IMG/VR virus record: IMGVR_UViG_3300044825_002216
Direction: 5' to 3' (one strand)
Source of the DNA: an uncultured virus (IMG/VR IMGVR_UViG_3300044825_002216)
Taxonomy: Duplodnaviria > Heunggongvirae > Uroviricota > Caudoviricetes
DNA: 64,000 bases
Shown: one piece after another, positions 1 to 64,000 of the stretch
How positions within the stretch are numbered: the stretch's first letter is position 1
Layout of the letters: every line of letters starts with the position of its first letter
The notes under the pieces: generated by a model
Seen by the model: only the letters and a program-made list of their open reading frames with translations
Database searches by the model: none
What the model was told of the DNA's origin: nothing
Program-made: the position numbers and the translations under genes

Positions 1-288
1 CCCAAGGTCGAGCCCAAGGTCGAGCCGCAGGCCGAGCCGCGGGCTGACCCGATGGACGAAGACCCGATGGAGCAGGCGGCGGGCAGCGCCTTGCCCGAAG
101 AGATCATGAAGTCGGAGAAGATGCGGCCCATCGTGAACTACCTCGCGGAGACGCTGGGCATGACCGACGCCGAGCAGGCCGGGGCGTGGGCGATCAAGCA
201 CAAGGACGACGTGCCCTTCTTGAAGGGGCTGCCGAACCCGGTCGAGCGGGTGAAGGTGGCCTTCAAGATGAAGCTCCAGGGCGGCTGA
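1..288 (+). CDS. hypothetical protein, 5'-truncated by window edge
   Basis: Frame is open from position 1 (PKVE-PKVE-PQAE-PRAD 12-bp repeats) through to the TGA ending at 288; strong GC3 codon bias. Confidence 0.75.
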   Translation, partial: PKVEPKVEPQAEPRADPMDEDPMEQAAGSALPEEIMKSEKMRPIVNYLAETLGMTDAEQAGAWAIKHKDDVPFLKGLPNPVERVKVAFKMKLQGG

Positions 289-433
289 GAGCTATGACCC
301 AGCCGCAGGTGGTCTAACGCCCACGCATCCCATGTTGGCTTCGCAGCGTGTGCGGGATGGAGTAACGGCGGCAGTGCGGGCCTTCGCTCCTTTCCGAAGG
401 TGACTGCATCGTCTGGCCCACGTCACGGGCTTT

Positions 434-509
434 GGGACCGTAGCTCAATTGGTTAGAGCCCCCGGCTGTGGACCGGGGAGTCAGGGTTCGAGCCCCTGCG
501 GCCCCACCA
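434..509 (+). tRNA. tRNA-His (GUG)
   Basis: Full cloverleaf: acceptor GGGACCG/CGGCCCC (one A-C mismatch), D arm GCTC/GAGC, anticodon stem CCCGG/CCGGG with GTG at 468-470, T arm CAGGG-TTCGAGC-CCCTG, encoded CCA. Confidence 0.95.
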
Positions 510-700
510 GCACAGGCCCCCTCGCGTCTCCCGCATGGTGCAGGAGCGCCCGTCGTTGACCCTCTTTCGGGGAGGGCGGGCGCCAGAAGGGCCTCGTCAG
601 CGAGTCGATGCGCTCGCACCTCAACAAGACCAAGTAGCAGGGCGCGGTACAGCCTACGAAACCGTAGGGCTGCAAGGCAGCCCTACCCTCCATCACAAAG
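510..700 (+). ncRNA. putative structured RNA downstream of tRNA-His
   Basis: Nested stems AGGCCC/GGGCCT, CGCCCG/CGGGCG, CCCTCT-TTCG-GGGAGGG, CCTACG-AAAC-CGTAGG; G-U wobbles favour the + strand; no credible ORF. Confidence 0.4.
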
Positions 701-709
701 GCCAGGGCA

Positions 710-1144
710 ATGAAGAAGTGGAGCGAGATTCGCGAGGGTACTTACGGCATCGAGACTGTCCTGCTCCGGCGGCTAGCAGACGCAGCCGCCGCCGCTGGCG
801 AGGATGCGTTGGAGCAGAGCATCAAGGTCGACGACCAGACCCAGGTGGCGAAGGAAGTCGCGTCGGCTCTGCTCGGCGCGCACGGTGAGATGGGCGCCCT
901 CATGGTTGTCGGCGCGATCCTCGCGACGATTCAAGAGTCGTCAGACACCAAGCTCGGTGAGCTGCTCGGCACCAAGCCGGACGGGACAGTGAACGAGCTG
1001 AGCCCCGCGCGGGACTTCGACGCGGCCCACCACGCGACGATGGAAGCCTTGAGCGGCCCCGCGTTCCACCTCGTGCAGAACATCTGGTCCGTGCTGCTCG
1101 TGCATCACCAGGCCAAGGCTGTCGCGGCGATCAGCGAGGAGTGA
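710..1144 (+). CDS. hypothetical protein
   Basis: 144-aa ORF with phage-like codon bias; stop overlaps the polymerase start (GTGA). Confidence 0.8.
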   Translation: MKKWSEIREGTYGIETVLLRRLADAAAAAGEDALEQSIKVDDQTQVAKEVASALLGAHGEMGALMVVGAILATIQESSDTKLGELLGTKPDGTVNELSPARDFDAAHHATMEALSGPAFHLVQNIWSVLLVHHQAKAVAAISEE

Positions 1145-3825
1145 TGCACACCGCGAAGATGTACCGGCATCTGCCGATCTCTCCGCTGTCCGACATGGAC
1201 ATGGAGCGGCTGGCGACAGACTCCAACTGTGCGCGGTGCTCGCTCGCGCTGGGAGCCAGCACGATCTGTATGGACGCAGAGCTCTCCAACACGACTGGCA
1301 AACCCGTCGAGGGTGATCCGGTCATGGCTCTGGTCTTGGACTACCCCAGCCGCAACGAGGACGCGACGGGGCGGCCGATGGTGGGCCAATCAGGGCAGCT
1401 CCTCCGCGATCTGGTGAAGAAGCACTGGAAGGGGAACGTCCTGATCGACAACGCCGTTCGGTGCTCTCCTGGCCGCACGGAGGTTGACGAGTCGAACGTG
1501 GATGCCTGCCGCCCGTATGGCGCGGATCGGCTTTCCGGGTTCAACGGGAGCATCGACCGCATCCTCACGATGGGGACGTGGGCAAGCTACTCAGTCCTGG
1601 GGTTCAAGGTACCCACGCTATCCGCGAGGGGCGGATACGGCTGGTACTTGGACGAGTCCAAGATCGAGCAGGGTATGCGAGCGGCGCTCGTGCCCGTGTA
1701 CATCTTGCCGAACCCCACGGCAGCCTTGCGCAATCACTTCCTGCGCAAGGACTTCGTATCGGACTTCGAGTACGCGGCTACGCGCCCGACTCCAGCGTTC
1801 GACGTGATCGACGCTCAGATCAAGCTGGTCGAGGATTGCAACGACGCAGTGGATTTCGTTGCGTGGGCGCACCAGCAGTCGGCGGTCGCGTTCGACACCG
1901 AGACCGCCGGGAAGATGCACAACCGCAACTTCCGGGTGCACGCGGTCAGCTTCGCTTCGCCAGACGACCCCTCCGTCGTGTGGGTGTTCGGTCGCAAAGC
2001 CCTGAGCGATCCGAAGGTCGTCGCGTGGCTCAAGCACATCTTGGAGAACGAAGACATCTCCAAGATCGGGCACAACATCAAGTACGACATGCTGGCGATG
2101 TGGTGCGCGTTCCGCATCCAGACCCAAGCAGTCGACCTGCACGACACCCGCCTGATCCGCAAGCTCTTGGAGGCGACCATCGACGGTGGCCTCGACGTAG
2201 CTGCAACGCTCGTCGGGATGGGCGGCCACAAGCGCGAAGCGAACGACGCGATCAAGGCCATCCGAAAAGACCTGGCAGCGCTCGCAGGGGAGGCGAATCG
2301 TAAGCCGCTCGCCTCGGGCAAACCGAGAGCCCCGGTGAAGACCGCGTACCTCGATCGTGCGGAGGTGGAGAACAGCCACCTCGAAGAGATCAGGGCCGGG
2401 GAGGATACCTGGACGTTCGCCTACGGGTATCTGCCGGACGACATCCTGCACCGATACAACGCGATGGACGCCATGGCGACGGCGATGCTCTTCTCGCGCG
2501 TCCTACCCAGGATCACCGCACTGCCTGGGCGGCTCGCCGTCTACAACGAAGTCTCGATGACTGCCGTACGGGCGTTGTTCGAGATGGAGAAGTGGGGGCT
2601 CAAGCTCGACACGATGGCCGTACAGCAGTTCAGCATGTACCTGAACATGAAGCTGGACGCGATCGACGCGCGCTTGAAGGTCTACGGCGAGGTCAACTTC
2701 GACTCGCCGAAGCAGCTCGCAGAGCTGCTGTACGACAAGCTCGGACTGACCGAGCCGAAGAACTCCCGCACCGCGAGTGGGCAGCGCGGCACGGGCGAAG
2801 AGGTGCTGCTCCAGCTCGCCTCCCAGCACAAGATCGTCCGAGACATCCTCGAACGTCGCACGCTGGTGAAGCTCAAGGGGACGTACGCGGACCCGCTGAT
2901 CCGGTACCGCCGAGACGACGGGCGCGTTCACTCGACGACGCTCACGGACGGCGCGGAGTCGGGTCGCTTGTCGAGCCAAGACCCGAACATGCAGAACGCA
3001 CCCTCTCCCGACCGGGATGAGGAGGGTGGCGAGCAGTACGGGCACATGAGCCGCGACTGCTACGTGGCCGAGGATGGCTTCATCTTCTTGGAGGTAGACA
3101 CCAAGCAGCAGGAGGCTCGCGTTGCAGCGAAGCTCTCTGGCGATGATGTCCTTCTAGGCTGCTTTTCCTCTGGCGAAGACATCCACCGCACCACCGCTTC
3201 GGTGGTCTATGGGATCGCGCCAGGGAATGTCACGAAGAAGCAGCGGTCGGATTGTAAGACCGTGTTCTTCGGCCTACTGTACGGCAAGACGGACTACGGG
3301 CTGGCCAAGCAGCTCGGGATCACCGACAAAGAGGCGGCCCGTATCCGTGGGGTCATCCTCGGGCGCTTCAAGAAGCTCGCCCGATGGTGCTTGAAACAGG
3401 TTGAGTTCGGCCGCGAGCACGGCGGCGTCTTCACTTGGTGGAACGGGCACGCAGAAGCGCGTTGGCGCCCGCTCTACGGCATCGCTGCCCAAGGCGACGA
3501 AGGCAAGGGGCAGCGGTTCAACGCGGAGAACAGCACAGTCAACACGCCCATTCAGGGTCTCGCCGGGGACATCGTAACGGCGAGTCTGTGGAAGCTGGTG
3601 TGCGCGCTCCGCGAGGAGCGGATCGAGGCCCGGCTCGTGAACACGGTGCACGACTCAATGATGGTCGAGGTTCGCATCGGCCAGGAGCTCGCAGCGGCTC
3701 GCGTGATGAAGGCGGCCATCCTCTCGCAAAACTGCGAGGGTGTAGACCTAGACGTGGACTTCAAGAAAGGCGCGTCGTGGGGCTCGATGGCTGAGTGGAA
3801 GCCGAACTTTTCGGAGGCAGCGTGA
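1141..3825 (+). CDS. family A DNA polymerase with N-terminal uracil-DNA glycosylase family 4-like domain and 3'-5' exonuclease
   Basis: UDG4-like CARC...EDATGRPMVGQSGQLL...NAVRC..; Exo I FDTET, Exo II GHNIKYD, Exo III YNAMD; SGRLSSQDPNMQN; motif A DTKQQEAR, motif B RSDCKTVFFGLLYG, NTPIQG, motif C VHDS. Confidence 0.95.
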   Translation: MMHTAKMYRHLPISPLSDMDMERLATDSNCARCSLALGASTICMDAELSNTTGKPVEGDPVMALVLDYPSRNEDATGRPMVGQSGQLLRDLVKKHWKGNVLIDNAVRCSPGRTEVDESNVDACRPYGADRLSGFNGSIDRILTMGTWASYSVLGFKVPTLSARGGYGWYLDESKIEQGMRAALVPVYILPNPTAALRNHFLRKDFVSDFEYAATRPTPAFDVIDAQIKLVEDCNDAVDFVAWAHQQSAVAFDTETAGKMHNRNFRVHAVSFASPDDPSVVWVFGRKALSDPKVVAWLKHILENEDISKIGHNIKYDMLAMWCAFRIQTQAVDLHDTRLIRKLLEATIDGGLDVAATLVGMGGHKREANDAIKAIRKDLAALAGEANRKPLASGKPRAPVKTAYLDRAEVENSHLEEIRAGEDTWTFAYGYLPDDILHRYNAMDAMATAMLFSRVLPRITALPGRLAVYNEVSMTAVRALFEMEKWGLKLDTMAVQQFSMYLNMKLDAIDARLKVYGEVNFDSPKQLAELLYDKLGLTEPKNSRTASGQRGTGEEVLLQLASQHKIVRDILERRTLVKLKGTYADPLIRYRRDDGRVHSTTLTDGAESGRLSSQDPNMQNAPSPDRDEEGGEQYGHMSRDCYVAEDGFIFLEVDTKQQEARVAAKLSGDDVLLGCFSSGEDIHRTTASVVYGIAPGNVTKKQRSDCKTVFFGLLYGKTDYGLAKQLGITDKEAARIRGVILGRFKKLARWCLKQVEFGREHGGVFTWWNGHAEARWRPLYGIAAQGDEGKGQRFNAENSTVNTPIQGLAGDIVTASLWKLVCALREERIEARLVNTVHDSMMVEVRIGQELAAARVMKAAILSQNCEGVDLDVDFKKGASWGSMAEWKPNFSEAA

Positions 3826-3841
3826 CCAAGGAGCCTAGCCG

Positions 3842-4135
3842 ATGAAGGTTCCCGAGGGCGTCGAGTACGACTACAGGGCTGGGCAAGTTCCCGGCGCAGA
3901 ACTCATCGCAGCGTACATGAGCCTGCACCCCGGATGGACGTGCAGGGGTGTGGACGACGACGCGAACGCCATCGGCGCTACGTGGATCGAGACCTGGGAA
4001 GGTAAGGTCGTGGCGAGCGCCTCTTACACGAAGGACCAGAGCAAGGCTCTCGGTCTTCGGGGGCTCATGTACGCCCGGACCTTCGTAGCCGTCTCGGTTG
4101 CAGAAGGGTTCGCGATGCTCGCGGGTACGGCGTGA
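3842..4135 (+). CDS. hypothetical protein
   Basis: 97-aa ORF preceded by AAGGAG; coupled to the next gene. Confidence 0.7.
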   Translation: MKVPEGVEYDYRAGQVPGAELIAAYMSLHPGWTCRGVDDDANAIGATWIETWEGKVVASASYTKDQSKALGLRGLMYARTFVAVSVAEGFAMLAGTA

Positions 4136-4635
4136 GCCGTAGGGTCTGGAACATCGACTCCACTCAAATCGAGGAGGAGTTCATTCGGCTGCCGGGAGAC
4201 CTAGCAAGTCTCTCGGAGCTGCACGTCGAAGCGGCAGAGTCCGCTGAGTATGCAGACCTGGCCCTAGAGATTCTGGAGGCCAGAGCCACCGCCGAGATTC
4301 GAGAGCACGCGAAGCTGATGGGCGACAACGCCACGGTCAACTTCCTGTCCTCGAAGCTCAAGCTGCGCCCCGATTGGCAGAGCGCAAAGAGGGAATCCAT
4401 CGCAAGGCGTGCCGAAGAGGCCAGAGCGAAAGCAATGGTCAACGCGGTCATCGCGAAGCGTGAGATGCTCATTTCGTTGGGCGCCCACATCCGAGCTCAA
4501 CTCATGGGCGACCCAACCACCCGAGCGAAGGGGTCGATCAGTCGATCCAGCCGCAAGGGATCGTTCGAGGATCACGATTGGTCCTCGGACACGAACCATC
4601 ACGACGGAAGTAGAGACGACGATGAACCGACCTAA
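4132..4635 (+). CDS. coiled-coil recombination mediator (UvsY-like), putative
   Basis: All-helical profile with IEEEFIRLP...KREMLISLG pattern; lies immediately upstream of the SSB. Confidence 0.5.
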   Translation: MSRRVWNIDSTQIEEEFIRLPGDLASLSELHVEAAESAEYADLALEILEARATAEIREHAKLMGDNATVNFLSSKLKLRPDWQSAKRESIARRAEEARAKAMVNAVIAKREMLISLGAHIRAQLMGDPTTRAKGSISRSSRKGSFEDHDWSSDTNHHDGSRDDDEPT

Positions 4636-5482
4636 GAGCACGGACCCGATGGACGATCCCATGGACAACCCGATCGACGACGGGGACGATTCCCGCTACG
4701 ACGATCCGGGGGCGGGGGAGAACCACAAGGGCAGCCGTACGGGCGTGGCGCTGTGGGGAGACTTCGACGACGAGTCGGCGCGCGAGCAGGCCGACCGCGA
4801 CGAGAAGGACCGCGGCGTCGGCAAGTTCCTCAAGCTCAAGGAGGGCAAGACCATCCTGCGCGTGCTGCCCCCGGCACGCGGAGAGAAGGTTCCCTTCAAG
4901 ACGGTGTGGGAGCACAACCTGAAGCTGCCGGGTGGCAACGTCGCGTTCGCCTGCCCGCGCAACAACTTCAAGCTGCCCTGCCCTGCTTGCCAGCAGGAGT
5001 CCAAGCTCAAGCAGGAGGGCATGGACGAGCGCGCCAAGGGCTTCCGAGCCAAGAAGCGCTACTACGCGAACGTCATCGTTCGCGGTGAAGAAGAGCTCGG
5101 CCCCCGCATCTGGGGCTTCGGCGCGATGATCGAGGAAGACCTCATGTCGATCCGCAACGACGGCGGCGTGAACTTCTCGCACCCCATCTCGGGCGTCGAT
5201 CTGATCGTGACCCGCAAGGGCACGGGTGAGAACGACACCGAATACAAGGTGATCGCGAACCCCAAGGGCCCCACGCCGCTTGCCTCCGACGAGGTGATGC
5301 AAGAGCTCGCGGAGTCGATGCACGATCTGGGGTCGATCGTCCGCACGAAGACCGCTTCGGAGATCATCGACGCCATCGCGGGTCGCGTGAGCAACGACCG
5401 CGGCGGCAACCGGCTGGGCAGCGGTGAGCAGCCCAGGGGCGGCGGGGCCGCCGCGCAGCTCCGTAACAGCAACCGCCGGTAG
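4622..5482 (+). CDS. single-stranded DNA-binding protein, T4 gp32-like
   Basis: FLKLKEGKTILRVLPP, H...CPR...CPAC zinc site, KRYYANVIVR, IWGFG, DLIVTRKGTG..TEY; start moved to ATG 4622. Confidence 0.8.
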   Translation: MNRPKSTDPMDDPMDNPIDDGDDSRYDDPGAGENHKGSRTGVALWGDFDDESAREQADRDEKDRGVGKFLKLKEGKTILRVLPPARGEKVPFKTVWEHNLKLPGGNVAFACPRNNFKLPCPACQQESKLKQEGMDERAKGFRAKKRYYANVIVRGEEELGPRIWGFGAMIEEDLMSIRNDGGVNFSHPISGVDLIVTRKGTGENDTEYKVIANPKGPTPLASDEVMQELAESMHDLGSIVRTKTASEIIDAIAGRVSNDRGGNRLGSGEQPRGGGAAAQLRNSNRR

Positions 5483-5493
5483 TCCGGCTGGTT

Positions 5494-5545
5494 TCCGCGG
5501 CCTGGCGGTGGCCGAGTTCGGGTTCGATTCCCGACCGCGGAGCAA
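5494..5545 (+). ncRNA. tRNA-like mini-element (acceptor stem plus T arm, no full D or anticodon arms)
   Basis: TCCGCGG (5494-5500) pairs with CCGCGGA (5535-5541); canonical T arm TCGGG-TTCGATT-CCCGA; only 17 nt between acceptor 5' strand and T arm. Confidence 0.55.
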
Positions 5546-5556
5546 GGAGTAACAGG

Positions 5557-6867
5557 ATGAGCGCGACTTTGGATGCGTTCGCGTTCTGCGCGGACGTGCA
5601 TCTGGGCAACATGCGGTCGTACGCGAAGCCCTGGTTGGGCTCTCTCAACTCTCGGGCGAAGCACTCCCTCGATAGCCTCACTTGGTTTCTAGGGAGCTGT
5701 GTTCACAGCAAGACGCCCGTAATCTGCGGAGACCTGTTCGACTACCCGAACCCAGAAGCGATGCTGCTGGCGAAGGTCGCGGGCATTCGGGGGATGAATA
5801 ACTCCATCCAGCTCCTCGGGAACCACGACCAGCACAGCAAGGAAGTGGGGGACAACGCTCTATCGGCTCTCCGCGTCGGTCGCGCCATTACGGAGCCGAA
5901 AGTCGTAGGCGCACGCCTAGCACTGGTGCCGTTCGAGCCGGGAGTAGCGCCCGCAGAGCTCATCGAGCGGGCGCTGAAAGGTAATCCGATCCCCACGACG
6001 ACCTACTCGCCGAGGTTCATGGCGATCCACGCTGGCATTGCCGACGCTGGGACGCCTGAGTTCATGCTCCACAAGAAGGACGAGTACATCCAAGTCAGCG
6101 ACTTGGTGGACTTGATGGAGCAGTACGACATCGACACCTGCTTCGCGGGCAACTGGCATGAGCCGCGGTCGTGGAAGATGAACCCGAGTGGCAAGCCGCG
6201 GCGGGTGATCCAGTGCGGCGCGTTGTGCCCGACGGGGTTCGACAACGAGGGCCTGCTCTACGGACTCTCGTACACCACGCAAAGGACCGACAAGTGGACT
6301 CGCACGGCGGACGCGCCGACGATGATCCTGACGCGCGGGCCGCGATTCCTCACTCTCCGACAGGATGAGCCGATCCTGCTGCGCGTGATCGAGGCGTACT
6401 CCCGCATCCTCACGCTCGACGAGCACTGCCGTGGTCTGTCCGCGCTGAGCGGGCCGCACGACTGGCCGAGGCAGTCAGTGTTGGCTCTTGGGCCCAAGAC
6501 CATGTACTCGGGGCTGTGCCTCTCGGACTTCGCATCGGCCCTGTATGTCAACGTGAAGGTCGACCCTCGGTCGAGCATCGCCAAGATTCGCTCGGATGCT
6601 GAGGACACCATCAACACAGCGCTCTCGCTGCACCCTGCATCCCGCCGCAGATACAACCCAGACGGGGTGCTGGAGTATTTGAGCGTCACGCCCGACGCAA
6701 AGGCGCAGGAGCGGACGCACGAAGACGCAACGCGCAAAGCGCTGCACGACTCCCGCGGGTTTCGCGAGCGCGTCGAGACCTACTTGGACTCGATGGAAGT
6801 CCCCGAGGGCGTGGACCGCGGCGTAGTGCTCGGCAAGGTGATGCACTTTCTCAACAGAGGTACCTGA
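5557..6867 (+). CDS. Mre11/SbcD-like metallophosphoesterase nuclease
   Basis: DVHLG, GDLFD, GNHD, HAG and GNWH motifs; Rad50-like partner downstream. Confidence 0.9.
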   Translation: MSATLDAFAFCADVHLGNMRSYAKPWLGSLNSRAKHSLDSLTWFLGSCVHSKTPVICGDLFDYPNPEAMLLAKVAGIRGMNNSIQLLGNHDQHSKEVGDNALSALRVGRAITEPKVVGARLALVPFEPGVAPAELIERALKGNPIPTTTYSPRFMAIHAGIADAGTPEFMLHKKDEYIQVSDLVDLMEQYDIDTCFAGNWHEPRSWKMNPSGKPRRVIQCGALCPTGFDNEGLLYGLSYTTQRTDKWTRTADAPTMILTRGPRFLTLRQDEPILLRVIEAYSRILTLDEHCRGLSALSGPHDWPRQSVLALGPKTMYSGLCLSDFASALYVNVKVDPRSSIAKIRSDAEDTINTALSLHPASRRRYNPDGVLEYLSVTPDAKAQERTHEDATRKALHDSRGFRERVETYLDSMEVPEGVDRGVVLGKVMHFLNRGT

Positions 6868-7277
6868 TGCCCTTCATCGTTGCGCCGACCACGCTCTTGA
6901 ACTCGACCAGCACAGTTTACTCGTACCGTGGTGTCGACATGAACACGCAGAAAGCCAAGCGGGAGACCGTGTACGAAGAGACTTTCCAGTACGGGGAGCG
7001 CAACTGGCGCGACCCTGATTGGATGTTCGAGACTGTGACGCACGCCCAGGCGTTGAACTGGCTGGAGACCATCGAATCTGCGGGGGCCGAAGTCATCGGA
7101 CGGTGGGGAGCGAACTTCGCCGTCAACGCACGAGCCTGGGTCGCCAAGGCGGAAGCCATGGGACAGACCGAGAGCATCTTCACGGGCAAGCACCTCGTCG
7201 TCATGCACATCCTGATGAACAAGATCAGCAAGAAGGTCAGCGCAGAAGTGCTCCAGATGATGAAGGACGTGACGTGA
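6867..7277 (+). CDS. hypothetical protein
   Basis: 136-aa ORF with TGATG overlap to the nuclease and GTGA overlap to the ATPase. Confidence 0.7.
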   Translation: MPFIVAPTTLLNSTSTVYSYRGVDMNTQKAKRETVYEETFQYGERNWRDPDWMFETVTHAQALNWLETIESAGAEVIGRWGANFAVNARAWVAKAEAMGQTESIFTGKHLVVMHILMNKISKKVSAEVLQMMKDVT

Positions 7278-8929
7278 AGGGGCTGTCGATCCAGTCGATT
7301 CAGATGACCGGGTTCTCCAAGCACAACGAGTCCTGCATCGACCTTCCCAAGAACGGCGTGGTGCTCGTCACGGGGCCAAACGGCTCTGGCAAGAGCTCGA
7401 TGATCGACGCAGTGGGCGTCGCCTTCTGGAACGAGCACGTTCGAGGAGTGCCTCTGTGGCGTGCGAAAGCTGCGGGGGCGGTGACGGTTCTCGCAGATGG
7501 GATCGTCGTCGAGCGGGAACGGACCCCTTCGGGTTCGGGGAAGCTCTCGTGGTCGCAGGGCAACGACCCCCCGACGCAATTCGAGTCGATGACGAAAGCG
7601 CAAACGCAGCTCGGCGTCCTTGTGGGGCCCTACGAGCAGTGGCGCCGTACTCACGTCTTGTGCGCGGAGGATGGGGAATCGTTCACCCGCGCGTCCGACT
7701 CTGCTCGCAAGGAGCTCTTGGAGCAGATGCTCGGTGTCCACGGCTTCGAGGACGCGATCGAGCGGACGACAGAGGCCCGCAGGCAGGCCGACAAACAGGC
7801 CGCGGCTGCGCTTGTGCTGATCGACGCCTCCGAGAAGGGCATGGACTCTACCCAGACCCTCATCGACAAGATTCCGAAGCCAACCGGGAGCGCGTCAGAA
7901 AGCCTGGTAGCTGTGGATGCTCGGCGGGAGGAGCTGCACAAGGTTCAGAAGCTCGTCGAGTTTCGCCGGGAGCTCGTAGTCGAGTACCGAGGGCGTCTAC
8001 GGGATGCGGAGAGCGCTCTCTCGAAGGCGACCGGGCTCAAGCTCGCGCACGAGGAAGCTAAGCCTGTCCGTCAGGATGCCTGTCGGGAGTGCGGACAGGC
8101 GATTCCGCCGGGGGACTTCGCTCAACAGATCGAGGGGTGGGAGTCCAAGCACCGTTTGCTCAGTGCGGCAGAGCTCAAGGCCGAAGCCAGGGCAGAAGGC
8201 GCTGGCAAGGAGCTCGAAACAGCCGTTGCGAACGAGCGACTGGCGCGTGCCGAGGCCGATAACGTCACGACGGCCTTCTCGAAGGCTCAAGCGGCCTATC
8301 AGTCAGAGCTGGACAACGAGCGGCACGCGAAAGCGTGGAAGGGACTGGTCGATGCGTGGTGGGCGCATAGCGAATCCCGCGACAAGGCCACTCTCGACGC
8401 GCAGAAAGCGGAGCAAGAGCTCGCGGTTCTGCACGCCGTGCGTCAGGTACTCGGGCCGAACGGCATTCGGTCCGTGATGCTCTCCGATGCGCTGGCCTGG
8501 CTGACAGACCTGTCGAACGGATGGCTCCAGAAGATCAGCCAGCGCAACCCGCTGCGGGTTTCCATCGAGCCCTACGCCGAGCGCGCGGGGGGCGGGGTTC
8601 GCAACGCGGTCACGATCAAGGTCTCGACTCCGGGGGGCGTCTACAAGGGCTGCTCCAAGGGGGAGCAGAAGCGTCTGGACGTTGCGATCCTGCTCGGCAT
8701 CGCCGAGATGTCGCAGTCCATGCTCGGCATCGAGCCGGGGACGATGTTCGTGGACGAGATCGTCGACGGTCTGGACGACGAGGGCGTCGAAGCCGTCTGC
8801 AAAGCGCTGAATGAGATGGCGCGTACCCGGTGCGTCGTGGTGATCTCCCACAATGAGCGGGTGTACCGGGCGCTGAAAGCGTCCCGGCACCTTCACGTTG
8901 AGGATGGTGAGGTGACCGAGTGCAGATGA
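7274..8929 (+). CDS. Rad50/SbcC-like SMC ATPase
   Basis: Walker A GPNGSGKS, central CREC zinc hook within coiled coil, signature CSKGE, Walker B FVDE, ISH loop; GTG start 7274. Confidence 0.93.
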   Translation: MKGLSIQSIQMTGFSKHNESCIDLPKNGVVLVTGPNGSGKSSMIDAVGVAFWNEHVRGVPLWRAKAAGAVTVLADGIVVERERTPSGSGKLSWSQGNDPPTQFESMTKAQTQLGVLVGPYEQWRRTHVLCAEDGESFTRASDSARKELLEQMLGVHGFEDAIERTTEARRQADKQAAAALVLIDASEKGMDSTQTLIDKIPKPTGSASESLVAVDARREELHKVQKLVEFRRELVVEYRGRLRDAESALSKATGLKLAHEEAKPVRQDACRECGQAIPPGDFAQQIEGWESKHRLLSAAELKAEARAEGAGKELETAVANERLARAEADNVTTAFSKAQAAYQSELDNERHAKAWKGLVDAWWAHSESRDKATLDAQKAEQELAVLHAVRQVLGPNGIRSVMLSDALAWLTDLSNGWLQKISQRNPLRVSIEPYAERAGGGVRNAVTIKVSTPGGVYKGCSKGEQKRLDVAILLGIAEMSQSMLGIEPGTMFVDEIVDGLDDEGVEAVCKALNEMARTRCVVVISHNERVYRALKASRHLHVEDGEVTECR

Positions 8930-9603
8930 TGACGTTCGCCGGGATGAAGCTGGCGATGATCCCCATGGACCTGATCGTCCAGACGCGCGCCAACTACAAG
9001 AAGATGAGCCCGGAGCAGTTTGCTGCACTCCGGGCGAGCATCCAGACCTTCGGGTGGCGTTCGTTCGTGGTGGTCCGGTCGCTCGACGACGGCACGTTCG
9101 AGATCATCGACGGCCACCACCGCTACGAGTTTGCCAAGGGGCGCGGGATGGTGGAGCTGCCCTGCGTGATCTTGGACGAGAACACCGAGCTGTCAGAGCT
9201 CGCGCGGTTCTCGTTCAACGTCGCGGGCGAGGTACTCCCCGACGTGATGCTCTCCGCGATCAAGGAGCTCGACTCCAAGTACGGCACCACGGACGCGGCG
9301 CTGTACACGGGCATGTCGGAGACCTTCGTGGCGGGCTTGATGGCTCAAGCCGAGAGCATCGCGAACGATGCCATGGTCGATCTGCCTTCGACGAAGGCAG
9401 AGAAGCCCAGCAAGGCGGCCGAGGTCGAGGCGCCGAAGCTCACGACCGAGGCGCTCCTGCTGTCGGAGGCCATCGCGCACAGGGTGGACGGGCTGATCCG
9501 CACGAAGTTCCCGAACATGACGAGAGAGCAGCTCATCCTGCGGGCTCTTGTCGCGCTGGAGACTCGTGGTGGCACGGAAGAAGAAGAAGCCAGCCTCAAC
9601 TGA
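8920..9603 (+). CDS. ParB/sulfiredoxin-like domain protein
   Basis: LRASIQTFG..VVVR..FEIIDGHHRY..LPCVI; true start may be a few codons downstream. Confidence 0.85.
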   Translation: MQMMTFAGMKLAMIPMDLIVQTRANYKKMSPEQFAALRASIQTFGWRSFVVVRSLDDGTFEIIDGHHRYEFAKGRGMVELPCVILDENTELSELARFSFNVAGEVLPDVMLSAIKELDSKYGTTDAALYTGMSETFVAGLMAQAESIANDAMVDLPSTKAEKPSKAAEVEAPKLTTEALLLSEAIAHRVDGLIRTKFPNMTREQLILRALVALETRGGTEEEEASLN

Positions 9604-10036
9604 TCCCCCGGCGAAGGTGAAACCCACCCGCGCGAACGGCTCTCGCTCCCGAGAGAAGGGGGCCGAGTTCGAGCGCGAGGTGGCGATCATCTTGCGGGAG
9701 TTCTATGCGGAGGCGCGGCGGGGGCTGACGCAATCGCGGAACGGAGCGGAAGTCTCCGACGTAACCAACGTGCCGTGGTGGGTGGAGTGCAAGTGGCACA
9801 AGGTGCCGCCCAACATCCGAGCGGCGGTAGCCCAGGCGATCACCGCGAGCGGCGGGGCAATGCCCATCCTGATCGTGACCAAGGCAGGCCGCGATCCTGA
9901 CCCGCTCGTGACCGTGCCGATGAGCCAGTGGTTGAAGGAGCACCGCGAGCTGTTGTCCTTGCGGGCTGAGAACAAGGCGTTGATGGAGGAGTTCATCGCG
10001 TGGCGAAAAGAGGTCGAAGCCGGGAGAACCGCGTAA
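9566..10036 (+). CDS. Holliday junction resolvase, Hjc-like PD-(D/E)XK nuclease
   Basis: SREKGAEFEREVA...SDV...VECK pattern; start uncertain. Confidence 0.8.
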   Translation: MVARKKKKPASTDPPAKVKPTRANGSRSREKGAEFEREVAIILREFYAEARRGLTQSRNGAEVSDVTNVPWWVECKWHKVPPNIRAAVAQAITASGGAMPILIVTKAGRDPDPLVTVPMSQWLKEHRELLSLRAENKALMEEFIAWRKEVEAGRTA

Positions 10037-10938
10037 ACAGGGCGCGGTGGACACCTGAGCTGGTCGCAATCCTAACGGCCCGCTGGCCAGACCCAGGCCA
10101 GCGGGCCGATTGTTTGAAGCTCTTTACAGAAAAGGGGTTCCCGTACCAAGCGGTGACGCGGAAGGCTGTTGCCCTCGGGCTCTACGCGCCCTTCACGATG
10201 GGTGACGAGGAGCTGATCGACAAGTTCTACAAGTCCGACCGAGCCAAGCTCTTCAAGCTGCTCGCGGACCGTCACAGCTACACCAGTGTCCAGCTTCACT
10301 GGCGCAAGATGTTCTTGGCGGGGAGGAGCCGTCACACGCGCCGCAAGGCGCACTGGTCGCGCGAAGAGGATGCGACGCTCCGGCGCATGGTGCAGGAGCT
10401 CTACGGCTACCGAGCGATCCGTACCGCGCTGAATAGGCGCACCCACAAGCAGATCAGGGCCCGCATTCGCAAGCTCGGGCTCACGTCCGAGAGGCCGCAG
10501 GGCATGGCGACGATCACAGAGATCGCCAATAAAGCGGGTTTCTCGTGGAAGATGGTCAAGCGCGAGCTGGAGGCCGCGGGGGTCATCATCCACGTCACGA
10601 ACCGTATGACGACGGAGCGGGGTCGCAAGCGCACGCACATGCTCGTGGACGAGTGCGACGCCATGGAGGCCATGGAGGCGTTCGTCGCGAAGCTGAACCG
10701 CTGTGTCGGGTGGAAAGACCTCGCGCAGGAGTTCAAGACCAGCATCCAGACGCTCCAGACAGCCTGCCGAATCTACAAGGTGGCCTTCCCTGCTGCGCCT
10801 GCACCAGGGGTGAAGGTCCAATTCGAGCCTGAGAAGGCCGACGAGATTCGCGAGGCGATGCGCAAGCACCGCGCGAACCCCATTCCAGACGGACCGAAGA
10901 CCAGCAAGGCGCGCAAAGCATGGGAAGCCAGTGTGTGA
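10000..10938 (+). CDS. Myb/SANT-like and HTH repeat DNA-binding protein, putative
   Basis: WTPELVAIL and WSREEDATL Myb-like repeats; ITEIANKAGFS and DLAQEFKTS HTH-like segments; GGAGGA upstream. Confidence 0.6.
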   Translation: MAKRGRSRENRVNRARWTPELVAILTARWPDPGQRADCLKLFTEKGFPYQAVTRKAVALGLYAPFTMGDEELIDKFYKSDRAKLFKLLADRHSYTSVQLHWRKMFLAGRSRHTRRKAHWSREEDATLRRMVQELYGYRAIRTALNRRTHKQIRARIRKLGLTSERPQGMATITEIANKAGFSWKMVKRELEAAGVIIHVTNRMTTERGRKRTHMLVDECDAMEAMEAFVAKLNRCVGWKDLAQEFKTSIQTLQTACRIYKVAFPAAPAPGVKVQFEPEKADEIREAMRKHRANPIPDGPKTSKARKAWEASV

Positions 10939-11224
10939 CTGCCTCTTCTGCAAAGAGCCAGGCCCCGCGCGGTGCGCCTTCTGCAAGGCGTACTGCCCCT
11001 TCTCCGAAAACCGATTCGAGGATCGCTGGCTCGCGGTCTTGCGGTGGAAAGCCCACCGCTACTACGCCTTCGTTGAAGAGGAAGGCGGCGTCCCAGAGCT
11101 CTACGCAGCCGAAGCCCGCCACGGGAGGCTCCGCGAGGCGGTCGATCTGCTCGAAGAAGCTCGCCTGCTCGATGCGAGGTTCCGCTCGATGTTCCCGTAC
11201 CCCTACAAAAGAGAAGACTCGTAG
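10931..11224 (+). CDS. small Cys-rich hypothetical protein
   Basis: CDCLFC...CAFC..YC N-terminus; overlaps the upstream stop. Confidence 0.6.
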   Translation: MCDCLFCKEPGPARCAFCKAYCPFSENRFEDRWLAVLRWKAHRYYAFVEEEGGVPELYAAEARHGRLREAVDLLEEARLLDARFRSMFPYPYKREDS

Positions 11225-11516
11225 GCGGAAGCGTCAGTGGGACCATTACCAGCGACGTAGGGCACGGATTTTCGCCTACCTCGGGGGGTGCTGCGACGAG
11301 TGTGGGAAGACCCCAGAAGAGGCTTTCCTCGAAGTCGATCACGTTCGGCCTTCGATGAAAGCCTACGACCCGCTGCGAAGGTGGTCCCAGCGGTGGGAGG
11401 TACTGGTCGAAGAACTCGACAAGTGTGTTCTTCGCTGCCGCGCGCCTTGTCACCGGGACAAAACCACCGCGCACAGACGGGGAGAAGGCCCCCGCGAGGA
11501 CGAGGTACCGTTCTAA
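11172..11516 (+). CDS. HNH endonuclease
   Basis: CDECG..LEVDHVRP...CVLRCRAPCHRDKT; start uncertain. Confidence 0.75.
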   Translation: MRGSARCSRTPTKEKTRRRKRQWDHYQRRRARIFAYLGGCCDECGKTPEEAFLEVDHVRPSMKAYDPLRRWSQRWEVLVEELDKCVLRCRAPCHRDKTTAHRRGEGPREDEVPF

Positions 11517-11523
11517 GAGGCAT

Positions 11524-12528
11524 ATGGACGCGCGATCAAAGGTGCTGAACGAGTTTCGAGCTGGTGCCAAGCGGATTGCCAAAAAGCACGGGGTCTCGCT
11601 TCAGCAAGCGATTGACGCAGTGCTTGATCCGCCTAGCTACTCAGGCGGTACCTGGCAGGCCACCCAGCGAGAAGATCGGATTGAAGACCTCACAACGAAT
11701 TGCTTGGTGTCGGCAGCCGCCGCCACAAGGGCCGAGGATACCGCTATTGAGCGGTGGATAGTGAATGCGGCAAAGGTCAGGCCGCCGGGTACATACGCCG
11801 TGGCTGAATCTAAGGAGAAGCCAGTGGGAGAAAACACCCCCAAGTTCGTGAAGGTCCGTACCCGTATTCGGAGCGAGAAAGCTGTGTGCGGGGATGACTC
11901 AAACCTGCACGCTAATCACATCGACGGGCTCGATATGTCTCGTGCGATCAACGTAACAAAAGAGAAAGAAGCTGCCATGAAGACGCCAAACCGAAGCCTC
12001 GTGTCTACCGCCGCCGGAACCTTCGTAGCCAAGCTGCGGAAGGGCAGCGGGCTGTCGGCAACCACCGCTGCCGAAGGCGCCAAGCTCGCTGCCAAGCTGA
12101 CGGGTGCGAAGATGGCGATGACGATTGCCCACAGGGGGGTGGTCAAGCTCGTCGAGAAGAGCCCCCTCCCCTTGGTCTACAAGGGGCCCGCCCTGTGGGC
12201 GCTCAACACCAAACCCGGCTTCGCTGCGGTGGGCGCTACCGCGGGCGCGATCCTGCCCTTCGCGCAGCCGTTCCTGCCGACGAAGTACCAGAGCGTCTGC
12301 GCCGAGGCGAGCTTCGTGCTCTCCACGCGCTCGCAGCAGTTTGTGTACGAGACCTGGGGCGATGCCGCGGTGCAGTGGCTCTCGTCCATGCTCGACGAGA
12401 TGGCTCCGGCGCTGGGCGTCTCCGTCCTGCCCGCAGAAGACGCCCCTCGCGAGCTCGATTCGCCCGCCGTCTCGGGTGAGGTGATGCCCAAGGTCCAGAG
12501 GAAGGTTCACGCGAAGAGCCCGCGATGA
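11524..12528 (+). CDS. hypothetical protein (possible internal start at ATG 11977)
   Basis: ATG after TAAGAGG; second ATG preceded by the AACAAAAGAGAA motif. Confidence 0.6.
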   Translation: MDARSKVLNEFRAGAKRIAKKHGVSLQQAIDAVLDPPSYSGGTWQATQREDRIEDLTTNCLVSAAAATRAEDTAIERWIVNAAKVRPPGTYAVAESKEKPVGENTPKFVKVRTRIRSEKAVCGDDSNLHANHIDGLDMSRAINVTKEKEAAMKTPNRSLVSTAAGTFVAKLRKGSGLSATTAAEGAKLAAKLTGAKMAMTIAHRGVVKLVEKSPLPLVYKGPALWALNTKPGFAAVGATAGAILPFAQPFLPTKYQSVCAEASFVLSTRSQQFVYETWGDAAVQWLSSMLDEMAPALGVSVLPAEDAPRELDSPAVSGEVMPKVQRKVHAKSPR

Positions 12529-12860
12529 GCCTGGACGTGTACCTCTACCGCCGCGACGAGGCGGGCGAAGAGCACGATCTGTACACGGCCAACATCACGC
12601 ACAACCTCAACACGATGGCTGACAAGGCGGGCATCTACGAGCTGGTGTGGCGACCCGAGGAGGTCGGCATCGTCGTAGCCTCGCAGCTCATCGAGCCGCT
12701 GCGTAAGGGTATCGAGGTGCTCGAATCCGACCCCGAGTTCTTCGAGGCGTTCGAGCCCCCGAACAAGTGGGGGTACCTACGCGCGATTCCTGCCGTGGCT
12801 GCGCGATTACCTTGCCGCGTGCGAGCATACCCCGACGCTCTGGTTCAGGTGTCCAGATGA
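12525..12860 (+). CDS. conserved phage hypothetical protein containing an apparent compensating indel pair
   Basis: MSLDVYL..ANITHNL..MA..AGIY..WRPEE family pattern; the WGTYARFLPWLRDYLAACE segment lies in the +1 frame. Confidence 0.7.
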   Translation: MSLDVYLYRRDEAGEEHDLYTANITHNLNTMADKAGIYELVWRPEEVGIVVASQLIEPLRKGIEVLESDPEFFEAFEPPNKWGYLRAIPAVAARLPCRVRAYPDALVQVSR

Positions 12861-13021
12861 CCTGGCAGGCAGAGCTGATGTTGTTCCTCGGGTTCCTCCG
12901 AGAGAACTGGCCCCTGGTGTTGCTGTTCTGCGTTGTGATCCTGCTGTGCCTGCTCGGGCGCTGGGACATCGCCGCAGACATCGTGGACTCGATCCACCCG
13001 GACGACGACGAATCGAACTAA
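12857..13021 (+). CDS. small single-pass membrane protein
   Basis: ATGA overlap; hydrophobic WPLVLLFCVVILLCLLG followed by an acidic tail. Confidence 0.6.
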   Translation: MTWQAELMLFLGFLRENWPLVLLFCVVILLCLLGRWDIAADIVDSIHPDDDESN

Positions 13022-13034
13022 GAAGGAGAGCATC

Positions 13035-13442
13035 ATGGAGACGACGACTGACCGAGTTCTGAACGCCTTGGACAAGCTCAAGGAGGAGGCAAAAGCCGCG
13101 GGGATCGAGGAGGGCAGCGAAGCGTTCGGCAAGTTTCTCTCAGAGCGGCACGGTCCGGTGGTGGACGAAGAGATGGAGGGCATCCGTGACCAGGCAGATC
13201 GCATCCTCGAACAGCACGGGGGTGTCGGTGTTGCGATGCTGCTGGGTACCTTGATGACCCAGATGAACAAGGACGTACTTTCCCGAGCTGAAACTGCGGG
13301 TTGCCCGGTCGGGGCTTTGATGGCGAAGATCGTCGACCACGAAGTCACGCAGATGATCTCGTCGACGATGACGCTCACGCGAGTAGTCATCGGGTTCGAG
13401 TCGCACGACCGCTCCTGTGACGCGAAGAAAGCGCCGGTCTAA
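13035..13442 (+). CDS. hypothetical protein
   Basis: AAGGAG SD, 135 aa. Confidence 0.8.
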   Translation: METTTDRVLNALDKLKEEAKAAGIEEGSEAFGKFLSERHGPVVDEEMEGIRDQADRILEQHGGVGVAMLLGTLMTQMNKDVLSRAETAGCPVGALMAKIVDHEVTQMISSTMTLTRVVIGFESHDRSCDAKKAPV

Positions 13443-13522
13443 GACCTAAGAGGGGGTTCCCTGTTTGCCCAGAGAGCCCCCGCGTGCGTCCTTGGCCCGG
13501 AATGCGCAGAATGGAGCCCGCC

Positions 13523-13804
13523 ATGTCCAACACAGAGCTTCAGACCTACCCCCCGATCTTGCCGCGAGACGCGCTCGACTACTCCGCAGACCTCCAGCGC
13601 GCTCTAGCCCACGTTCGTCATGCCCGCCGGTTGGCGAGCGAGATGCTCGTGCCGGATGACGACCTGCACGAACTGGAGTCAAAGCTCCTTTCGCACGCAG
13701 AGCGGGCGCGCAGGTTCGCAACCGCCACAACCGCAGCCGCGTTCTGGTCGGGTGGCGACCCGAGCGTGCCTGTCTCGCGCGAGACGATCCTGCGCGCGCA
13801 CTAG
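13523..13804 (+). CDS. hypothetical protein
   Basis: GGAG upstream of ATG 13523; last gene before the terminator. Confidence 0.6.
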   Translation: MSNTELQTYPPILPRDALDYSADLQRALAHVRHARRLASEMLVPDDDLHELESKLLSHAERARRFATATTAAAFWSGGDPSVPVSRETILRAH

Positions 13805-13816
13805 GATCGAAAGACG

Positions 13817-13860
13817 AAGGGCCGGGGAGAGGTGGTGCTCTCCCCGGCCCTTTGCTTTTG
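13817..13860. terminator. bidirectional intrinsic terminator between convergent modules
   Basis: 15-bp stem AAGGGCCGGGGAGAG/CTCTCCCCGGCCCTT followed by TGCTTTTG. Confidence 0.8.
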
Positions 13861-13881
13861 GCCTGTCCAACCAGAAGTTTC

Positions 13882-14880
13882 TTACGGTCCTGACCCAGGA
13901 GCGGGCAAGCCTTTCTTCTGGGCCGCCGACTCGATCGCAGCCTTGGTCACGGGGCCCGCGATCCCATCGACGGAGAGCCCGTGCGCCTTCTGAAAGTCCC
14001 GCACCGCCGTGGGGCCAGTGAAGCCCAAGTGGTGCATCCGGCAGGCGCACGCGAAGGCAGCCGCGCCTTCCCTGTCTGCCCGAGTGGGGAGCGCCCACCC
14101 GAAGGTCAGGGGGAGAGCGAGCAGCGCGGGAAGGGTGTCTGCGAAGGCGACGTGGTGGAGCTGGTAGTACGGCATCCAGTCTACGTCGATCGCATCGAGC
14201 TCCGTTCCTTCGGGATCGTCGGCCTTGATCCACCCTGCGCGCACAGCAGCGGCCCACGAGTCGAGCGCGCGCCTCTCTCTGTCCGGCAGCGCACCGCGTT
14301 TCGCAGTGACGACGCCTTCGCCCGCTGCGTAGACCTGCGGCAGGCTCGCGAGGATGGGCGATCCGGGCCCCAGCCACGCCTTCCACGGGTAGGTGGAATG
14401 CAGGCTGGGGTGGTCGTAGGCAGTGTGCCACTGCCACAGCGCCGGGAATCGCTCCTTGACCGCTGCGAGGCCGCCCTGGACGACGCCGTAGATGCGCTTC
14501 GCCTCTTCACTGGTCGGCGGACGCTTCCACGAGGCTTCTGCGTTCCAAACAACGGCGAAGGCACCGACATCGCGAGCGATCTGCGCGAGCTCGACGAAGG
14601 TGTTGATGCCCTTGGCTTCGGTGTTTCGAGCCTTCGCCACTTCGCGGGCGATGGAGTCCACCCCGAAACCGCAGATGACCCCCGCGCCGGGGAGAATCTT
14701 GCGGAGCTCGGCCGCCGTTTGGCGGGGAGACCAGGAGTGAATCTGGACCGCTTCGGGCTTCGTCATGCTCAGAAGGGTTGCCGAGGCACGCAGGGCGGCG
14801 AGAGGTCCACCGTTGCCGTCGTACAGGGTCGGTACGGGACCGCGGAACCACGCCCCGCCGCATGCGGCGTCGGTGGTCAC
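13882..14880 (-). CDS. endolysin: putative glycoside-hydrolase-like domain plus C-terminal peptidoglycan-binding domain
   Basis: C-terminal VRDFQKAHGLSVDGIAGPVTKAAI matches PG_binding_1; GTG start overlaps upstream TGA; last gene of the late operon. Confidence 0.75.
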   Translation of the reverse strand: MTTDAACGGAWFRGPVPTLYDGNGGPLAALRASATLLSMTKPEAVQIHSWSPRQTAAELRKILPGAGVICGFGVDSIAREVAKARNTEAKGINTFVELAQIARDVGAFAVVWNAEASWKRPPTSEEAKRIYGVVQGGLAAVKERFPALWQWHTAYDHPSLHSTYPWKAWLGPGSPILASLPQVYAAGEGVVTAKRGALPDRERRALDSWAAAVRAGWIKADDPEGTELDAIDVDWMPYYQLHHVAFADTLPALLALPLTFGWALPTRADREGAAAFACACRMHHLGFTGPTAVRDFQKAHGLSVDGIAGPVTKAAIESAAQKKGLPAPGSGP

Positions 14881-15607
14881 AACGACACCCGGCCCTTGAG
14901 GCCTTGCCCGTGGACTTCGCAGACCGCGAGGGCCACGCGGGCGGCCCAGATGTTCGGCGTACCGCCGCTTTCCAGCGTCCGGTAGTGCGTGCGCAGCGCC
15001 GCTTCCGCAGCCTGCGGGCCGAACCCGCCCAGGTTGTAGTGCGCCTTGAGCTGTTCGATGCGCGCGTCGCGACTCGTGACCGTTCCGGTGAGGAACAGCT
15101 CCATCGCAGCGCTCACGCCGTAGCCGTCGCCTTCGACTTTGCCGACGTAGATCGACCCATCCTCGGTCTGGGCCAGCACGCCCGCGAGGTACAGCACGCT
15201 GTGCGAGGTGAAGTCGGGCCACCCCGAGCCCTTCACCTGATCAGCGTGCTGCTTGACGTGCTGCCGCTCGTGCGGCTTCACCAAGAGGCGCTCGACCACA
15301 GCCTCTCGTGCGTGCATCCATCGCGGAGCCGAGATGCGGCGACCGTACGTGGTGACGTACGAGTCCGTAAAGGTCTTACCGTCGACCGCGGAGATCGCTG
15401 CGAGGGGGTCTTTCACCCCGATAAGCGACGAGATCATGCGGGCGACGGCCTTCACGTCCTTCACCCGGTCCAGCCCCCACGCAGCAGCCTGCATGAAGGG
15501 GTCGTCCTCTTTGACGATCCAGTCCGCGGGGAACTCTTCGTCCATCCTCGCGTCGATCCGCTGCTCCAGTGCGATCAGATCGTCGATCATCGCCTGCGAC
15601 ATCGTGC

Positions 15608-15611
<4 letters not shown>
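14877..15611 (-). CDS. putative HExxH zinc metallopeptidase-like protein
   Basis: YVTTYGRRI...PHERQHVKQ...E motif arrangement. Confidence 0.55.
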
Positions 15612-16643
<1,032 letters not shown>

Positions 16644-16653
16644 GCCCTCGATG

Positions 16654-16854
16654 CTACCGCGTAGCGGTGAGCCTGGTGCCGCTCTCGCGTCGCCAACGGC
16701 TCACATCGGCGCCGAGGCGAGCCGCTTCGGTTTTCGTCTTCGCCGCCTTCTCGCAGACTTCCATCGCAGCACGGCAAAGGTGCTGAACGGGGTCCATCGA
16801 CCCGAACTTGGCGGTGATGACGTGATCGCGGGGTGCCTTAGCTACCGTGTTCAT
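16654..16854 (-). CDS. small hypothetical protein
   Basis: AAGGGAG upstream of ATG 16854; fills the gap between neighbours. Confidence 0.5.
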   Translation of the reverse strand: MNTVAKAPRDHVITAKFGSMDPVQHLCRAAMEVCEKAAKTKTEAARLGADVSRWRRESGTRLTATR

Positions 16855-17404
16855 CGCTGTGGTCTCCCTTGTGCGCTGCGATCCATCGGACGCGAGCCGC
16901 GCGGGTTTCCTCAGACAGGTCGCGAATGCCCTCTCGGAGTTCCGCAAGCGCCTGCGCTGAAGTTTCCAGCGAGGAGCTGTTCGCCGTCAACGCACTGGTG
17001 CAGGATTGGACAATCTGTACCATTTGTTGATTGCTAAGGTTCACGTCCGCTACCCGAGCTGCGTGCAGCTCATTCGTAGCTCGGAGGTGAGCCTCTTTGG
17101 CAGCCGCGAGTTCGGCATTCGCGCGCGTCGTAGTCTCGGCCAACAGCCGATTGTGGCGATCATTCGCCTCGATGATCGCCAGCGCTTTCGCAGAGTCCGC
17201 TGTCGCGACGCGAGCCGTCAACTCCTTGATCTCCTTCGCAGCCTCCTTCCGTTCGGTGCGTGCGTCGATCCACAGGTACACGACGGCTAGCACGAGCAAC
17301 ACGCAGACCGCCCCGATGGGACCACTGGCCGCGAGCTTGCTCATCGCGTCGCTACCGGATGCGACAACGGGGGGCACTTGATCCGCCTGTAGGAGCAGGT
17401 TCAT
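16838..17404 (-). CDS. membrane-anchored coiled-coil protein (i-spanin or holin candidate)
   Basis: One TM (IGAVCVLLVLAVVYLWI) followed by a long coiled coil. Confidence 0.55.
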   Translation of the reverse strand: MNLLLQADQVPPVVASGSDAMSKLAASGPIGAVCVLLVLAVVYLWIDARTERKEAAKEIKELTARVATADSAKALAIIEANDRHNRLLAETTTRANAELAAAKEAHLRATNELHAARVADVNLSNQQMVQIVQSCTSALTANSSSLETSAQALAELREGIRDLSEETRAARVRWIAAHKGDHSDEHGS

Positions 17405-17431
17405 GGCCCGAGTGTATCCGCTGTTTGGTGG

Positions 17432-17830
17432 CTACGTTGGCCGACCCGACGTGGGGAGAATCACGAAGGGCGAGACGGGGACCAAGCAGGTCCGGTCGTC
17501 GTCTGAAAGTCGCCAAACGTCGAAGATGTACCGCCGCGGAGGCATCCCGGCCGTGTCTGCGGGCGTGATCGTGAACTCCACGATGTTCCCCGTTGCGCTG
17601 GCAGTCTTGATGAACCCGACGGGGACAGAAAGCGCCATGGGAGATCGCTTCACCGTCAGCGAGTAACTCCCGTCGAGCGCCGCGGGTGTGCCGTCTGGGT
17701 AGACCATCTCGACACGGATGAGGGCAGATACGCCCAGCGGCAAATCGACCTGCTGTGCGCCGTACTGCGGCACCCGTGGGTTGAAGGTGCGACCGTCGTT
17801 CACGACGCCGAGAAGAGTGACAACCAGCAC
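17432..17830 (-). CDS. virion beta-sandwich protein (BppU N-terminal-like), putative
   Basis: GNIVEFTITPADT..RRYIFDV pattern; AGGAGG SD. Confidence 0.55.
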   Translation of the reverse strand: MLVVTLLGVVNDGRTFNPRVPQYGAQQVDLPLGVSALIRVEMVYPDGTPAALDGSYSLTVKRSPMALSVPVGFIKTASATGNIVEFTITPADTAGMPPRRYIFDVWRLSDDDRTCLVPVSPFVILPTSGRPT

Positions 17831-17839
17831 GCGAGCCTC

Positions 17840-18742
17840 CTATCGAGTGGAGATTCTACGGCCCGCGGCGGCTCCGAGTAACTTCTTCTCTGTAGCGCTC
17901 ATTGCCTTCGGGGCGGGCGCGCGGATCGCGGAGAGTTTCGCCGGGTCGTAGCTCGTCCACAGTGCTTCCGTGCGCGTTACGCCTTTGCGAGCTTCCGCAG
18001 GCGCCACCCGGAGGGCGACCTCGAACGTGGTTCGGTACCACCCCGCGAACAGCTCATCGTCGTAGAGCGGGTTCGGGTAGCCCGAGATGGCGACCATTGC
18101 TCCGACCTCGCGGGCGCGGTTGCACGCGGCTGCAAATCGGCGGTGGTGGTTGTCGTCCATCTCGTGCGCGTACACGTCCTCGTCTACGCGAGAGGACAGC
18201 ACGTACGGAGGATCGCAATAAACGAAGGCATCCGGCTTCGCGTACGAGTCAATCACCTGGATGGCGTCTCGGTTCTCGATCTCGATGACGCGGGAGAGCC
18301 GGTAGGCGTACTCCTCCAGGCGCTCGATCACACTCGCACTACGTTCGGGGACGGGAGAACCCGGCGTAGATCGCGCCCACCCGTTGCCTTGCTTTGCGAT
18401 CCCTCCGAAGCTCTGCCGCGTCTTCATCCAGAAGCGGCGGGCCACGTCCAGATCGTCTACAGGCGGGTTGTACGCGGTTGCGTACTCGTCCGCGGAGTGG
18501 GGCGTGAGCCGCAGCACTCGTTCGAGCTCTTTGGGCCTGTCGCGCAGCACGCGGAAGAACGTCACAACCTCCCGGTTGATGTCGTTGACCACCATTGTGC
18601 GGTAGCGACCTGGGGGGATGGCGAAGAAGACCGACCCACCCCCGAAGAACGGCTCGACGTACATGGCTGCGGGAGGGAACAGCGGTAGGAGCTGGTTCAT
18701 CATGCCGCCCTTTCCTCCGAACCAGCGTAGCGGGCCGCTCAC
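17840..18742 (-). CDS. DNA adenine methyltransferase (Dam/D12 class)
   Basis: PLRWFGGKG, YVEPFFGGGS, NDIN and DPPY motifs; GTG start coupled to upstream stop. Confidence 0.93.
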   Translation of the reverse strand: MSGPLRWFGGKGGMMNQLLPLFPPAAMYVEPFFGGGSVFFAIPPGRYRTMVVNDINREVVTFFRVLRDRPKELERVLRLTPHSADEYATAYNPPVDDLDVARRFWMKTRQSFGGIAKQGNGWARSTPGSPVPERSASVIERLEEYAYRLSRVIEIENRDAIQVIDSYAKPDAFVYCDPPYVLSSRVDEDVYAHEMDDNHHRRFAAACNRAREVGAMVAISGYPNPLYDDELFAGWYRTTFEVALRVAPAEARKGVTRTEALWTSYDPAKLSAIRAPAPKAMSATEKKLLGAAAGRRISTR

Positions 18743-19029
18743 TTGGGTTCCGCCATCGACCACGGGTAGGGACCGCTGCCAGCCTTGCGCGTCCAGCAGT
18801 GTTCGACCTTGGCGGTGCGGTACTGCATCCAAACTGCGACGAGCTGAAGGCAGGGCTGCCCTTCGCGGCACGCGGAGCACCCTGGGTGAGAGGACCACCC
18901 GTAGTCCTCGAAGACCATCGCTTCGCCGACGCGCACGGCTCTGTCGGGAATCTCGACTTCGAGGTCCGTGTTCGTGCCGACTTTTTCCCCGCCGATGAGC
19001 TCTTCGAGCTGCTTGATCTGAAACTTCAT
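18739..19029 (-). CDS. hypothetical protein
   Basis: 96 aa; GGAGGAG SD; HPGCSAC..C motif similar to 15859-16131. Confidence 0.7.
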   Translation of the reverse strand: MKFQIKQLEELIGGEKVGTNTDLEVEIPDRAVRVGEAMVFEDYGWSSHPGCSACREGQPCLQLVAVWMQYRTAKVEHCWTRKAGSGPYPWSMAEPK

Positions 19030-19067
19030 AGGCTACTCCTCCGAGCCGAACCCGGAGGAGTAGCCTA
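19029..19067 (-). promoter_or_regulatory. RBS-sequestering hairpin
   Basis: Perfect 15-bp inverted repeat TAGGCTACTCCTCCG/CGGAGGAGTAGCCTA that includes the SD and the A of ATG 19029. Confidence 0.6.
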
Positions 19068-19080
19068 GCGCGTAACGCGG

Positions 19081-19656
19081 TTACTGAAACGTCCGCACGA
19101 AGCGGAGAGTGATCTCGTTGAGCTCGAACGAGCGCGGACCCAGGGGGTTGCCTTCGGGGTCGAACTCCGATCCGAGCCAGGGGTTGAGTACCGACTCCCC
19201 GTACTCGCCCGTCCAGCAATCAGACTCGTCTCGCGGCGCGAGGCAGATGTGGTGCGGCCGGGCGTGCGTGTGCTTCCACTCGTACCAGTGGAGCACCTCG
19301 TGCCCGCAGACCGTCAGGAGCTGCGGGTCGCCGTGTGCGCAGGCGTAGTCGATGAACACCTCGTTGGTGCCGACCTCGTAGTAGCCGCCGCCATGCTCGC
19401 ACCGAGCGCCCGAATCGAACGTGCGCAGGATGAGGTGTGCTTCGCTCGTAGTGCCGAAGCGGAAGGTAGCCCCCGTCGGCGCGAGGATGGTGGTCAGCGC
19501 CGAGAGTGCCCGACGATGCTCCGGGCGCCAAGCGGTCGGCGCTCCCGGCACGTCGTCCTCGAAAGCGATCACGTAGCGCTCGCCCGTTGCAGGCAGGGCG
19601 GGGGGCTCGCACGCGGCGAGCAGGAGCGCGAACAGGACGAGGATCAGACGGCCCAT
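19081..19656 (-). CDS. lipoprotein zinc metalloprotease (metzincin-like)
   Basis: Lipobox LLAA-C after a hydrophobic signal; GHEVLH...HH...SVLNP. Confidence 0.7.
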   Translation of the reverse strand: MGRLILVLFALLLAACEPPALPATGERYVIAFEDDVPGAPTAWRPEHRRALSALTTILAPTGATFRFGTTSEAHLILRTFDSGARCEHGGGYYEVGTNEVFIDYACAHGDPQLLTVCGHEVLHWYEWKHTHARPHHICLAPRDESDCWTGEYGESVLNPWLGSEFDPEGNPLGPRSFELNEITLRFVRTFQ

Positions 19657-20858
19657 ACAGGTTGCCTCCGGGGCTGGGCGAAGTTCAGGTCGTACAGCCA
19701 TCCGTAGACGTGCCCGTTCGCGTTGTCGGACAGGACGTTCGTGTTGGCTGCGCTCACCGTACCAAGCGCCGACCCCGTGATGGAGCACTTCGTGACGGTG
19801 AGCCGGTTGCGGCCCATCGCTACGATGGTGGGTAGCCCGCCGCCGAACTGGACGAAAAACCGCAGCTCGTCCAGCGCATCCCATGTGAGCGGCGAGGTGG
19901 TGTTGTTGACGCCCCCCACTCGCACCGTCAGTACGCCCGTCGCGGTGTTGAGCGCGACGTAGTTACTAGCGTTCTGCCACCAGAGGTACGCGGTGCCTGT
20001 GTACCCGACGCTGCCGCGGGGGGAGTAGGTGAGCTCCAGCCCAAGCTGCCCACCTACGATGAACGGCGCGATGTACGCCGCGCCCATCGTCAGGTAGCGC
20101 GCGGGGCGCGTGCCTGACGGGAACCACTCCGTTGCGAACGGGAGCGCCTCCCGCTGCGCGAAGTCCACGTAGGCTGATCGCGCGCCGGGGGCGAGCCCCC
20201 CAAACGCAGTCTGGTCTCGCCCGTCTACTGGCACGATCGCAGACGAGGAAGTGGCAGTCCCCGTGGCAGCGAGGCGGGCCCACGAAGCAGCCGCGCCTCC
20301 GTTGTTCGGCACGCGCGGCGTTGGGGTCAGAAACAGGTTGAACCCGGGCGGCCCGCCGTTCGCTGAGAGCACGTAAGAGCTGACGGTGACGACTCCCGCC
20401 GACCCGCTGGCGGCGTTCTCTCCGACGCCGAACACCCCGCTGGGGGCGTCTACGCGCCATGCGTTCGTGCCCCCCAGCGGCGTAGTCTGCGCGGGCACCT
20501 GCGCGCGCGAAGCGCCCCCGCCCAACGCCCAGTTGGCCGTGCCGAAGTTCCGGGGGTCGAGCACGAGCTGCGTCGATGGGCCGTCTACGATCACCCCGCC
20601 GTTGCGCGTGTCGTCCGGGCGTCCCCACAGGATCGTGTTGGGGACTCCCGCAAGGAAGCTCACATCGAACACGAGGCCCGCGCCCCACTGAATCGTCTCC
20701 GAGCTGGCCGCCTTCGTGACGGTGAACTGAGGCATCCCCGTGAACGACGAGGCGAAGCCGAACGAGCTCACGCGGAAGGTGAAGCGTGCGGCGAAGATCA
20801 GGTCCGGGGGCGCGAGCCGCCCGCCCCCACTCATCAGGGCGCCGAGAAACTGCGGCAC
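19644..20858 (-). CDS. tail-associated or receptor-binding protein with beta-sandwich domains
   Basis: G/A/T/S-rich beta-type sequence; AQREALPFATEW motif; LamG-like C-terminus; lies after the fibre genes. Confidence 0.6.
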   Translation of the reverse strand: MPQFLGALMSGGGRLAPPDLIFAARFTFRVSSFGFASSFTGMPQFTVTKAASSETIQWGAGLVFDVSFLAGVPNTILWGRPDDTRNGGVIVDGPSTQLVLDPRNFGTANWALGGGASRAQVPAQTTPLGGTNAWRVDAPSGVFGVGENAASGSAGVVTVSSYVLSANGGPPGFNLFLTPTPRVPNNGGAAASWARLAATGTATSSSAIVPVDGRDQTAFGGLAPGARSAYVDFAQREALPFATEWFPSGTRPARYLTMGAAYIAPFIVGGQLGLELTYSPRGSVGYTGTAYLWWQNASNYVALNTATGVLTVRVGGVNNTTSPLTWDALDELRFFVQFGGGLPTIVAMGRNRLTVTKCSITGSALGTVSAANTNVLSDNANGHVYGWLYDLNFAQPRRQPVWAV

Positions 20859-20859
20859 G

Positions 20860-21141
20860 TCAGCCCTCCGCGACGATCTGCACGACGATACCCGAGGCGG
20901 CGGCCCCTCGCTTCAGCCACACGCGCGTAGTCCTCTGGCTGAACACCATCCCGGCGCTCGGAGTGCCAGGAGTGAGCTGTGCGTCGTCGCTCTGACCATC
21001 GAAGCTCACGAGGGCGTTCGCTCCCGTCGGTCCTTCGTTGACGACCGCGATGGACTTCGGAACGAATGGAATCACTACCTGTGGGGTGCCGGGGTAGCTG
21101 CTCACCGCATCGAGCGTGATGACCTGTCGGTAGATTGCCAT
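20860..21141 (-). CDS. small virion structural protein, putative
   Basis: MAIYRQVITL... beta-rich 93 aa; start ATG 21141. Confidence 0.65.
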   Translation of the reverse strand: MAIYRQVITLDAVSSYPGTPQVVIPFVPKSIAVVNEGPTGANALVSFDGQSDDAQLTPGTPSAGMVFSQRTTRVWLKRGAAASGIVVQIVAEG

Positions 21142-21148
21142 GCGACGA

Positions 21149-21478
21149 CTATAGCCTTGGAAGGACAAGCATCGGAAGCGTCCCCGTGTTTGGGAACGAC
21201 AGCTTGGCGGCGCCGATCGTGACCTCGTAGCGGTAGTCGTACTCGCCCGCCTGAAGGTCGCTGGCGGCGAACGAGGTATCCACGTACCCCAACGCTGCGT
21301 CGGAAAGCGTTGGGGTTTTCTCGATGCGGACACGGTAGACCCGGTGGACCGCCACGAACTTGATCGTGGCGCCATCGAGCCCTTCGGGGACCACACCGTC
21401 CTGCGCAAGCGTGTCCTTGAGCACCGGGAGCGTGTCCCCTTCGACGATGGTGAAAGCCGCGCAGCCGCAGTTACTCAT
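21149..21478 (-). CDS. BppU N-terminal-like (DUF2479-like) protein
   Basis: FTIVEGDTLP.L..TL...G.V...D...GEY..EVT..SFP pattern. Confidence 0.7.
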   Translation of the reverse strand: MSNCGCAAFTIVEGDTLPVLKDTLAQDGVVPEGLDGATIKFVAVHRVYRVRIEKTPTLSDAALGYVDTSFAASDLQAGEYDYRYEVTIGAAKLSFPNTGTLPMLVLPRL

Positions 21479-21637
21479 CTTCTCTCCGTACCACGGTTGT
21501 TTCGCCCCTCGACCGACCGCTCGCGCTCGTCGTCGAGAGGTTTCGGCTGCTGACGCTCGTTACCGCACGACGATTCACGCGAAACACGACGAGCGCTGCC
21601 GTTGCGCTCGAAGACCCGGTGCATGTCGCGCTGAACG

Positions 21638-24600
21638 TCAGGGGCCAATGACCAGCTCCGCGCTCACGATGTTGGCTTTGAACACCGTGCTGTTGGCGTC
21701 CACGAGGTACGCGATCAGGTTCTTGTCGCTGCCGAAGGAGCTGGAGAGGTCTGCGGAGATCACCTCCGTGGGCGCCACGCCGCTCGACGTGTTGAGCGTC
21801 GCGATGAGCGTCGCGGTGTCGTCGTACAGCGTGAGTTGGGCGTCCGCGGACAAGTCCTCCACCCACATCTGCGCGCGGAGCTTGATCGTGCGGCCACCCG
21901 TCAGGTCGTGCTCGGCCGTCTTGAACGACCCACCTCCGACGAAGATGGAACTGATGCCCACCGTGAAGAAGCCGCCCTTCACCAACGGCACGTAGGTGTA
22001 CGTCGGGCTCCCGCCACCACCGCCGCTCGGGTTCGCGTTGTACTGCCCGAGGATCAGCCACACGGAGCTCCGCGGAGCGAAGTCGTAGGCGTCGTTCCAC
22101 TTGAGCGTGATGGTGTTCTTGGCCGCGTCGTAGTCCGTGCCGCCGGACGTGTGCGCAGCGAGCGAGAGGTTCTGCTTGTTGGTCGGCCCGGTGTACTTCA
22201 CGCGCAGCCGTCGATCGGGCTGGAACCCCGTCGGGTTCGGCATCGTGACGGTGAACGTGGAGCCCGACCCTGGGATCACGATGGCAAGCGTGGTGTCCTT
22301 CGCGATGGTCGCCGTCGTCGTGATGAGCTGCACCCGCTCCGGCTGCGTCGTCGTCTCACCGTTGTAGGTGATCCCGGTGTCGATCTGGAGCGCGGCGCTG
22401 GTCGTGTCCGCGTAGATGACCGGGCCCTGCACGTTCACCGTGCCCGTCCCTGCGCCGGTCTTCTCGATGTGCTTCGTGGTGTTCGCCCCCGCCTTCACGC
22501 GCACATTGGCCCCGAGGTTCACCGTCTGGGCGCCGTCGATGGTCACGGGCGGGTTGGAGCCCGAGAGAGCTGCTGTCTCGTGCCGCGTGTTTGCTCCGAG
22601 GGTGACTACGGAGCCCGTCCCCGTGAGGTACACGCGCCCGCCGAGATGCTTGTCCGCGTCGAGCCCGTCCAGCACCGGGTTGAACACAACAGTGGCAGAG
22701 CTGGCGTAGATGGCGTCCGCTTGGGCCGAGCCCGAAGCGCCCGTAATGATGTGCCCGTCGTAGTAGACCCCGGCGCTCACCACGCGCAGAGCCTTCGCGG
22801 ACGATCCGCCGGGGGTGGTGAGCGCACAGCGAGTGGCACGCACGACGACCAGCCCGCCGAGCGAGCCGTCCACATGGAGGCTTGCGTAGGACGCGGAGGT
22901 GGCGGCGCAGTCCGACTCCACATCATCCAGCCACAGCTCTGCGTCTGCCGCGGGCCGCACGTAGATGGCGTCCACCGCAGCGCTCGCTTGAACGACGCGG
23001 CAGTGGGCGAGGCCCGCAATCGGCGTGTTGGGGCTAGACAACGGCTGGTAGTCCACTCGCCCCACGATGGTGTTGGCGCGGCGCGAGGCCCCGAGGCCCA
23101 CGATGAACGTGCCCGCGCGCAGCGTAGGGTTTTCCGTGATCGTGCCGGTGAAGAACCCGACGCGGGGGGCGAGCGCAGTGGCGCCGTCCGCTACCATGGC
23201 GTTCATCATCGCGGTCAGGGTGGCGTATTGCGGGTTCGACCCACCGGGCCCCGAGCCCGCGGGACCGGCGAAGTAGAAGGGCTCGCCCCCGAGCCAGCTT
23301 CCCCACGGCAGCCACGCGCTGCCCGAGTACCACTCGAAGCGCGCGTTGGTCGTGTTGAAGATCACGAGGGACGTGGCGGGAGAGCTGATCGCGTCGCGCT
23401 GCGTCGTCGTGAGGCGCGGCCCGAGCCACCCGGTCGTGGTGCTCTGCATCTCGAAGGACGCCGAGGCGTTCGCTGCTCCCGTGCCGACGATGAATCGCGT
23501 TTGCGCGCTCACCTCGCCGCTGACTCGGGAGATGTTCGAGATGCCGATGTGAACGCCAGACGTGAGCGTGAACTTCCGGGTGGACCCCGTGAGGATGTCT
23601 ACGCCAGTGGACGTGAGCTCCAGGCGGTTGTTCGTGGCGTTGCGCAGGGCGAGCGTCGCACCGCCCGAGAGCCGAAGGGGTACTCCGGTGGTCCCAAGCT
23701 CGTGCTGGCCGCTCAGGTATTCGTAGACGGTGACGAGCCCGGAGCCGGTGTCTTCGATGATCCGCGCGCCCGTCCCGAGGGTCACGTCTGCGGCGAACGT
23801 CTTGGCCCCCGTCACGGTCTGCGCCCCCGCGAGCTTCACGTAAAGCGCGTCGTTCGACCCCTCCAGCACCTCGCCTGCGGACGTGCCGAAGTCCGCTGCG
23901 AAGGTGTTGCCCGTGAGGGTTAGCCCCGCGCCCGCGCTGTAGATCGTTCCCGAGGGAGCGCTGTACCCGACCACACCCGCGGTCACGCCCAGGTACGTGC
24001 CGTTCGCACCCTTCGCCAACCGCGTCCACGCGCCCGCCTTGCGGACGATGACGTCCTCGTCCTGCTCCCCCGAGATGGCGAGCGAGATTACGCGGTTGGC
24101 CGACAAGTCCACCGCCGCGTATCCGCCTGCGATGGCGATGGGGCTCGTCCCCTGGAGCGTGCGAGTGGTGGGCACGAACGTCCCCACGGCTACGGCGTCG
24201 TCGTACAGACCCGCGCCGTCGAAGGCGATATCCCACGGGCCAGACCCGCCCACGATGCGGCCAATCAAACGGCGGTTTGTGCCCGCAGACGTGCTGGACG
24301 TGCCCGCCGTGTCCGCGAGGAAAACCTGTGCTCCCGACGACGGCGACCCACCGATCGTCGCTCCCTGGAACAGACCGCGCAGACGCACGTTGATGAGCGA
24401 CCCACTCGTGATCGAGCCGCCGTCAACCGCACCCTCCACGATGCCCAGCAGGCCGCGGGTGTTCCCCGTGGTGTCTGCCGCAGCCTTGACCCAAGTAGGG
24501 ACGACCTCTTGGCCCGGAAGACCGCTCTTGATCGTCGCCACACCGGAGAGTCGGACTACATCCCCTCGGGCCAGCGAAGCTCCAGCCTGGCCGACGACCA

Positions 24601-24997
24601 TTCCAGGGTCGGCCTTGGTTGCGTCGATGAGCCCGAGCGTGATGTTCGCCGAGGTAGCCCACCCTCGCGGGGCCGAGGCTGCCTCGTTGGTCTCCGACCC
24701 TGCCGGGATTCGGATGCGCGTCTTGAGGTGCCGGACAGCAGCAACGACCTGGTTGCTCAGGGTCGAGTTGACCACGAGCCGGAGCAGGTAGGTGCCTTCC
24801 TTCTTGGGCGTGAAGGTGACCGACGGCCCGCTCGAACCCGAAAGCACATCGGCAGTCCCGTCAGGCTGGTCGACGATGCTCCAGGCGTAGGTGATCTCAC
24901 CCCCTGCATCCTGATTGGTCAGGACGACGGAAGTGTCGATCGGTAGGTCGGTGTTGCTACCGGCTACCCCGTTGATCTTGATGATCGCAGCGGGCAC
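21638..24997 (-). CDS. long tail fibre or tailspike
   Basis: 1119 aa; PKD-like N-terminus, Gly-rich fibre repeats, PRLTTTQRDAISSPA module, beta-helix-like C-terminal half. Confidence 0.85.
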   Translation of the reverse strand: MPAAIIKINGVAGSNTDLPIDTSVVLTNQDAGGEITYAWSIVDQPDGTADVLSGSSGPSVTFTPKKEGTYLLRLVVNSTLSNQVVAAVRHLKTRIRIPAGSETNEAASAPRGWATSANITLGLIDATKADPGMVVGQAGASLARGDVVRLSGVATIKSGLPGQEVVPTWVKAAADTTGNTRGLLGIVEGAVDGGSITSGSLINVRLRGLFQGATIGGSPSSGAQVFLADTAGTSSTSAGTNRRLIGRIVGGSGPWDIAFDGAGLYDDAVAVGTFVPTTRTLQGTSPIAIAGGYAAVDLSANRVISLAISGEQDEDVIVRKAGAWTRLAKGANGTYLGVTAGVVGYSAPSGTIYSAGAGLTLTGNTFAADFGTSAGEVLEGSNDALYVKLAGAQTVTGAKTFAADVTLGTGARIIEDTGSGLVTVYEYLSGQHELGTTGVPLRLSGGATLALRNATNNRLELTSTGVDILTGSTRKFTLTSGVHIGISNISRVSGEVSAQTRFIVGTGAANASASFEMQSTTTGWLGPRLTTTQRDAISSPATSLVIFNTTNARFEWYSGSAWLPWGSWLGGEPFYFAGPAGSGPGGSNPQYATLTAMMNAMVADGATALAPRVGFFTGTITENPTLRAGTFIVGLGASRRANTIVGRVDYQPLSSPNTPIAGLAHCRVVQASAAVDAIYVRPAADAELWLDDVESDCAATSASYASLHVDGSLGGLVVVRATRCALTTPGGSSAKALRVVSAGVYYDGHIITGASGSAQADAIYASSATVVFNPVLDGLDADKHLGGRVYLTGTGSVVTLGANTRHETAALSGSNPPVTIDGAQTVNLGANVRVKAGANTTKHIEKTGAGTGTVNVQGPVIYADTTSAALQIDTGITYNGETTTQPERVQLITTTATIAKDTTLAIVIPGSGSTFTVTMPNPTGFQPDRRLRVKYTGPTNKQNLSLAAHTSGGTDYDAAKNTITLKWNDAYDFAPRSSVWLILGQYNANPSGGGGGSPTYTYVPLVKGGFFTVGISSIFVGGGSFKTAEHDLTGGRTIKLRAQMWVEDLSADAQLTLYDDTATLIATLNTSSGVAPTEVISADLSSSFGSDKNLIAYLVDANSTVFKANIVSAELVIGP

Positions 24998-25030
24998 AGA
25001 GCCTCCTGGCCGTCAGGGTAGCGCAGGCGG

Positions 25031-26182
25031 CTACGTGGTCTGGAAGTCGATCGCGAAGTCGATGGTCATGGTCCCAGACGTGGGCTGGGCCACGGTCGTG
25101 CCGTCGAACTTCTTGGGGTAGAAGCTGGCGATGGCCGCCTTCTGGCCAATGGCCGCCGCAACAGCAGCGGGAACAGTGGCCGCCGCGAGCGCTGTCTGGC
25201 TGCCGGAGTCGATGGTGAAGACCGACGAGTTGACCTCGCAGCTCCGCAGCTCGGTGTTGAGCGCGTAGGCAGCGCCCGCCTCTTCGGTTGCCTGTGCGAC
25301 CGCCGAAACCCTGGTGATGTTGCCGCCGATCACGTACGCGGTGGCGAAGCGAGCGAACCCGGCGCCTGCGTACCCCGTGGTAAAGGCCACGCTCACACCG
25401 GGCGGGGCGTTCAAGTAGTCGAGCGTGACTGCGGGCGGGCTGCCCGTCATCGCGAGGCGGATACGCCCGGTGACACGTCCGAACCCGCCGTTGGGGAACA
25501 GCAAGCTGCGGGTGTCCTTGATCTTGTTCTCGGCGATCGACGTAGCCGCAGCATCGACGAGAATCTCCGCGATCTTGACGTACCCAGCGCTGGTCGACGG
25601 TGCGGCCGGTACTCCGGCTGGAGTGCCCGTCTTGTAGTTGATGCTGGCCGAGCCGTTCAGCGACGTGCGCCCGTCCTGAATCCAGGCGAGCGTCTTGTTC
25701 ACGAGCGTGGGATCGAAGGCGCCAGTCCCGGTGTTCAACACGTCGCGCGACGTGTTGTCCGTGAGCCGACGGTCGTACTTCACCTCCACGATGTCGATGC
25801 GCGGGTTCGACGGGTCGGCGGCCGGGACAGTCAACGACTGACTCGTGCCCAGGAACATCGGCTTGTACGCGGACAGGTCGTTCAAGTTCAGGCAGCCCCC
25901 GATGTCCGCAGCCACATCGGAGAGGTTGTCCATGAACCCGTACCCGGCGCGAACGACGACCCCCATGGCAGCCGGAGACTCGGGGCCGACGCGGAAGCTG
26001 TCGCCCAGGAATCCCGTCGCCGGAGCGTTGGTCAGGACCGAGTTGCTGGCCCTCCCCGCGAGCAGATAGCGAAGCAGCTCCCGCAGGGTGCGGTTGATCT
26101 GCGACGCCTCGCCGTTCACATCGCTGCTCAACGGCCGCTCTCGGACGTTGATCGAGGTCTGATCCCAGGCGTTGTTTCCCAC
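25031..26182 (-). CDS. baseplate-proximal tail fibre or baseplate protein
   Basis: ADPSNPRIDIV...GTPA..PAAP..GYVKIAEILV..I.D.R motif common to phage minor tail proteins. Confidence 0.75.
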   Translation of the reverse strand: MGNNAWDQTSINVRERPLSSDVNGEASQINRTLRELLRYLLAGRASNSVLTNAPATGFLGDSFRVGPESPAAMGVVVRAGYGFMDNLSDVAADIGGCLNLNDLSAYKPMFLGTSQSLTVPAADPSNPRIDIVEVKYDRRLTDNTSRDVLNTGTGAFDPTLVNKTLAWIQDGRTSLNGSASINYKTGTPAGVPAAPSTSAGYVKIAEILVDAAATSIAENKIKDTRSLLFPNGGFGRVTGRIRLAMTGSPPAVTLDYLNAPPGVSVAFTTGYAGAGFARFATAYVIGGNITRVSAVAQATEEAGAAYALNTELRSCEVNSSVFTIDSGSQTALAAATVPAAVAAAIGQKAAIASFYPKKFDGTTVAQPTSGTMTIDFAIDFQTT

Positions 26183-26184
26183 GT

Positions 26185-27819
26185 CTATTCTCCGCGGAGT
26201 TCCAGCAGCACGGTGACACCGGCCGCCTTGATGGCGTTGAGGTTTTCCAGAAGCGTCAGGTAGAACTGCCGCTTGGGCAGGTCGAACCCATCGTAGCCGC
26301 CCTGGAGTCCGAGCGTGCTGTCCAACGTACTTGGCACGTCGTACGCGGAGATGGACCGCCGCCCTGTGATCTGCCCGGTCGTCACCGACCGATCAGTTTC
26401 GTCCATGGCCGTGTCGTCGTAAGCCATCCCCACGTCAGACTGCGCCGGGAGGTTGGGCACGCCGATGATGACCGTGCCCCGCATCTCCACGTCGTCCAGC
26501 CAGCGGTTCGAGATCGGGACCGCGGGGGTCGTCGGCCAGTCGAACACGAAAAGGTCTTTCCAGAGCGCGAGTCGGGACGAGAGCGGGTCCGACAGGTACG
26601 TCGGGGTTCCGACGTTCGGGCTCGGGTAGTCGTAGGCCGTCTGGTAGTCCTTCTCGAAGGTCTCCACGAAGTCGTACGTCAGCCCGTACAGGTCGAACAC
26701 CGAGTCGAGAAACCGGCGAAAGGCTCCTGGGCTCACCGTGTCGGGCAGGGTTCGCACGCGGTAGCGGTACTTCTCGTCAGGCTCCCCGACGCCGCGCTCG
26801 ATCCCACGGTCGGCGCCAATCTGGTCGAGTACGGGGGGCCGACCGCCTGTCGTCGGGTTGATGTTCTCGACGACGAATCCGGGCTCGATGAAGGTTCGGT
26901 TTCCAGTCGTCGGGTCACGCTGAATGGCGCTGCGGATCGTGTCGATCTCCCCTGGCAGTTCGATGTTCGAGACAGGCGTGATGAGCTTGCCGGGCACGTT
27001 GTACTGGAAGCTCTTGAACAACGATCGGATGGCAACCCCGACGGGGCCCAAGTCCGTCGAGCCGAACTCAGCGTCCTCCGTGGTGATGAATCCACGACCG
27101 GACTTCGAGCACTGCACGATGGTCCCCGCAGCGAGGGTCACCGCGCCAGCGTCGGCGTTCGGCCGAGTGAACTCGACAGTACCCGTGGCGTAGCTACCAC
27201 CCGCGGAAAACATCGAGAGGTTCAGCGTCTCGAAGTTGCAGATGGCCTGAGACATTCGCGCACCGACTTGAGCAGCAGCGCGGAACAGCTCGTACCCGCT
27301 ATTCGGGGTGTTCTTGAGCGGGTACAGGTACCACTCGGGCAGCATGTGATCGAAGACACGCAGGTAGTACGCCGCGTCGTTCACAGGAGCGTCTGATCCA
27401 CCGGGCCCCGGTCCGGGGACGGAGGGGAACACAGGGATGACCGCAGGCTCCGGGGGAGTCACCGGGTCGGTCAGGCTCCACGTTGCAGTCGTGGTCTGCG
27501 ATTGCCCAACCGTGTTGAACGCCCTGACCAGCAGGCGCGGGCCGTCGGGCCAGAAGGGCTCCCGCAAGAGCGTGTACCCATAGCCGTTCCCGTACGTCAT
27601 GTCGGTCACGGGAACGCGGAAGGAATGCGCTTGGTACGGCTCGGTGAAATCCGTGCCGTCGAACGCAACCTCCTCGATGCCCATGCCCGCGAAGTGGACG
27701 GACAGCGCGGTGTGCAGCAGCGTCCCTCCGTTCTCGTACACCTCGACGTAGACGACCTGGGCACGGTTGATCGCCGTGCTGGGCGTAGGGCTCGGAGTCG
27801 TGATGTGCGGGGCGGCCAT
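26185..27819 (-). CDS. baseplate wedge subunit
   Basis: ATGTVEFTR, LDQIGADRGIER..GEPDEKYRYRV and C-terminal IKAAGV motifs; follows baseplate J. Confidence 0.75.
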   Translation of the reverse strand: MAAPHITTPSPTPSTAINRAQVVYVEVYENGGTLLHTALSVHFAGMGIEEVAFDGTDFTEPYQAHSFRVPVTDMTYGNGYGYTLLREPFWPDGPRLLVRAFNTVGQSQTTTATWSLTDPVTPPEPAVIPVFPSVPGPGPGGSDAPVNDAAYYLRVFDHMLPEWYLYPLKNTPNSGYELFRAAAQVGARMSQAICNFETLNLSMFSAGGSYATGTVEFTRPNADAGAVTLAAGTIVQCSKSGRGFITTEDAEFGSTDLGPVGVAIRSLFKSFQYNVPGKLITPVSNIELPGEIDTIRSAIQRDPTTGNRTFIEPGFVVENINPTTGGRPPVLDQIGADRGIERGVGEPDEKYRYRVRTLPDTVSPGAFRRFLDSVFDLYGLTYDFVETFEKDYQTAYDYPSPNVGTPTYLSDPLSSRLALWKDLFVFDWPTTPAVPISNRWLDDVEMRGTVIIGVPNLPAQSDVGMAYDDTAMDETDRSVTTGQITGRRSISAYDVPSTLDSTLGLQGGYDGFDLPKRQFYLTLLENLNAIKAAGVTVLLELRGE

Positions 27820-29027
27820 TAGTACCCCAGCCCGTCAGGGTTGGCGCTTCCCTGGAGTGCGCGGTCGGGCTGCACGCTGGTGGCGACGATGAGGTTGATG
27901 CCGGAGCGAAGGACCGAGAGCGGCGGCACCACTACGTCGCCAGCCGGAGAAAGAATCTCCGCACCCGTCACTTCCAGCCCATTCACTGTCCGCAGGCGGG
28001 CGATCAGCTCAGAGACGAGCATGTCGTCTCCGGGGTTCAGCGAGTTGATGTAGGCCGCGAGCACGGCGCGAGCGTTCAGCGCTACGAGGTCCGCACTCAC
28101 GCCAGCCAAGAACCGCAGACCCAGCGTGACCGGCTGCAGAACGACCACCGCGACCTGAATCTGGACGTAGATGCCCCCGGCCCGAACGTCGTCCAGCGCG
28201 AGCGCAACGGAGTCTGCGAGCACCTGGCTCTGCGTCTGGTAGGTCGCCGGGGTGGGGTCGATATCAACCAAGTCGTCGGTGTAAGCGTCCGTGACGACCA
28301 AGTTTACGAACCGCGCGGGGCGTCCGAGTGCGTCCAGCCCCTCGAAGACGTTGGCCGTACGAACACCAGGGACGCTCAGTGCCGCGGCTTCGATCGCCTT
28401 GAGCGTTCCTCGGCGGGCAGTAGTGAAGAAGAGCCGGGCCCGTGCACGGAGCTGATCGTCCTCTTCCTCGTCGTCGGCACCGGCCGTCGCGAGCGGGTTC
28501 GTGACGCGAAGGTCGTCTGTCTGGTTGGTGATCTGCGACTGGATGCTCGTGATGGTGTTGGCGCGGGCTTGCTGGTCGGAGCCAGGGAGCGTCGAGCGGA
28601 CTTCGACCACGATCGGACCGACGGACCCCATCGGGAACGTCGCGTCAGCCCACGTCACGAACTGCCGCCCGTCGCTCGTCGCAACCACAGTCCCTCGCGG
28701 GATGGGCATGGTCGCGGGGGCGGGCGTCGTAGTCGTGAAGTTGACCGAACCGAGCGCCTGGGAAGCGGGCTTGCGGCTCAAGCCGTAGCGGTCGAACACC
28801 AGCCGGTCGAGCGTGGTGCCGCGCGCGGAGTCGAGGAACAGGCCCGCCTGAGCCCGGACCATCTGCGTCGTCAGGTCGTCGCCAACCGCCGCCATGCCAG
28901 CGGTGATGGCATTGGCATCCGACCCCTCACGCTCGATCACTTCGAGCGTGAGAGTGCTGTTCTTCGACAGCATCTCGTCTCGCGCGAGGCGCTGCTGGTC
29001 CGCGAACGTGGGGAAGTCCGGTGGCAC
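27819..29027 (-). CDS. baseplate J-like protein
   Basis: FLDSARGTTLDR, GADDEEEDDQLRARA, RGTLKAIEAAALSVPGV. Confidence 0.92.
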   Translation of the reverse strand: MPPDFPTFADQQRLARDEMLSKNSTLTLEVIEREGSDANAITAGMAAVGDDLTTQMVRAQAGLFLDSARGTTLDRLVFDRYGLSRKPASQALGSVNFTTTTPAPATMPIPRGTVVATSDGRQFVTWADATFPMGSVGPIVVEVRSTLPGSDQQARANTITSIQSQITNQTDDLRVTNPLATAGADDEEEDDQLRARARLFFTTARRGTLKAIEAAALSVPGVRTANVFEGLDALGRPARFVNLVVTDAYTDDLVDIDPTPATYQTQSQVLADSVALALDDVRAGGIYVQIQVAVVVLQPVTLGLRFLAGVSADLVALNARAVLAAYINSLNPGDDMLVSELIARLRTVNGLEVTGAEILSPAGDVVVPPLSVLRSGINLIVATSVQPDRALQGSANPDGLGY

Positions 29028-29067
29028 TAGGTTGTCCCTTTCAATGAGTCTGTGGTAGTCTCACGTT

Positions 29068-29703
29068 GTGGACATCACAGGCGTACGATTCGGACGGCTG
29101 ACTGTAGAAGGTCGAAGCACAAGCGAACAGCCCAAGAACGGATCGAAGTGGGTGTGCCGATGCGACTGTGGCGCGACTCGCGAGGTTGCTAGGGCGGCCC
29201 TGGTGTGCGGGAGAACGAGGAGCTGTGGGTGTTTGCGTAGGGAAGCCGCACGGCAAAACATCAAAGCGGCGACAGCAGGTGGCCCGACGTACGGGAACCT
29301 TCGCCACGGCGGGTCGAAAACTGCGGAGTGGCGTACGTGGTGCGACATTCGGAAGCGATGCGGAAACCCCAAGTCGCGGGCTTACGCCTATTACGGGGGT
29401 CGCGGGATCGCCGTTGATCCTCGATGGGAGTCCTTCGAGAACTTTTTGGCCGACGTTGGGCCTAGACCAGCAGGTGGATACACGCTGGATCGCATCGACA
29501 ACAACGGGCCCTACTCGCGCGAGAACTGCCGATGGGCTAACCGACTGGATCAGGCGAACAACCGTCGGTCCAACGTACGCCTTGTTATCGACGGCGTTTC
29601 TCACACCATCACAGAGTGGTCGCGCATCTGTGGAGTAGGACGAACCACGATCCAGGCCCGACTCAAGCGAGGGCTGAGTCCAAAAGCAGCGATGGAGCTT
29701 TAG
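29068..29703 (+). CDS. free-standing HNH homing endonuclease, antisense to the tail operon
   Basis: [43 protein letters not shown]; lower GC. Confidence 0.9.
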
Positions 29704-29721
29704 GCCAGCCATTGGTGCCCT

Positions 29722-30555
29722 CTACAGTTGGACTACGGTACCGGACAGGGGGACGGCGACCTTGAGCTGGCCGCCCGTCGAGGCGCGCTTGGCGTCGATC
29801 TGGATGAACACCAGGCCGTCGTCGTCGATCATCACGGCGGCGCGCACGTCCGCAACATCCGGCTCACGCGAGACCTGACGTTCGACTTCCGCGCGGAGCG
29901 CTGGAACGTCGTTCAGCAGCAGAATCTCCTTGGGGCGAAGCCCCAATCCGAAGTTCTCGGGCGGGATGTACGCGAAGTCGCCAGGGACCGCCGAAGCTCG
30001 GCGGTAGATCATCTTCTCCAGCAGCACGTCCCCGGACTGCTTCGCGTAGTCCCCGCCTGCCAGCGTCGGGATGATTCCCGAAGCCATCTGACTGTCCACG
30101 ACCACGTTGGCGATGTCCGCGGGCTCGGCTCGGTTCACGAGTACCTGACGCGGAGGGTGCTTGGCCCCGGCGCAGTCTCCCGAGGTTGCGCCCACGATCG
30201 GGTCGCCGTTCGCGTCGAGAATGCTCGGGAAGCTGACTTCGATCGTGCCGAAGCGGTCGGGAAACTTCTGGAGCGTGTACAGCTCGAACTGCCGCCCGTC
30301 GGTGTCCACCTGACGCACCGCGAGCAGGGTCAGCGGCGTTCCGTCGGCAGAGATGCTCCACGTCGAGACGTTCAGAGCAGCTCCGGCGAGCAGAGCAGTC
30401 CCCACGAGTGCGGAGTCCGTGAACGTCACGCGGACAGTCCGCTCGCTGTTGGCGAAGATGCTCTCCAGCGAGAAGGTGCCCGTTGCAGTGCCGATGCCCC
30501 ACGGACCTACGCCGTAGTAGTCGAGGCCGAAGCCCTGGTAGTTCGTCGGCATCAC
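29722..30555 (-). CDS. baseplate protein: Ig-like N-terminus plus gp25/gpW-like sheath initiator domain
   Basis: C-terminal PGDFAYIP.NFGLG...EVERQVSREPDV; position between spike and J. Confidence 0.7.
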   Translation of the reverse strand: MMPTNYQGFGLDYYGVGPWGIGTATGTFSLESIFANSERTVRVTFTDSALVGTALLAGAALNVSTWSISADGTPLTLLAVRQVDTDGRQFELYTLQKFPDRFGTIEVSFPSILDANGDPIVGATSGDCAGAKHPPRQVLVNRAEPADIANVVVDSQMASGIIPTLAGGDYAKQSGDVLLEKMIYRRASAVPGDFAYIPPENFGLGLRPKEILLLNDVPALRAEVERQVSREPDVADVRAAVMIDDDGLVFIQIDAKRASTGGQLKVAVPLSGTVVQL

Positions 30556-31322
30556 TTCACCTCCGTGTCCGTTGCTCGGGTCTCGGGGGCAGTCTGCGGT
30601 ACAGGCGCGGGGGGTGAAAAGGCCGCAGGCACCGCAGCAACACCGCCCGCCGACGCCACTCCAACGGTGACGCCCGAGACGGTAACAACGTGGGTGTGGG
30701 TGCTGAACGCTGTTACGAACTGCCCGATGGCCGTTTCCAGCGTTTTGATGCGGGTCTCGTGGTCGTCGAGCACGCTCTGGTTGGCGTTGCCCAGCACCGC
30801 AGGCTGAAGGTTCGTGTCCCCCAGCTTCACCTTGCCGGAGCCGCGAGCTTGCAGCCGAATGTCTCCGGCGCCGTCTACATCGACGAGAACAGCCCCGCCG
30901 CCATCGACGAAGAGCTTGTGGCTGTCCCCCGACTTCACGCGGGTCACCACGTCGTCGGTGATGTCCTCACCGTTGATCGCTTCCGGCGGGGGCGGCATCT
31001 GCCCGTTCCACAGCCGAGCGATGATGATGGGGCCCGCGTCTTGAATGCCCTCGGGCACGGCGATGACCACAACGTCGCCGACCTTCGGCTTCACCACGGA
31101 GCCGTACCCAGCGCCCGCGTAGTCGGACCCGACGAAGACGGTTTGCTCCTCCCCCGAGGGGATGAACTCCACATCGGCGAAGAGCCCCTGCTCTGCGTCG
31201 GAACCCGTCTCCGTGACGACCGCGAGAGTGATCCAAACGCGCGGGTCCACTCCCGGCCGCGAGACTGCGGACGCGAGCTTGCCCAGGTCGATCGTGCGCC
31301 GCGTGCGGCCCATTCGCCTCAT
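30552..31322 (-). CDS. baseplate central spike (gpV/Gp138-like)
   Basis: OB-fold PKVGDVVVIAVPEG, beta-helix, C-terminal HTH (His-x-His) metal tip. Confidence 0.85.
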   Translation of the reverse strand: MRRMGRTRRTIDLGKLASAVSRPGVDPRVWITLAVVTETGSDAEQGLFADVEFIPSGEEQTVFVGSDYAGAGYGSVVKPKVGDVVVIAVPEGIQDAGPIIIARLWNGQMPPPPEAINGEDITDDVVTRVKSGDSHKLFVDGGGAVLVDVDGAGDIRLQARGSGKVKLGDTNLQPAVLGNANQSVLDDHETRIKTLETAIGQFVTAFSTHTHVVTVSGVTVGVASAGGVAAVPAAFSPPAPVPQTAPETRATDTEVK

Positions 31323-33271
31323 CGGCGCCCCCGAGCGCGCAAGAGCGCTTCCATCACGCCCTGCTCCTCCGTCGGGCGATCCGACATATCGCGTCGGCGC
31401 GGCACTGGCGTTGACGTTGGCCGCGGTCGGCGGTCGGGAACCGACGTGCGCTTGCCAGGACTCGACGCCTGCTCGCCGCGAAGGAGCTGGTTCGTCTCCG
31501 CGCCCAGCAGGTCGTTGCGCACCACGAAGTAGTTTTGGAACTCGAAGCTCACGTTGAGCCCTTCGAGCGCCCAGGTGTAGTTGACGCTGGAGACGCGAAA
31601 GAAGTTCTGGATGCGCTGGATGCTCCCTCGCGAAGTCGCGAGGATCGCACGGGCCATTCGTTCGCTGCCGATGCGCTCGGTGATCTCTCGCAGCTCTTGC
31701 GCGAAGGGCTGCCGAAAGTGGTCGGCCGCATCGTTCGGGTTTGCCGCGCCGCGCAGGTTGCCGTCGAAGTAGAACTCCACCGCGTCACCAGGGCGCAAGC
31801 GGAGCAAGTCGGGGTCTTCGTTGCCAGCGCCGAAGCTGGACAAGTCCTTCGACTCGCACGTTCCGCCCATCTCGTTGCGCCCGATCTCGTTGAAGAGAGC
31901 CTGCGCAATGGTCAGCAGACGCTCGCGGTCGCGCACACCGTAGACGGGCACGTTCAACAAGTCGGTCTGTGACTGGCCCCCCGAAGGGGCCACACGGTTA
32001 CGTGCCGCCGCCTCGACTTGGCGCGACAGGGGAGCAGAGGGCGGCGGCACGCGGGGGCGAGGCGTCGGCGTGGCCGCGCCTGTGTTGCGCGGGGCGGGCG
32101 GGGGAGTCGGCGGCCATCGAGCCTCGATGATTCGCCCGTCTGAACCCGACGACGTGTGATCCACCGAAACGCACCGCACGACCTTCGGCTTCTGCGAGCC
32201 GCCGTACTTCCGATTGAACTTCAGCGAGCTGATGTTCCGTCCGTAGACCATCCGACGGACAGTCCACGGGGGGACACCATCAGCTTTACGCGGGCGGTTG
32301 GGGTCGAACGGCGTTCGCGTGGCCGGACCCAGGCCGTTCGAGAGCTGATCGAAGTACCCAAGTGCGGGACGAATGTGCAGCTCGCGCCCCGCGAAGAACG
32401 GGATCGCGCCGACGAGGTAGCACATGCGAACGATCGCATCCCAATAGGTCATCTCCCCGCCCCCAGGAGGGGCAGCGTGCCCGCCGCCGCGCCTTCCACG
32501 AGCGCCGCGTCGGTGACGGGGGACCAAGTTGGACGGCATCGCTGCGGGAACGCGGCTCTTCGGCCACTCCGTAGGATCGACGACAATCTCGATCCGCTCC
32601 CCTGCCGGATGCATGTGCAGCAAGTCGCCGATCACGCCATCGAGCGGGCGACTCATGTCGAGCTTGTTCATCTCGCGCATGGTCAGCGGAGAGTCGAGGA
32701 AGAGGCCGCGAAGGTCTCGCCCCTTGATGGAGATTTCCGCTCCGCTCTCCCCGTACTCCACGTCCCACTCGTCGGCGATGCCAACCAAGAGGATCGTGCG
32801 GTCGTTCGGGTTGTTCTTGTCGTCTCGGGTGCGGAGGATCGAGCGGCGAGACCCGTCAGCAGCGATGCGAGACATGCCCTCCGCGAAGTTGTCGGGCGTG
32901 ACGACGCCCATGTGAATCTCAACCGAGACCGCTCGCACGGTGCGCGGGTCGATGGGCAGGTCTCGGAAGTCGAGCGAGATGTCGAAGCTCGCAGCCTGAC
33001 GCGAAGAGGGCATCTCCACGTTGCACCGCTTGGGCACCCGGTTCATCACGAACACGGGCGCCTTGTCCCCGGTGTATGGCGCGTTGGGGACGGTGGAAGC
33101 TGCGATCACGCGAGGCGCTGTGTCCGCAACACGAGCGCCCGCGATCGAGTCCGCGGCCTCCTCAGTCGAGATCGGTGCTCCCGGCGTCACGCTCGCGAGC
33201 AGCGCTTCGTCGAACACGATCTCAAGGTTCACGACGCAGGAGGGGTAATAGACGTGCTCAGCGGTCGGCAT
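31319..33271 (-). CDS. baseplate hub protein (gp27/Mu gp44-like)
   Basis: ISIKGRDLRGLFLD and LRPGDAV motifs; synteny; start ATG 33271. Confidence 0.75.
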   Translation of the reverse strand: MPTAEHVYYPSCVVNLEIVFDEALLASVTPGAPISTEEAADSIAGARVADTAPRVIAASTVPNAPYTGDKAPVFVMNRVPKRCNVEMPSSRQAASFDISLDFRDLPIDPRTVRAVSVEIHMGVVTPDNFAEGMSRIAADGSRRSILRTRDDKNNPNDRTILLVGIADEWDVEYGESGAEISIKGRDLRGLFLDSPLTMREMNKLDMSRPLDGVIGDLLHMHPAGERIEIVVDPTEWPKSRVPAAMPSNLVPRHRRGARGRRGGGHAAPPGGGEMTYWDAIVRMCYLVGAIPFFAGRELHIRPALGYFDQLSNGLGPATRTPFDPNRPRKADGVPPWTVRRMVYGRNISSLKFNRKYGGSQKPKVVRCVSVDHTSSGSDGRIIEARWPPTPPPAPRNTGAATPTPRPRVPPPSAPLSRQVEAAARNRVAPSGGQSQTDLLNVPVYGVRDRERLLTIAQALFNEIGRNEMGGTCESKDLSSFGAGNEDPDLLRLRPGDAVEFYFDGNLRGAANPNDAADHFRQPFAQELREITERIGSERMARAILATSRGSIQRIQNFFRVSSVNYTWALEGLNVSFEFQNYFVVRNDLLGAETNQLLRGEQASSPGKRTSVPDRRPRPTSTPVPRRRDMSDRPTEEQGVMEALLRARGRR

Positions 33272-33273
33272 CG

Positions 33274-34428
33274 CTAGACCGTACCCGTGTCCATGCGAGG
33301 GACCAACACGAGTTGTCCGGCCGACAGCTCGGGGGTCTTCAAGTCGTTGTACAGGAGCAGCTCGCGCCAGTTGTTCGGGCTGCCGTAGTACGTGGTGCTC
33401 ACTTCGCGCAGGGTCTCGCCTCTCTTCGCGTAGTAGATGGCGAGCAGGTCGGACTCCAACGTCGCTCCGAGATTGCGGCGCTCGATCGCGGCCTGACGCT
33501 TCATCACGCGCGCGTTGAAGACAGCCTCCGTGCGGTAGGCGAGCTGCTCTACCTGCAAGGCGAAGTTGTCGACGATCTTGCCGTCGCGGAAGTTGCCGAA
33601 GAACAGCTCCTCGGGCGCTACGAAGTCGAACAGGTCGATCACTTCCTGCGCGGAGCCGACGATCGAGCCGCACAACGACATGCAGTTGCGCGCGAGGTCG
33701 AGCGGTGCCTGCGCATCGCCGACGTACCCCGAGATGGCGTTGCCGTACTGGTTGACTGCCGCCTGCCCCTGCGCCACCGCGCGGTTCACGTTGGCGAACC
33801 ACTCGCGATAGGTCGGCGTGCTCGGGCGGTCGTTGATGCTCGCGTCGAGCAGGTTCGACGTGCCGCGAATTGCGCGATGCCCGTCTCCAGGCCGAGGGCG
33901 CTCGACGACGGGAGACGGCGCGGGCGGGTCGCCTTGTGAGACCCACTGGAACGTGCAGGTCCACGCGCAGTCGTTGGTGTTCTTCCACGACTGCTTGAAG
34001 GACGTGAGCAGCCCGCGTCGCGTGATGCGCCCCCAGCTCACTTGAAGGAGCTGGCCAGACCGACGGATGTTGTCGACCAGCTCGACGAGCCGCTCAACAG
34101 TTTCGATCGTCGAGCCGTTGGCCTGCGCAGGGCCCGGTCGGGTGCTGGTTTCTGCGCTGCTCACGAACGCGGTGCCGCGAAGAAACTTGTCCTTCCACTC
34201 GCCGTTGACCGTGGTGTCGTCTTCCTCGGTACCCGTAACCGTCGCTGTCGCGATGGGGTTACCGGGGTACCGAGTGATCTCTGCTTTGAGAGAACCCGAC
34301 AGGTCGAGCGGCGCGTACGGCAGCGCCCGGCCCGTGAGCCGCAGCTCACGCTGCCGTCCCGTGAGCTCCTTGATGATGAAGGCAGGAACGACAGGCGCGA
34401 AGTCGTCGGTCTGTGCGATCGTTGCCAT
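33274..34428 (-). CDS. tail tube initiator with C-terminal LysM domain
   Basis: AKRGETLREVSTTYYGSPNNWRELLLYN..LSAGQLVLVP. Confidence 0.85.
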   Translation of the reverse strand: MATIAQTDDFAPVVPAFIIKELTGRQRELRLTGRALPYAPLDLSGSLKAEITRYPGNPIATATVTGTEEDDTTVNGEWKDKFLRGTAFVSSAETSTRPGPAQANGSTIETVERLVELVDNIRRSGQLLQVSWGRITRRGLLTSFKQSWKNTNDCAWTCTFQWVSQGDPPAPSPVVERPRPGDGHRAIRGTSNLLDASINDRPSTPTYREWFANVNRAVAQGQAAVNQYGNAISGYVGDAQAPLDLARNCMSLCGSIVGSAQEVIDLFDFVAPEELFFGNFRDGKIVDNFALQVEQLAYRTEAVFNARVMKRQAAIERRNLGATLESDLLAIYYAKRGETLREVSTTYYGSPNNWRELLLYNDLKTPELSAGQLVLVPRMDTGTV

Positions 34429-34431
34429 GGC

Positions 34432-36492
34432 TCACCGGATGGAGAAGAGGGGCTCGAAGCCGCCCTGGAGGCGGTTGCTCGCGGCAGTTTCGAGGTCGGT
34501 AATGAAACCGGCCGCGATGCGGTCAGGGTCGAAGCCTTCGGCAAACTTCTGCGTGATGTCGAAGTTCGACCCGCGGAAGTCGTTGTGCGTGTGGTTGCCA
34601 CCACGAGCACTCGGGGTGCGCGCCCCTCGAATACGGTTCTCGGCCGCCGCCTGCTGCTGACCCTGCTGGGTGATGTGAGAGAGCCGCTCCAGCGCACGCG
34701 AGATGGGATCGTCTGGGTTGAGCCCTGCGCGGTTGGCGGCGTTCGCCTCTCGCAAGCTCTGACCGAGCCTCGCGAGAAGGTCACCGATCGCCGTCATCAC
34801 GGTTCGGATGCCCTCGGCGAGCCAGTTGAACGCGGGCACAACGTGCTCTCGAACGCTCTGCCACATATAGGTCAAGACGATGCCCAGCATCTCGAACGCG
34901 GGCAGCAAGATTTGCGAGATGCCGCTGAACAAGCTCTGCACGCCGGACAGGACCGTGTTGAACGCGGGCGAAAGCTCCTCGCTGATCTGATTGACCAGCG
35001 TGGACACGTACGCGAGGTACACCGCAAGGCCCTGCACAACCTGCGAAACCACGTCCACGAGGTAGGGCAGCACCATGGCGAGGCCGTTGCCGACTCCTTC
35101 GCCGAGCGTGCCGAAGATCGAGGTGACCTGATAGAAGACCATCATCAGGCCGTCGAGCACGCCGACGAGCCCTTCCATCACCTGACCGACTTCCTCAGTG
35201 TGGGTGAGGAACTGCGCGAATCCCATCGTCAGGATGCCGACGATGGGGCCGCCGACGACGGAAGCGGCAACGCCAAGCGCACCCGTCTGATTGGTGCTGG
35301 CGCCACTACCGTGTGCCAGCTCGTCGCGGAGAAAGGCGAACCGCGTTTGGAAGTTCGCGAACGCCGTCATCAGCGGGCTGCCGTTTCGGAACACCGAGCT
35401 GAGCCGCTCGCTCAGCTTTGCAGCCATCAGAGTGATGAAGCTCGTGAGGCCCGCCCCCGCGCTCTTGATCTGATCCTCGTACCTAGAGAGGATGCCGTTC
35501 ATCACCCTCATCGAGTCTTTGAGCGCATCGAAGAGCGGCGCGGTGATTGCGCGCTTGATCCCCGAGATGTGGCCCTCGAACTCGCCCGAGATCGCGGAGT
35601 ACGAGTTCGCCGCACGGTCGATCATGGGCTGAAGCGACGCGAAGGAGCCCTGCAACAGCGTCAAACGCTGCTGCTGCGTCATTGCGTTGAACTGCTGCGC
35701 ACTCACCGTCGCCTGGTTCAGGCCGCGCCGGTAGCTGTTGATGAACGGCAGCATCCTTTGGAAGGTCGCAACGTCGGCACCAGCGCCAGCGGTGCCCTCG
35801 CGGGTCATCAGATTCATGTCGCGGCCGATCTGAGAGGCGTCGATGCCGAGCGATCGGCCGATGGCGGCGAACTGATTGGAGAAGGCCAACATCTGATCGA
35901 GGTTGTTGTTGAACCCCGATGCGAGCGACGAGATGCCAGACTGGAAGACGGTGATGTACTCGCTCGTCTCACCAGGCAGGCGGGCAGCCGCAGCATTGAT
36001 GCGGTTGAGCGCTGTCTCAGCCATGGCGACACCGCCCTCGATGTTCTCTGCGAACCCGAGAGCGGTGAACGTGCCCGCCATGGTGTTGTTCATGTCTTCG
36101 GCGTTCTGGTGCAGACCGACGATCTGATCCGAGATGCCAGAGATGGACGACGCCACGTACCCGGCAGCCATGCCGATCGTACCGATGCCAGAGGCGAGCC
36201 CCATGATGCCCGCGGACCCTCCCGCACCACCGGCCGCTTGGCCGATGCCAGTGATGCGAGAGGTGATCGACGAGATGGCCCCGCCCGTGCCCTTGCTGGC
36301 GACGTTGGCAGCGGTCTCCGTGCTGGAAAAGAGCTTCTTGACCCTCTCCATCACGCCGATGATGTTGCCCGCCGTCTTGACCGTCTGATTGACCAGACGG
36401 ATGCCGACGCCAACGTCATAGGCGATCTTCTGAGCCTTGGTTTGGCCTTCGCCTCCCCCGCCTCCCCCGCCCTCGCCGCCTTCCTCTGCCAT
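34432..36492 (-). CDS. tape measure protein
   Basis: 686 aa A/G-rich helical sequence downstream of the chaperones. Confidence 0.88.
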   Translation of the reverse strand: MAEEGGEGGGGGGGEGQTKAQKIAYDVGVGIRLVNQTVKTAGNIIGVMERVKKLFSSTETAANVASKGTGGAISSITSRITGIGQAAGGAGGSAGIMGLASGIGTIGMAAGYVASSISGISDQIVGLHQNAEDMNNTMAGTFTALGFAENIEGGVAMAETALNRINAAAARLPGETSEYITVFQSGISSLASGFNNNLDQMLAFSNQFAAIGRSLGIDASQIGRDMNLMTREGTAGAGADVATFQRMLPFINSYRRGLNQATVSAQQFNAMTQQQRLTLLQGSFASLQPMIDRAANSYSAISGEFEGHISGIKRAITAPLFDALKDSMRVMNGILSRYEDQIKSAGAGLTSFITLMAAKLSERLSSVFRNGSPLMTAFANFQTRFAFLRDELAHGSGASTNQTGALGVAASVVGGPIVGILTMGFAQFLTHTEEVGQVMEGLVGVLDGLMMVFYQVTSIFGTLGEGVGNGLAMVLPYLVDVVSQVVQGLAVYLAYVSTLVNQISEELSPAFNTVLSGVQSLFSGISQILLPAFEMLGIVLTYMWQSVREHVVPAFNWLAEGIRTVMTAIGDLLARLGQSLREANAANRAGLNPDDPISRALERLSHITQQGQQQAAAENRIRGARTPSARGGNHTHNDFRGSNFDITQKFAEGFDPDRIAAGFITDLETAASNRLQGGFEPLFSIR

Positions 36493-36728
36493 CAGTCGCT
36501 ACCTTTCAGTGCACTGGCTTCCTCTTCGAGAATCTCACCGAGAGTCTCGGAGAAGGCGATCACGCGGGACTTAGGCCACCGGAGGATCACGTCTGCGCTC
36601 GTATGCCCGTACCGAGCGCAGAACGCGACGAGCTTCATCATCCTCCGCGCGTAGACGGCTACGTCCTCTTCGAGGTAGCCGAAGACGAACGCCGGAAAGG
36701 TCAGCCCTTCCGGCTCGCGAGAAAACCC
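36492..36728 (-). CDS. tail assembly chaperone, -1 frameshift extension (gpGT-like)
   Basis: Open -1 frame entered at slippery G GGT TTT (36728-36722), ending at the TMP start. Confidence 0.75.
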   Translation of the reverse strand, partial: GFSREPEGLTFPAFVFGYLEEDVAVYARRMMKLVAFCARYGHTSADVILRWPKSRVIAFSETLGEILEEEASALKGSD

Positions 36729-37069
36729 ACGAGGTCGTTCTGCCCCGCTTGGTTGTTCTCCGCGTAGGCGCTCATCACCAGGTTGCGCAGCTTCGGCCCG
36801 AGAGAGGTCCACGCGGTTTCCGCGCTCCCGTCTCCGAGCGAAACGGGCGTCCCGTTGACGGTCGCGAGGCTCTGCAACGCGAGCTCGAAGGCCAAGCGCG
36901 CAGCGTCACCGCGGGCGCGCTTGGTGGCTTCGATCTCGTCGAGCGGCTGGAGCTCCGCGACGCCGATCGTCTTCACGATGACGCCCTTGCTCGTCCTCTG
37001 GAGCGAGGCAGGCACGTCGTACGTGTAGACGGTCCGCGCGCTGGGCTTGATGTCGAGTTCTTTTGCCAT
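36701..37069 (-). CDS. tail assembly chaperone (gpG-like)
   Basis: Between tube and TMP; GAGGAG SD; slippery site near its 3' end. Confidence 0.8.
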   Translation of the reverse strand: MAKELDIKPSARTVYTYDVPASLQRTSKGVIVKTIGVAELQPLDEIEATKRARGDAARLAFELALQSLATVNGTPVSLGDGSAETAWTSLGPKLRNLVMSAYAENNQAGQNDLVGFLASRKG

Positions 37070-37096
37070 GTTCTACTCCTCTTCGAGGCAGCTCTC

Positions 37097-37534
37097 TTAC
37101 GAGAGGATGGTTCGGGCCTCGCTCGCTTCCATGTCGAGCGAGGTGGTCCCGTAGTCCGAGCGGCTCCCGAAGTTCACGGGAATCTCGCCGAACTCCACGT
37201 CGGGAATGATGATGCGGGCGCGCGTACCATCCGGGTAGTTCAGCGTCGCCTTGATGTTGATGGTCGAGCCGGGGACTCGGCGCTTGGCCTTCTCGACGAT
37301 CCGCACGAACAGCGCCAGCGCTTGCCGGTCGTCGTGGTGGACCTCCATCGAGCAGGAGACGCCCTTGAAGATCGAGTCCTTCCGCTCCGTGCGCTCACCG
37401 AGGTAGCCCTCGGACATGAGCTCCAGTTGGAACTTGAAGTCGAACGACTTGATGGCGGTGAGGCTCCCCACCATCTGACCGTTATCCATCATCAGAACGT
37501 CGACTTCCTGACCCTTGATTCTGTTCCCCGACAT
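37097..37534 (-). CDS. tail tube protein
   Basis: 145-aa beta-rich protein after the sheath; AAGGAGAGG SD. Confidence 0.8.
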   Translation of the reverse strand: MSGNRIKGQEVDVLMMDNGQMVGSLTAIKSFDFKFQLELMSEGYLGERTERKDSIFKGVSCSMEVHHDDRQALALFVRIVEKAKRRVPGSTINIKATLNYPDGTRARIIIPDVEFGEIPVNFGSRSDYGTTSLDMEASEARTILS

Positions 37535-37562
37535 TTGACCTCTCCTTATTTTGTTCTAGGCT
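37535..37562 (+). promoter_or_regulatory. sigma70-like promoter for a leaderless HNH transcript
   Basis: TTGACC-N16-TAGGCT, then 7 nt to ATG 37570. Confidence 0.55.
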
Positions 37563-37569
37563 CTCCCCC

Positions 37570-38229
37570 ATGAGGAAGATCGACCTAGTTGGGCGCGTTT
37601 ACGACAGGCTGACGGTCCTTCGGGAAGGTGACAGCCAGGGAGACAGACCAACCTACGTTTGCCGATGCTCGTGCGGCAAGGAGGTTACGGTTAGAGCAGA
37701 GCTGCTGCGAGCCGGTCGCACGAAATCGTGCGGGTGCCTTCGTGTCGAGCTGGGGCGCGCTATGGGCGCCAAAACCAACCTGCGCCACGGCGAGGGCGGC
37801 AACGGGAAAGAGACAGCCGAGTACCGTGCCTGGGCGTCCATGCTCTCGCGGTGCAGCAACGAGAGCCACACACTCTTTCGCCACTACGGCGGCAGGGGCA
37901 TCTCGGTATGTGAGCGGTGGCACACGTACGAGAACTTCCTCGCGGACATGGGACGCAGGCCCTCGGCCAACCACTCCATCGACCGCATCAGCAACGACGG
38001 GAACTACGAGCCGTCGAACTGCCGGTGGGCGACCAGCACCGAGCAGAACAACAATCGACGGCCCGCAGTCGGCGTCGGAAGGCCCGTGCGTCGCCTCTTC
38101 GTTGCAGGCGAGTGGCGCACGCTGGCTGACTGGCTTGCGCTCGTGAGAATCCCCGCAACGACCTTCTACAGGCGAGTCAGGGAAGGCAAGCCCGCAGAAG
38201 ATGTGATCCGCGAAGCGCTCCTTTCCTGA
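37570..38229 (+). CDS. free-standing HNH homing endonuclease between sheath and tube, antisense
   Basis: CRCSCG, KSCGC, EYRAWASMLSRC, YGGRGISVCERW, SIDRISNDGNYEPSNCRWA; paralog of 29068-29703. Confidence 0.9.
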   Translation: MRKIDLVGRVYDRLTVLREGDSQGDRPTYVCRCSCGKEVTVRAELLRAGRTKSCGCLRVELGRAMGAKTNLRHGEGGNGKETAEYRAWASMLSRCSNESHTLFRHYGGRGISVCERWHTYENFLADMGRRPSANHSIDRISNDGNYEPSNCRWATSTEQNNNRRPAVGVGRPVRRLFVAGEWRTLADWLALVRIPATTFYRRVREGKPAEDVIREALLS

Positions 38230-38355
38230 TTCGACTGTCATGGCGAGTCCTCCCTGCGGAAACGAAGAGGGCCGAGCAGCGGGTGGCTGGCTCGGCCCTA
38301 TCCCCCTTTTGGGGTGCGGCTTCGCTGCGGGTAGGCCCGCAGTACGGCGATGCTA

Positions 38356-40341
38356 CTACGCGGCTTGGGTGATGACCACCCCTTCGCCGATCCGCGTCGA
38401 GAAGACGATCACGTCCCCGGTCGCGAGCAGGCGAACGTCACCCTGGATCACGAAGATGCCCGCGGCTTCCAGGTCGTCCGTGTTGCCGCTCTTGTCGTCG
38501 AGCACGTAGCCCTTGATGCGCTGCGAGCTCGGACGGTCGGGCGACAGAAGATCACCGAGGAAGGCATCCACCTCGGTGAGGCAAGCGTCCTTCCAGGCAT
38601 CGCTCATCGGCAGCTTGGAGAGCTGGTTCAACCGCTGGCTCACCGAGTCTTGGATGAAGTCAGCCATGCGGCGACGCGAGATGTTCTTCTCGCCGGAGGT
38701 GAGCGAGGTCGTGACACCCGACTGGAAGACCGGGCCCGCGATGCGATCGAACCGCGGAGCGGCGATGCCCGCCGCGCGCATGGCGATGTACTCGGGCATC
38801 GAGAGCGTCGGAGCCCCCGTCTGGAACCCGGCCACGCCCGCGAGGATCGTGGGCACGGGCTCGGCCGACTGACCGGGGTTGCGCTCGGGAGCCAAACCGG
38901 CCTCCACCGAAGCGAGCCACACGTCTGAGGCGTCGTCGAGAACGCCGTCCGAAGTCGTGGAGCCGTCCGCTTGCGCGAGCGAGAACCCAACAGCCTCGGG
39001 AACGAACGTCTGGAGACCGGGCCAGGCGTAGTCCTGGCGATCCGTGCGGACGGCGCCGACGCCGTAGCTCGAATCACCGAGCGCCGTCGAGAGCGAGACG
39101 GAATCGAGCGACGGCGACCAGATCATGCGGCGGGTGAGGCCACGCTCGCTGGCCGTCTTGACGTGCGAGCGCATCAGCGACCGGATGGTGGTGTCCTTAC
39201 GCGCGCACACGACGATGTTGATGTCCCGCGAGGGAGACTCGTCGGTGAGCATCGCGTCGAGCGCAGTGCTGTACCGCGCTTGAAGCGTCGAGTTGTTGGC
39301 CGCGTTCGGGGCGTGAACCGCTGCCGAGTACGTCAGCGCAGTCGACGCCGTGCGCATCTTGAGGCCCGAGAGCACGTCCCAGCTCGTTGCCGTCCCTGCG
39401 TCCGGCGTGACGGTGGGGCTGCACACGGTCGAGAGCGCGATCGTCGCGTCGAGGGGGCGAGCCGGGACGGTGTACCCACCGTCGGTGCCCACCGCGACGT
39501 TCTTGCCGTCTGCGCCCGCGGAGTCGGCCGTGCGAGCAACGTGCAGACGCCACGGAATCGCGGTCTCGTTGCCCACCGAGAAGTTGGTGCCGTCCAGCTT
39601 CTCGACGACGAGGTTGGTCGCGTCGGTGATCGCTGTGACACGGTAGGTGCCCACGAGGGTACCGCCGCCGAGAACGCCCGCGACGAGGATGTCGCCGACC
39701 TTCACACCGCGGACGATGAAGTTGCCGCCCGCCGCGGTGAAGGTCTGCGTCGCCGCAGAGCTCGCCGTGCTGGTCGCACCATCCACGCCCGAGGCGTACG
39801 CCGGGTCGCCGCCGAAGATGACCGTCTTCGCGATGCGGACTCGGTTCGAGCTCGACTTGAACTCGCGGCCCGCTGTCACGACACCCGCGGAAACGGGGAC
39901 GATGGGCGTCGCGTCCGTCGCCGACTTGTTCGTGGGCAGATCACGCCAGAGGCGCACACCCTTGTTCGTGCCGGACGCGGGGGTCACGTTGTCGATCGGC
40001 ACGCAGATCAGCCGGGGGAAGCGCTTGTTCCGCAGCGACGCGAAGGCGTTGCCGCAGTCCCCGCCAAACTCTCCGATCGTCTCGTCCCAGCCGCCGACCT
40101 TGTTCGCGAAGTCCTGGCCGGTGAACACTTCCACGGGGCGAACCTTCGTGGACAGATCACCGTTGGACGCGACGCGCACTGCGTAACTCGCGTCAGCGAA
40201 CTCGCCGACCATCGCGACGCAGCCGGTGCCGACGCCTTGGATGCCTGCGCTCGGCGTCGCGTCGATGATGACGGCGCCTTCGATCTGAGTAAGAACCTCC
40301 TTGCCGGGGAAGTTCGGATAGCGGCGAATGAATCCCGACAC
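38356..40341 (-). CDS. contractile tail sheath protein
   Basis: 661 aa; VGTGCVAMVGEF N-terminus; NISRRRMADFIQDS and IKGYVLD C-terminal sheath motifs. Confidence 0.9.
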   Translation of the reverse strand: MSGFIRRYPNFPGKEVLTQIEGAVIIDATPSAGIQGVGTGCVAMVGEFADASYAVRVASNGDLSTKVRPVEVFTGQDFANKVGGWDETIGEFGGDCGNAFASLRNKRFPRLICVPIDNVTPASGTNKGVRLWRDLPTNKSATDATPIVPVSAGVVTAGREFKSSSNRVRIAKTVIFGGDPAYASGVDGATSTASSAATQTFTAAGGNFIVRGVKVGDILVAGVLGGGTLVGTYRVTAITDATNLVVEKLDGTNFSVGNETAIPWRLHVARTADSAGADGKNVAVGTDGGYTVPARPLDATIALSTVCSPTVTPDAGTATSWDVLSGLKMRTASTALTYSAAVHAPNAANNSTLQARYSTALDAMLTDESPSRDINIVVCARKDTTIRSLMRSHVKTASERGLTRRMIWSPSLDSVSLSTALGDSSYGVGAVRTDRQDYAWPGLQTFVPEAVGFSLAQADGSTTSDGVLDDASDVWLASVEAGLAPERNPGQSAEPVPTILAGVAGFQTGAPTLSMPEYIAMRAAGIAAPRFDRIAGPVFQSGVTTSLTSGEKNISRRRMADFIQDSVSQRLNQLSKLPMSDAWKDACLTEVDAFLGDLLSPDRPSSQRIKGYVLDDKSGNTDDLEAAGIFVIQGDVRLLATGDVIVFSTRIGEGVVITQAA

Positions 40342-40351
40342 GGGAGCCTCC

Positions 40352-41038
40352 TTACGTGGTGCCCGGACTGTCGCTGTCCGTGACCGTCAGCGCGAATCGA
40401 GGCGGGAGCGCCTGCGTTCGCGAATACATGCGTACCACAGGAGCGCGGGCGGATACGTTGAAGACCGACCGCCGCGCTCGGCTTTGAGCGTCCTGAGCGT
40501 TGTCCTCGAAGTCCGCGCTCTCCAACGAATAGTCTGCGTAGACCCCGTGGTAGTACGGCAGCATCAATCGCACGCCGTACATCCAGTCCGTCGGGTTCAG
40601 CCCGTCTTCGATCATCTTCGCGAGTGCGGAGCGCTCTTGAAGCTCCGTCGAATGGATGATGAGGCGCAAATCCAGGGTCGCTTCCGCCGTGAACCCTACC
40701 CACAGGTCGTCGGACACTTTCGTCCGGCTCAAGGCGGGGGTCATGCGGGAGTCGTCGAACACCACGCTTCCAGTCGTCACGACACCCGAGGGGTACTTCG
40801 CCTCCACCTCGGCTTCGGCCCACTGGAGGATCACGTACTTGAGCTTGAAGGTCTTTCCGGGCAACCCGACGACCGACAAGCTCTGCACGTAGTCTCGCAG
40901 CCCGCGCGCAATGCAGGTCCGCACGTCACCCTCGACACGCGGGGTGAGCACTTGCGGCTGGTTCGCCTTGAGGATCAGGCCCGCCCGGTCTTGAACCAGG
41001 GGGCCTGCGGGCGGCGAGTAGTTCGTTTGCGAAGTCAC
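40352..41038 (-). CDS. tail terminator or sheath stabiliser, putative
   Basis: Synteny (before sheath); GTG start coupled to upstream stop; YPS..V..DL pattern. Confidence 0.6.
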   Translation of the reverse strand: MTSQTNYSPPAGPLVQDRAGLILKANQPQVLTPRVEGDVRTCIARGLRDYVQSLSVVGLPGKTFKLKYVILQWAEAEVEAKYPSGVVTTGSVVFDDSRMTPALSRTKVSDDLWVGFTAEATLDLRLIIHSTELQERSALAKMIEDGLNPTDWMYGVRLMLPYYHGVYADYSLESADFEDNAQDAQSRARRSVFNVSARAPVVRMYSRTQALPPRFALTVTDSDSPGTT

Positions 41039-41514
41039 TTGAGCCCCGAGCGTAGCGCAAGCTGAAGAATCATCCGTAGCTTGGTGCTCGTGTTCTCGAC
41101 GGTTTTCGAGAGGATGTTGTAGGCGGGGAGGCCGCGCTGCTTGATCTTGCGGGCGATCAGGAAGGCGATCTTCCGGCGCTCGATCGCCCGCGTGTCCGGC
41201 ATCTTCCGGCGAACCCACGGGATGATCTTCTTGAGCGGGGGCATCTTACGGAACTTCGCCCCGGCCTCGATCACGCCCGCGTACGGGGTGGTGTTCACGA
41301 GCTGAAGGGACTTCCCCAGCTCGATCACCTTCCAGCCCTTGAGGTACGCCCCCGTGTCCTTGATCCCCGCGGAGGTGGTCAGCGACTTGGCCTCGTCGAG
41401 AAGGACACGCCCCATGATCGGGATGGCCTTCGCAATGGCCTTCTCAGCATCACGGCCGACCTTCTTCGGGATCGCGCTGATCTGCGAGAGGGGGAGCTTC
41501 TTCTTGACGCTCAC
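41035..41514 (-). CDS. tail completion or neck protein (HK97 gp10-like)
   Basis: DTGAYLKGW, NTTPYAGVIEAG, MPPL..I.PWVRRK..AFLIARKI..RG. Confidence 0.8.
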   Translation of the reverse strand: MSVKKKLPLSQISAIPKKVGRDAEKAIAKAIPIMGRVLLDEAKSLTTSAGIKDTGAYLKGWKVIELGKSLQLVNTTPYAGVIEAGAKFRKMPPLKKIIPWVRRKMPDTRAIERRKIAFLIARKIKQRGLPAYNILSKTVENTSTKLRMILQLALRSGLK

Positions 41515-42074
41515 TCCATCTCTCCGTCTGGCTCACGGTTCGAGTTGGCCTTCGTCAGCGTCAGCACCCACTGAAACTCCAAGGGGCGGTACTCGGGGAT
41601 GCCAGACACCGTGAACCTGCGGCGGGGCCCGATCGTCTGACCGAGCGGCTGCGGGAAGTAGACCTCGTAGAAGAAATTGATCCCCTCGTCGAGGGGCTCC
41701 CCATTGATCCACCCGCGCAGAGTGAACTCGTCGTACCGGGGGCTGATCTGAGAGACGCGGAGGGTGCCCTGCTCGTTCGATCCGACGGCGAGCAGCTCCG
41801 TTGCTAGCCCGTCGAACGACGTGACCAGGGGAGTCGGGAGCAGAACCACGTCACTCAGGACGTTCTGCACACCGAGACCGCGCTGCCCCCCCGACCACTG
41901 CGTGTGGACTAGATGAACCTCGTACGCGCGCGCCCCCAGCGACGTGTACAGGTCGCGCATGTCGTCCGCGAGGCACGAGAGCCCACGAACGAGCGACCGA
42001 TCCGGGTTCACCCGAGAGAATTGGCGCGGGGCACACGAGCACCCCAGACGCCCGGTGCCTCCGCACGCGCACAT
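41511..42074 (-). CDS. head closure or neck protein, putative
   Basis: Synteny; beta-rich 187 aa. Confidence 0.6.
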   Translation of the reverse strand: MCACGGTGRLGCSCAPRQFSRVNPDRSLVRGLSCLADDMRDLYTSLGARAYEVHLVHTQWSGGQRGLGVQNVLSDVVLLPTPLVTSFDGLATELLAVGSNEQGTLRVSQISPRYDEFTLRGWINGEPLDEGINFFYEVYFPQPLGQTIGPRRRFTVSGIPEYRPLEFQWVLTLTKANSNREPDGEME

Positions 42075-42077
42075 GGA

Positions 42078-42491
42078 CTAACCCCTGACGCTGATGTTCC
42101 CCGCACCGCCGGGGCCGGAGCCCTTGAAACGGGTGGCGAACGGGTAGACGGGGACGCCCAAGTCCTCCGCGAGGCGGAAGGCCCAGCGCTTGTACTCGCT
42201 CTCCAGCATCGCGAGGTGTTCCTTGCGAATCTCCAGCTCACCCATGCGGTTCACGGCCAGGTACTTCTGGCCGTCGATGAGCTGGCACTCGATGCTGTCG
42301 AGCGTTGCGATCCTCTCGCGGATCGTCGGGATGTACTCCTCCAAAACCTTGTCCATCGCCGACTCGACGAGGAACATGGTCTGGAGGGGCTTGGGAACAC
42401 CAAGCTGGATCGACGCCATCGCGGAGACGTTGGGGTACCCGAGGTGGTGCCGAACCTTCGCACGCTCTTGAAGCGACAGGATGTCGGCCAT
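42078..42491 (-). CDS. head-tail adaptor, putative
   Basis: LSLQERAKVRHHLGYP helical pattern; GGAGG SD; first neck-type gene. Confidence 0.65.
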   Translation of the reverse strand: MADILSLQERAKVRHHLGYPNVSAMASIQLGVPKPLQTMFLVESAMDKVLEEYIPTIRERIATLDSIECQLIDGQKYLAVNRMGELEIRKEHLAMLESEYKRWAFRLAEDLGVPVYPFATRFKGSGPGGAGNISVRG

Positions 42492-42501
42492 CGGGAACCT
42501 C

Positions 42502-42804
42502 CTACTCGATCATCTCCAGCGGGGCCTGCATGTCGAACAGCGCCTTGAGAAGGGCCGGGCCGTCTTCTGCGGAAAGCACCTTGTCCTTGCGGACCAGCAC
42601 GGTCTTGCCGGGCATGAAGACCTTGGTGTCCGCGAGCAGGCGGTACTTGGGCTGCGGGGGCAGGACCACCGGCATCGGGGGACCGCTCGGGGCGTCGTCC
42701 ACCTCGACGGGGATTTCCTCTTCGCCCGAGTCAGGCGCCTCGAACGCGGCGACCTTCGCAGCTTCGAGCGGGTCTACGAACTGAGGCTTGCGCTTGCTGG
42801 TCAT
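42502..42804 (-). CDS. hypothetical protein
   Basis: ATG 42804 with GGAG SD (paired in the upstream RNA). Confidence 0.7.
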   Translation of the reverse strand: MTSKRKPQFVDPLEAAKVAAFEAPDSGEEEIPVEVDDAPSGPPMPVVLPPQPKYRLLADTKVFMPGKTVLVRKDKVLSAEDGPALLKALFDMQAPLEMIE

Positions 42805-43134
42805 GGCAACTCCGATAGGGGTGGCAGCGGGCGAGCCTAGACCCGGTGGCGATAGATACTCTGGTAACCGCCAGAGACGGAACATCGCTCGTTGTCTAGG
42901 CTCGCCCAGGAGTCACACCCCCGGCGAGGGGGCGGAGCATCCCTTGGAACGACAGTACACCACGAAGGGTGACTGTTTCCACGCTGCCGGAACGAAGGGC
43001 GTGCCTACGGGGTAAGCCGAGGTTTGCCCTCCTCGTGTCCTCATTGTGTTGGCTTGGTCTGTACACCGTACATCCCCACTTTGAGGTGACTGACCCAAGT
43101 GGCTTGCCAGCCGGTTTGGGCATCGGAGTCGCCA
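42804..43134 (-). ncRNA. large multibranch structured RNA or leader
   Basis: 13-bp closing helix 43134-43122 / 42816-42804 with nested helices; at least 5 G-U pairs work only on the - strand; upstream TTGACT-N16-TACGCT. Confidence 0.7.
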
Positions 43135-43158
43135 AAGGCGATTCTCAGTCGTGATTGG

Positions 43159-43186
43159 AGCGTACAGGGGTGCCCAGAAAAGTCAA
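43159..43186 (-). promoter_or_regulatory. sigma70-like promoter
   Basis: TTGACT (43186-43181)-N16-TACGCT (43164-43159), overlapping the capsid terminator. Confidence 0.5.
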
Positions 43187-43223
43187 CGGCTCGGACTCCG
43201 GGGTGGTGGAGTCCGAGCCGTTG
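43176..43223 (-). terminator. intrinsic terminator after the major capsid gene
   Basis: 16-bp stem CAACGGCTCGGACTCC/GGAGTCCGAGCCGTTG followed by ACTTTTCT; a second 12-bp hairpin at 43275-43302. Confidence 0.7.
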
Positions 43224-43308
43224 TGGTTCCCGCGCGAGGAGTAGGGTGCGCAGGCTCCTTCTTGTTTGGCGAGCGTGGTGTAACTCGTTGGAGTTACACC
43301 ACTATTCG

Positions 43309-44706
43309 CTACGCATGCTCGATCACGACGCAGCGCTTGTACCGTGCCGCGTCGCCCGAGCAGGCATCCGTGCGAACGGGCCAGTCGCCGATGAGCTGCC
43401 AGGTGAGAGCCACCTGGTCCTGCAAGCGGTTCAGCGGCGCGCGCATCACCATCTGCACGCGGTCGGTGAACACCTCGATCGAGTTGTTGCTGATCTTCGG
43501 CTCGACGACCTTGCCGGTGACGCCCGCCTCCGAGATGAGACCCGCGAGGTCTTGGCACATCTCGAAGCAGAGCTCCGGGCCGGTGAGCAGGATGCGCTCG
43601 ATCGGCGTGCCCGTCGTGGCGCCCGTGTTGTACAGCTCGCCCGCGAAGTCGTCCTTGACCGAGAAGGTCGCCGTGTCGCCGCCGCGAACCGTCGCCACCG
43701 TCGGGCACTCGGAGTTCGTGATGAGCGCCGTGTTCAAGATCACGCCGAGCGTGAACTGCTTGTACATGTAGTAGTCCGGCAAGCTCTGGTTGAGCCGCTG
43801 GAACTCCCCGTCCTCGTAGAATCGCGCTTCCGAGTTGGGGCTCATGTGCCCGTGGTAGTAGCCGTCCTGGTGGCGCGACACGTTCATCGAGCGCATCCGG
43901 GTCACCGCCGAGCGCAGCGTCGAGAGCGTCGCCACGTCCGAGGAGCTGATCGCGTCCACCTTGTCGCCGCCACCAGCGCGGACGATCGAGGTGCGGTCGA
44001 TCGACTTCACGTACGCGCGGTCCGAGACGCTGGTGGTGCCCGAGAGCAGGGTCAGCGTGCCGGGGCCGATCTCGTCGCCCAGCGTGTCGGGCGTGTAGCC
44101 AATGACCTGGAAGGTCGCTTCGGCGCCGTTGTCGAACACCGTGATCGTCAGGGGGTTCGAGCTGCTGACCTGCGAGAAGCGAACCTGCGAGCCCGACGAG
44201 AGCAGGGGGTTGCGCGCGCGAGTGAAGCCGTTGAGGCGCTTCACGCGGAGCGTGGTGCCCGACTGCGCACCGTCGGCGACGGTCCAGCCCGAGAGAGCCG
44301 CGTTGTACATGCGGTTGCGAACCTTGCGGTTCAGCGATTGCGCCGCCTGCATCCCGAGGCGCTGCATCGAGCGAACGAAGAAGTCCGCGATGGCGACCAT
44401 CGAGGTCGGCATGTCCACGTCCATCGTGCCCGTGTACCGGCGCATGACGGCTTCCCACTGCTCGGCCGACGACTGCATCGGCGTGGGGTCGGTTCGCGGG
44501 GCGATCGGCTCGGAGTCGGGCTGGAGCAGGCCGTCCGCGGTGAAGACCACGGTGTCACCACCGCCCGCGGGCCACGCCTTCGCCACGACTTCCGAGCGAA
44601 AGAGCTGCTCGGGAAAGAGCGCGTCGTGAAACGCACGCTCCAGAGCGTTGTCCTGCACCAAGTCCCGCACGTACGGGTCTTGAACGATGATGCTGAAATC
44701 CGGCAT
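43309..44706 (-). CDS. major capsid protein
   Basis: 465 aa with the strongest codon bias; follows the scaffold, precedes terminator and neck genes; HK97-fold-like YYHGHMSP and RAPLNRLQ..LTW segments. Confidence 0.85.
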   Translation of the reverse strand: MPDFSIIVQDPYVRDLVQDNALERAFHDALFPEQLFRSEVVAKAWPAGGGDTVVFTADGLLQPDSEPIAPRTDPTPMQSSAEQWEAVMRRYTGTMDVDMPTSMVAIADFFVRSMQRLGMQAAQSLNRKVRNRMYNAALSGWTVADGAQSGTTLRVKRLNGFTRARNPLLSSGSQVRFSQVSSSNPLTITVFDNGAEATFQVIGYTPDTLGDEIGPGTLTLLSGTTSVSDRAYVKSIDRTSIVRAGGGDKVDAISSSDVATLSTLRSAVTRMRSMNVSRHQDGYYHGHMSPNSEARFYEDGEFQRLNQSLPDYYMYKQFTLGVILNTALITNSECPTVATVRGGDTATFSVKDDFAGELYNTGATTGTPIERILLTGPELCFEMCQDLAGLISEAGVTGKVVEPKISNNSIEVFTDRVQMVMRAPLNRLQDQVALTWQLIGDWPVRTDACSGDAARYKRCVVIEHA

Positions 44707-44753
44707 GGGTTCCTGTCCCTCGTTGAACCGGCGTCACCCGCCGGATTGACTGT

Positions 44754-45635
44754 CTAGTTGACTCCGACGCCCTTGCTACGAAGGTACGCCTTGAACTCTT
44801 CGGGCTTGAGCCTGCTCACGTCCGTTCGGCCGTTGCTGGGCTGAGCGCTCGGAGCAGGGGGCGTTGCGTTCACAGCCCCGCTCGTGATCTGAACGCTGCT
44901 GCCAGGCTTGTTCGCCTGGCTCGGGTTCTCCGGCAGACCCGTGGTTGCAGGCTGCTGTACCTGCCCGAAGAGGTACGGGTGCTTGGCCTTGAGACCGCGG
45001 AAGTAGCCGCGCTCGTCGAACGCGCGCAGCTTGGCCTCGTCCATCCCGTTCGTGTGCTGGCGGATCAAGTGGATCGCGTAATCGAGGTCCACGATCCCCT
45101 CGCTGGCAGCGATGCTGCGCAGCTCGCCCTCGGCAGCGTTCGCCAGGGCTTCGCGCTTGGCCTCTCGGGCTGCGCGTTCGACGCGCGCCTTCTCGCGAGC
45201 GAGGCGTTCGTTCTTGGCGCGCAGGTCGTCCCGCTCGCGCAAGATGGCCGCGTAGTCCACCGAGCTGTCGCTCGAAGACGGGCGGGACTCTCGCTGCGGG
45301 ACAGACGCGCCGGGCTGAACCTTGGGCTTCGCCACCGGAGCGGACGGAGCCCTCGAAGCAGCCTTCATCTTCGCTGCGGCAGCCTTCATCGACTCCACGT
45401 CGGCGAATCCGAGCTCCTGGGCGAGCTTCTTGTTCGCGGCCTGGCCCGCCTCACGCTTGATCTTGCCCACCTGATGAGTGGGCATCTGGACGAACTTACC
45501 CGCGGGCGTGGTCGCATCGACCTTCACCTCGGGCTTGCTGCCCTGCTCTTGCGTGGACGTGCCGGGGGCCCCGTTGCCCGCTTCGGTTCCCTGATTCTGC
45601 TGATCGACTTCCATGACGCTCGCTCCCTGTCGCAC
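44754..45635 (-). CDS. capsid scaffolding protein
   Basis: Disordered plus coiled-coil sequence, LKAKHPYLF motif, C-terminal PEEFKAYLRSKG helix, directly upstream of the capsid gene. Confidence 0.8.
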   Translation of the reverse strand: MRQGASVMEVDQQNQGTEAGNGAPGTSTQEQGSKPEVKVDATTPAGKFVQMPTHQVGKIKREAGQAANKKLAQELGFADVESMKAAAAKMKAASRAPSAPVAKPKVQPGASVPQRESRPSSSDSSVDYAAILRERDDLRAKNERLAREKARVERAAREAKREALANAAEGELRSIAASEGIVDLDYAIHLIRQHTNGMDEAKLRAFDERGYFRGLKAKHPYLFGQVQQPATTGLPENPSQANKPGSSVQITSGAVNATPPAPSAQPSNGRTDVSRLKPEEFKAYLRSKGVGVN

Positions 45636-45732
45636 CTGAGTTCACCGACTTTTTACCGCCGCCGTGGGCGTTGTGGCTCTCGGTGCGAGTGTCTGTTGAA
45701 GGTTGGAGAAGATGGACCGCCAGCCTAGTTGG

Positions 45733-46218
45733 CTAGGCCGAGTAGAAGTCCGAGTCGTCCGTCATCGCGACGGCGATGCGCGGGTAGTAGACGAGGACGA
45801 AGCCCGTCACCGTGTTGGGGAAGGTGAGGGTCGTGCCGTCGTCCGACAGCTTCGCGATGCCCATGGCCGCCGACGCGCCGCCGGGGGGGATGATCGCCGT
45901 GCCACCCGTGTCGGTCACGCCGTAGGTGCCCAGCGACGCCGCCGTGCCCGAAGCCACGACGCGGAGCGAGATGACACGCCCGATGGGCGGAAGATTCTCG
46001 CCCGTTTCGAGGTCCATCCCGACGATGGTTCCCGCCGCCTTCACGGCTGCGGAGGTGATGTCCGGCGCGGCGCTCGCGGTCAGGCCGCTGACGGTGACCT
46101 TCACGGGCCCGAGCGTGCGCCCGAACTTCATCTTGCGGAACAGGTCCGCGAGAATGTTGAGGTCCATCTTCGCCAGCAAGCGCTGGAACGTCGAAACCTT
46201 CGAGGTCGTGGTCGACAT
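45733..46218 (-). CDS. virion structural protein (head decoration candidate)
   Basis: High codon bias; T/G/A-rich; head module. Confidence 0.6.
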   Translation of the reverse strand: MSTTTSKVSTFQRLLAKMDLNILADLFRKMKFGRTLGPVKVTVSGLTASAAPDITSAAVKAAGTIVGMDLETGENLPPIGRVISLRVVASGTAASLGTYGVTDTGGTAIIPPGGASAAMGIAKLSDDGTTLTFPNTVTGFVLVYYPRIAVAMTDDSDFYSA

Positions 46219-46230
46219 TTCGTCTCTCCC

Positions 46231-46626
46231 TTACACCTTCTGTCCCAGGATCACTTCAACCGATGTCTGAGTGCCAGCCACTCGCATCACGTCGATCGAG
46301 GTGATCGGTACTGAATCCGTTTGGACGACGAGCAAGCCATCGACCGGAACGGCCTGTGCGGACCCGTCAGCGGAAGTGAGCCGCACCCTGACTTTCCCGT
46401 CAATGGCTTTCACCGACAGAAAGTTCACGGATGACACACCGCCGAACGGAACGCTCATCGGCGAGTCCGTATCGAGGACCAACGACTGAACCATGTACGC
46501 GGACAGCGCAACCGGCTCGTCGAACGGCACTTCCGTCGAAGGCACTCCCGACGACGGCCCGAGCAATCGCCCCCCGAGAGGGGTGATCGTCACCGAGCCG
46601 TTCAGTCGGAGCATCGAAGTGGGCAT
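46231..46626 (-). CDS. hypothetical virion protein
   Basis: 131-aa beta-rich ORF in the head module. Confidence 0.65.
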   Translation of the reverse strand: MPTSMLRLNGSVTITPLGGRLLGPSSGVPSTEVPFDEPVALSAYMVQSLVLDTDSPMSVPFGGVSSVNFLSVKAIDGKVRVRLTSADGSAQAVPVDGLLVVQTDSVPITSIDVMRVAGTQTSVEVILGQKV

Positions 46627-46629
46627 GAA

Positions 46630-46821
46630 TCAGGTGCCGTTGAAAGAAGGCTTGTCCGGCATCTTCATCAGGTCGATCGCGGACGCGGCGAGAGGGTCTT
46701 TCGCCATCTTCTGCGGCGCGACACCGGGGACCGAATCCCCGAAACCCGCCGGGTTCGTCCCGATCGACTGAGCCTGCGTGCGGGGGGTGCGGAAGACCCC
46801 CTTCTGCGTGTACTTCTCCAT
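46630..46821 (-). CDS. small hypothetical protein
   Basis: AGGAGAGG SD before ATG 46821 (MEKYTQKG...). Confidence 0.65.
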   Translation of the reverse strand: MEKYTQKGVFRTPRTQAQSIGTNPAGFGDSVPGVAPQKMAKDPLAASAIDLMKMPDKPSFNGT

Positions 46822-46831
46822 GGCGCCTCTC

Positions 46832-47080
46832 CTATCGACCCAGGCGCCCGCTCTTATCGGCGAGCACTCGGATGGCGACGTTCGTGTTCGGCGTGCGAAC
46901 TCCGGGGAGCCTGTCGCCGCGCGACGGGTTCGGCCCCAGGTCAATCACCGACTTGGGGCTGCACGCTGCTCCGGGCAGCGTCGAAACGACGTAGTTCGGG
47001 TTCACCCGGAAGGGCATCGGAGCGGTGGTTGGTACCACGGCCCCGTGCGAGGCAATTCCGAGCTCGGTAATCGTGCCCAT
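46832..47080 (-). CDS. small hypothetical protein
   Basis: AGGAGG SD, 82 aa. Confidence 0.65.
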   Translation of the reverse strand: MGTITELGIASHGAVVPTTAPMPFRVNPNYVVSTLPGAACSPKSVIDLGPNPSRGDRLPGVRTPNTNVAIRVLADKSGRLGR

Positions 47081-47088
47081 GGTTCCTC

Positions 47089-47637
47089 CTACCGCCGCAT
47101 GTTCGCGACGGGCGAAACGCGGCCCCCGCCGTCACCCTGCGACCCGTCGTCGCCGCCAGCTTCCTCGGGCATCATCGGGATGACTTCCTTGATGTGGAAG
47201 AGGAAGCCGCCCATCAGGTCGGGCTCCGTGGTCGCGCCCTCCGAGGCGAGGTGCTCTCCGAGCGCCATGCACTCGTCCGGCGACGCTTCCATCATCAGCT
47301 CGCGGAAGCCCTGGAGCAGCGCGGGGTCGATCGACCCCAAAACCGCCGCCATCATCCCCTGCTGATCCTCGGGAAGGGGCTCGTCGGACAAGAGCGCTTC
47401 AGCGCTCATCGCGAGCATCCCCTCTTCGAGGACTTCCGCGTTGTCTTCGAGCATCTCCATGATGGGGGAGAACTTCGAGTCCCCGCCCTCCTCCATCTGC
47501 TGACCCTCTTCGCCTTCCTCGGCTGCCATCTCGGCAGAGTCTTCCTGCTCGACTTCCTCGGGCGGGGGCTGGCCGCCCTTGCCCTTGCCACCGCCGCCGG
47601 AGAACGCCTGCATCTTCTTGGGGTCGACTGCTGCCAT
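47089..47637 (-). CDS. acidic Glu/Met-rich hypothetical protein
   Basis: 182 aa, very acidic, strong codon bias. Confidence 0.75.
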   Translation of the reverse strand: MAAVDPKKMQAFSGGGGKGKGGQPPPEEVEQEDSAEMAAEEGEEGQQMEEGGDSKFSPIMEMLEDNAEVLEEGMLAMSAEALLSDEPLPEDQQGMMAAVLGSIDPALLQGFRELMMEASPDECMALGEHLASEGATTEPDLMGGFLFHIKEVIPMMPEEAGGDDGSQGDGGGRVSPVANMRR

Positions 47638-47683
47638 GGTGTCCCGATGCTACGGGACACTCCCAGAGTCCCGCAAGCCAAGT

Positions 47684-48619
47684 TCAGCGAATCTGCCGAC
47701 GACTCCCCAAAGAAAGTTCCCAGCCAGGAATCCCCCAACCAGGGCGCCAGGGCGTCAGAACAGCGCGATCGTGGGGACGATTCGGGGGGTGCGGCCACGT
47801 CTTACCGTGGAGTTTTGCCGGGATTCGATCGTCTGCGGGCATGACGAACATCCGATCTGGAAGCGCAACCTGCCCGTGTAGGACGAACGAGTCTGTCGCC
47901 ACCCGATCGTCGTACGGGCGCCCGGTGGAATCGTCGATGAGCTCGGTCCAGCGCTTCCGAATATCGGGCAACTGCCTCGCGACTTCGCGGATCGTGTCGT
48001 CCTGAGCCCCGTTGTAGGCAGCCGCCGCGTGTGTTTCGGCGGCCATGCGAATCTGCCAGCGGACAGATCGCACCGCGACCTCTACTTCGTGGACAGTGAG
48101 TTCGACCGAGTACCCGCCAGCCCGCGCGTCGTTCAGTGCCGTCTGCACAGCGGCCTGCACATTGGGGGACCACCCAGCGCCGAAGTCCTGCCGAGCGATC
48201 TGAGACATGAGTTCGGTGCGGCGAGCACGACGATCTCGGGTGCTGATCCCAGCGTTGAGCGCTTCGGGAATCTCACCATCCATCGACTTGAACATGCGGG
48301 CCATGCGGAGCTCCGCGTCTGCGATGGCCTCCCGTACGACAGCCCCCATCTCGTCCGCGATCACACCCGCAGCCTGCTGAATCCGGTTCGTTACCGTGAG
48401 CAGCAGCCCGCCCTGAGTCTGCGCGGTGAGGTTGCGCACCCCTCGGCGACGCATCCGAGCTCCGAAACGGTGGATGTCGTCGGACACGTCCGCAACAACG
48501 CGGTCGGACACGTCCGCGGCACGCCCGTCGATCGTGCGGTCCACGTCTGCGTGGAACTCACGGAGCTGCTCGCTGGGTGTTTTCTTACGCCGGGGCATGG
48601 TTCGCCTTTGCCTGCGCAC
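47684..48619 (-). CDS. minor head protein (MuF/gp7-like)
   Basis: AETHAAAAYN, KRW...DDRVATDSFVLHGQ, HPPNRPHDRAVL. Confidence 0.85.
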   Translation of the reverse strand: MRRQRRTMPRRKKTPSEQLREFHADVDRTIDGRAADVSDRVVADVSDDIHRFGARMRRRGVRNLTAQTQGGLLLTVTNRIQQAAGVIADEMGAVVREAIADAELRMARMFKSMDGEIPEALNAGISTRDRRARRTELMSQIARQDFGAGWSPNVQAAVQTALNDARAGGYSVELTVHEVEVAVRSVRWQIRMAAETHAAAAYNGAQDDTIREVARQLPDIRKRWTELIDDSTGRPYDDRVATDSFVLHGQVALPDRMFVMPADDRIPAKLHGKTWPHPPNRPHDRAVLTPWRPGWGIPGWELSLGSRRQIR

Positions 48620-48827
48620 GACGCAGCAGCCAAACGCGCAGACCGAACAGGCTTACGACGAAGCGCCACGCAAGGAAGCGCATCAGTCGCATGCCGTTCG
48701 CCCACCCCAGCGCGTACCCGACGAACTTGTCGTCCTGCTCGACGATCAGCTCGTACGAGTCTCCCGACTCGATCACTACGAAGCGCAGATTCTCCGGCTC
48801 GCGGAGAGCAACGTGCGGACTGCCCAT
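48585..48827 (-). CDS. hypothetical protein
   Basis: AAGGAG SD; fills the gap in the operon. Confidence 0.5.
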   Translation of the reverse strand: MGSPHVALREPENLRFVVIESGDSYELIVEQDDKFVGYALGWANGMRLMRFLAWRFVVSLFGLRVWLLRRAQAKANHAPA

Positions 48828-48830
48828 TCC

Positions 48831-49445
48831 CTACTCCTTGTGTGCGAGGCACACGTCCCACTTGTACGCGAGCGATGGGAAGGGCGGTGGCCCCAGATAC
48901 TCAAGGAACCGATCCGTACCCTCGTACGTGAAGGCGATGTTGTAGCTGCGCCTGCGTATCTGAGGATTGACCGTCGCACCAAAGAGGTCGCGCAGCCGCT
49001 CCACTAGTCGCAAAACCTGCTGGGGGGCGAAGCCTTCTGTACAGAGCATCGCAAACCGGCGCTTACGGTTCGACGCCTTCATGGTGCCGTCACCCAAGTA
49101 CCAATGAAGCAGCGACACACGGTCAAGACGCACGTCGTTGGGGCATACCTTGCGCCGTTGCGGGTACCAACGGTGCGCCTGCTCAGAGAAGGTCGGGTGC
49201 GCTTGCGCCTGTAGCCACCAGATTTCGCTTTCCCTTCCGCTTTTGCAGACGTGGGTGCGATCATGGCGGGTAGACGCGCGCAAGCCCATCGCGGCCATCT
49301 GGTCCCGCAAATCAACAAGCCAGTCGAGCGAGACACTCGACTGGCGGTAGTAGGAGTTACAGGCCCGACGAGGCCCATCTATGGGTGGGAGCCAAAGGCT
49401 CCCGTCCCCAAGGAGCAGGCCGTCAAGAAGGCTGAGGTTCATCAC
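48831..49445 (-). CDS. LAGLIDADG homing endonuclease (double motif)
   Basis: LDGLLLGDGSL and LLHWYLGDG motifs; CTEGF; P..SLAYK C-terminus. Confidence 0.9.
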   Translation of the reverse strand: MMNLSLLDGLLLGDGSLWLPPIDGPRRACNSYYRQSSVSLDWLVDLRDQMAAMGLRASTRHDRTHVCKSGRESEIWWLQAQAHPTFSEQAHRWYPQRRKVCPNDVRLDRVSLLHWYLGDGTMKASNRKRRFAMLCTEGFAPQQVLRLVERLRDLFGATVNPQIRRRSYNIAFTYEGTDRFLEYLGPPPFPSLAYKWDVCLAHKE

Positions 49446-49885
49446 AATCGGAGGATACGCCGTCTCACTCGCGCAGCAACCTCCGGCGTGTTGCCGTCGC
49501 CGGAATCCTCGACTGCCTTCGCTACCTCTCGGTCTTCGTCGTGGATGCAGTCATGGCAGCGGGCACACAGGGTCACGATGTTGTTGGGCGTGTTGCTCTT
49601 TCCCTTGCGAAGGAGCCACCGTGAGATGGGCGCATCCAATCCTGCTTTGTGATGGACGAGCAGATCAGTCTGCCCGCCGCATTTCTTACACTTCCACTCG
49701 TCTCGACGGAACACGCCGAGAACCAACGTGGACGGCAAACCACCCTTGCCGCCCGAGTGGAGCGAAGCTCCGCGCTGGTGAGCCTCTTTACGGATCACCC
49801 GCAGCGCAGCGTTCTCTTCGGAAGTGGACTTCCGACGAGTCTCGATGCGCTGCGGGCGCGTAGCGTTCGCGAGTGCGCTGCCCAC
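49442..49885 (-). CDS. HNH endonuclease (possible packaging-associated)
   Basis: VFRRDEWKCKKCG..LLVHH...NNIVTLCARCHDCIH. Confidence 0.88.
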   Translation of the reverse strand: MGSALANATRPQRIETRRKSTSEENAALRVIRKEAHQRGASLHSGGKGGLPSTLVLGVFRRDEWKCKKCGGQTDLLVHHKAGLDAPISRWLLRKGKSNTPNNIVTLCARCHDCIHDEDREVAKAVEDSGDGNTPEVAARVRRRILRL

Positions 49886-49888
49886 CGA

Positions 49889-50278
49889 TCACCCGAACTT
49901 GCCGTCAGCGCGGCGGTGCTGCTTGCCGCGAAGACCGCCGCCACCGCCGCCGCCCTTCTTGGACTTGCTGCTGCCCGTCAGAGTACCGAGCACCTTTCCG
50001 GCTACAGACTTGTGCCCGAAGGTGCCGCCGATGCTCTTGTGAGCGCTCTTGTCCGCAGCCTTCACTGCCTTGTCAGCCAAGCGGGTTACGGTGTTGAGCC
50101 CGCCCATGTGCAGCAGGTCCGGCTTCTTCTTCCCGAAGCCGAGAGCTTTGGCACCCGCCACTCCAGCGCGGGCTCCGTGACGGAGCGCGACGGCCAGCGG
50201 GTTAGCGTGAACGGCCGTGCGCGCAGCGTTACCTGCGAACCCCTTACCGAGGTAGTTCTTGTAGCGTGTGCTCGCCAT
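49889..50278 (-). CDS. small highly basic protein
   Basis: K/G/A-rich; ends KQHRRADGKFG; GAGG SD. Confidence 0.7.
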   Translation of the reverse strand: MASTRYKNYLGKGFAGNAARTAVHANPLAVALRHGARAGVAGAKALGFGKKKPDLLHMGGLNTVTRLADKAVKAADKSAHKSIGGTFGHKSVAGKVLGTLTGSSKSKKGGGGGGGLRGKQHRRADGKFG

Positions 50279-50287
50279 CGTGTTGCC

Positions 50288-50722
50288 TCACCCAAACTGT
50301 CCGTTGGACTTTCGGTGCTGGCGACCACCGCCGTGCCCCGTCGTCTCTTTCTTCTTCACACTGGCTGACACACGGTACGTGTTCGTGTGCTTCGTGGGGC
50401 TCCATCCTTTAGAGATGTTGAGCCCGAAGTGCTCTCCCGCCTGCGATCCGATCCCGATGCCGGTGCGCGCAGCCAGGATCGTCGCAGCCTTACCCTTCGC
50501 GGTGGACAGGTACTCGTGGCGCGACTGGTGATACGCCGCCGCGATGTGGTCGCCACGCTGACGGGCATGCCGCGCCATCTCTGCGTGCTCTTTCGCGGCG
50601 CTGCGCAACCGCGCGACATCGACGCCCGCCGTGATGAGCGACGCGGGCGAGTGCGACTTGAGCGGGTTGAAGTAGGTGGTGCGGTAGTGGAAGTTGGCCA
50701 CGGGTGCCTCCAGCGTGACCAT
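50288..50722 (-). CDS. small basic His-rich protein
   Basis: Ends RQHRKSNGQFG; ATG 50722. Confidence 0.65.
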   Translation of the reverse strand: MVTLEAPVANFHYRTTYFNPLKSHSPASLITAGVDVARLRSAAKEHAEMARHARQRGDHIAAAYHQSRHEYLSTAKGKAATILAARTGIGIGSQAGEHFGLNISKGWSPTKHTNTYRVSASVKKKETTGHGGGRQHRKSNGQFG

Positions 50723-50729
50723 ACCACGC

Positions 50730-52259
50730 TCACCTGAGAAGCTGGGCGCCGCGAGCCCCTGCGCGGAGCGACTTGAACACCCCCAGCACGCCACCGTGAG
50801 CGATGTAGTGCTTGTGCCCGTTCGTTCCGTAGTAGAAAACGCCGCCTTTCTTCCCCTTGTGTAGGACGTACGGCATCTTCTCCGCGTCCTTCACGTCGTC
50901 AGGGTGCGTAGGCTGCTGGCCGCGGATACCCAAGATAGCCGATCCACCAATGCCGCCCCGCGCTTGGTAGGTCTTGCCCTTGTACCCCTTGTCGGAGCCA
51001 AAGAGCTTCTGCATCAGACTGCGACGCTGCCAAGGCAGCAGCGGCTTGTCGATGCCGTGCTTCTCCTTGAAGCCCGCAAGAGCGTTGGTAAACGCCTTCA
51101 CCGCACGGTCCTTCGCGGCACGCACTGCCCGTGCGGGGGCGCCGAGCTTGTACCCGATCGAAGACTTGAGGCGCTTGTCGCGCGCTTCGGCCACGTCCTT
51201 GATCGTCTGCCGCGCGGCCTTGCCCTTCTGTACGTTCGCGTTGACCTTCTCGCGCGACACCTTCACAGCGGCAGCCGCCTTCACCATCTCGGCGCGCGCG
51301 AGTGCCTTCTCCGCAGGGGTCTCCGCGTTCTTGTAGACGAGGCGGGCGGCAGCCAGCGTTGCACGCTTCTGCTTGAGGTCTTTGCGGAGCGCACCCGCGT
51401 GCTTGCGGGCCTCGGCCAAGTCCTCTTTCGCCTTCGCTTCGGCCTGATCCTCCTCGTGCTGCCGCCGACGATCGGCCGACACACGCATCATCAGGCGGTT
51501 CCACGCCCGCTTGCGGGCCGCAGCGATTCGACCGGAGAACGAGGCTTCGTACTCAGCCTTCTTGCGCTTCTTCTCGTCCTCCTCGATCTGCTTCTCGATC
51601 TTCTTCTCGTCCTCCTCGATCTGCTTCTCGATCTTCTTCAAGTCCATCGTGATGCGGCGCTGGGTCTGCGCCCACATCTGCTGGCCTCGAACGATCGAGT
51701 GGCCGGTGCTCATGTGAATCTTGCGGCGGGCCGCATACGCGGCGCGTTGTTCGCGCAGCTTCTTCCACCGGGCCTCTCGCGCAACCCGAGCAGCAACCCG
51801 CTCGATGCGGGCCTCTTTGCGCTCGACGCGCTCTTTGAGACGCCGGTTCCAGGTGACCTCCGCGTGCTCGTTGTGCCCCTCGTCCGCAGCCTTCCGCAGC
51901 GCATCACGATCCGCGCGCTCGGCCTCGGACATGAACCCGCCCGCACCCGCGTGCTGCTCCATGGCGTTGATGCGCTTCTCTAGCTCGGCGGTACCCAAGC
52001 CTTCCTTGCGCATGTTCGCCAGGTCGATCTTGGCCCGCTTGAGCAACCGCGCGCGTTCGATCTCGATGCGGCTCTTGATTTCGCCTGCCGCCTTCGCCTG
52101 CCTGCGGAGCCTGCGCGCCTGCGCCGCCTGCCGCCGTGCAACGTCTTCGAGAGAACGGGCCATTGCCTCGTCACCACGAGCGCGCGCAAGCGCCGCCTGC
52201 CCTCGAAGACGGCGTGCCTCAGAGCCCAGGCGGCCTGCGCGCTCACTCGCGGTTGCCAT
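50730..52259 (-). CDS. large basic coiled-coil protein
   Basis: 509 aa R/K/A-rich; KGKKGGVFYYGTNGHKHYI near the C-terminus. Confidence 0.75.
   Translation of the reverse strand: MATASERAGRLGSEARRLRGQAALARARGDEAMARSLEDVARRQAAQARRLRRQAKAAGEIKSRIEIERARLLKRAKIDLANMRKEGLGTAELEKRINAMEQHAGAGGFMSEAERADRDALRKAADEGHNEHAEVTWNRRLKERVERKEARIERVAARVAREARWKKLREQRAAYAARRKIHMSTGHSIVRGQQMWAQTQRRITMDLKKIEKQIEEDEKKIEKQIEEDEKKRKKAEYEASFSGRIAAARKRAWNRLMMRVSADRRRQHEEDQAEAKAKEDLAEARKHAGALRKDLKQKRATLAAARLVYKNAETPAEKALARAEMVKAAAAVKVSREKVNANVQKGKAARQTIKDVAEARDKRLKSSIGYKLGAPARAVRAAKDRAVKAFTNALAGFKEKHGIDKPLLPWQRRSLMQKLFGSDKGYKGKTYQARGGIGGSAILGIRGQQPTHPDDVKDAEKMPYVLHKGKKGGVFYYGTNGHKHYIAHGGVLGVFKSLRAGARGAQLLR
51567..51639. 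repeat. 33-bp in-frame tandem duplication
   Basis: TTCTTCTCGTCCTCCTCGATCTGCTTCTCGATC x2, encoding IEKQIEEDEKK x2. Confidence 0.95.
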
Positions 52260-52262
52260 CGA

Positions 52263-52661
52263 CTACGTGGGCAGGTTGGTGCCGCCGCCGACCATGATCG
52301 GGCCACCCGTCGGGGCGCGCATGATGTTCACCACCGCCCACGAAGGCGCCTTGGCTGCCATGCGCTCCGCGGCGGGGGTACATTCACGGCAGACATCCTG
52401 CGTGCTGACCCTGATGTGCTTACCGTGCTTCAAGAACACCACCATCGCCGCGATCCGCGCGGGGTCCAAGGCTTCCATCAACGCGAAGTCAGGGTCTCGG
52501 CGCTTGATCTCGTCGTACGGGATCATGCAGACGAACCGCGTTGAGGGGCGCCGCGTGCGGCACATGCAGCACCGCTCGTTCGGCCCGAAGGCGTACTTCT
52601 CGTGAAACTCCTGCGGAGACAGGTTGCCGTTGTCGAACCGCTTGCGGTGCTGGACGCTCAT
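52263..52661 (-). CDS. zinc-finger-like hypothetical protein
   Basis: CCMC...CREC; GAGGAG SD before ATG 52661. Confidence 0.7.
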   Translation of the reverse strand: MSVQHRKRFDNGNLSPQEFHEKYAFGPNERCCMCRTRRPSTRFVCMIPYDEIKRRDPDFALMEALDPARIAAMVVFLKHGKHIRVSTQDVCRECTPAAERMAAKAPSWAVVNIMRAPTGGPIMVGGGTNLPT

Positions 52662-52666
52662 TCGGA

Positions 52667-53122
52667 CTACTCCTCGCTTCGTCGAGATCGGAAGCCGTAC
52701 AGGGATGCGAGCTTCAACCAACCGTCCGTCGGGCGGTACCCGAAGACGCGGCGGTCGATGAACAAGTCCACCACGGGCTTGCCCTGCTCGCCATCGTCGA
52801 CAGCGTGGAAGACCCCCCGCAAGTGGTCCTGGCAGAACACCCGCATCTGCTCGTACCTAGCCTGGTAGATCGGCTGCTCGTGGCGCCAGACCACCGGGTC
52901 CACACGCCGGACACCTGACAACACGAGCGGATCGAGCGTGGGGTCTTCACGCAGGGAGCGGTTCGCACGCTCCGAGTGCAGAAGCAGGATGTGCCCCGCG
53001 CGACGGAGAGAGTTCAGCGCCGCCTTCGCACCCGGCATGAACACGAGCGGCGTGACTACATCGTCGAAGTCGTGATCGTCCTCGCGAACAACCACTCCGT
53101 CGAACCCCATCGCGATAAACAC
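52667..53122 (-). CDS. HAD-superfamily-like protein with degenerate active site
   Basis: IAMGFDGVV, PGAKAALNSL, KPVVDLFIDRR. Confidence 0.7.
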   Translation of the reverse strand: MFIAMGFDGVVVREDDHDFDDVVTPLVFMPGAKAALNSLRRAGHILLLHSERANRSLREDPTLDPLVLSGVRRVDPVVWRHEQPIYQARYEQMRVFCQDHLRGVFHAVDDGEQGKPVVDLFIDRRVFGYRPTDGWLKLASLYGFRSRRSEE

Positions 53123-53403
53123 TACCCGCCCTCGTCTGGCTCGATGGGCATGGGAGGGACGTTGAGCATGATGGACTTGGCCATCTCCAGCATCCCGATC
53201 GCCGTGACCATCCTCGTGCCCTGCGAAGAGTCGATGCGGATTACGCCGTCGTCGCTGCGCGAGACCAGCACGTAGTCACGCACCACATCTGCCTCCGCAG
53301 ACACGAGCGCCGCCGCGAGACGGCGGTTGTTCGCGCGGGTCAGGAGCTCGTATCGGTGGTCTCGCGTCACCAGAGAGATCACGGGAGCTACTTCGTCGCC
53401 CAT
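53122..53403 (-). CDS. hypothetical protein
   Basis: 93 aa; AIGMLEMAK motif; coupled in the operon. Confidence 0.7.
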   Translation of the reverse strand: MGDEVAPVISLVTRDHRYELLTRANNRRLAAALVSAEADVVRDYVLVSRSDDGVIRIDSSQGTRMVTAIGMLEMAKSIMLNVPPMPIEPDEGG

Positions 53404-53404
53404 C

Positions 53405-53806
53405 TCAGCCTCGCTTGGGCCTCGCGGCCAGCCGCCGAACCTTGTCTTCGAGCAGGTACTTGGGGTCGCGCACGCGGTACCGCTTGGTAGGCGACCCGCG
53501 TTCCATCGCAGCAGCGATCCGACCGTGCGTCACCCAGGCCGTGACCTGGGCGAAGCTCGCGGAGTACCACCGCATCAGGGTATCGGCTGTGACCCACTCC
53601 TTCGGGTCCAGCCGATCCTTCATCTCGTACGCGATTCCACTGCGGGGGTCCACGTAGATCGAGGCTCGCCGGTCGATCTCAGCCTGCTCCTCGGGCGTTG
53701 GAACCCTCGGATTGATGGCCTGCGCGTACATGGACCGCGGGCGCAACGAGAAGGTCGGCGACGCCGCGACGACCTGACCGTTGGCTCCGATGATTCGAGC
53801 ACTCAT
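53405..53806 (-). CDS. hypothetical protein (possible C-terminal HTH)
   Basis: ATGA overlap with the portal gene. Confidence 0.7.
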   Translation of the reverse strand: MSARIIGANGQVVAASPTFSLRPRSMYAQAINPRVPTPEEQAEIDRRASIYVDPRSGIAYEMKDRLDPKEWVTADTLMRWYSASFAQVTAWVTHGRIAAAMERGSPTKRYRVRDPKYLLEDKVRRLAARPKRG

Positions 53807-55581
53807 GCGGGCTCCTCTTCGAGTGCGTCTTCGTCAATGCGATCCTCGGGCTGCTCCTCTGCCTCAGCGGCGCCCAGATCGTCATCTTCGAGCTCCTCGC
53901 CACCCGGTTCGGCACCCGCGGACTTGGCCTCCATCTCCGCGTTCATCGCCATCTGCTCACGGGCCATGTCCTGCATCGCCTTCATGTCCTCGTCAGCCTT
54001 CTGCTTGATCTTGTGCAGAGTCGCGGACACGTCGTCGATCCCGAAGTAGGCAGCCACGAACTGCGTGGCGGTGGCCTCATCCACGAGCGTGCCTTCCTTC
54101 GCGGCACGCGCGGAGTTCACGGCCTTCTCCACGTCGGCGAGAGTGGGCTGGAAGTAGGGCCCCCACTGGAGGGTGAGGTACTCGCTCTGCCCCAGCTTGC
54201 GCGGCTCGAAGGTCACGTCCCCCGTCTTCGGGTCCGTCTTGGACCGCGGCGGCAGGTTCACGGTGCTCGAAACGATCTGACCTGTCTGCTTGTCGACGCG
54301 CGGAGTGGCCATCGCTCGGCAGACCTTGAGCGCGATGCGAAGCAGGCGCTTCACACCACGTTCGCCATACTGCTCGCGCAGTACGTCGGCCTTCTCCAGC
54401 ATCGCGGAGTAGTCGCGGTCGATCTCGGTGGCCGTCTTCACGACAGAGCTCGACTGATCGAGCACGACGCGGGCGGCACGGCAGATTTTCTTCTCCAAGT
54501 CTTCGGCCATGTCGCGCGCAGCGCGAGGCCCAGCGCCCTGAATCTCCAGGTAGGTTGCGCTGCCGCCCTTCTCCAGCTTGATGCCGTTGCCCGTGCCCTT
54601 CTGCACGTCGGACAAGTCGTTGTCGGAGGTGACGACGAGGGTGGGATCGCAGTTTGCGAGGATGCCCCGGTTCGCCTGCGCGATGAGCGCGTCCATCGCT
54701 TCAACCATCTGGTAGCAGCCGTGAACGTCGGTGTCGCCATCGAGGTCATCCTGCACCTCTTGGTTCTGAATCCACACGGCGGGGCAGAGCCCCAAGTTGT
54801 GATGAGCCTGGTAGTGCGGGATGTTCTCCCACGCGGGCTCGCGATCACCGACCGGCACTCGGTCCCACTGCAAGTCCGAGTTCGTGTCGATGACCCGACG
54901 GAAGTAGAACCACCGCTCTTCGAGGTAGGTCTGCTTGGACTTCTTGTCGTAGACCTCCACGAAGTCGGGGAAGACGTACCTGATCTCCAGCTCGCGCAGC
55001 GTGCCCTCGGTGCGCGAGAGGAACTTCGGGTAGCACCAGCGGGGATCGAACACCTCGAACACGGGGGTGCCGTCACTCAGCTTGAAGCTGATGGCCGTCG
55101 AGCCCATCGCACCGCCGTAGTTGCGGGCGGTGACCATCTTGCTCCACAGGCGGCCCTCCTCCGCGAGCGCGTTGAGGTAGTCCTCCGTGTCCGGGTCGCC
55201 TGGGACGCGCACGATCGGGTGGCGACGCTGGCTAAACAGGAGGCCCGTGAAGCGCTCCACGATCGAACGGACGATGTGGTAGGGCGCGGACGGGCGGCGC
55301 TGACGGAGTTCGATGATTGCGGGCCCCGTCTGGCCGCTCACATCGACGAAGCCCGGCGGGATGCCGACGGGAGGAGCGATGGTGACGCCCATCTCCATCG
55401 CGGAGGCGTGGCTGCCGTCCCACTCGAACTGCCGCTTCTCGTACTGCTGCCCGCGGAAGAACGCCCACTGTGCCGTCAGCACCTTCTGGCGCTGCGTCTG
55501 GAACATGGGGCCACCCGCGGCCATCTCTTGCGTGAGTGCGGACGCCAGGGCGCCGCCGGTTCCGGTGTTCGGGAAGGGCAT
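53803..55581 (-). CDS. portal protein (SPP1 gp6-like)
   Basis: IVRSIVERFTGLLF, HNLGLCPAVWIQN, acidic tail; follows TerL. Confidence 0.9.
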   Translation of the reverse strand: MPFPNTGTGGALASALTQEMAAGGPMFQTQRQKVLTAQWAFFRGQQYEKRQFEWDGSHASAMEMGVTIAPPVGIPPGFVDVSGQTGPAIIELRQRRPSAPYHIVRSIVERFTGLLFSQRRHPIVRVPGDPDTEDYLNALAEEGRLWSKMVTARNYGGAMGSTAISFKLSDGTPVFEVFDPRWCYPKFLSRTEGTLRELEIRYVFPDFVEVYDKKSKQTYLEERWFYFRRVIDTNSDLQWDRVPVGDREPAWENIPHYQAHHNLGLCPAVWIQNQEVQDDLDGDTDVHGCYQMVEAMDALIAQANRGILANCDPTLVVTSDNDLSDVQKGTGNGIKLEKGGSATYLEIQGAGPRAARDMAEDLEKKICRAARVVLDQSSSVVKTATEIDRDYSAMLEKADVLREQYGERGVKRLLRIALKVCRAMATPRVDKQTGQIVSSTVNLPPRSKTDPKTGDVTFEPRKLGQSEYLTLQWGPYFQPTLADVEKAVNSARAAKEGTLVDEATATQFVAAYFGIDDVSATLHKIKQKADEDMKAMQDMAREQMAMNAEMEAKSAGAEPGGEELEDDDLGAAEAEEQPEDRIDEDALEEEPA

Positions 55582-55595
55582 GGTGGGAGTCTACG

Positions 55596-57104
55596 CTAGC
55601 GCCGGAGCAAGTCTGCTTGGAAGACCTGGGCCTTCTTCTTGGTCTCGCCGATGCCCTCGCGTGCAGCCTCACGAGCGAGCCAGCAGGCCATGAGGAAGTC
55701 GGAGGTGTGCTTCGAGGAGCTGTAGTTCAGCATCCCTTCGATCCACGCCGCCACGCCGTCGGTGTACGGCTTGCCGTTCCACGAGGGGATGATCCACTTG
55801 CCGGACTCCATCTCGACGGCGATGGACTCGACGCCGAAGGTGGGATCGTGCTTGTTGCGGCCCGTGGTGAAGGTGCGAACGGGGACAGCGGTGTTCGCGC
55901 GGGTGAAGTCCACGACGAACTGCTGCGCCGCGTTGTTCTCGACCATCACGATGCTGTTGAACCGGCGGTGCATGAGGACGATCTGCTGGACGATCTCGGG
56001 TCCGGTCCAGTTACCCGACTCGACGGCCAGCACTTCGCGGTCTCCGTTGGGTGCGACGCAGATGGTGAACAGCACCGTCAGGTCGGACTTCTTGCCGCCG
56101 GTCCCGAGGTCGACTCCGGTGAAGGTTGCGTAGCCGCTGGGCAGATGAGTGAGGTGTGCGGGCATCGAGCGGCCTGCTCCGCGATCGAGGGCCTTGTCGA
56201 TCCACTCTTTGCGGAAGCGGGAGTCTGCGTCGGAGCGGGCGACGCAGAGGAGCTGGCGGTTGTATTCCAGTACGCCGAGGGAGTCCCTGGCGCGCTGGAC
56301 ACGTTCGAGGGGCCAGCGCTCGGGCCAAGAGAGGCGGCCGAGGTGGTCGATGACGGGGATGCGGACGTGGTACCAGCCAGGGAGCTGGGCCAGTCGGTGC
56401 ATGATGTCGTCGGGGTTCCAGGCGGTGCCGATCGCGAGGATTCGACCGGACTGCGAAATACGCCCGCCGAGCGTCGCGAAGTACCAATTCATCAGGTCGT
56501 CGCGAGCGTGGGGCGTGAGGGTGTTTTCGTAGTCGAGAACGTCGTCGAGCAGCACGTCGTCGAGACGTGCGCCGAGGATGTTGCCGTGGACGCCGACAGC
56601 CTGGACTGAGTAGTCCTTCGCGGGGGTGGTACGGCGCACGGTGATGGCCGTGTCGGTCCACTTGTCGCCGGGAACCAAGTCGGGGAAGACCTCGTGCAGG
56701 GCTTCGGAGTTCTCGATGTAGTTCTTGATCGCCTTGACCACCTTGGTCGCTTGGCCTGCGGTGTTGGAGGCGATGGCGCACCGCAGGTTCGGGTTGCGTC
56801 CGAGCTTCCAGAGGGTCCGCATGACGGCGAGGGAGGTGGACTTGGAGCTTTCGATGTGGCTCCAGATCACCAGGCGGTCGTGCTGTCCTGCGAGCTTCTG
56901 GAAGCTGCGCTGGATGCGGGACTGCATCACGGGGGCGCCGGTCTCTTCGTCACGGCCGACGAACTCGCAGAAGGCGTTGGGGTCACGTCGGGCGAGTTCG
57001 ACGGAGAGCTGCTGGCTGCGTGCGAGCAGGTCTTCGGCCCCGGCGCGGTCTTGCATGATCCACGAGAGGGTCTTGTCTCGGTCGAGATTCGAGGGATGCT
57101 CCAT
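55596..57104 (-). CDS. terminase large subunit
   Basis: Walker A-like IESSKST, GARLDDVLLDD Walker B, IGTAWNPDD motif C, GVDLG and HTSDFLMA nuclease motifs. Confidence 0.92.
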   Translation of the reverse strand: MEHPSNLDRDKTLSWIMQDRAGAEDLLARSQQLSVELARRDPNAFCEFVGRDEETGAPVMQSRIQRSFQKLAGQHDRLVIWSHIESSKSTSLAVMRTLWKLGRNPNLRCAIASNTAGQATKVVKAIKNYIENSEALHEVFPDLVPGDKWTDTAITVRRTTPAKDYSVQAVGVHGNILGARLDDVLLDDVLDYENTLTPHARDDLMNWYFATLGGRISQSGRILAIGTAWNPDDIMHRLAQLPGWYHVRIPVIDHLGRLSWPERWPLERVQRARDSLGVLEYNRQLLCVARSDADSRFRKEWIDKALDRGAGRSMPAHLTHLPSGYATFTGVDLGTGGKKSDLTVLFTICVAPNGDREVLAVESGNWTGPEIVQQIVLMHRRFNSIVMVENNAAQQFVVDFTRANTAVPVRTFTTGRNKHDPTFGVESIAVEMESGKWIIPSWNGKPYTDGVAAWIEGMLNYSSSKHTSDFLMACWLAREAAREGIGETKKKAQVFQADLLRR

Positions 57105-57124
57105 GCGAGGAGATTCCCACAGCG

Positions 57125-57844
57125 ATGCCGAAGACGCAGTACACCCGCGAGACGTACGACTTGCTTCTGGAGTTCTATCGACAGAACGGGGGCAAGTTCA
57201 CCGAGGCTTCCAGGGCTGCCGGGTGCAGCTTGAAGGTCGCGCGCAGTGCTTGGTCGACCGGGTGGAGGGGCCTGGTGTGGGCCGAGCCGATCGAGCAGCG
57301 CCTTGTGCAGGAACAGGAGGCGGCGCGAGCGAAGCGCCTGACGCTCGAACGCGAGGAGTTGGAGCGTCAGGAGATGGTTCGGCGTCAGGCGCGGGAGGAC
57401 GCGATCGAGGCGCGGACGAAGGAGGCGCAGATGGCGAAGCTGTCGCGTGGCAACGCGACGTTGTTCGCAGCGCACACCCTTCGGATGCTCAAGTCGCTCA
57501 ACATGGTGGTGCAGGAGTTCGACCGTCGGGTGTCCGACGTGTCGATTCTCCAGGCGATGTCGAGCCAAGAGCTGCGTAAGTGGGTGGACACGGTGACGGG
57601 GAGCACGAAGGACGCCGCCCAGATCGTCCGCATGGCGCTGGAGATCGAGCGCATCGTGACCGGCCAGCCGATCGCCCTGCTCGGGTTGCAGGTTTCCGAG
57701 ATGACCCCGGTGCAGTTGATGGGCGAGCTGGAGCGGATTCAGGGAACGCTCGCCAAGTACAACGCCCTGCCGGGTCAGAGAGAGATCGAGGACGCCGAGT
57801 ACGAGGCCATCCCGGCTTCGGGGTCGAGCATCGTCTCGTCCTGA
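57125..57844 (+). CDS. terminase small subunit-like HTH and coiled-coil protein (divergent from TerL)
   Basis: N-terminal HTH FTEASRAAGCS..., long helical core, LEIERIVTGQP; GAGGAG SD. Confidence 0.6.
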   Translation: MPKTQYTRETYDLLLEFYRQNGGKFTEASRAAGCSLKVARSAWSTGWRGLVWAEPIEQRLVQEQEAARAKRLTLEREELERQEMVRRQAREDAIEARTKEAQMAKLSRGNATLFAAHTLRMLKSLNMVVQEFDRRVSDVSILQAMSSQELRKWVDTVTGSTKDAAQIVRMALEIERIVTGQPIALLGLQVSEMTPVQLMGELERIQGTLAKYNALPGQREIEDAEYEAIPASGSSIVSS

Positions 57845-57869
57845 CACTCCCGCCAAACGGTTTCTAACA

Positions 57870-57918
57870 GGACACTCCCCGGAAACTGCACCTACACGTT
57901 TCCGGGGAGTGTCCGTTT
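57870..57918. terminator. 17-bp hairpin, probable terminator or processing site
   Basis: GGACACTCCCCGGAAAC/GTTTCCGGGGAGTGTCC; weak U tail. Confidence 0.5.
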
Positions 57919-57931
57919 AGGAGGGCTACGC

Positions 57932-58180
57932 ATGTCTCAACAGTGGTTCCGCGCTCCTAACGACCGGGATGTTTTCTACGGCACCGTCTGCATGGCGTAC
58001 AAGCCACACGGCGGGGGGTGGGCCTACTTCACGTCTTTTGACGAAGGGCAGCCCACGGTTCCTAGGGAGGTTTTCGAGGCGATCGAACGGGCCGTGATGT
58101 CGTCCACGCGCAAGGCGAGCACCGGAGACCTCGCCGCACGAGCCAACGAACTGCTCGCCCTGACACGTTCAGTAGAATGA
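57932..58180 (+). CDS. hypothetical protein
   Basis: AGGAGG SD, 82 aa. Confidence 0.7.
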   Translation: MSQQWFRAPNDRDVFYGTVCMAYKPHGGGWAYFTSFDEGQPTVPREVFEAIERAVMSSTRKASTGDLAARANELLALTRSVE

Positions 58181-58391
58181 CGACGCCAGAGTGTCGGCCC
58201 GAGGATCGGCGGCACTTCGTGCTAGTAAAGTAGACGTTGAGCCCCACCGTAGTGCAGTCGCACCGGGTGGCAGGAGCCAGTTTCAGACCCCCCGCACGGT
58301 CTCCAGACCGCGTGTTGGGGGGCCGAAGGTTTCTGGAACGCCGAATTTTTATGGTTGGGTACCTCCCCATCGGACCCTGCTCATGCGTTCA

Positions 58392-58405
58392 GGGGGGTAC
58401 CCCCC
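58392..58405. other. perfect palindrome GGGGGGTACCCCCC, candidate packaging or terminus site
   Basis: Seen directly; in the non-coding region next to the terminase genes. Confidence 0.35.
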
Positions 58406-59777
58406 GGCTTCACTCTGGCACGCCCGCTGCTTAGCCCCCCCTCTGAAACAATGCGGTATTCAGAGTCACCTGGCTTTTCGCAGGCGAATCGAGCGTGCCC
58501 GCGCAGGGCACGTTTGGGGCAGGGTTGAGGTAGAGGGTAGTCACGCCGGGTGCTGCCACTGGCGAGGCGATTAGGTGCCTTGGCGGGGGTGTCGGGCCGG
58601 GGGTCTGTCAGAGCTGTTTCCCCAAGGTGTCCGGGCAGACTGAACGCATGCCCAGTGGTACGAAAGAGAAGACTGGCACGGCTCTTGAATTACCAGGGCC
58701 TACTGAACGGGCGTGCATGTGTGGAACAAAAGAGAAGGCAAGAGCACTTTTCCCCTGACACCCGGCGAGAGACGCTCTAGGTTGACCTTGCCCCGGTGAA
58801 AAGGGGCAGACGAAGGGCGACCCCGAAAGGCCGGGGGCGCTCCCCACGGGACTCTCAACACAGACCTTCCCCCTCACAGGGGGGCACCCTCTGTGCGACA
58901 GACTCCCTCTAGGTCTCTGACACCCTAGGCGACTCCCTCTCTCCCCTTGCGAGAGCTCCCCCCTGGTACCGCCTACACACGGCGCGTTACGCCAGTGTGC
59001 GGGTGCCCTGCCCTACCTACGGGCGTAACGCGCGAAGGGTCTTGAGAGGGGGAATGGGTCGCCTAGGGTGCGTCGGAGAACACTGACAACGTGAATCGTG
59101 CGAGTCTGAACGCATGGGAGCTCAACCCTCCCGCGTACAGTCTCCAGTGTCCTACGACACACAATCCCTTGCATCCTACCTAGGGTGCGAGTCTCCCCCC
59201 CGTGTCCGCGGGTTGGCCTATCGGCCCCCCATACGAACGAAGGGAGAGAAGGGACGGGGCAAGAGCTTTGAGCTTGTACCCCGGCCCGGAACGGACTCGG
59301 CGCCACAACGCCCGTAGGACAGTCACTTGCGATCCTTGCGACCGGCATAGTGCCCGCGAGAGAGTCGGAACCACCCGCAAGCTCATAGAGAGCTACACGG
59401 GCCGTCTCTCCGCGTGCATTCCCTACGGAATAGGACGCAAGGCCCTTACCCCCCACCCTTGCCGGACAAACTACCGCCGGGTGTCGGGGCAGAGCTTAGG
59501 GCGACTCGCACGACGACTCGAACCATGGAGAATGCACTCGGTACCCGCGGCAACACCGCGGGGCACACACCCCACACGGTACCATCCGACCGACAATCGG
59601 ATCACCGTAGGGTCCGCCGTTGCGACCACGGGGCAGTCAATGCCATCCGTGTCCCAAACCAGAGTCAATGCCCGCTCCCCTCCCCACGGAGGGGAGTAGA
59701 CACCGCCGCATGACCCGCAACGTCGTGCGCCGATGCCTACTCCCATACCGAAACCGTACAAAAGAGAACCAACCGCC

Positions 59778-60263
59778 ATGATCACTAACGAAACGACCAC
59801 GTTTCTCACCGCACTCGCCACGCTCAACACCCCCGGCGCAACCCTATTCGCCGGGGGCGCACACTGGTACGCCACCGTGCCCGATGGTGACGGCGACCGT
59901 AAGGCAATCATCGCGACCCGACGGTTGCCGTCGGGCCACACGATCGCCGCCGTAACCGTCGAACCCGCCGCGGGGAGAGAGTCCAATCTCTCCCGCGCCC
60001 TTCACGCCGTCTGCGCCGTCTACAACGACGGCGTGATTCCCTTCGAGTTCGTTGCGGCACTCTCCGAGCTCGCCGCCGAAACCGGGTTCTATATCGACGC
60101 GGACCCTAACTCAGACGTCTGCGCCGTCAGTGTCACTGACGCCGACGAAACCATCGTCGCGGGGGTGCGTCTCAACCGCACGACCGGCGAAGTCTTCGCC
60201 GCGTGCGACGTACCCGAACTCGCGGCCGCAGTCGCGGCCATCGAAGCTCAATTCCGACGGTAA
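59778..60263 (+). CDS. hypothetical early protein
   Basis: ATG after the AAAGAGAA motif; C-ending codon bias. Confidence 0.75.
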   Translation: MITNETTTFLTALATLNTPGATLFAGGAHWYATVPDGDGDRKAIIATRRLPSGHTIAAVTVEPAAGRESNLSRALHAVCAVYNDGVIPFEFVAALSELAAETGFYIDADPNSDVCAVSVTDADETIVAGVRLNRTTGEVFAACDVPELAAAVAAIEAQFRR

Positions 60264-60279
60264 GAAAGAGAACACCACC

Positions 60280-60534
60280 ATGACGCACACCGAACGCGCA
60301 AAGCTCGCACTAGAAGTCTTGGCCCTTCATGGCGCCACGGTCACTCGCGACCACGGCGACTGGTACATCGAAGGCCCCCTAGACGCGGCGGGTGATCCCT
60401 TGTTCGCCGCCGTCTCGAACGGGCGCAACAACCGCGCCGCAGTAAGTACCCCCGCGGCGGGCCACGGTGCCCGCGAAGTCAACAACGCGCTCCGCGCGGT
60501 CTGTAACGCTCACAACGTGGGCCGCACCATCTAA
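60280..60534 (+). CDS. hypothetical early protein, paralog of the upstream gene's N-terminal domain
   Basis: Shared GAT..WY..P..GD..AAV..AAG..AL.AVC..N.G pattern. Confidence 0.7.
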   Translation: MTHTERAKLALEVLALHGATVTRDHGDWYIEGPLDAAGDPLFAAVSNGRNNRAAVSTPAAGHGAREVNNALRAVCNAHNVGRTI

Positions 60535-60564
60535 CCCGCCAAACCGTACAAAAGAGAAACAACC

Positions 60565-61128
60565 ATGATCCATCGAACCGACTGGCCCGACGACAACGAA
60601 CCCTACGAACCCGGCGACCCCCCCGACTATGACTGCCCGCCTAACCCCGTGGGGCCGGGGGATGACACCCCGAACCCTATGCCCGTCTACATGCCCGGTG
60701 CGGTACCCCCCGCGGGGGTGTTCGCCGTGGCGATCCTTGGTGGCGCCGTGGGCGCTGCCATCGTCGGGGGCGCAAAAGCGCTCTACGACCGTCACGCCCG
60801 CCGACGATGGCAGTCCCGCGACGTTGGGACTGCGCGGGTACACTGCATCTGCACTCCCGTCGACGGGTCGAGACTTCTCGGCCCGCTCGCCACCATCGAA
60901 ACGGTGGCGCTCGCCCGCGCCCGTACGTGGGCGCTCCGAATCGGCGCACCCGCGCCGAATAGCTACCTCATCACAACCCCGACCGTGACCGTCGCGGTCG
61001 CGCTCTCCCCCCACGGAGAATGGGCCATCACCGTCACGGAAACCCTCCGCACAAGTGACTCCGTGCGGCACGAGCTCGCGGAGTGCGTGGCACTGATCAC
61101 CGGGAGCTACCGCCGCATTCCCCGGTAG
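60565..61128 (+). CDS. membrane protein with Pro/Asp-rich N-terminus
   Basis: TM GVFAVAILGGAVGAAIVGG; motif upstream of ATG. Confidence 0.7.
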   Translation: MIHRTDWPDDNEPYEPGDPPDYDCPPNPVGPGDDTPNPMPVYMPGAVPPAGVFAVAILGGAVGAAIVGGAKALYDRHARRRWQSRDVGTARVHCICTPVDGSRLLGPLATIETVALARARTWALRIGAPAPNSYLITTPTVTVAVALSPHGEWAITVTETLRTSDSVRHELAECVALITGSYRRIPR

Positions 61129-61306
61129 CTCCCCGCTCCCGACCGAAGGGTGCCGAATGCCGCTCGGCACCCGGTCTGTCACCGCGCGCCCCCTAGTGCG
61201 CACGGGACACTTGACCCAACCGTACAAAAGAGAAACACTCGCCCCCCGGTCGCCTCGCCGGGGGGGCAGACCCCCCGCAACACCCCCAAACAAAGAAAGA
61301 GAAGCT

Positions 61307-61492
61307 ATGAAACTGACAGAAGCGCAGGCGGACGCGGCACGTGAGTACACCCTGGCCGCCAACGCGGCGGCGGACGCGCTCGAACGCGAGACGGGACCGG
61401 AGCTCTCCGCGGAGTGCGCGCGCCTATGCGACGCCGCTGACACGGCAATGGAGCGCCTCGCCGCGCTCTGCCCCGAACACTTCCCAGGTTAG
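61307..61492 (+). CDS. small hypothetical protein
   Basis: ATG after AAAGAGAAGCT. Confidence 0.6.
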   Translation: MKLTEAQADAAREYTLAANAAADALERETGPELSAECARLCDAADTAMERLAALCPEHFPG

Positions 61493-61613
61493 CGCTCCCC
61501 GCCCCCGACCGGGGCGGACGATTGCCCGTGGATTCCCCCGCGGGCAACCGTCTCTCCCGGTCACTCCCGACCGCGTAGAGAACCGACTCATCCGACAGAA
61601 AGAGTAAACCAAC

Positions 61614-62684
61614 ATGGGCAAGAATACCAGCATCGCAAAGAATCTCTCCAACGTCGCGGCCCCCAAGGGCCAGGGATCGAAAGCCGCCGCGGCGGTGAAG
61701 GCCGCCGCGGAGCTCGCCGTGCGAGAGGCGAAGCTCGAAAACCCCGTGCTCGCTCTCGTCGCGCCCCCGACGCCTGCCCCTACCCCGACCGTGGCCGTGG
61801 CCGCCGCGGCCATCGATCCTATGGACGCAATCGAGCTCGGCGAGACCGACGGCGAGGCAACGGGCGCGGAAGGCACCGTCACGGGGCAGGAAACGGGCAC
61901 CGCGACGGTCACGCCCACCCCTACCTTGCCCGCGGGTGCGGCCATTGGCCGCGAGGCTGCGCAGAAGTGGCTGCGCGCCAAGATTGCCGCGGATCCCGGC
62001 GGTCCCGGCGCTCCGTGGCGCCACGCGGGCAGTCTGAACATCACCCGCATGGGATTGGAGGCGCTCGCGCGCCTCGAACCTCGGTGCGACTCGGGCGAGC
62101 TTCACCGCAAGTATCTGGACGAACGCAATACCTTTTGGGGTATTGCGAACGGGGGCCGCTATCTCGCGGCCGATGGGACCGTCCACAAAGTCGGGCGCGC
62201 CTCGCGCACGTCGGATCGCCCCGCGTCGGGTGAGTCCGGGCAGGGTGACAGCACCCCGGCCGTCACCCGCACGCCCCGCGAGGCGCTCGCCGCCAAAGTC
62301 GAAGGGCTCCTGAAGCACATTCACGACTTGCGCGACTCGCTTGTAGATCACCGCACCGCGGGCGACGTAAAGGGCGCGCTCATGCACGTCGCAATGGAGC
62401 TCGGCGCCGTGCTCCCGAAGGTGTCCAATCTGCCCGAGGATTGGGGCCACAAGCCCCGCGAGGCTGCGCAGACGTTCACGTTCACGCCCGGTCAGTCCGT
62501 CGTAATCCCCGAAGGCAAGCTGCGGGAGCAGTGCGTCTCCGAAGGGCTCGTCGACGCGGAGGATGCCGCGGAGACGCTCACCATCAAGTCGGTGGTAAAC
62601 GACAAGGTAGCCGTCGTGACCACGGCGACGGGCGCTCGCGCCCGTGTGTTCACCCGCTTTCTTCGCCCCGCGGGTACGGCGTGA
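61614..62684 (+). CDS. hypothetical protein with low-complexity N-terminus
   Basis: 356 aa; strong codon bias. Confidence 0.75.
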   Translation: MGKNTSIAKNLSNVAAPKGQGSKAAAAVKAAAELAVREAKLENPVLALVAPPTPAPTPTVAVAAAAIDPMDAIELGETDGEATGAEGTVTGQETGTATVTPTPTLPAGAAIGREAAQKWLRAKIAADPGGPGAPWRHAGSLNITRMGLEALARLEPRCDSGELHRKYLDERNTFWGIANGGRYLAADGTVHKVGRASRTSDRPASGESGQGDSTPAVTRTPREALAAKVEGLLKHIHDLRDSLVDHRTAGDVKGALMHVAMELGAVLPKVSNLPEDWGHKPREAAQTFTFTPGQSVVIPEGKLREQCVSEGLVDAEDAAETLTIKSVVNDKVAVVTTATGARARVFTRFLRPAGTA

Positions 62685-62905
62685 GCCGTACTCGCGTGTA
62701 CTGCCGCCGTGTGCTGCTCGACCGCGACGGGTACGTTCGTCGCGGTCAGAGCTTACCTCGCGGCGCCTACTACGGGGTAGGCGCCCCCCTGTACCACTAC
62801 GTGCTGCTCGACGGTGAGCGCACGGGCACCGTGCGCGCGGATTCCCGCGCCGATGCGCTCGCCGAAGTCCGGCGGCGCTTTCCTCCCTCTCACAGTCGGG
62901 GATAA
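62681..62905 (+). CDS. conserved small phage protein
   Basis: RVLLDRDGY..GAYYGVGAPLY..RADSRADA pattern; GTGA coupling. Confidence 0.65.
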   Translation: MSRTRVYCRRVLLDRDGYVRRGQSLPRGAYYGVGAPLYHYVLLDGERTGTVRADSRADALAEVRRRFPPSHSRG

Positions 62906-63125
62906 CCCCGGCCGTACCCCCCACGCGGGGGGTTTACGAAGGCCCGTCGGGACACCCCGGCGAGCCCCCGTAAGCCCGACCGTAGGCGTCAATCTCGCGC
63001 CACGTACCGGACTCGAAACATCGGTACGCCACGGCTCCGCACAGCACCCCGAACCCTTCCGACAAGGGTACGCCGGGGTGCGCGCGCGCACCGATGGTGT
63101 GCCTTACCCCGACTGTAAGGAAGCT

Positions 63126-63350
63126 ATGGGTAAAGATATCACCCCCATCGAGCGCACCTACGCCCGCGCCCTAATCGCAGGGATGGGCTACCTGCCGAGC
63201 GGAGTCTCGGAGACTTCAATCAACGAAACGGCGCTGCTGCTTCGCAGTTACCGGATGCTCAATCCGAAGAGCATCGCCGCTCTCGCGATTCTGGACAGGA
63301 TCGCTGACTTGGCGTCGGGCAAGATTGCTCCCGAAGGGGGTGCGGCGTGA
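63126..63350 (+). CDS. hypothetical protein
   Basis: TAAGGA upstream of ATG 63126. Confidence 0.6.
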   Translation: MGKDITPIERTYARALIAGMGYLPSGVSETSINETALLLRSYRMLNPKSIAALAILDRIADLASGKIAPEGGAA

Positions 63351-63949
63351 GGCGCGGGAAGGTTCGCTCCCCGGTCGTGCGGCTTGTCCGTCTGGACACC
63401 GGAGAATCCTTCACCGTTGCCGCCGATATGCTCGTGCGGTGCGATGGCGAGTACATGGAAGCCGGGGCGCTTAGTGACCCGGAGCGCATGGTCCGCATTC
63501 CTGACGGCGCAAAAGCGGGGTTTCTCGCGGTACTCCAAACCGAGAAGCCGCTGCGAGACGCTCTCGGGCGCACAGACGGAACCCGGCCCGCCGTTCACTG
63601 GTTCGACGTGCGGGGTGCGCTCTCGATGCCCCGGACTCCCGAACGCGAGCGCACGGTGCCCGGAATCGGCGAGACACCGGCCACGGCCCCTGCTCCCCGC
63701 AAGGGTGCCCGCACGCGCGGCACGGTGAATCTCCAGCACGGTCCGGGGTGGACTGCGATTCGCTGGCCCGCCGACGCGGATCGCAAGCTGCGCGCGCTGG
63801 TGATCGCCTCGCTCCCTACCGAAGCCAACGTCGATAAGGATGGTGGCTTCGTTCGCTACGTCGCGTCGGCGCGGTCGCTCGTGCGCGCCGAGCTGTTGGC
63901 TGCACTAACCGACTGCGGTTTCGCAGTCACACAAGCGGACAAAGCATGA
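63347..63949 (+). CDS. hypothetical protein
   Basis: 200 aa, GTGA-coupled. Confidence 0.65.
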   Translation: MRRGKVRSPVVRLVRLDTGESFTVAADMLVRCDGEYMEAGALSDPERMVRIPDGAKAGFLAVLQTEKPLRDALGRTDGTRPAVHWFDVRGALSMPRTPERERTVPGIGETPATAPAPRKGARTRGTVNLQHGPGWTAIRWPADADRKLRALVIASLPTEANVDKDGGFVRYVASARSLVRAELLAALTDCGFAVTQADKA

Positions 63950-64000
63950 TGCACGATACTGATAGCCCCGGTCTCTACGGCATCGCTCGCCTTATCCGCA

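Follow-up and report, generated by a model that had tools for sequence, protein, structure and literature searches.

In phage T7, a leaky terminator, T-phi, is located after the major capsid gene. RNA polymerase is made resistant to later terminators by the put RNAs of HK022 and by the EAR element, and the known antitermination RNAs are much smaller than the RNA analyzed here. The prohead RNA of phi29 is a packaging RNA. Large complex folds that are kept by many compensatory changes are rare, and past cases have been ribozymes, riboswitches and ribonucleoprotein scaffolds. GOLLD, ROOL and OLE are large ornate RNAs of bacteria and phages (PMC12286853).

We analyzed a stretch of 64,000 nucleotides (the window) from an uncultured freshwater phage, in which the gap between the major capsid protein gene and the following gene (gene 2) contains a real, evolutionarily conserved and intricately folded RNA. 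It belongs to a family of structured RNAs that is not catalogued and occurs in a single clade of uncultured phages with contractile tails. From the sequence alone, a large and so far undescribed multibranch RNA had been predicted for the - strand at this position (the original prediction), which agrees with the conservation, the covariation and the lack of an Rfam match reported below. The family combines good covariation support and absence from Rfam with a fixed place where the capsid gene, the virion gene with the highest expression, borders on those for head completion, neck and tail.

Genomic Organization of the Locus

The genes and transcription signals around the RNA are organized as follows.

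43309..44706, - strand: major capsid protein gene, 465 amino acids (PHROG major head protein, E 7e-08)
43275..43302, - strand: first hairpin after the capsid stop codon, with a 12-bp stem and no U tail (read from the sequence)
43174..43223, - strand: intrinsic terminator of the capsid gene, a 16-pair stem at 43223-43184 followed by a T-rich tail (terminator scan)
43159..43186, - strand: weak promoter-like hexamers (-35 at 43186-43181, -10 at 43164-43159, spacer of 16)
42502..42804, - strand: gene 2, 100 amino acids, the gene that directly follows the RNA in all members of the family

The major capsid protein has 145 relatives in viral contigs, with the same full length in relatives, and its best match among phage records shows 30% identity. 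The capsid terminator that had been proposed was recovered by the terminator scan with the stem (43223-43184, 16 pairs) and T-rich tail listed above. Ten relatives with a short gap have just a terminator hairpin before gene 2, and these terminator-only relatives indicate that the terminator and the RNA are separable. Downstream of the RNA, the same strand carries genes for neck, tail and baseplate over about 25 kb.

The original prediction also gave the RNA a promoter of its own. The hexamers are indeed found at the predicted places, with five of six (-35) and three of six (-10) positions matching the consensus, but the promoter call was not supported, as the -10 is weak and the sigma-70 threshold was failed. 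A sigma-70 scan of positions 42600-43450, whose scope does not extend to phage-specific promoters, returned 0 sites above threshold. The hexamers sit in aligned columns in the related lineage L001, and there they are below the scan threshold as well. Beside the RNA, the scan returned 0 sites in the window, L001, L134 and L141; its single site in L137 coincides with the stop codon of the capsid gene and is unrelated. In the window, the terminator scan was negative for the interval from the RNA to gene 2. An sRNA gene with a promoter and a terminator of its own is thus not supported by the sigma-70 scan of these members and the terminator scan of the window.

Homologues of gene 2 in relatives were recognized by tblastn and by a shared N-terminal motif. 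Gene 2 belongs to no Pfam or PHROG family, and leads from the Atlas, including lambda FI-type packaging proteins, had scores of at most 0.82, which is chance level. In relatives, the gap can also hold other elements: a gene for tRNA-Tyr in L035 and L036, HNH endonuclease genes in L001, L022 and L029 and in L130, and unrelated structured stretches in L011, L018 and L032. A mobile unit made up of an endonuclease plus the RNA was dropped as a candidate because the HNH genes that neighbor the RNA in L001 and in L130 show no relationship apart from the motif.

Predicted Structure of the RNA

All RNA folds described here are predictions. The RNA of the window (- strand, 42804-43134, 331 nt) has a minimum free energy (MFE) of -165.7 kcal/mol, compared to a mean of -126.0 (sd 5.6) for 100 dinucleotide shuffles of the same stretch, none of which (0/100) was as stable (z = -7.15). 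The original prediction had offered such a comparison as a way to refute it, and the energy lies far below the controls. The MFE fold consists of 115 pairs, six of which are G-U (A-C if the + strand were read), in keeping with the at least five such positions predicted, and every helix listed in the original prediction is present in it. The elements, from 5' to 3', are given below.

43129..43141, - strand: H1, small hairpin with a 5-bp stem and a 3-nt loop (read from the sequence)
43122..43134, - strand: 5' strand of P1, the predicted lineage-specific closing helix (MFE with or without the upstream leader)
43093..43121, - strand: H2, hairpin of the 5' domain, shared with L001 and L029 (MFE)
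43039..43086, - strand: H3, hairpin of the 5' domain, shared with L001 and L029 only (MFE of the window, L001 and L029)
42992..43036, - strand: H4, helix whose internal loop is A-rich and whose apical hairpin varies, conserved across the members read
42982..42988, - strand: 5' strand of J, the four-way-junction helix, pairing with 42829-42823
42945..42981, - strand: arm a of the junction, a long hairpin with a stable tetraloop (model helices 2-4)
42909..42943, - strand: arm b of the junction (model helices 5-6)
42830..42907, - strand: arm c of the junction, with a 14-bp outer stem, inner stems and a candidate H-type pseudoknot
42816..42829, - strand: 3' strand of J (42829-42823) and a short conserved single-stranded tail (model positions 166-172)
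42802..42816, - strand: ribosome-binding site (RBS) of gene 2, identical to the 3' strand of P1 (Shine-Dalgarno at 42814-42811, start codon at 42804-42802)

The RNA had been predicted as a unit of about 330 nt. This did not stand, as the conserved core is only about 220 nt long (43036-42816) and consists of H4 and the four-way junction, whereas the 5' hairpins differ among lineages and are shared only with L001 and L029. H4 is the 5' start of the family-wide core and its base abuts the junction helix; in the 5' domain nothing aligns with L134 except H4, H3 included. No version seen is more compact than that of the window (about 330 nt, in an overall range of 330-480 nt). The homologue of H1 in the MFE folds of L001 and L029 is a longer hairpin, the arms of which have changed yet are still complementary.

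Within arm c, a candidate pseudoknot is modeled in which stem S1 (42880-42878 / 42870-42868) encloses a loop (42876-42871) that would pair with 42864-42859. A constrained search found it in 13 of 14 regions, and a second stem with at least five Watson-Crick pairs occurred in 9 of 14 regions versus 260 of 1,400 shuffles, this stem having 11 different sequences. A generic pseudoknot finder performed no better on these regions than on shuffles, so that only the constrained version is informative. With its junction, internal loop and pseudoknot, the core of about 220 nt far exceeds what the hiding of an RBS needs, an observation that speaks against a leader.

The position of this fold inside an operon, after a strong terminator and before about 25 kb of genes on the same strand, would suit an element that acts on transcription, either an antitermination RNA for later terminators of the operon or an attenuator reinforcing the capsid terminator. 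A U-rich tail behind the junction helix in L134, L126 and L103 would also suit it, but the tail of the window lacks a U run, known antitermination RNAs are much smaller and there is no match in Rfam; we consider this explanation improbable.

Conservation and Covariation in Related Phages

An alignment of the window, L001 and L029 that was made with MAFFT and not fitted to any model yielded 99 consensus pairs, 29 of them compensatory. In the consensus fold based on it, H2 has four compensatory pairs relative to L001 and L029; for H4, this consensus and the comparison with L134 gave three. In the family alignments (A7 and A10), whose paired percentages are inflated because they were fitted to the model structure, 95.9% of the cells were paired for seven distinct sequences versus 66.3% in shuffles, with 44 of 54 pairs compensatory, and 94.9% versus 60.9% for 11 distinct sequences, with 49 of 54 pairs compensatory; slid controls of the 11-sequence alignment gave 36.5-46.0%. 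For the junction helix J (model helix 1), 95.1% of the cells are paired and four of six pairs show compensatory change. The same holds for 11 of 12 pairs in arm a, for all 11 pairs in arm b (84-90% of cells paired) and for all 14 pairs in the perfect 14-bp outer stem of arm c (42907-42894 / 42842-42829; 98.6% paired). Covariation and conservation in relatives had been put forward as a check on the original prediction, and compensatory changes turned out to be abundant.

The + strand of the same stretch folds about as well (-168.0 kcal/mol, z -6.44), so thermodynamics alone cannot choose the strand. The covariation does: the family alignment contains 14 G-U cells versus 2 A-C cells, indicating that the - (gene-sense) strand encodes the RNA. 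It is extremely improbable that there is no RNA at all and that the gap holds a gene, the 79-amino-acid open reading frame (ORF) at 42896-43135 (- strand), or inverted repeats that act as DNA. This ORF does exist and the folding of the + strand would be compatible with such a reading, but the G-U to A-C ratio is against it, the substitutions preserve base pairs and not codons, and the ORF product matches no family in Pfam or PHROG. A tblastn search with it against nine family loci gave a best E of 0.36 (E 22 against L001), and the homologous region of L029 has an ORF of just 48 amino acids. The ORF, whose conservation as a protein would have spoken against the original prediction, is therefore not conserved.

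To determine the distribution of the family, a covariance model of the 3' domain (R1) was used. Applied to the collected loci, it matched in 13 of 72 capsid lineages of the phage clade, which is a lower bound; 7 further lineages gave borderline matches of 12-17 bits in the right place. The true members L134 (60 bits), L141 and L123 appeared only with the Infernal filters off. The element is absent from 52 of 72 capsid lineages, and these together with the ten short-gap relatives indicate that gene 2 can do without the RNA. On the capsid tree the distribution is patchy, with at least eight changes. The end of the R1 match lies 11-24 nt before the start of gene 2 and in the same orientation in all 12 members measured, and 16 nt before it in L130.

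Motif scans for the RNA in viral, metagenome and genome contigs returned only the same lineages or chance matches in coding DNA and revealed neither a host nor a family member beyond the capsid clade. With blastn, the region had no match among 50,697 phage records. An nhmmer search of 41 capsid loci with a profile of the window, L001 and L029 found only those three and did not link the subfamilies. Contigs from four DNA runs are identical to the window where they cover it, without variants, and the nearest record (G001) contains neither the region nor the capsid gene.

The accessory, patchy distribution (13 of 72 lineages, at least eight changes) is one of the observations that would fit the main rival explanation, a stable non-coding RNA acting in trans that is cut from the late transcript or made from an unrecognized promoter. 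It might be a scaffold or part of a ribonucleoprotein, a self-assembling ornate RNA, a decoy for host defence or an RNA for head completion or packaging, and its place before gene 2 would merely reflect an insertion hotspot in a compact genome. The complex core, with its four-way junction, conserved A-rich loop and candidate pseudoknot, and the short conserved single-stranded tail after the junction helix are in line with this explanation, and so is the other cargo of the gap (tRNA-Tyr, HNH genes and unrelated structured stretches): a tRNA at the same site needs processing out of the transcript, so the RNA could be processed out too. We nevertheless consider a trans-acting RNA possible but somewhat unlikely. 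No promoter site was detected beside it in the five members scanned, and it was never found except directly before gene 2. The RNA of the window, moreover, lacks its own terminator and has a 5' end that is predicted to pair beyond chance with the RBS of gene 2.

Search for Known RNA Classes

A search of the whole window with Rfam 15 at the gathering score identified only a tRNA at 434-506. Lowering the threshold to E <= 10 for positions 42600-43400 gave nine weak matches, all below gathering and the best of them on the terminator hairpin, and at E <= 1 no match was found inside the RNA in eight family loci. The cmscan check that accompanied the original prediction thus gave no family match. 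The Rfam models for GOLLD, ROOL and OLE did not match either. The only gene that ARAGORN detected in the window was a tRNA-His at 434-509, and across 25 loci the RNA itself gave no prediction. Six contig sample numbers were absent from six supplementary files of Fremin et al. 2023 (PMC10690425), and the candidates of that study may still include the RNA.

Two known classes were examined as candidates and rejected. A group I intron was considered since genes for HNH and LAGLIDADG endonucleases are located nearby. No gene is interrupted, as the capsid ORF is complete and gene 2 has its own start and is homologous in relatives without the element, and the Rfam model of the group I intron core gave no match at E <= 10 in the window and at E <= 1 in eight members. 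A tRNA or tmRNA was considered because the four-way junction has cloverleaf topology, but its arms are two to three times longer and the tail is not a conserved acceptor end.

A module for RNA processing, either a new self-cleaving ribozyme or a block that directs or stops host RNases, would give the capsid message and the downstream messages different lifetimes. The RNA lies exactly where a gene with very high expression meets genes whose products are required at lower levels, which would suit such a module, and a compact pseudoknotted fold with a conserved single-stranded tail could be of the exonuclease-block or cleavage-site type. Set against this are the lack of likeness to the ribozymes catalogued in Rfam and the fact that no invariant unpaired nucleotides of the active-site type were identified, and we assign this explanation a low probability.

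Pairing of the Ribosome-Binding Site of Gene 2

In the MFE fold of the window, the closing helix P1 (43134-43122 / 42816-42804, 13 bp) covers the Shine-Dalgarno sequence and the A of the start codon of gene 2, and it is kept when the leader is extended upstream. The RBS is predicted to pair with 43134-43122 at p > 0.4, and the mean unpaired probability of positions -15 to +3 is 0.30. A run of 14 pairs between the 5' end and the RBS was matched by only 2 of 1,000 shuffles. In the closest homologues, L001 and L029, P1 is absent, the homologous 5' strand is part of a local hairpin, and the RBS has a mean unpaired probability of 0.67 and 0.60, respectively. A long-range 5' partner of the RBS was predicted in 3 of 13 lineages (the window, L126 and L123), each with a different sequence, and in none of the other ten. 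The longest complement to the RBS in other members is 6-9 pairs, equal to the shuffle median. P1 is therefore, as far as the models indicate, a trait of the window phage and not of the family. The predicted burial of the RBS and start codon by the closing helix was supported for the window, where it exceeds chance, and not supported as a feature of the family (3 of 13).

Mutually exclusive pairings of the RBS that are conserved among members, as in a riboswitch, are not supported, the long-range partner being predicted in 3 of 13 lineages and lacking in L001, L029, L137, L014 and L015; the family does have a conserved core, which might bind a ligand.

Possible Function of the RNA

Our leading explanation, which we find plausible if somewhat short of probable, is that the RNA is a cis-acting leader that sets the output of gene 2 and of the neck and tail genes downstream. 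The RNA would be made as part of the late message, after the capsid terminator and before the first post-capsid gene, and as a leader it would set the yield of gene 2 and of the neck and tail proteins from those transcripts that pass the capsid terminator. In the window, P1 (13-14 bp) would close the whole fold, hide the RBS and so repress translation. The 3' strand of H1 overlaps the 5' strand of P1, suggesting a possible alternative pairing; formation of H1 instead of P1 would leave the RBS open, and any switching of the leader might proceed in this way.

The conserved core, that is H4 and the pseudoknotted junction, could also be a functional RNA of a novel class that does biochemical work in its own right, which we regard as unlikely. 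Such a core might be a sensor of a small molecule or a virion protein that times neck and tail synthesis to head assembly, or a stable RNA that is released from the late transcript and assembles with components of the phage or the host.

Should the RNA sense something, it would let the phage match the production of tails to that of heads, and should it be a free RNA, it would add to the short list of large non-coding RNAs of phages; ordinary outcomes, such as a stabilizing leader, are possible as well. The window phage offers a good functional handle, as it has a compact RNA that is coupled to the RBS by a helix which can be broken and restored.

Comparison With Described Systems

The RNA resembles translational riboswitches and leaders in having a conserved fold directly upstream of the RBS and, in the window, a helix predicted to hide the Shine-Dalgarno sequence and the start codon, with the small hairpin H1 overlapping one strand of this lock as a possible alternative. 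Unlike in riboswitches, the lock helix is not conserved (3 of 13 lineages), no Rfam riboswitch matches and the core is larger than most aptamers; ligand binding is conjecture. With GOLLD, ROOL and OLE, the RNA shares that it is large, elaborate, phage-borne and accessory, with tRNA genes at the same locus in relatives. It differs from those RNAs in its smaller size (a core of about 220 nt and 330-480 nt in all), its fixed place before one gene and the lack of an Rfam match.

Like the prohead RNA of phi29, it is a structured, phage-encoded RNA tied to head genes, and the pairing of a loop with downstream nucleotides could in principle be intermolecular; its size, architecture and genome position are different, and Rfam gave no match. 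Like the put RNAs and the EAR element, it is a cis-encoded structured RNA that lies within an operon and precedes many of its genes, but it is much larger and has no match in sequence or structure in Rfam. As with T-phi of T7, a strong hairpin terminator after the capsid gene lowers transcription into the virion genes that follow. In contrast to T7, a conserved complex RNA has been added between this terminator and the next gene.

Genomic setting of the post-capsid element

The window phage has a high GC content and a contractile tail. Pfam searches identified baseplate J and V proteins and a portal-type DUF4055 protein among its genes, as well as a family A DNA polymerase, a gp32-like protein, a D12 methyltransferase and LAGLIDADG and HNH endonucleases. 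The virion genes are on the - strand. Features of the window referred to here or observed alongside are:

434-509, + strand, tRNA-His gene with anticodon GTG
1141-3825, + strand, 894-aa ORF with a uracil-DNA-glycosylase-superfamily domain, a 3'-5' exonuclease and the family A DNA polymerase
41035-41514, Neck1/tail-completion protein gene
42502-42804, - strand, gene 2 (100 aa), the first post-capsid gene
43134-42804, - strand, predicted folded RNA
43223-43184, capsid terminator, confirmed as predicted
43275-43302, - strand, perfect 12-bp hairpin without a U tail, directly past the capsid stop codon and upstream of the real terminator
43309-44706, - strand, major capsid protein gene, ending at 43309
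48831-49445, - strand, LAGLIDADG endonuclease ORF (Pfam E 4e-20) within the head-gene region
49442-49885, - strand, HNH endonuclease ORF, back to back with the LAGLIDADG ORF

Rfam called no intron RNA around the endonuclease ORFs at 48831-49885. The start of gene 2 at 42804 was confirmed, its N-terminus being homologous to that of the first post-capsid gene of relatives; a known family was not found for this gene. Since the Neck1/tail-completion gene follows, the label 'neck/tail operon' used in the original prediction is fair. Contigs from freshwater, river and wastewater runs contain the window sequence unchanged over the parts covered, and no RNA run was present among the sequencing runs matching it. 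The stretch 42300-44800 was found in full (all sampled words) in five freshwater/river metagenome runs from three studies. Relatives or parts of it are also present in runs from activated sludge, digesters and wastewater, as well as in runs that carry the label of one cultured organism ('organism A'), a possible clue to the host.

The 331 nt of 43134-42804 have a predicted folding energy of -165.7 kcal/mol, compared to a mean of -126.0 kcal/mol for shuffled sequences (z = -7.15). All structural details originally proposed are present in this predicted fold: a 13-bp closing helix (43134-43122 with 42816-42804) over the Shine-Dalgarno sequence and start codon, nested elements forming three 5' hairpins, and a junction with three arms including a perfect 14-bp stem. 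The fold contains six G-U pairs. The + strand folds comparably (z = -6.44), and the energy therefore cannot choose the strand.

Distribution among related phages

An nhmmer search of 41 loci with related capsid genes from viral contigs (L numbers) detected the element in three loci, namely L029 and the almost identical pair L001 and L022; their capsids are 65-66% identical to that of the window. In all three, the capsid gene and the RNA are separated by an HNH endonuclease gene that has a terminator of its own. When these relatives were aligned with the window by plain MAFFT, the consensus fold had 99 pairs, with compensatory double changes in 29. R1, a covariance model of the 3' half (junction and three arms), matched more distant copies in L015, L010 and L014; in a wider set of 79 capsid loci it added L137, L103/L125, L126 and L130, and with speed filters off also L134, L141 and L123. 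All matches are on the gene-sense strand, the model ending 11-24 nt upstream of the gene 2 start.

On a tree of 72 distinct full-length capsids the RNA is confident in 13 rows, borderline (12-17 bits at the right place) in 7 and not detected in 52. The RNA label requires at least eight changes on this tree, and a count this low arose in 2 of 500 shuffles, so the label is clustered; one 24-row clade contains 10 of the 13 carrying rows. An earlier analysis of tree labels had used RNA labels that were still incomplete. In ten relatives the gap is only 80-160 nt and contains nothing but a terminator-type hairpin and, after it, the ribosome-binding site. This patchy distribution, together with the short gaps, indicates that the RNA is an accessory addition between terminator and gene 2 that some lineages have retained and others have lost or replaced.

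A conserved core on the gene-sense strand

When 11 distinct sequences were aligned with the model as a guide, standard pairs made up 94.9% of 468 cells, compared to 60.9% in shuffles and 36.5-46.0% when partners were slid by 1-3 columns. Both sides change in 49 of 54 pairs, and in the 14-bp outer stem of junction arm c all 14 pairs vary while 98.6% of cells are paired. An alignment of seven sequences gave the same picture. Such alignments are fitted to R1 and thus biased towards the model; the unfitted MAFFT result agrees in direction. The family alignment contains 14 G-U cells versus 2 A-C cells, which fixes the transcribed strand as gene-sense.

Helix H4, which lies upstream of the junction, could be recognised in all members inspected. 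Both of its strands contribute to a short A-rich internal loop, its apical hairpin varies, and its 3' strand is continuous with the junction helix. The hairpins 5' of it in the window (H1-H3) could be aligned only with L001/L029; in other lineages the 5' hairpins differ and are often longer. Because H4 is shared and the hairpins 5' of it vary, the family core is about 220 nt (43036-42816). Among the full elements seen, that of the window is the most compact.

At its inner end, arm c carries a small hairpin whose loop is complementary to a segment a few nucleotides further downstream, on the other side of an A/U-rich linker. A constrained search found this arrangement in 13 of 14 regions (absent from L123), with a second stem of at least 5 Watson-Crick pairs in 9 of 14 regions versus 260 of 1400 shuffled regions. 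The pairing strands comprise 11 different sequences, and the pairing is weak in L001/L029. Because MAFFT could not bring these columns into one register and a looser finder performed no better than shuffles, we regard the pseudoknot only as a candidate.

Predicted burial of the ribosome-binding site

The proposed burial of the ribosome-binding site by the closing helix is a robust prediction in the window, but it is not conserved across the family. In the window the helix is retained in the minimum free energy structure when the leader is lengthened as far as its presumed 5' end on one side and into gene 2 on the other, and it is the sole high-probability partner of the ribosome-binding site; its 14-pair run against the 375 nt upstream was equalled in 2 of 1000 shuffles. 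In L001/L029 the 5' strand homologous to that of the helix serves as the 3' arm of a local hairpin, of which H1 (43141-43129), overlapping the closing helix, is the window's weaker version; the start codon in L001/L029 lies in or beside a small local hairpin with nearby sequence. Of 13 lineages, only three (the window, L126 and L123) have a predicted long-range 5' partner, each time with a different sequence; the best complements in other members (6-9 pairs) equal the shuffle median. Burial is thus a recurrent add-on and not the conserved function.

Promoter, excluded identities and neighbouring genes

The promoter originally assigned to the RNA was not supported: its hexamers exist (5/6 and 3/6 matches), but a sigma-70 scan called no site there, nor any adjoining the RNA in the window, L001, L134 or L141. 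L137 has a single site, at the capsid stop codon. In the equivalent stretch of L014/L015, read by eye from the alignment, hairpins with differing but still complementary arms are found. The RNA is as likely to be transcribed by read-through from the capsid gene, or from a phage-specific promoter, as from a promoter of its own.

The 79-aa ORF was rejected as a protein gene, being neither conserved nor assigned to a family. Rfam gave no family match in the window RNA or eight other members, which rejects, as far as represented there, group I/II introns, RNase P, tmRNA, riboswitches, small ribozymes, ROOL, GOLLD, OLE, HEARO and phage prohead RNA. ARAGORN found no tRNA or tmRNA within the RNA, and the RNA interrupts no gene.

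HNH genes lie between the capsid gene and the RNA in L001 (4439-5113), at the same place in L029, and in L130 (3114-3650). The proteins of these two distant lineages are mutually unrelated, having only the HNH motif in common, and such genes also occupy other intergenic sites in relatives (L004). A mobile unit of endonuclease and RNA was therefore rejected; the neighbouring genes mark a hotspot. A tRNA-Tyr gene occupies the same gap in L035 (2881-2967) and L036 (4531-4617), and L035 (also numbered L131) has a borderline match of 12.5 bits between this gene and gene 2. Further post-capsid gaps of 260-360 nt, unrecognised by R1, are predicted to fold very stably (-0.44 to -0.50 kcal/mol per nt) and may contain different RNAs at the same hotspot:

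L011, 4402-4765
L018, 4405-4700
L032, 4432-4745
L034, 1471-1735

Possible function and comparison with known RNAs

The RNA is a selected fold on the sense strand, fixed directly before one ribosome-binding site, and on these grounds we tentatively infer a cis-acting leader which tunes gene 2 and the genes behind it. Such a leader would act on transcripts escaping the capsid terminator; in the window phage its 5' end would have been recruited to lock the ribosome-binding site, with H1 as a possible pairing in competition with the closing helix. A core this complex, which most relatives can do without, points to a role more specific than hiding the ribosome-binding site, and the RNA could bind a ligand or protein. 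The same two properties would suit a stable RNA released from the transcript, as the tRNA-Tyr of L035/L036 must be, a reading we consider possible though less probable than a leader. Control at the level of transcription is improbable, and RNA processing or stabilisation equally so.

The RNA is well established as an object. It may be among the candidates of PMC10690425, a large survey of structured RNAs in viruses; six contig sample numbers were absent from the six of its supplementary files that were searched. Functionally, the nearest systems are leaders whose platform sequesters the Shine-Dalgarno sequence, and throttling by a terminator placed after the capsid gene; the nearest in kind are large ornate phage RNAs (PMC12286853). 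The RNA described here matches none of the catalogued families of these kinds.
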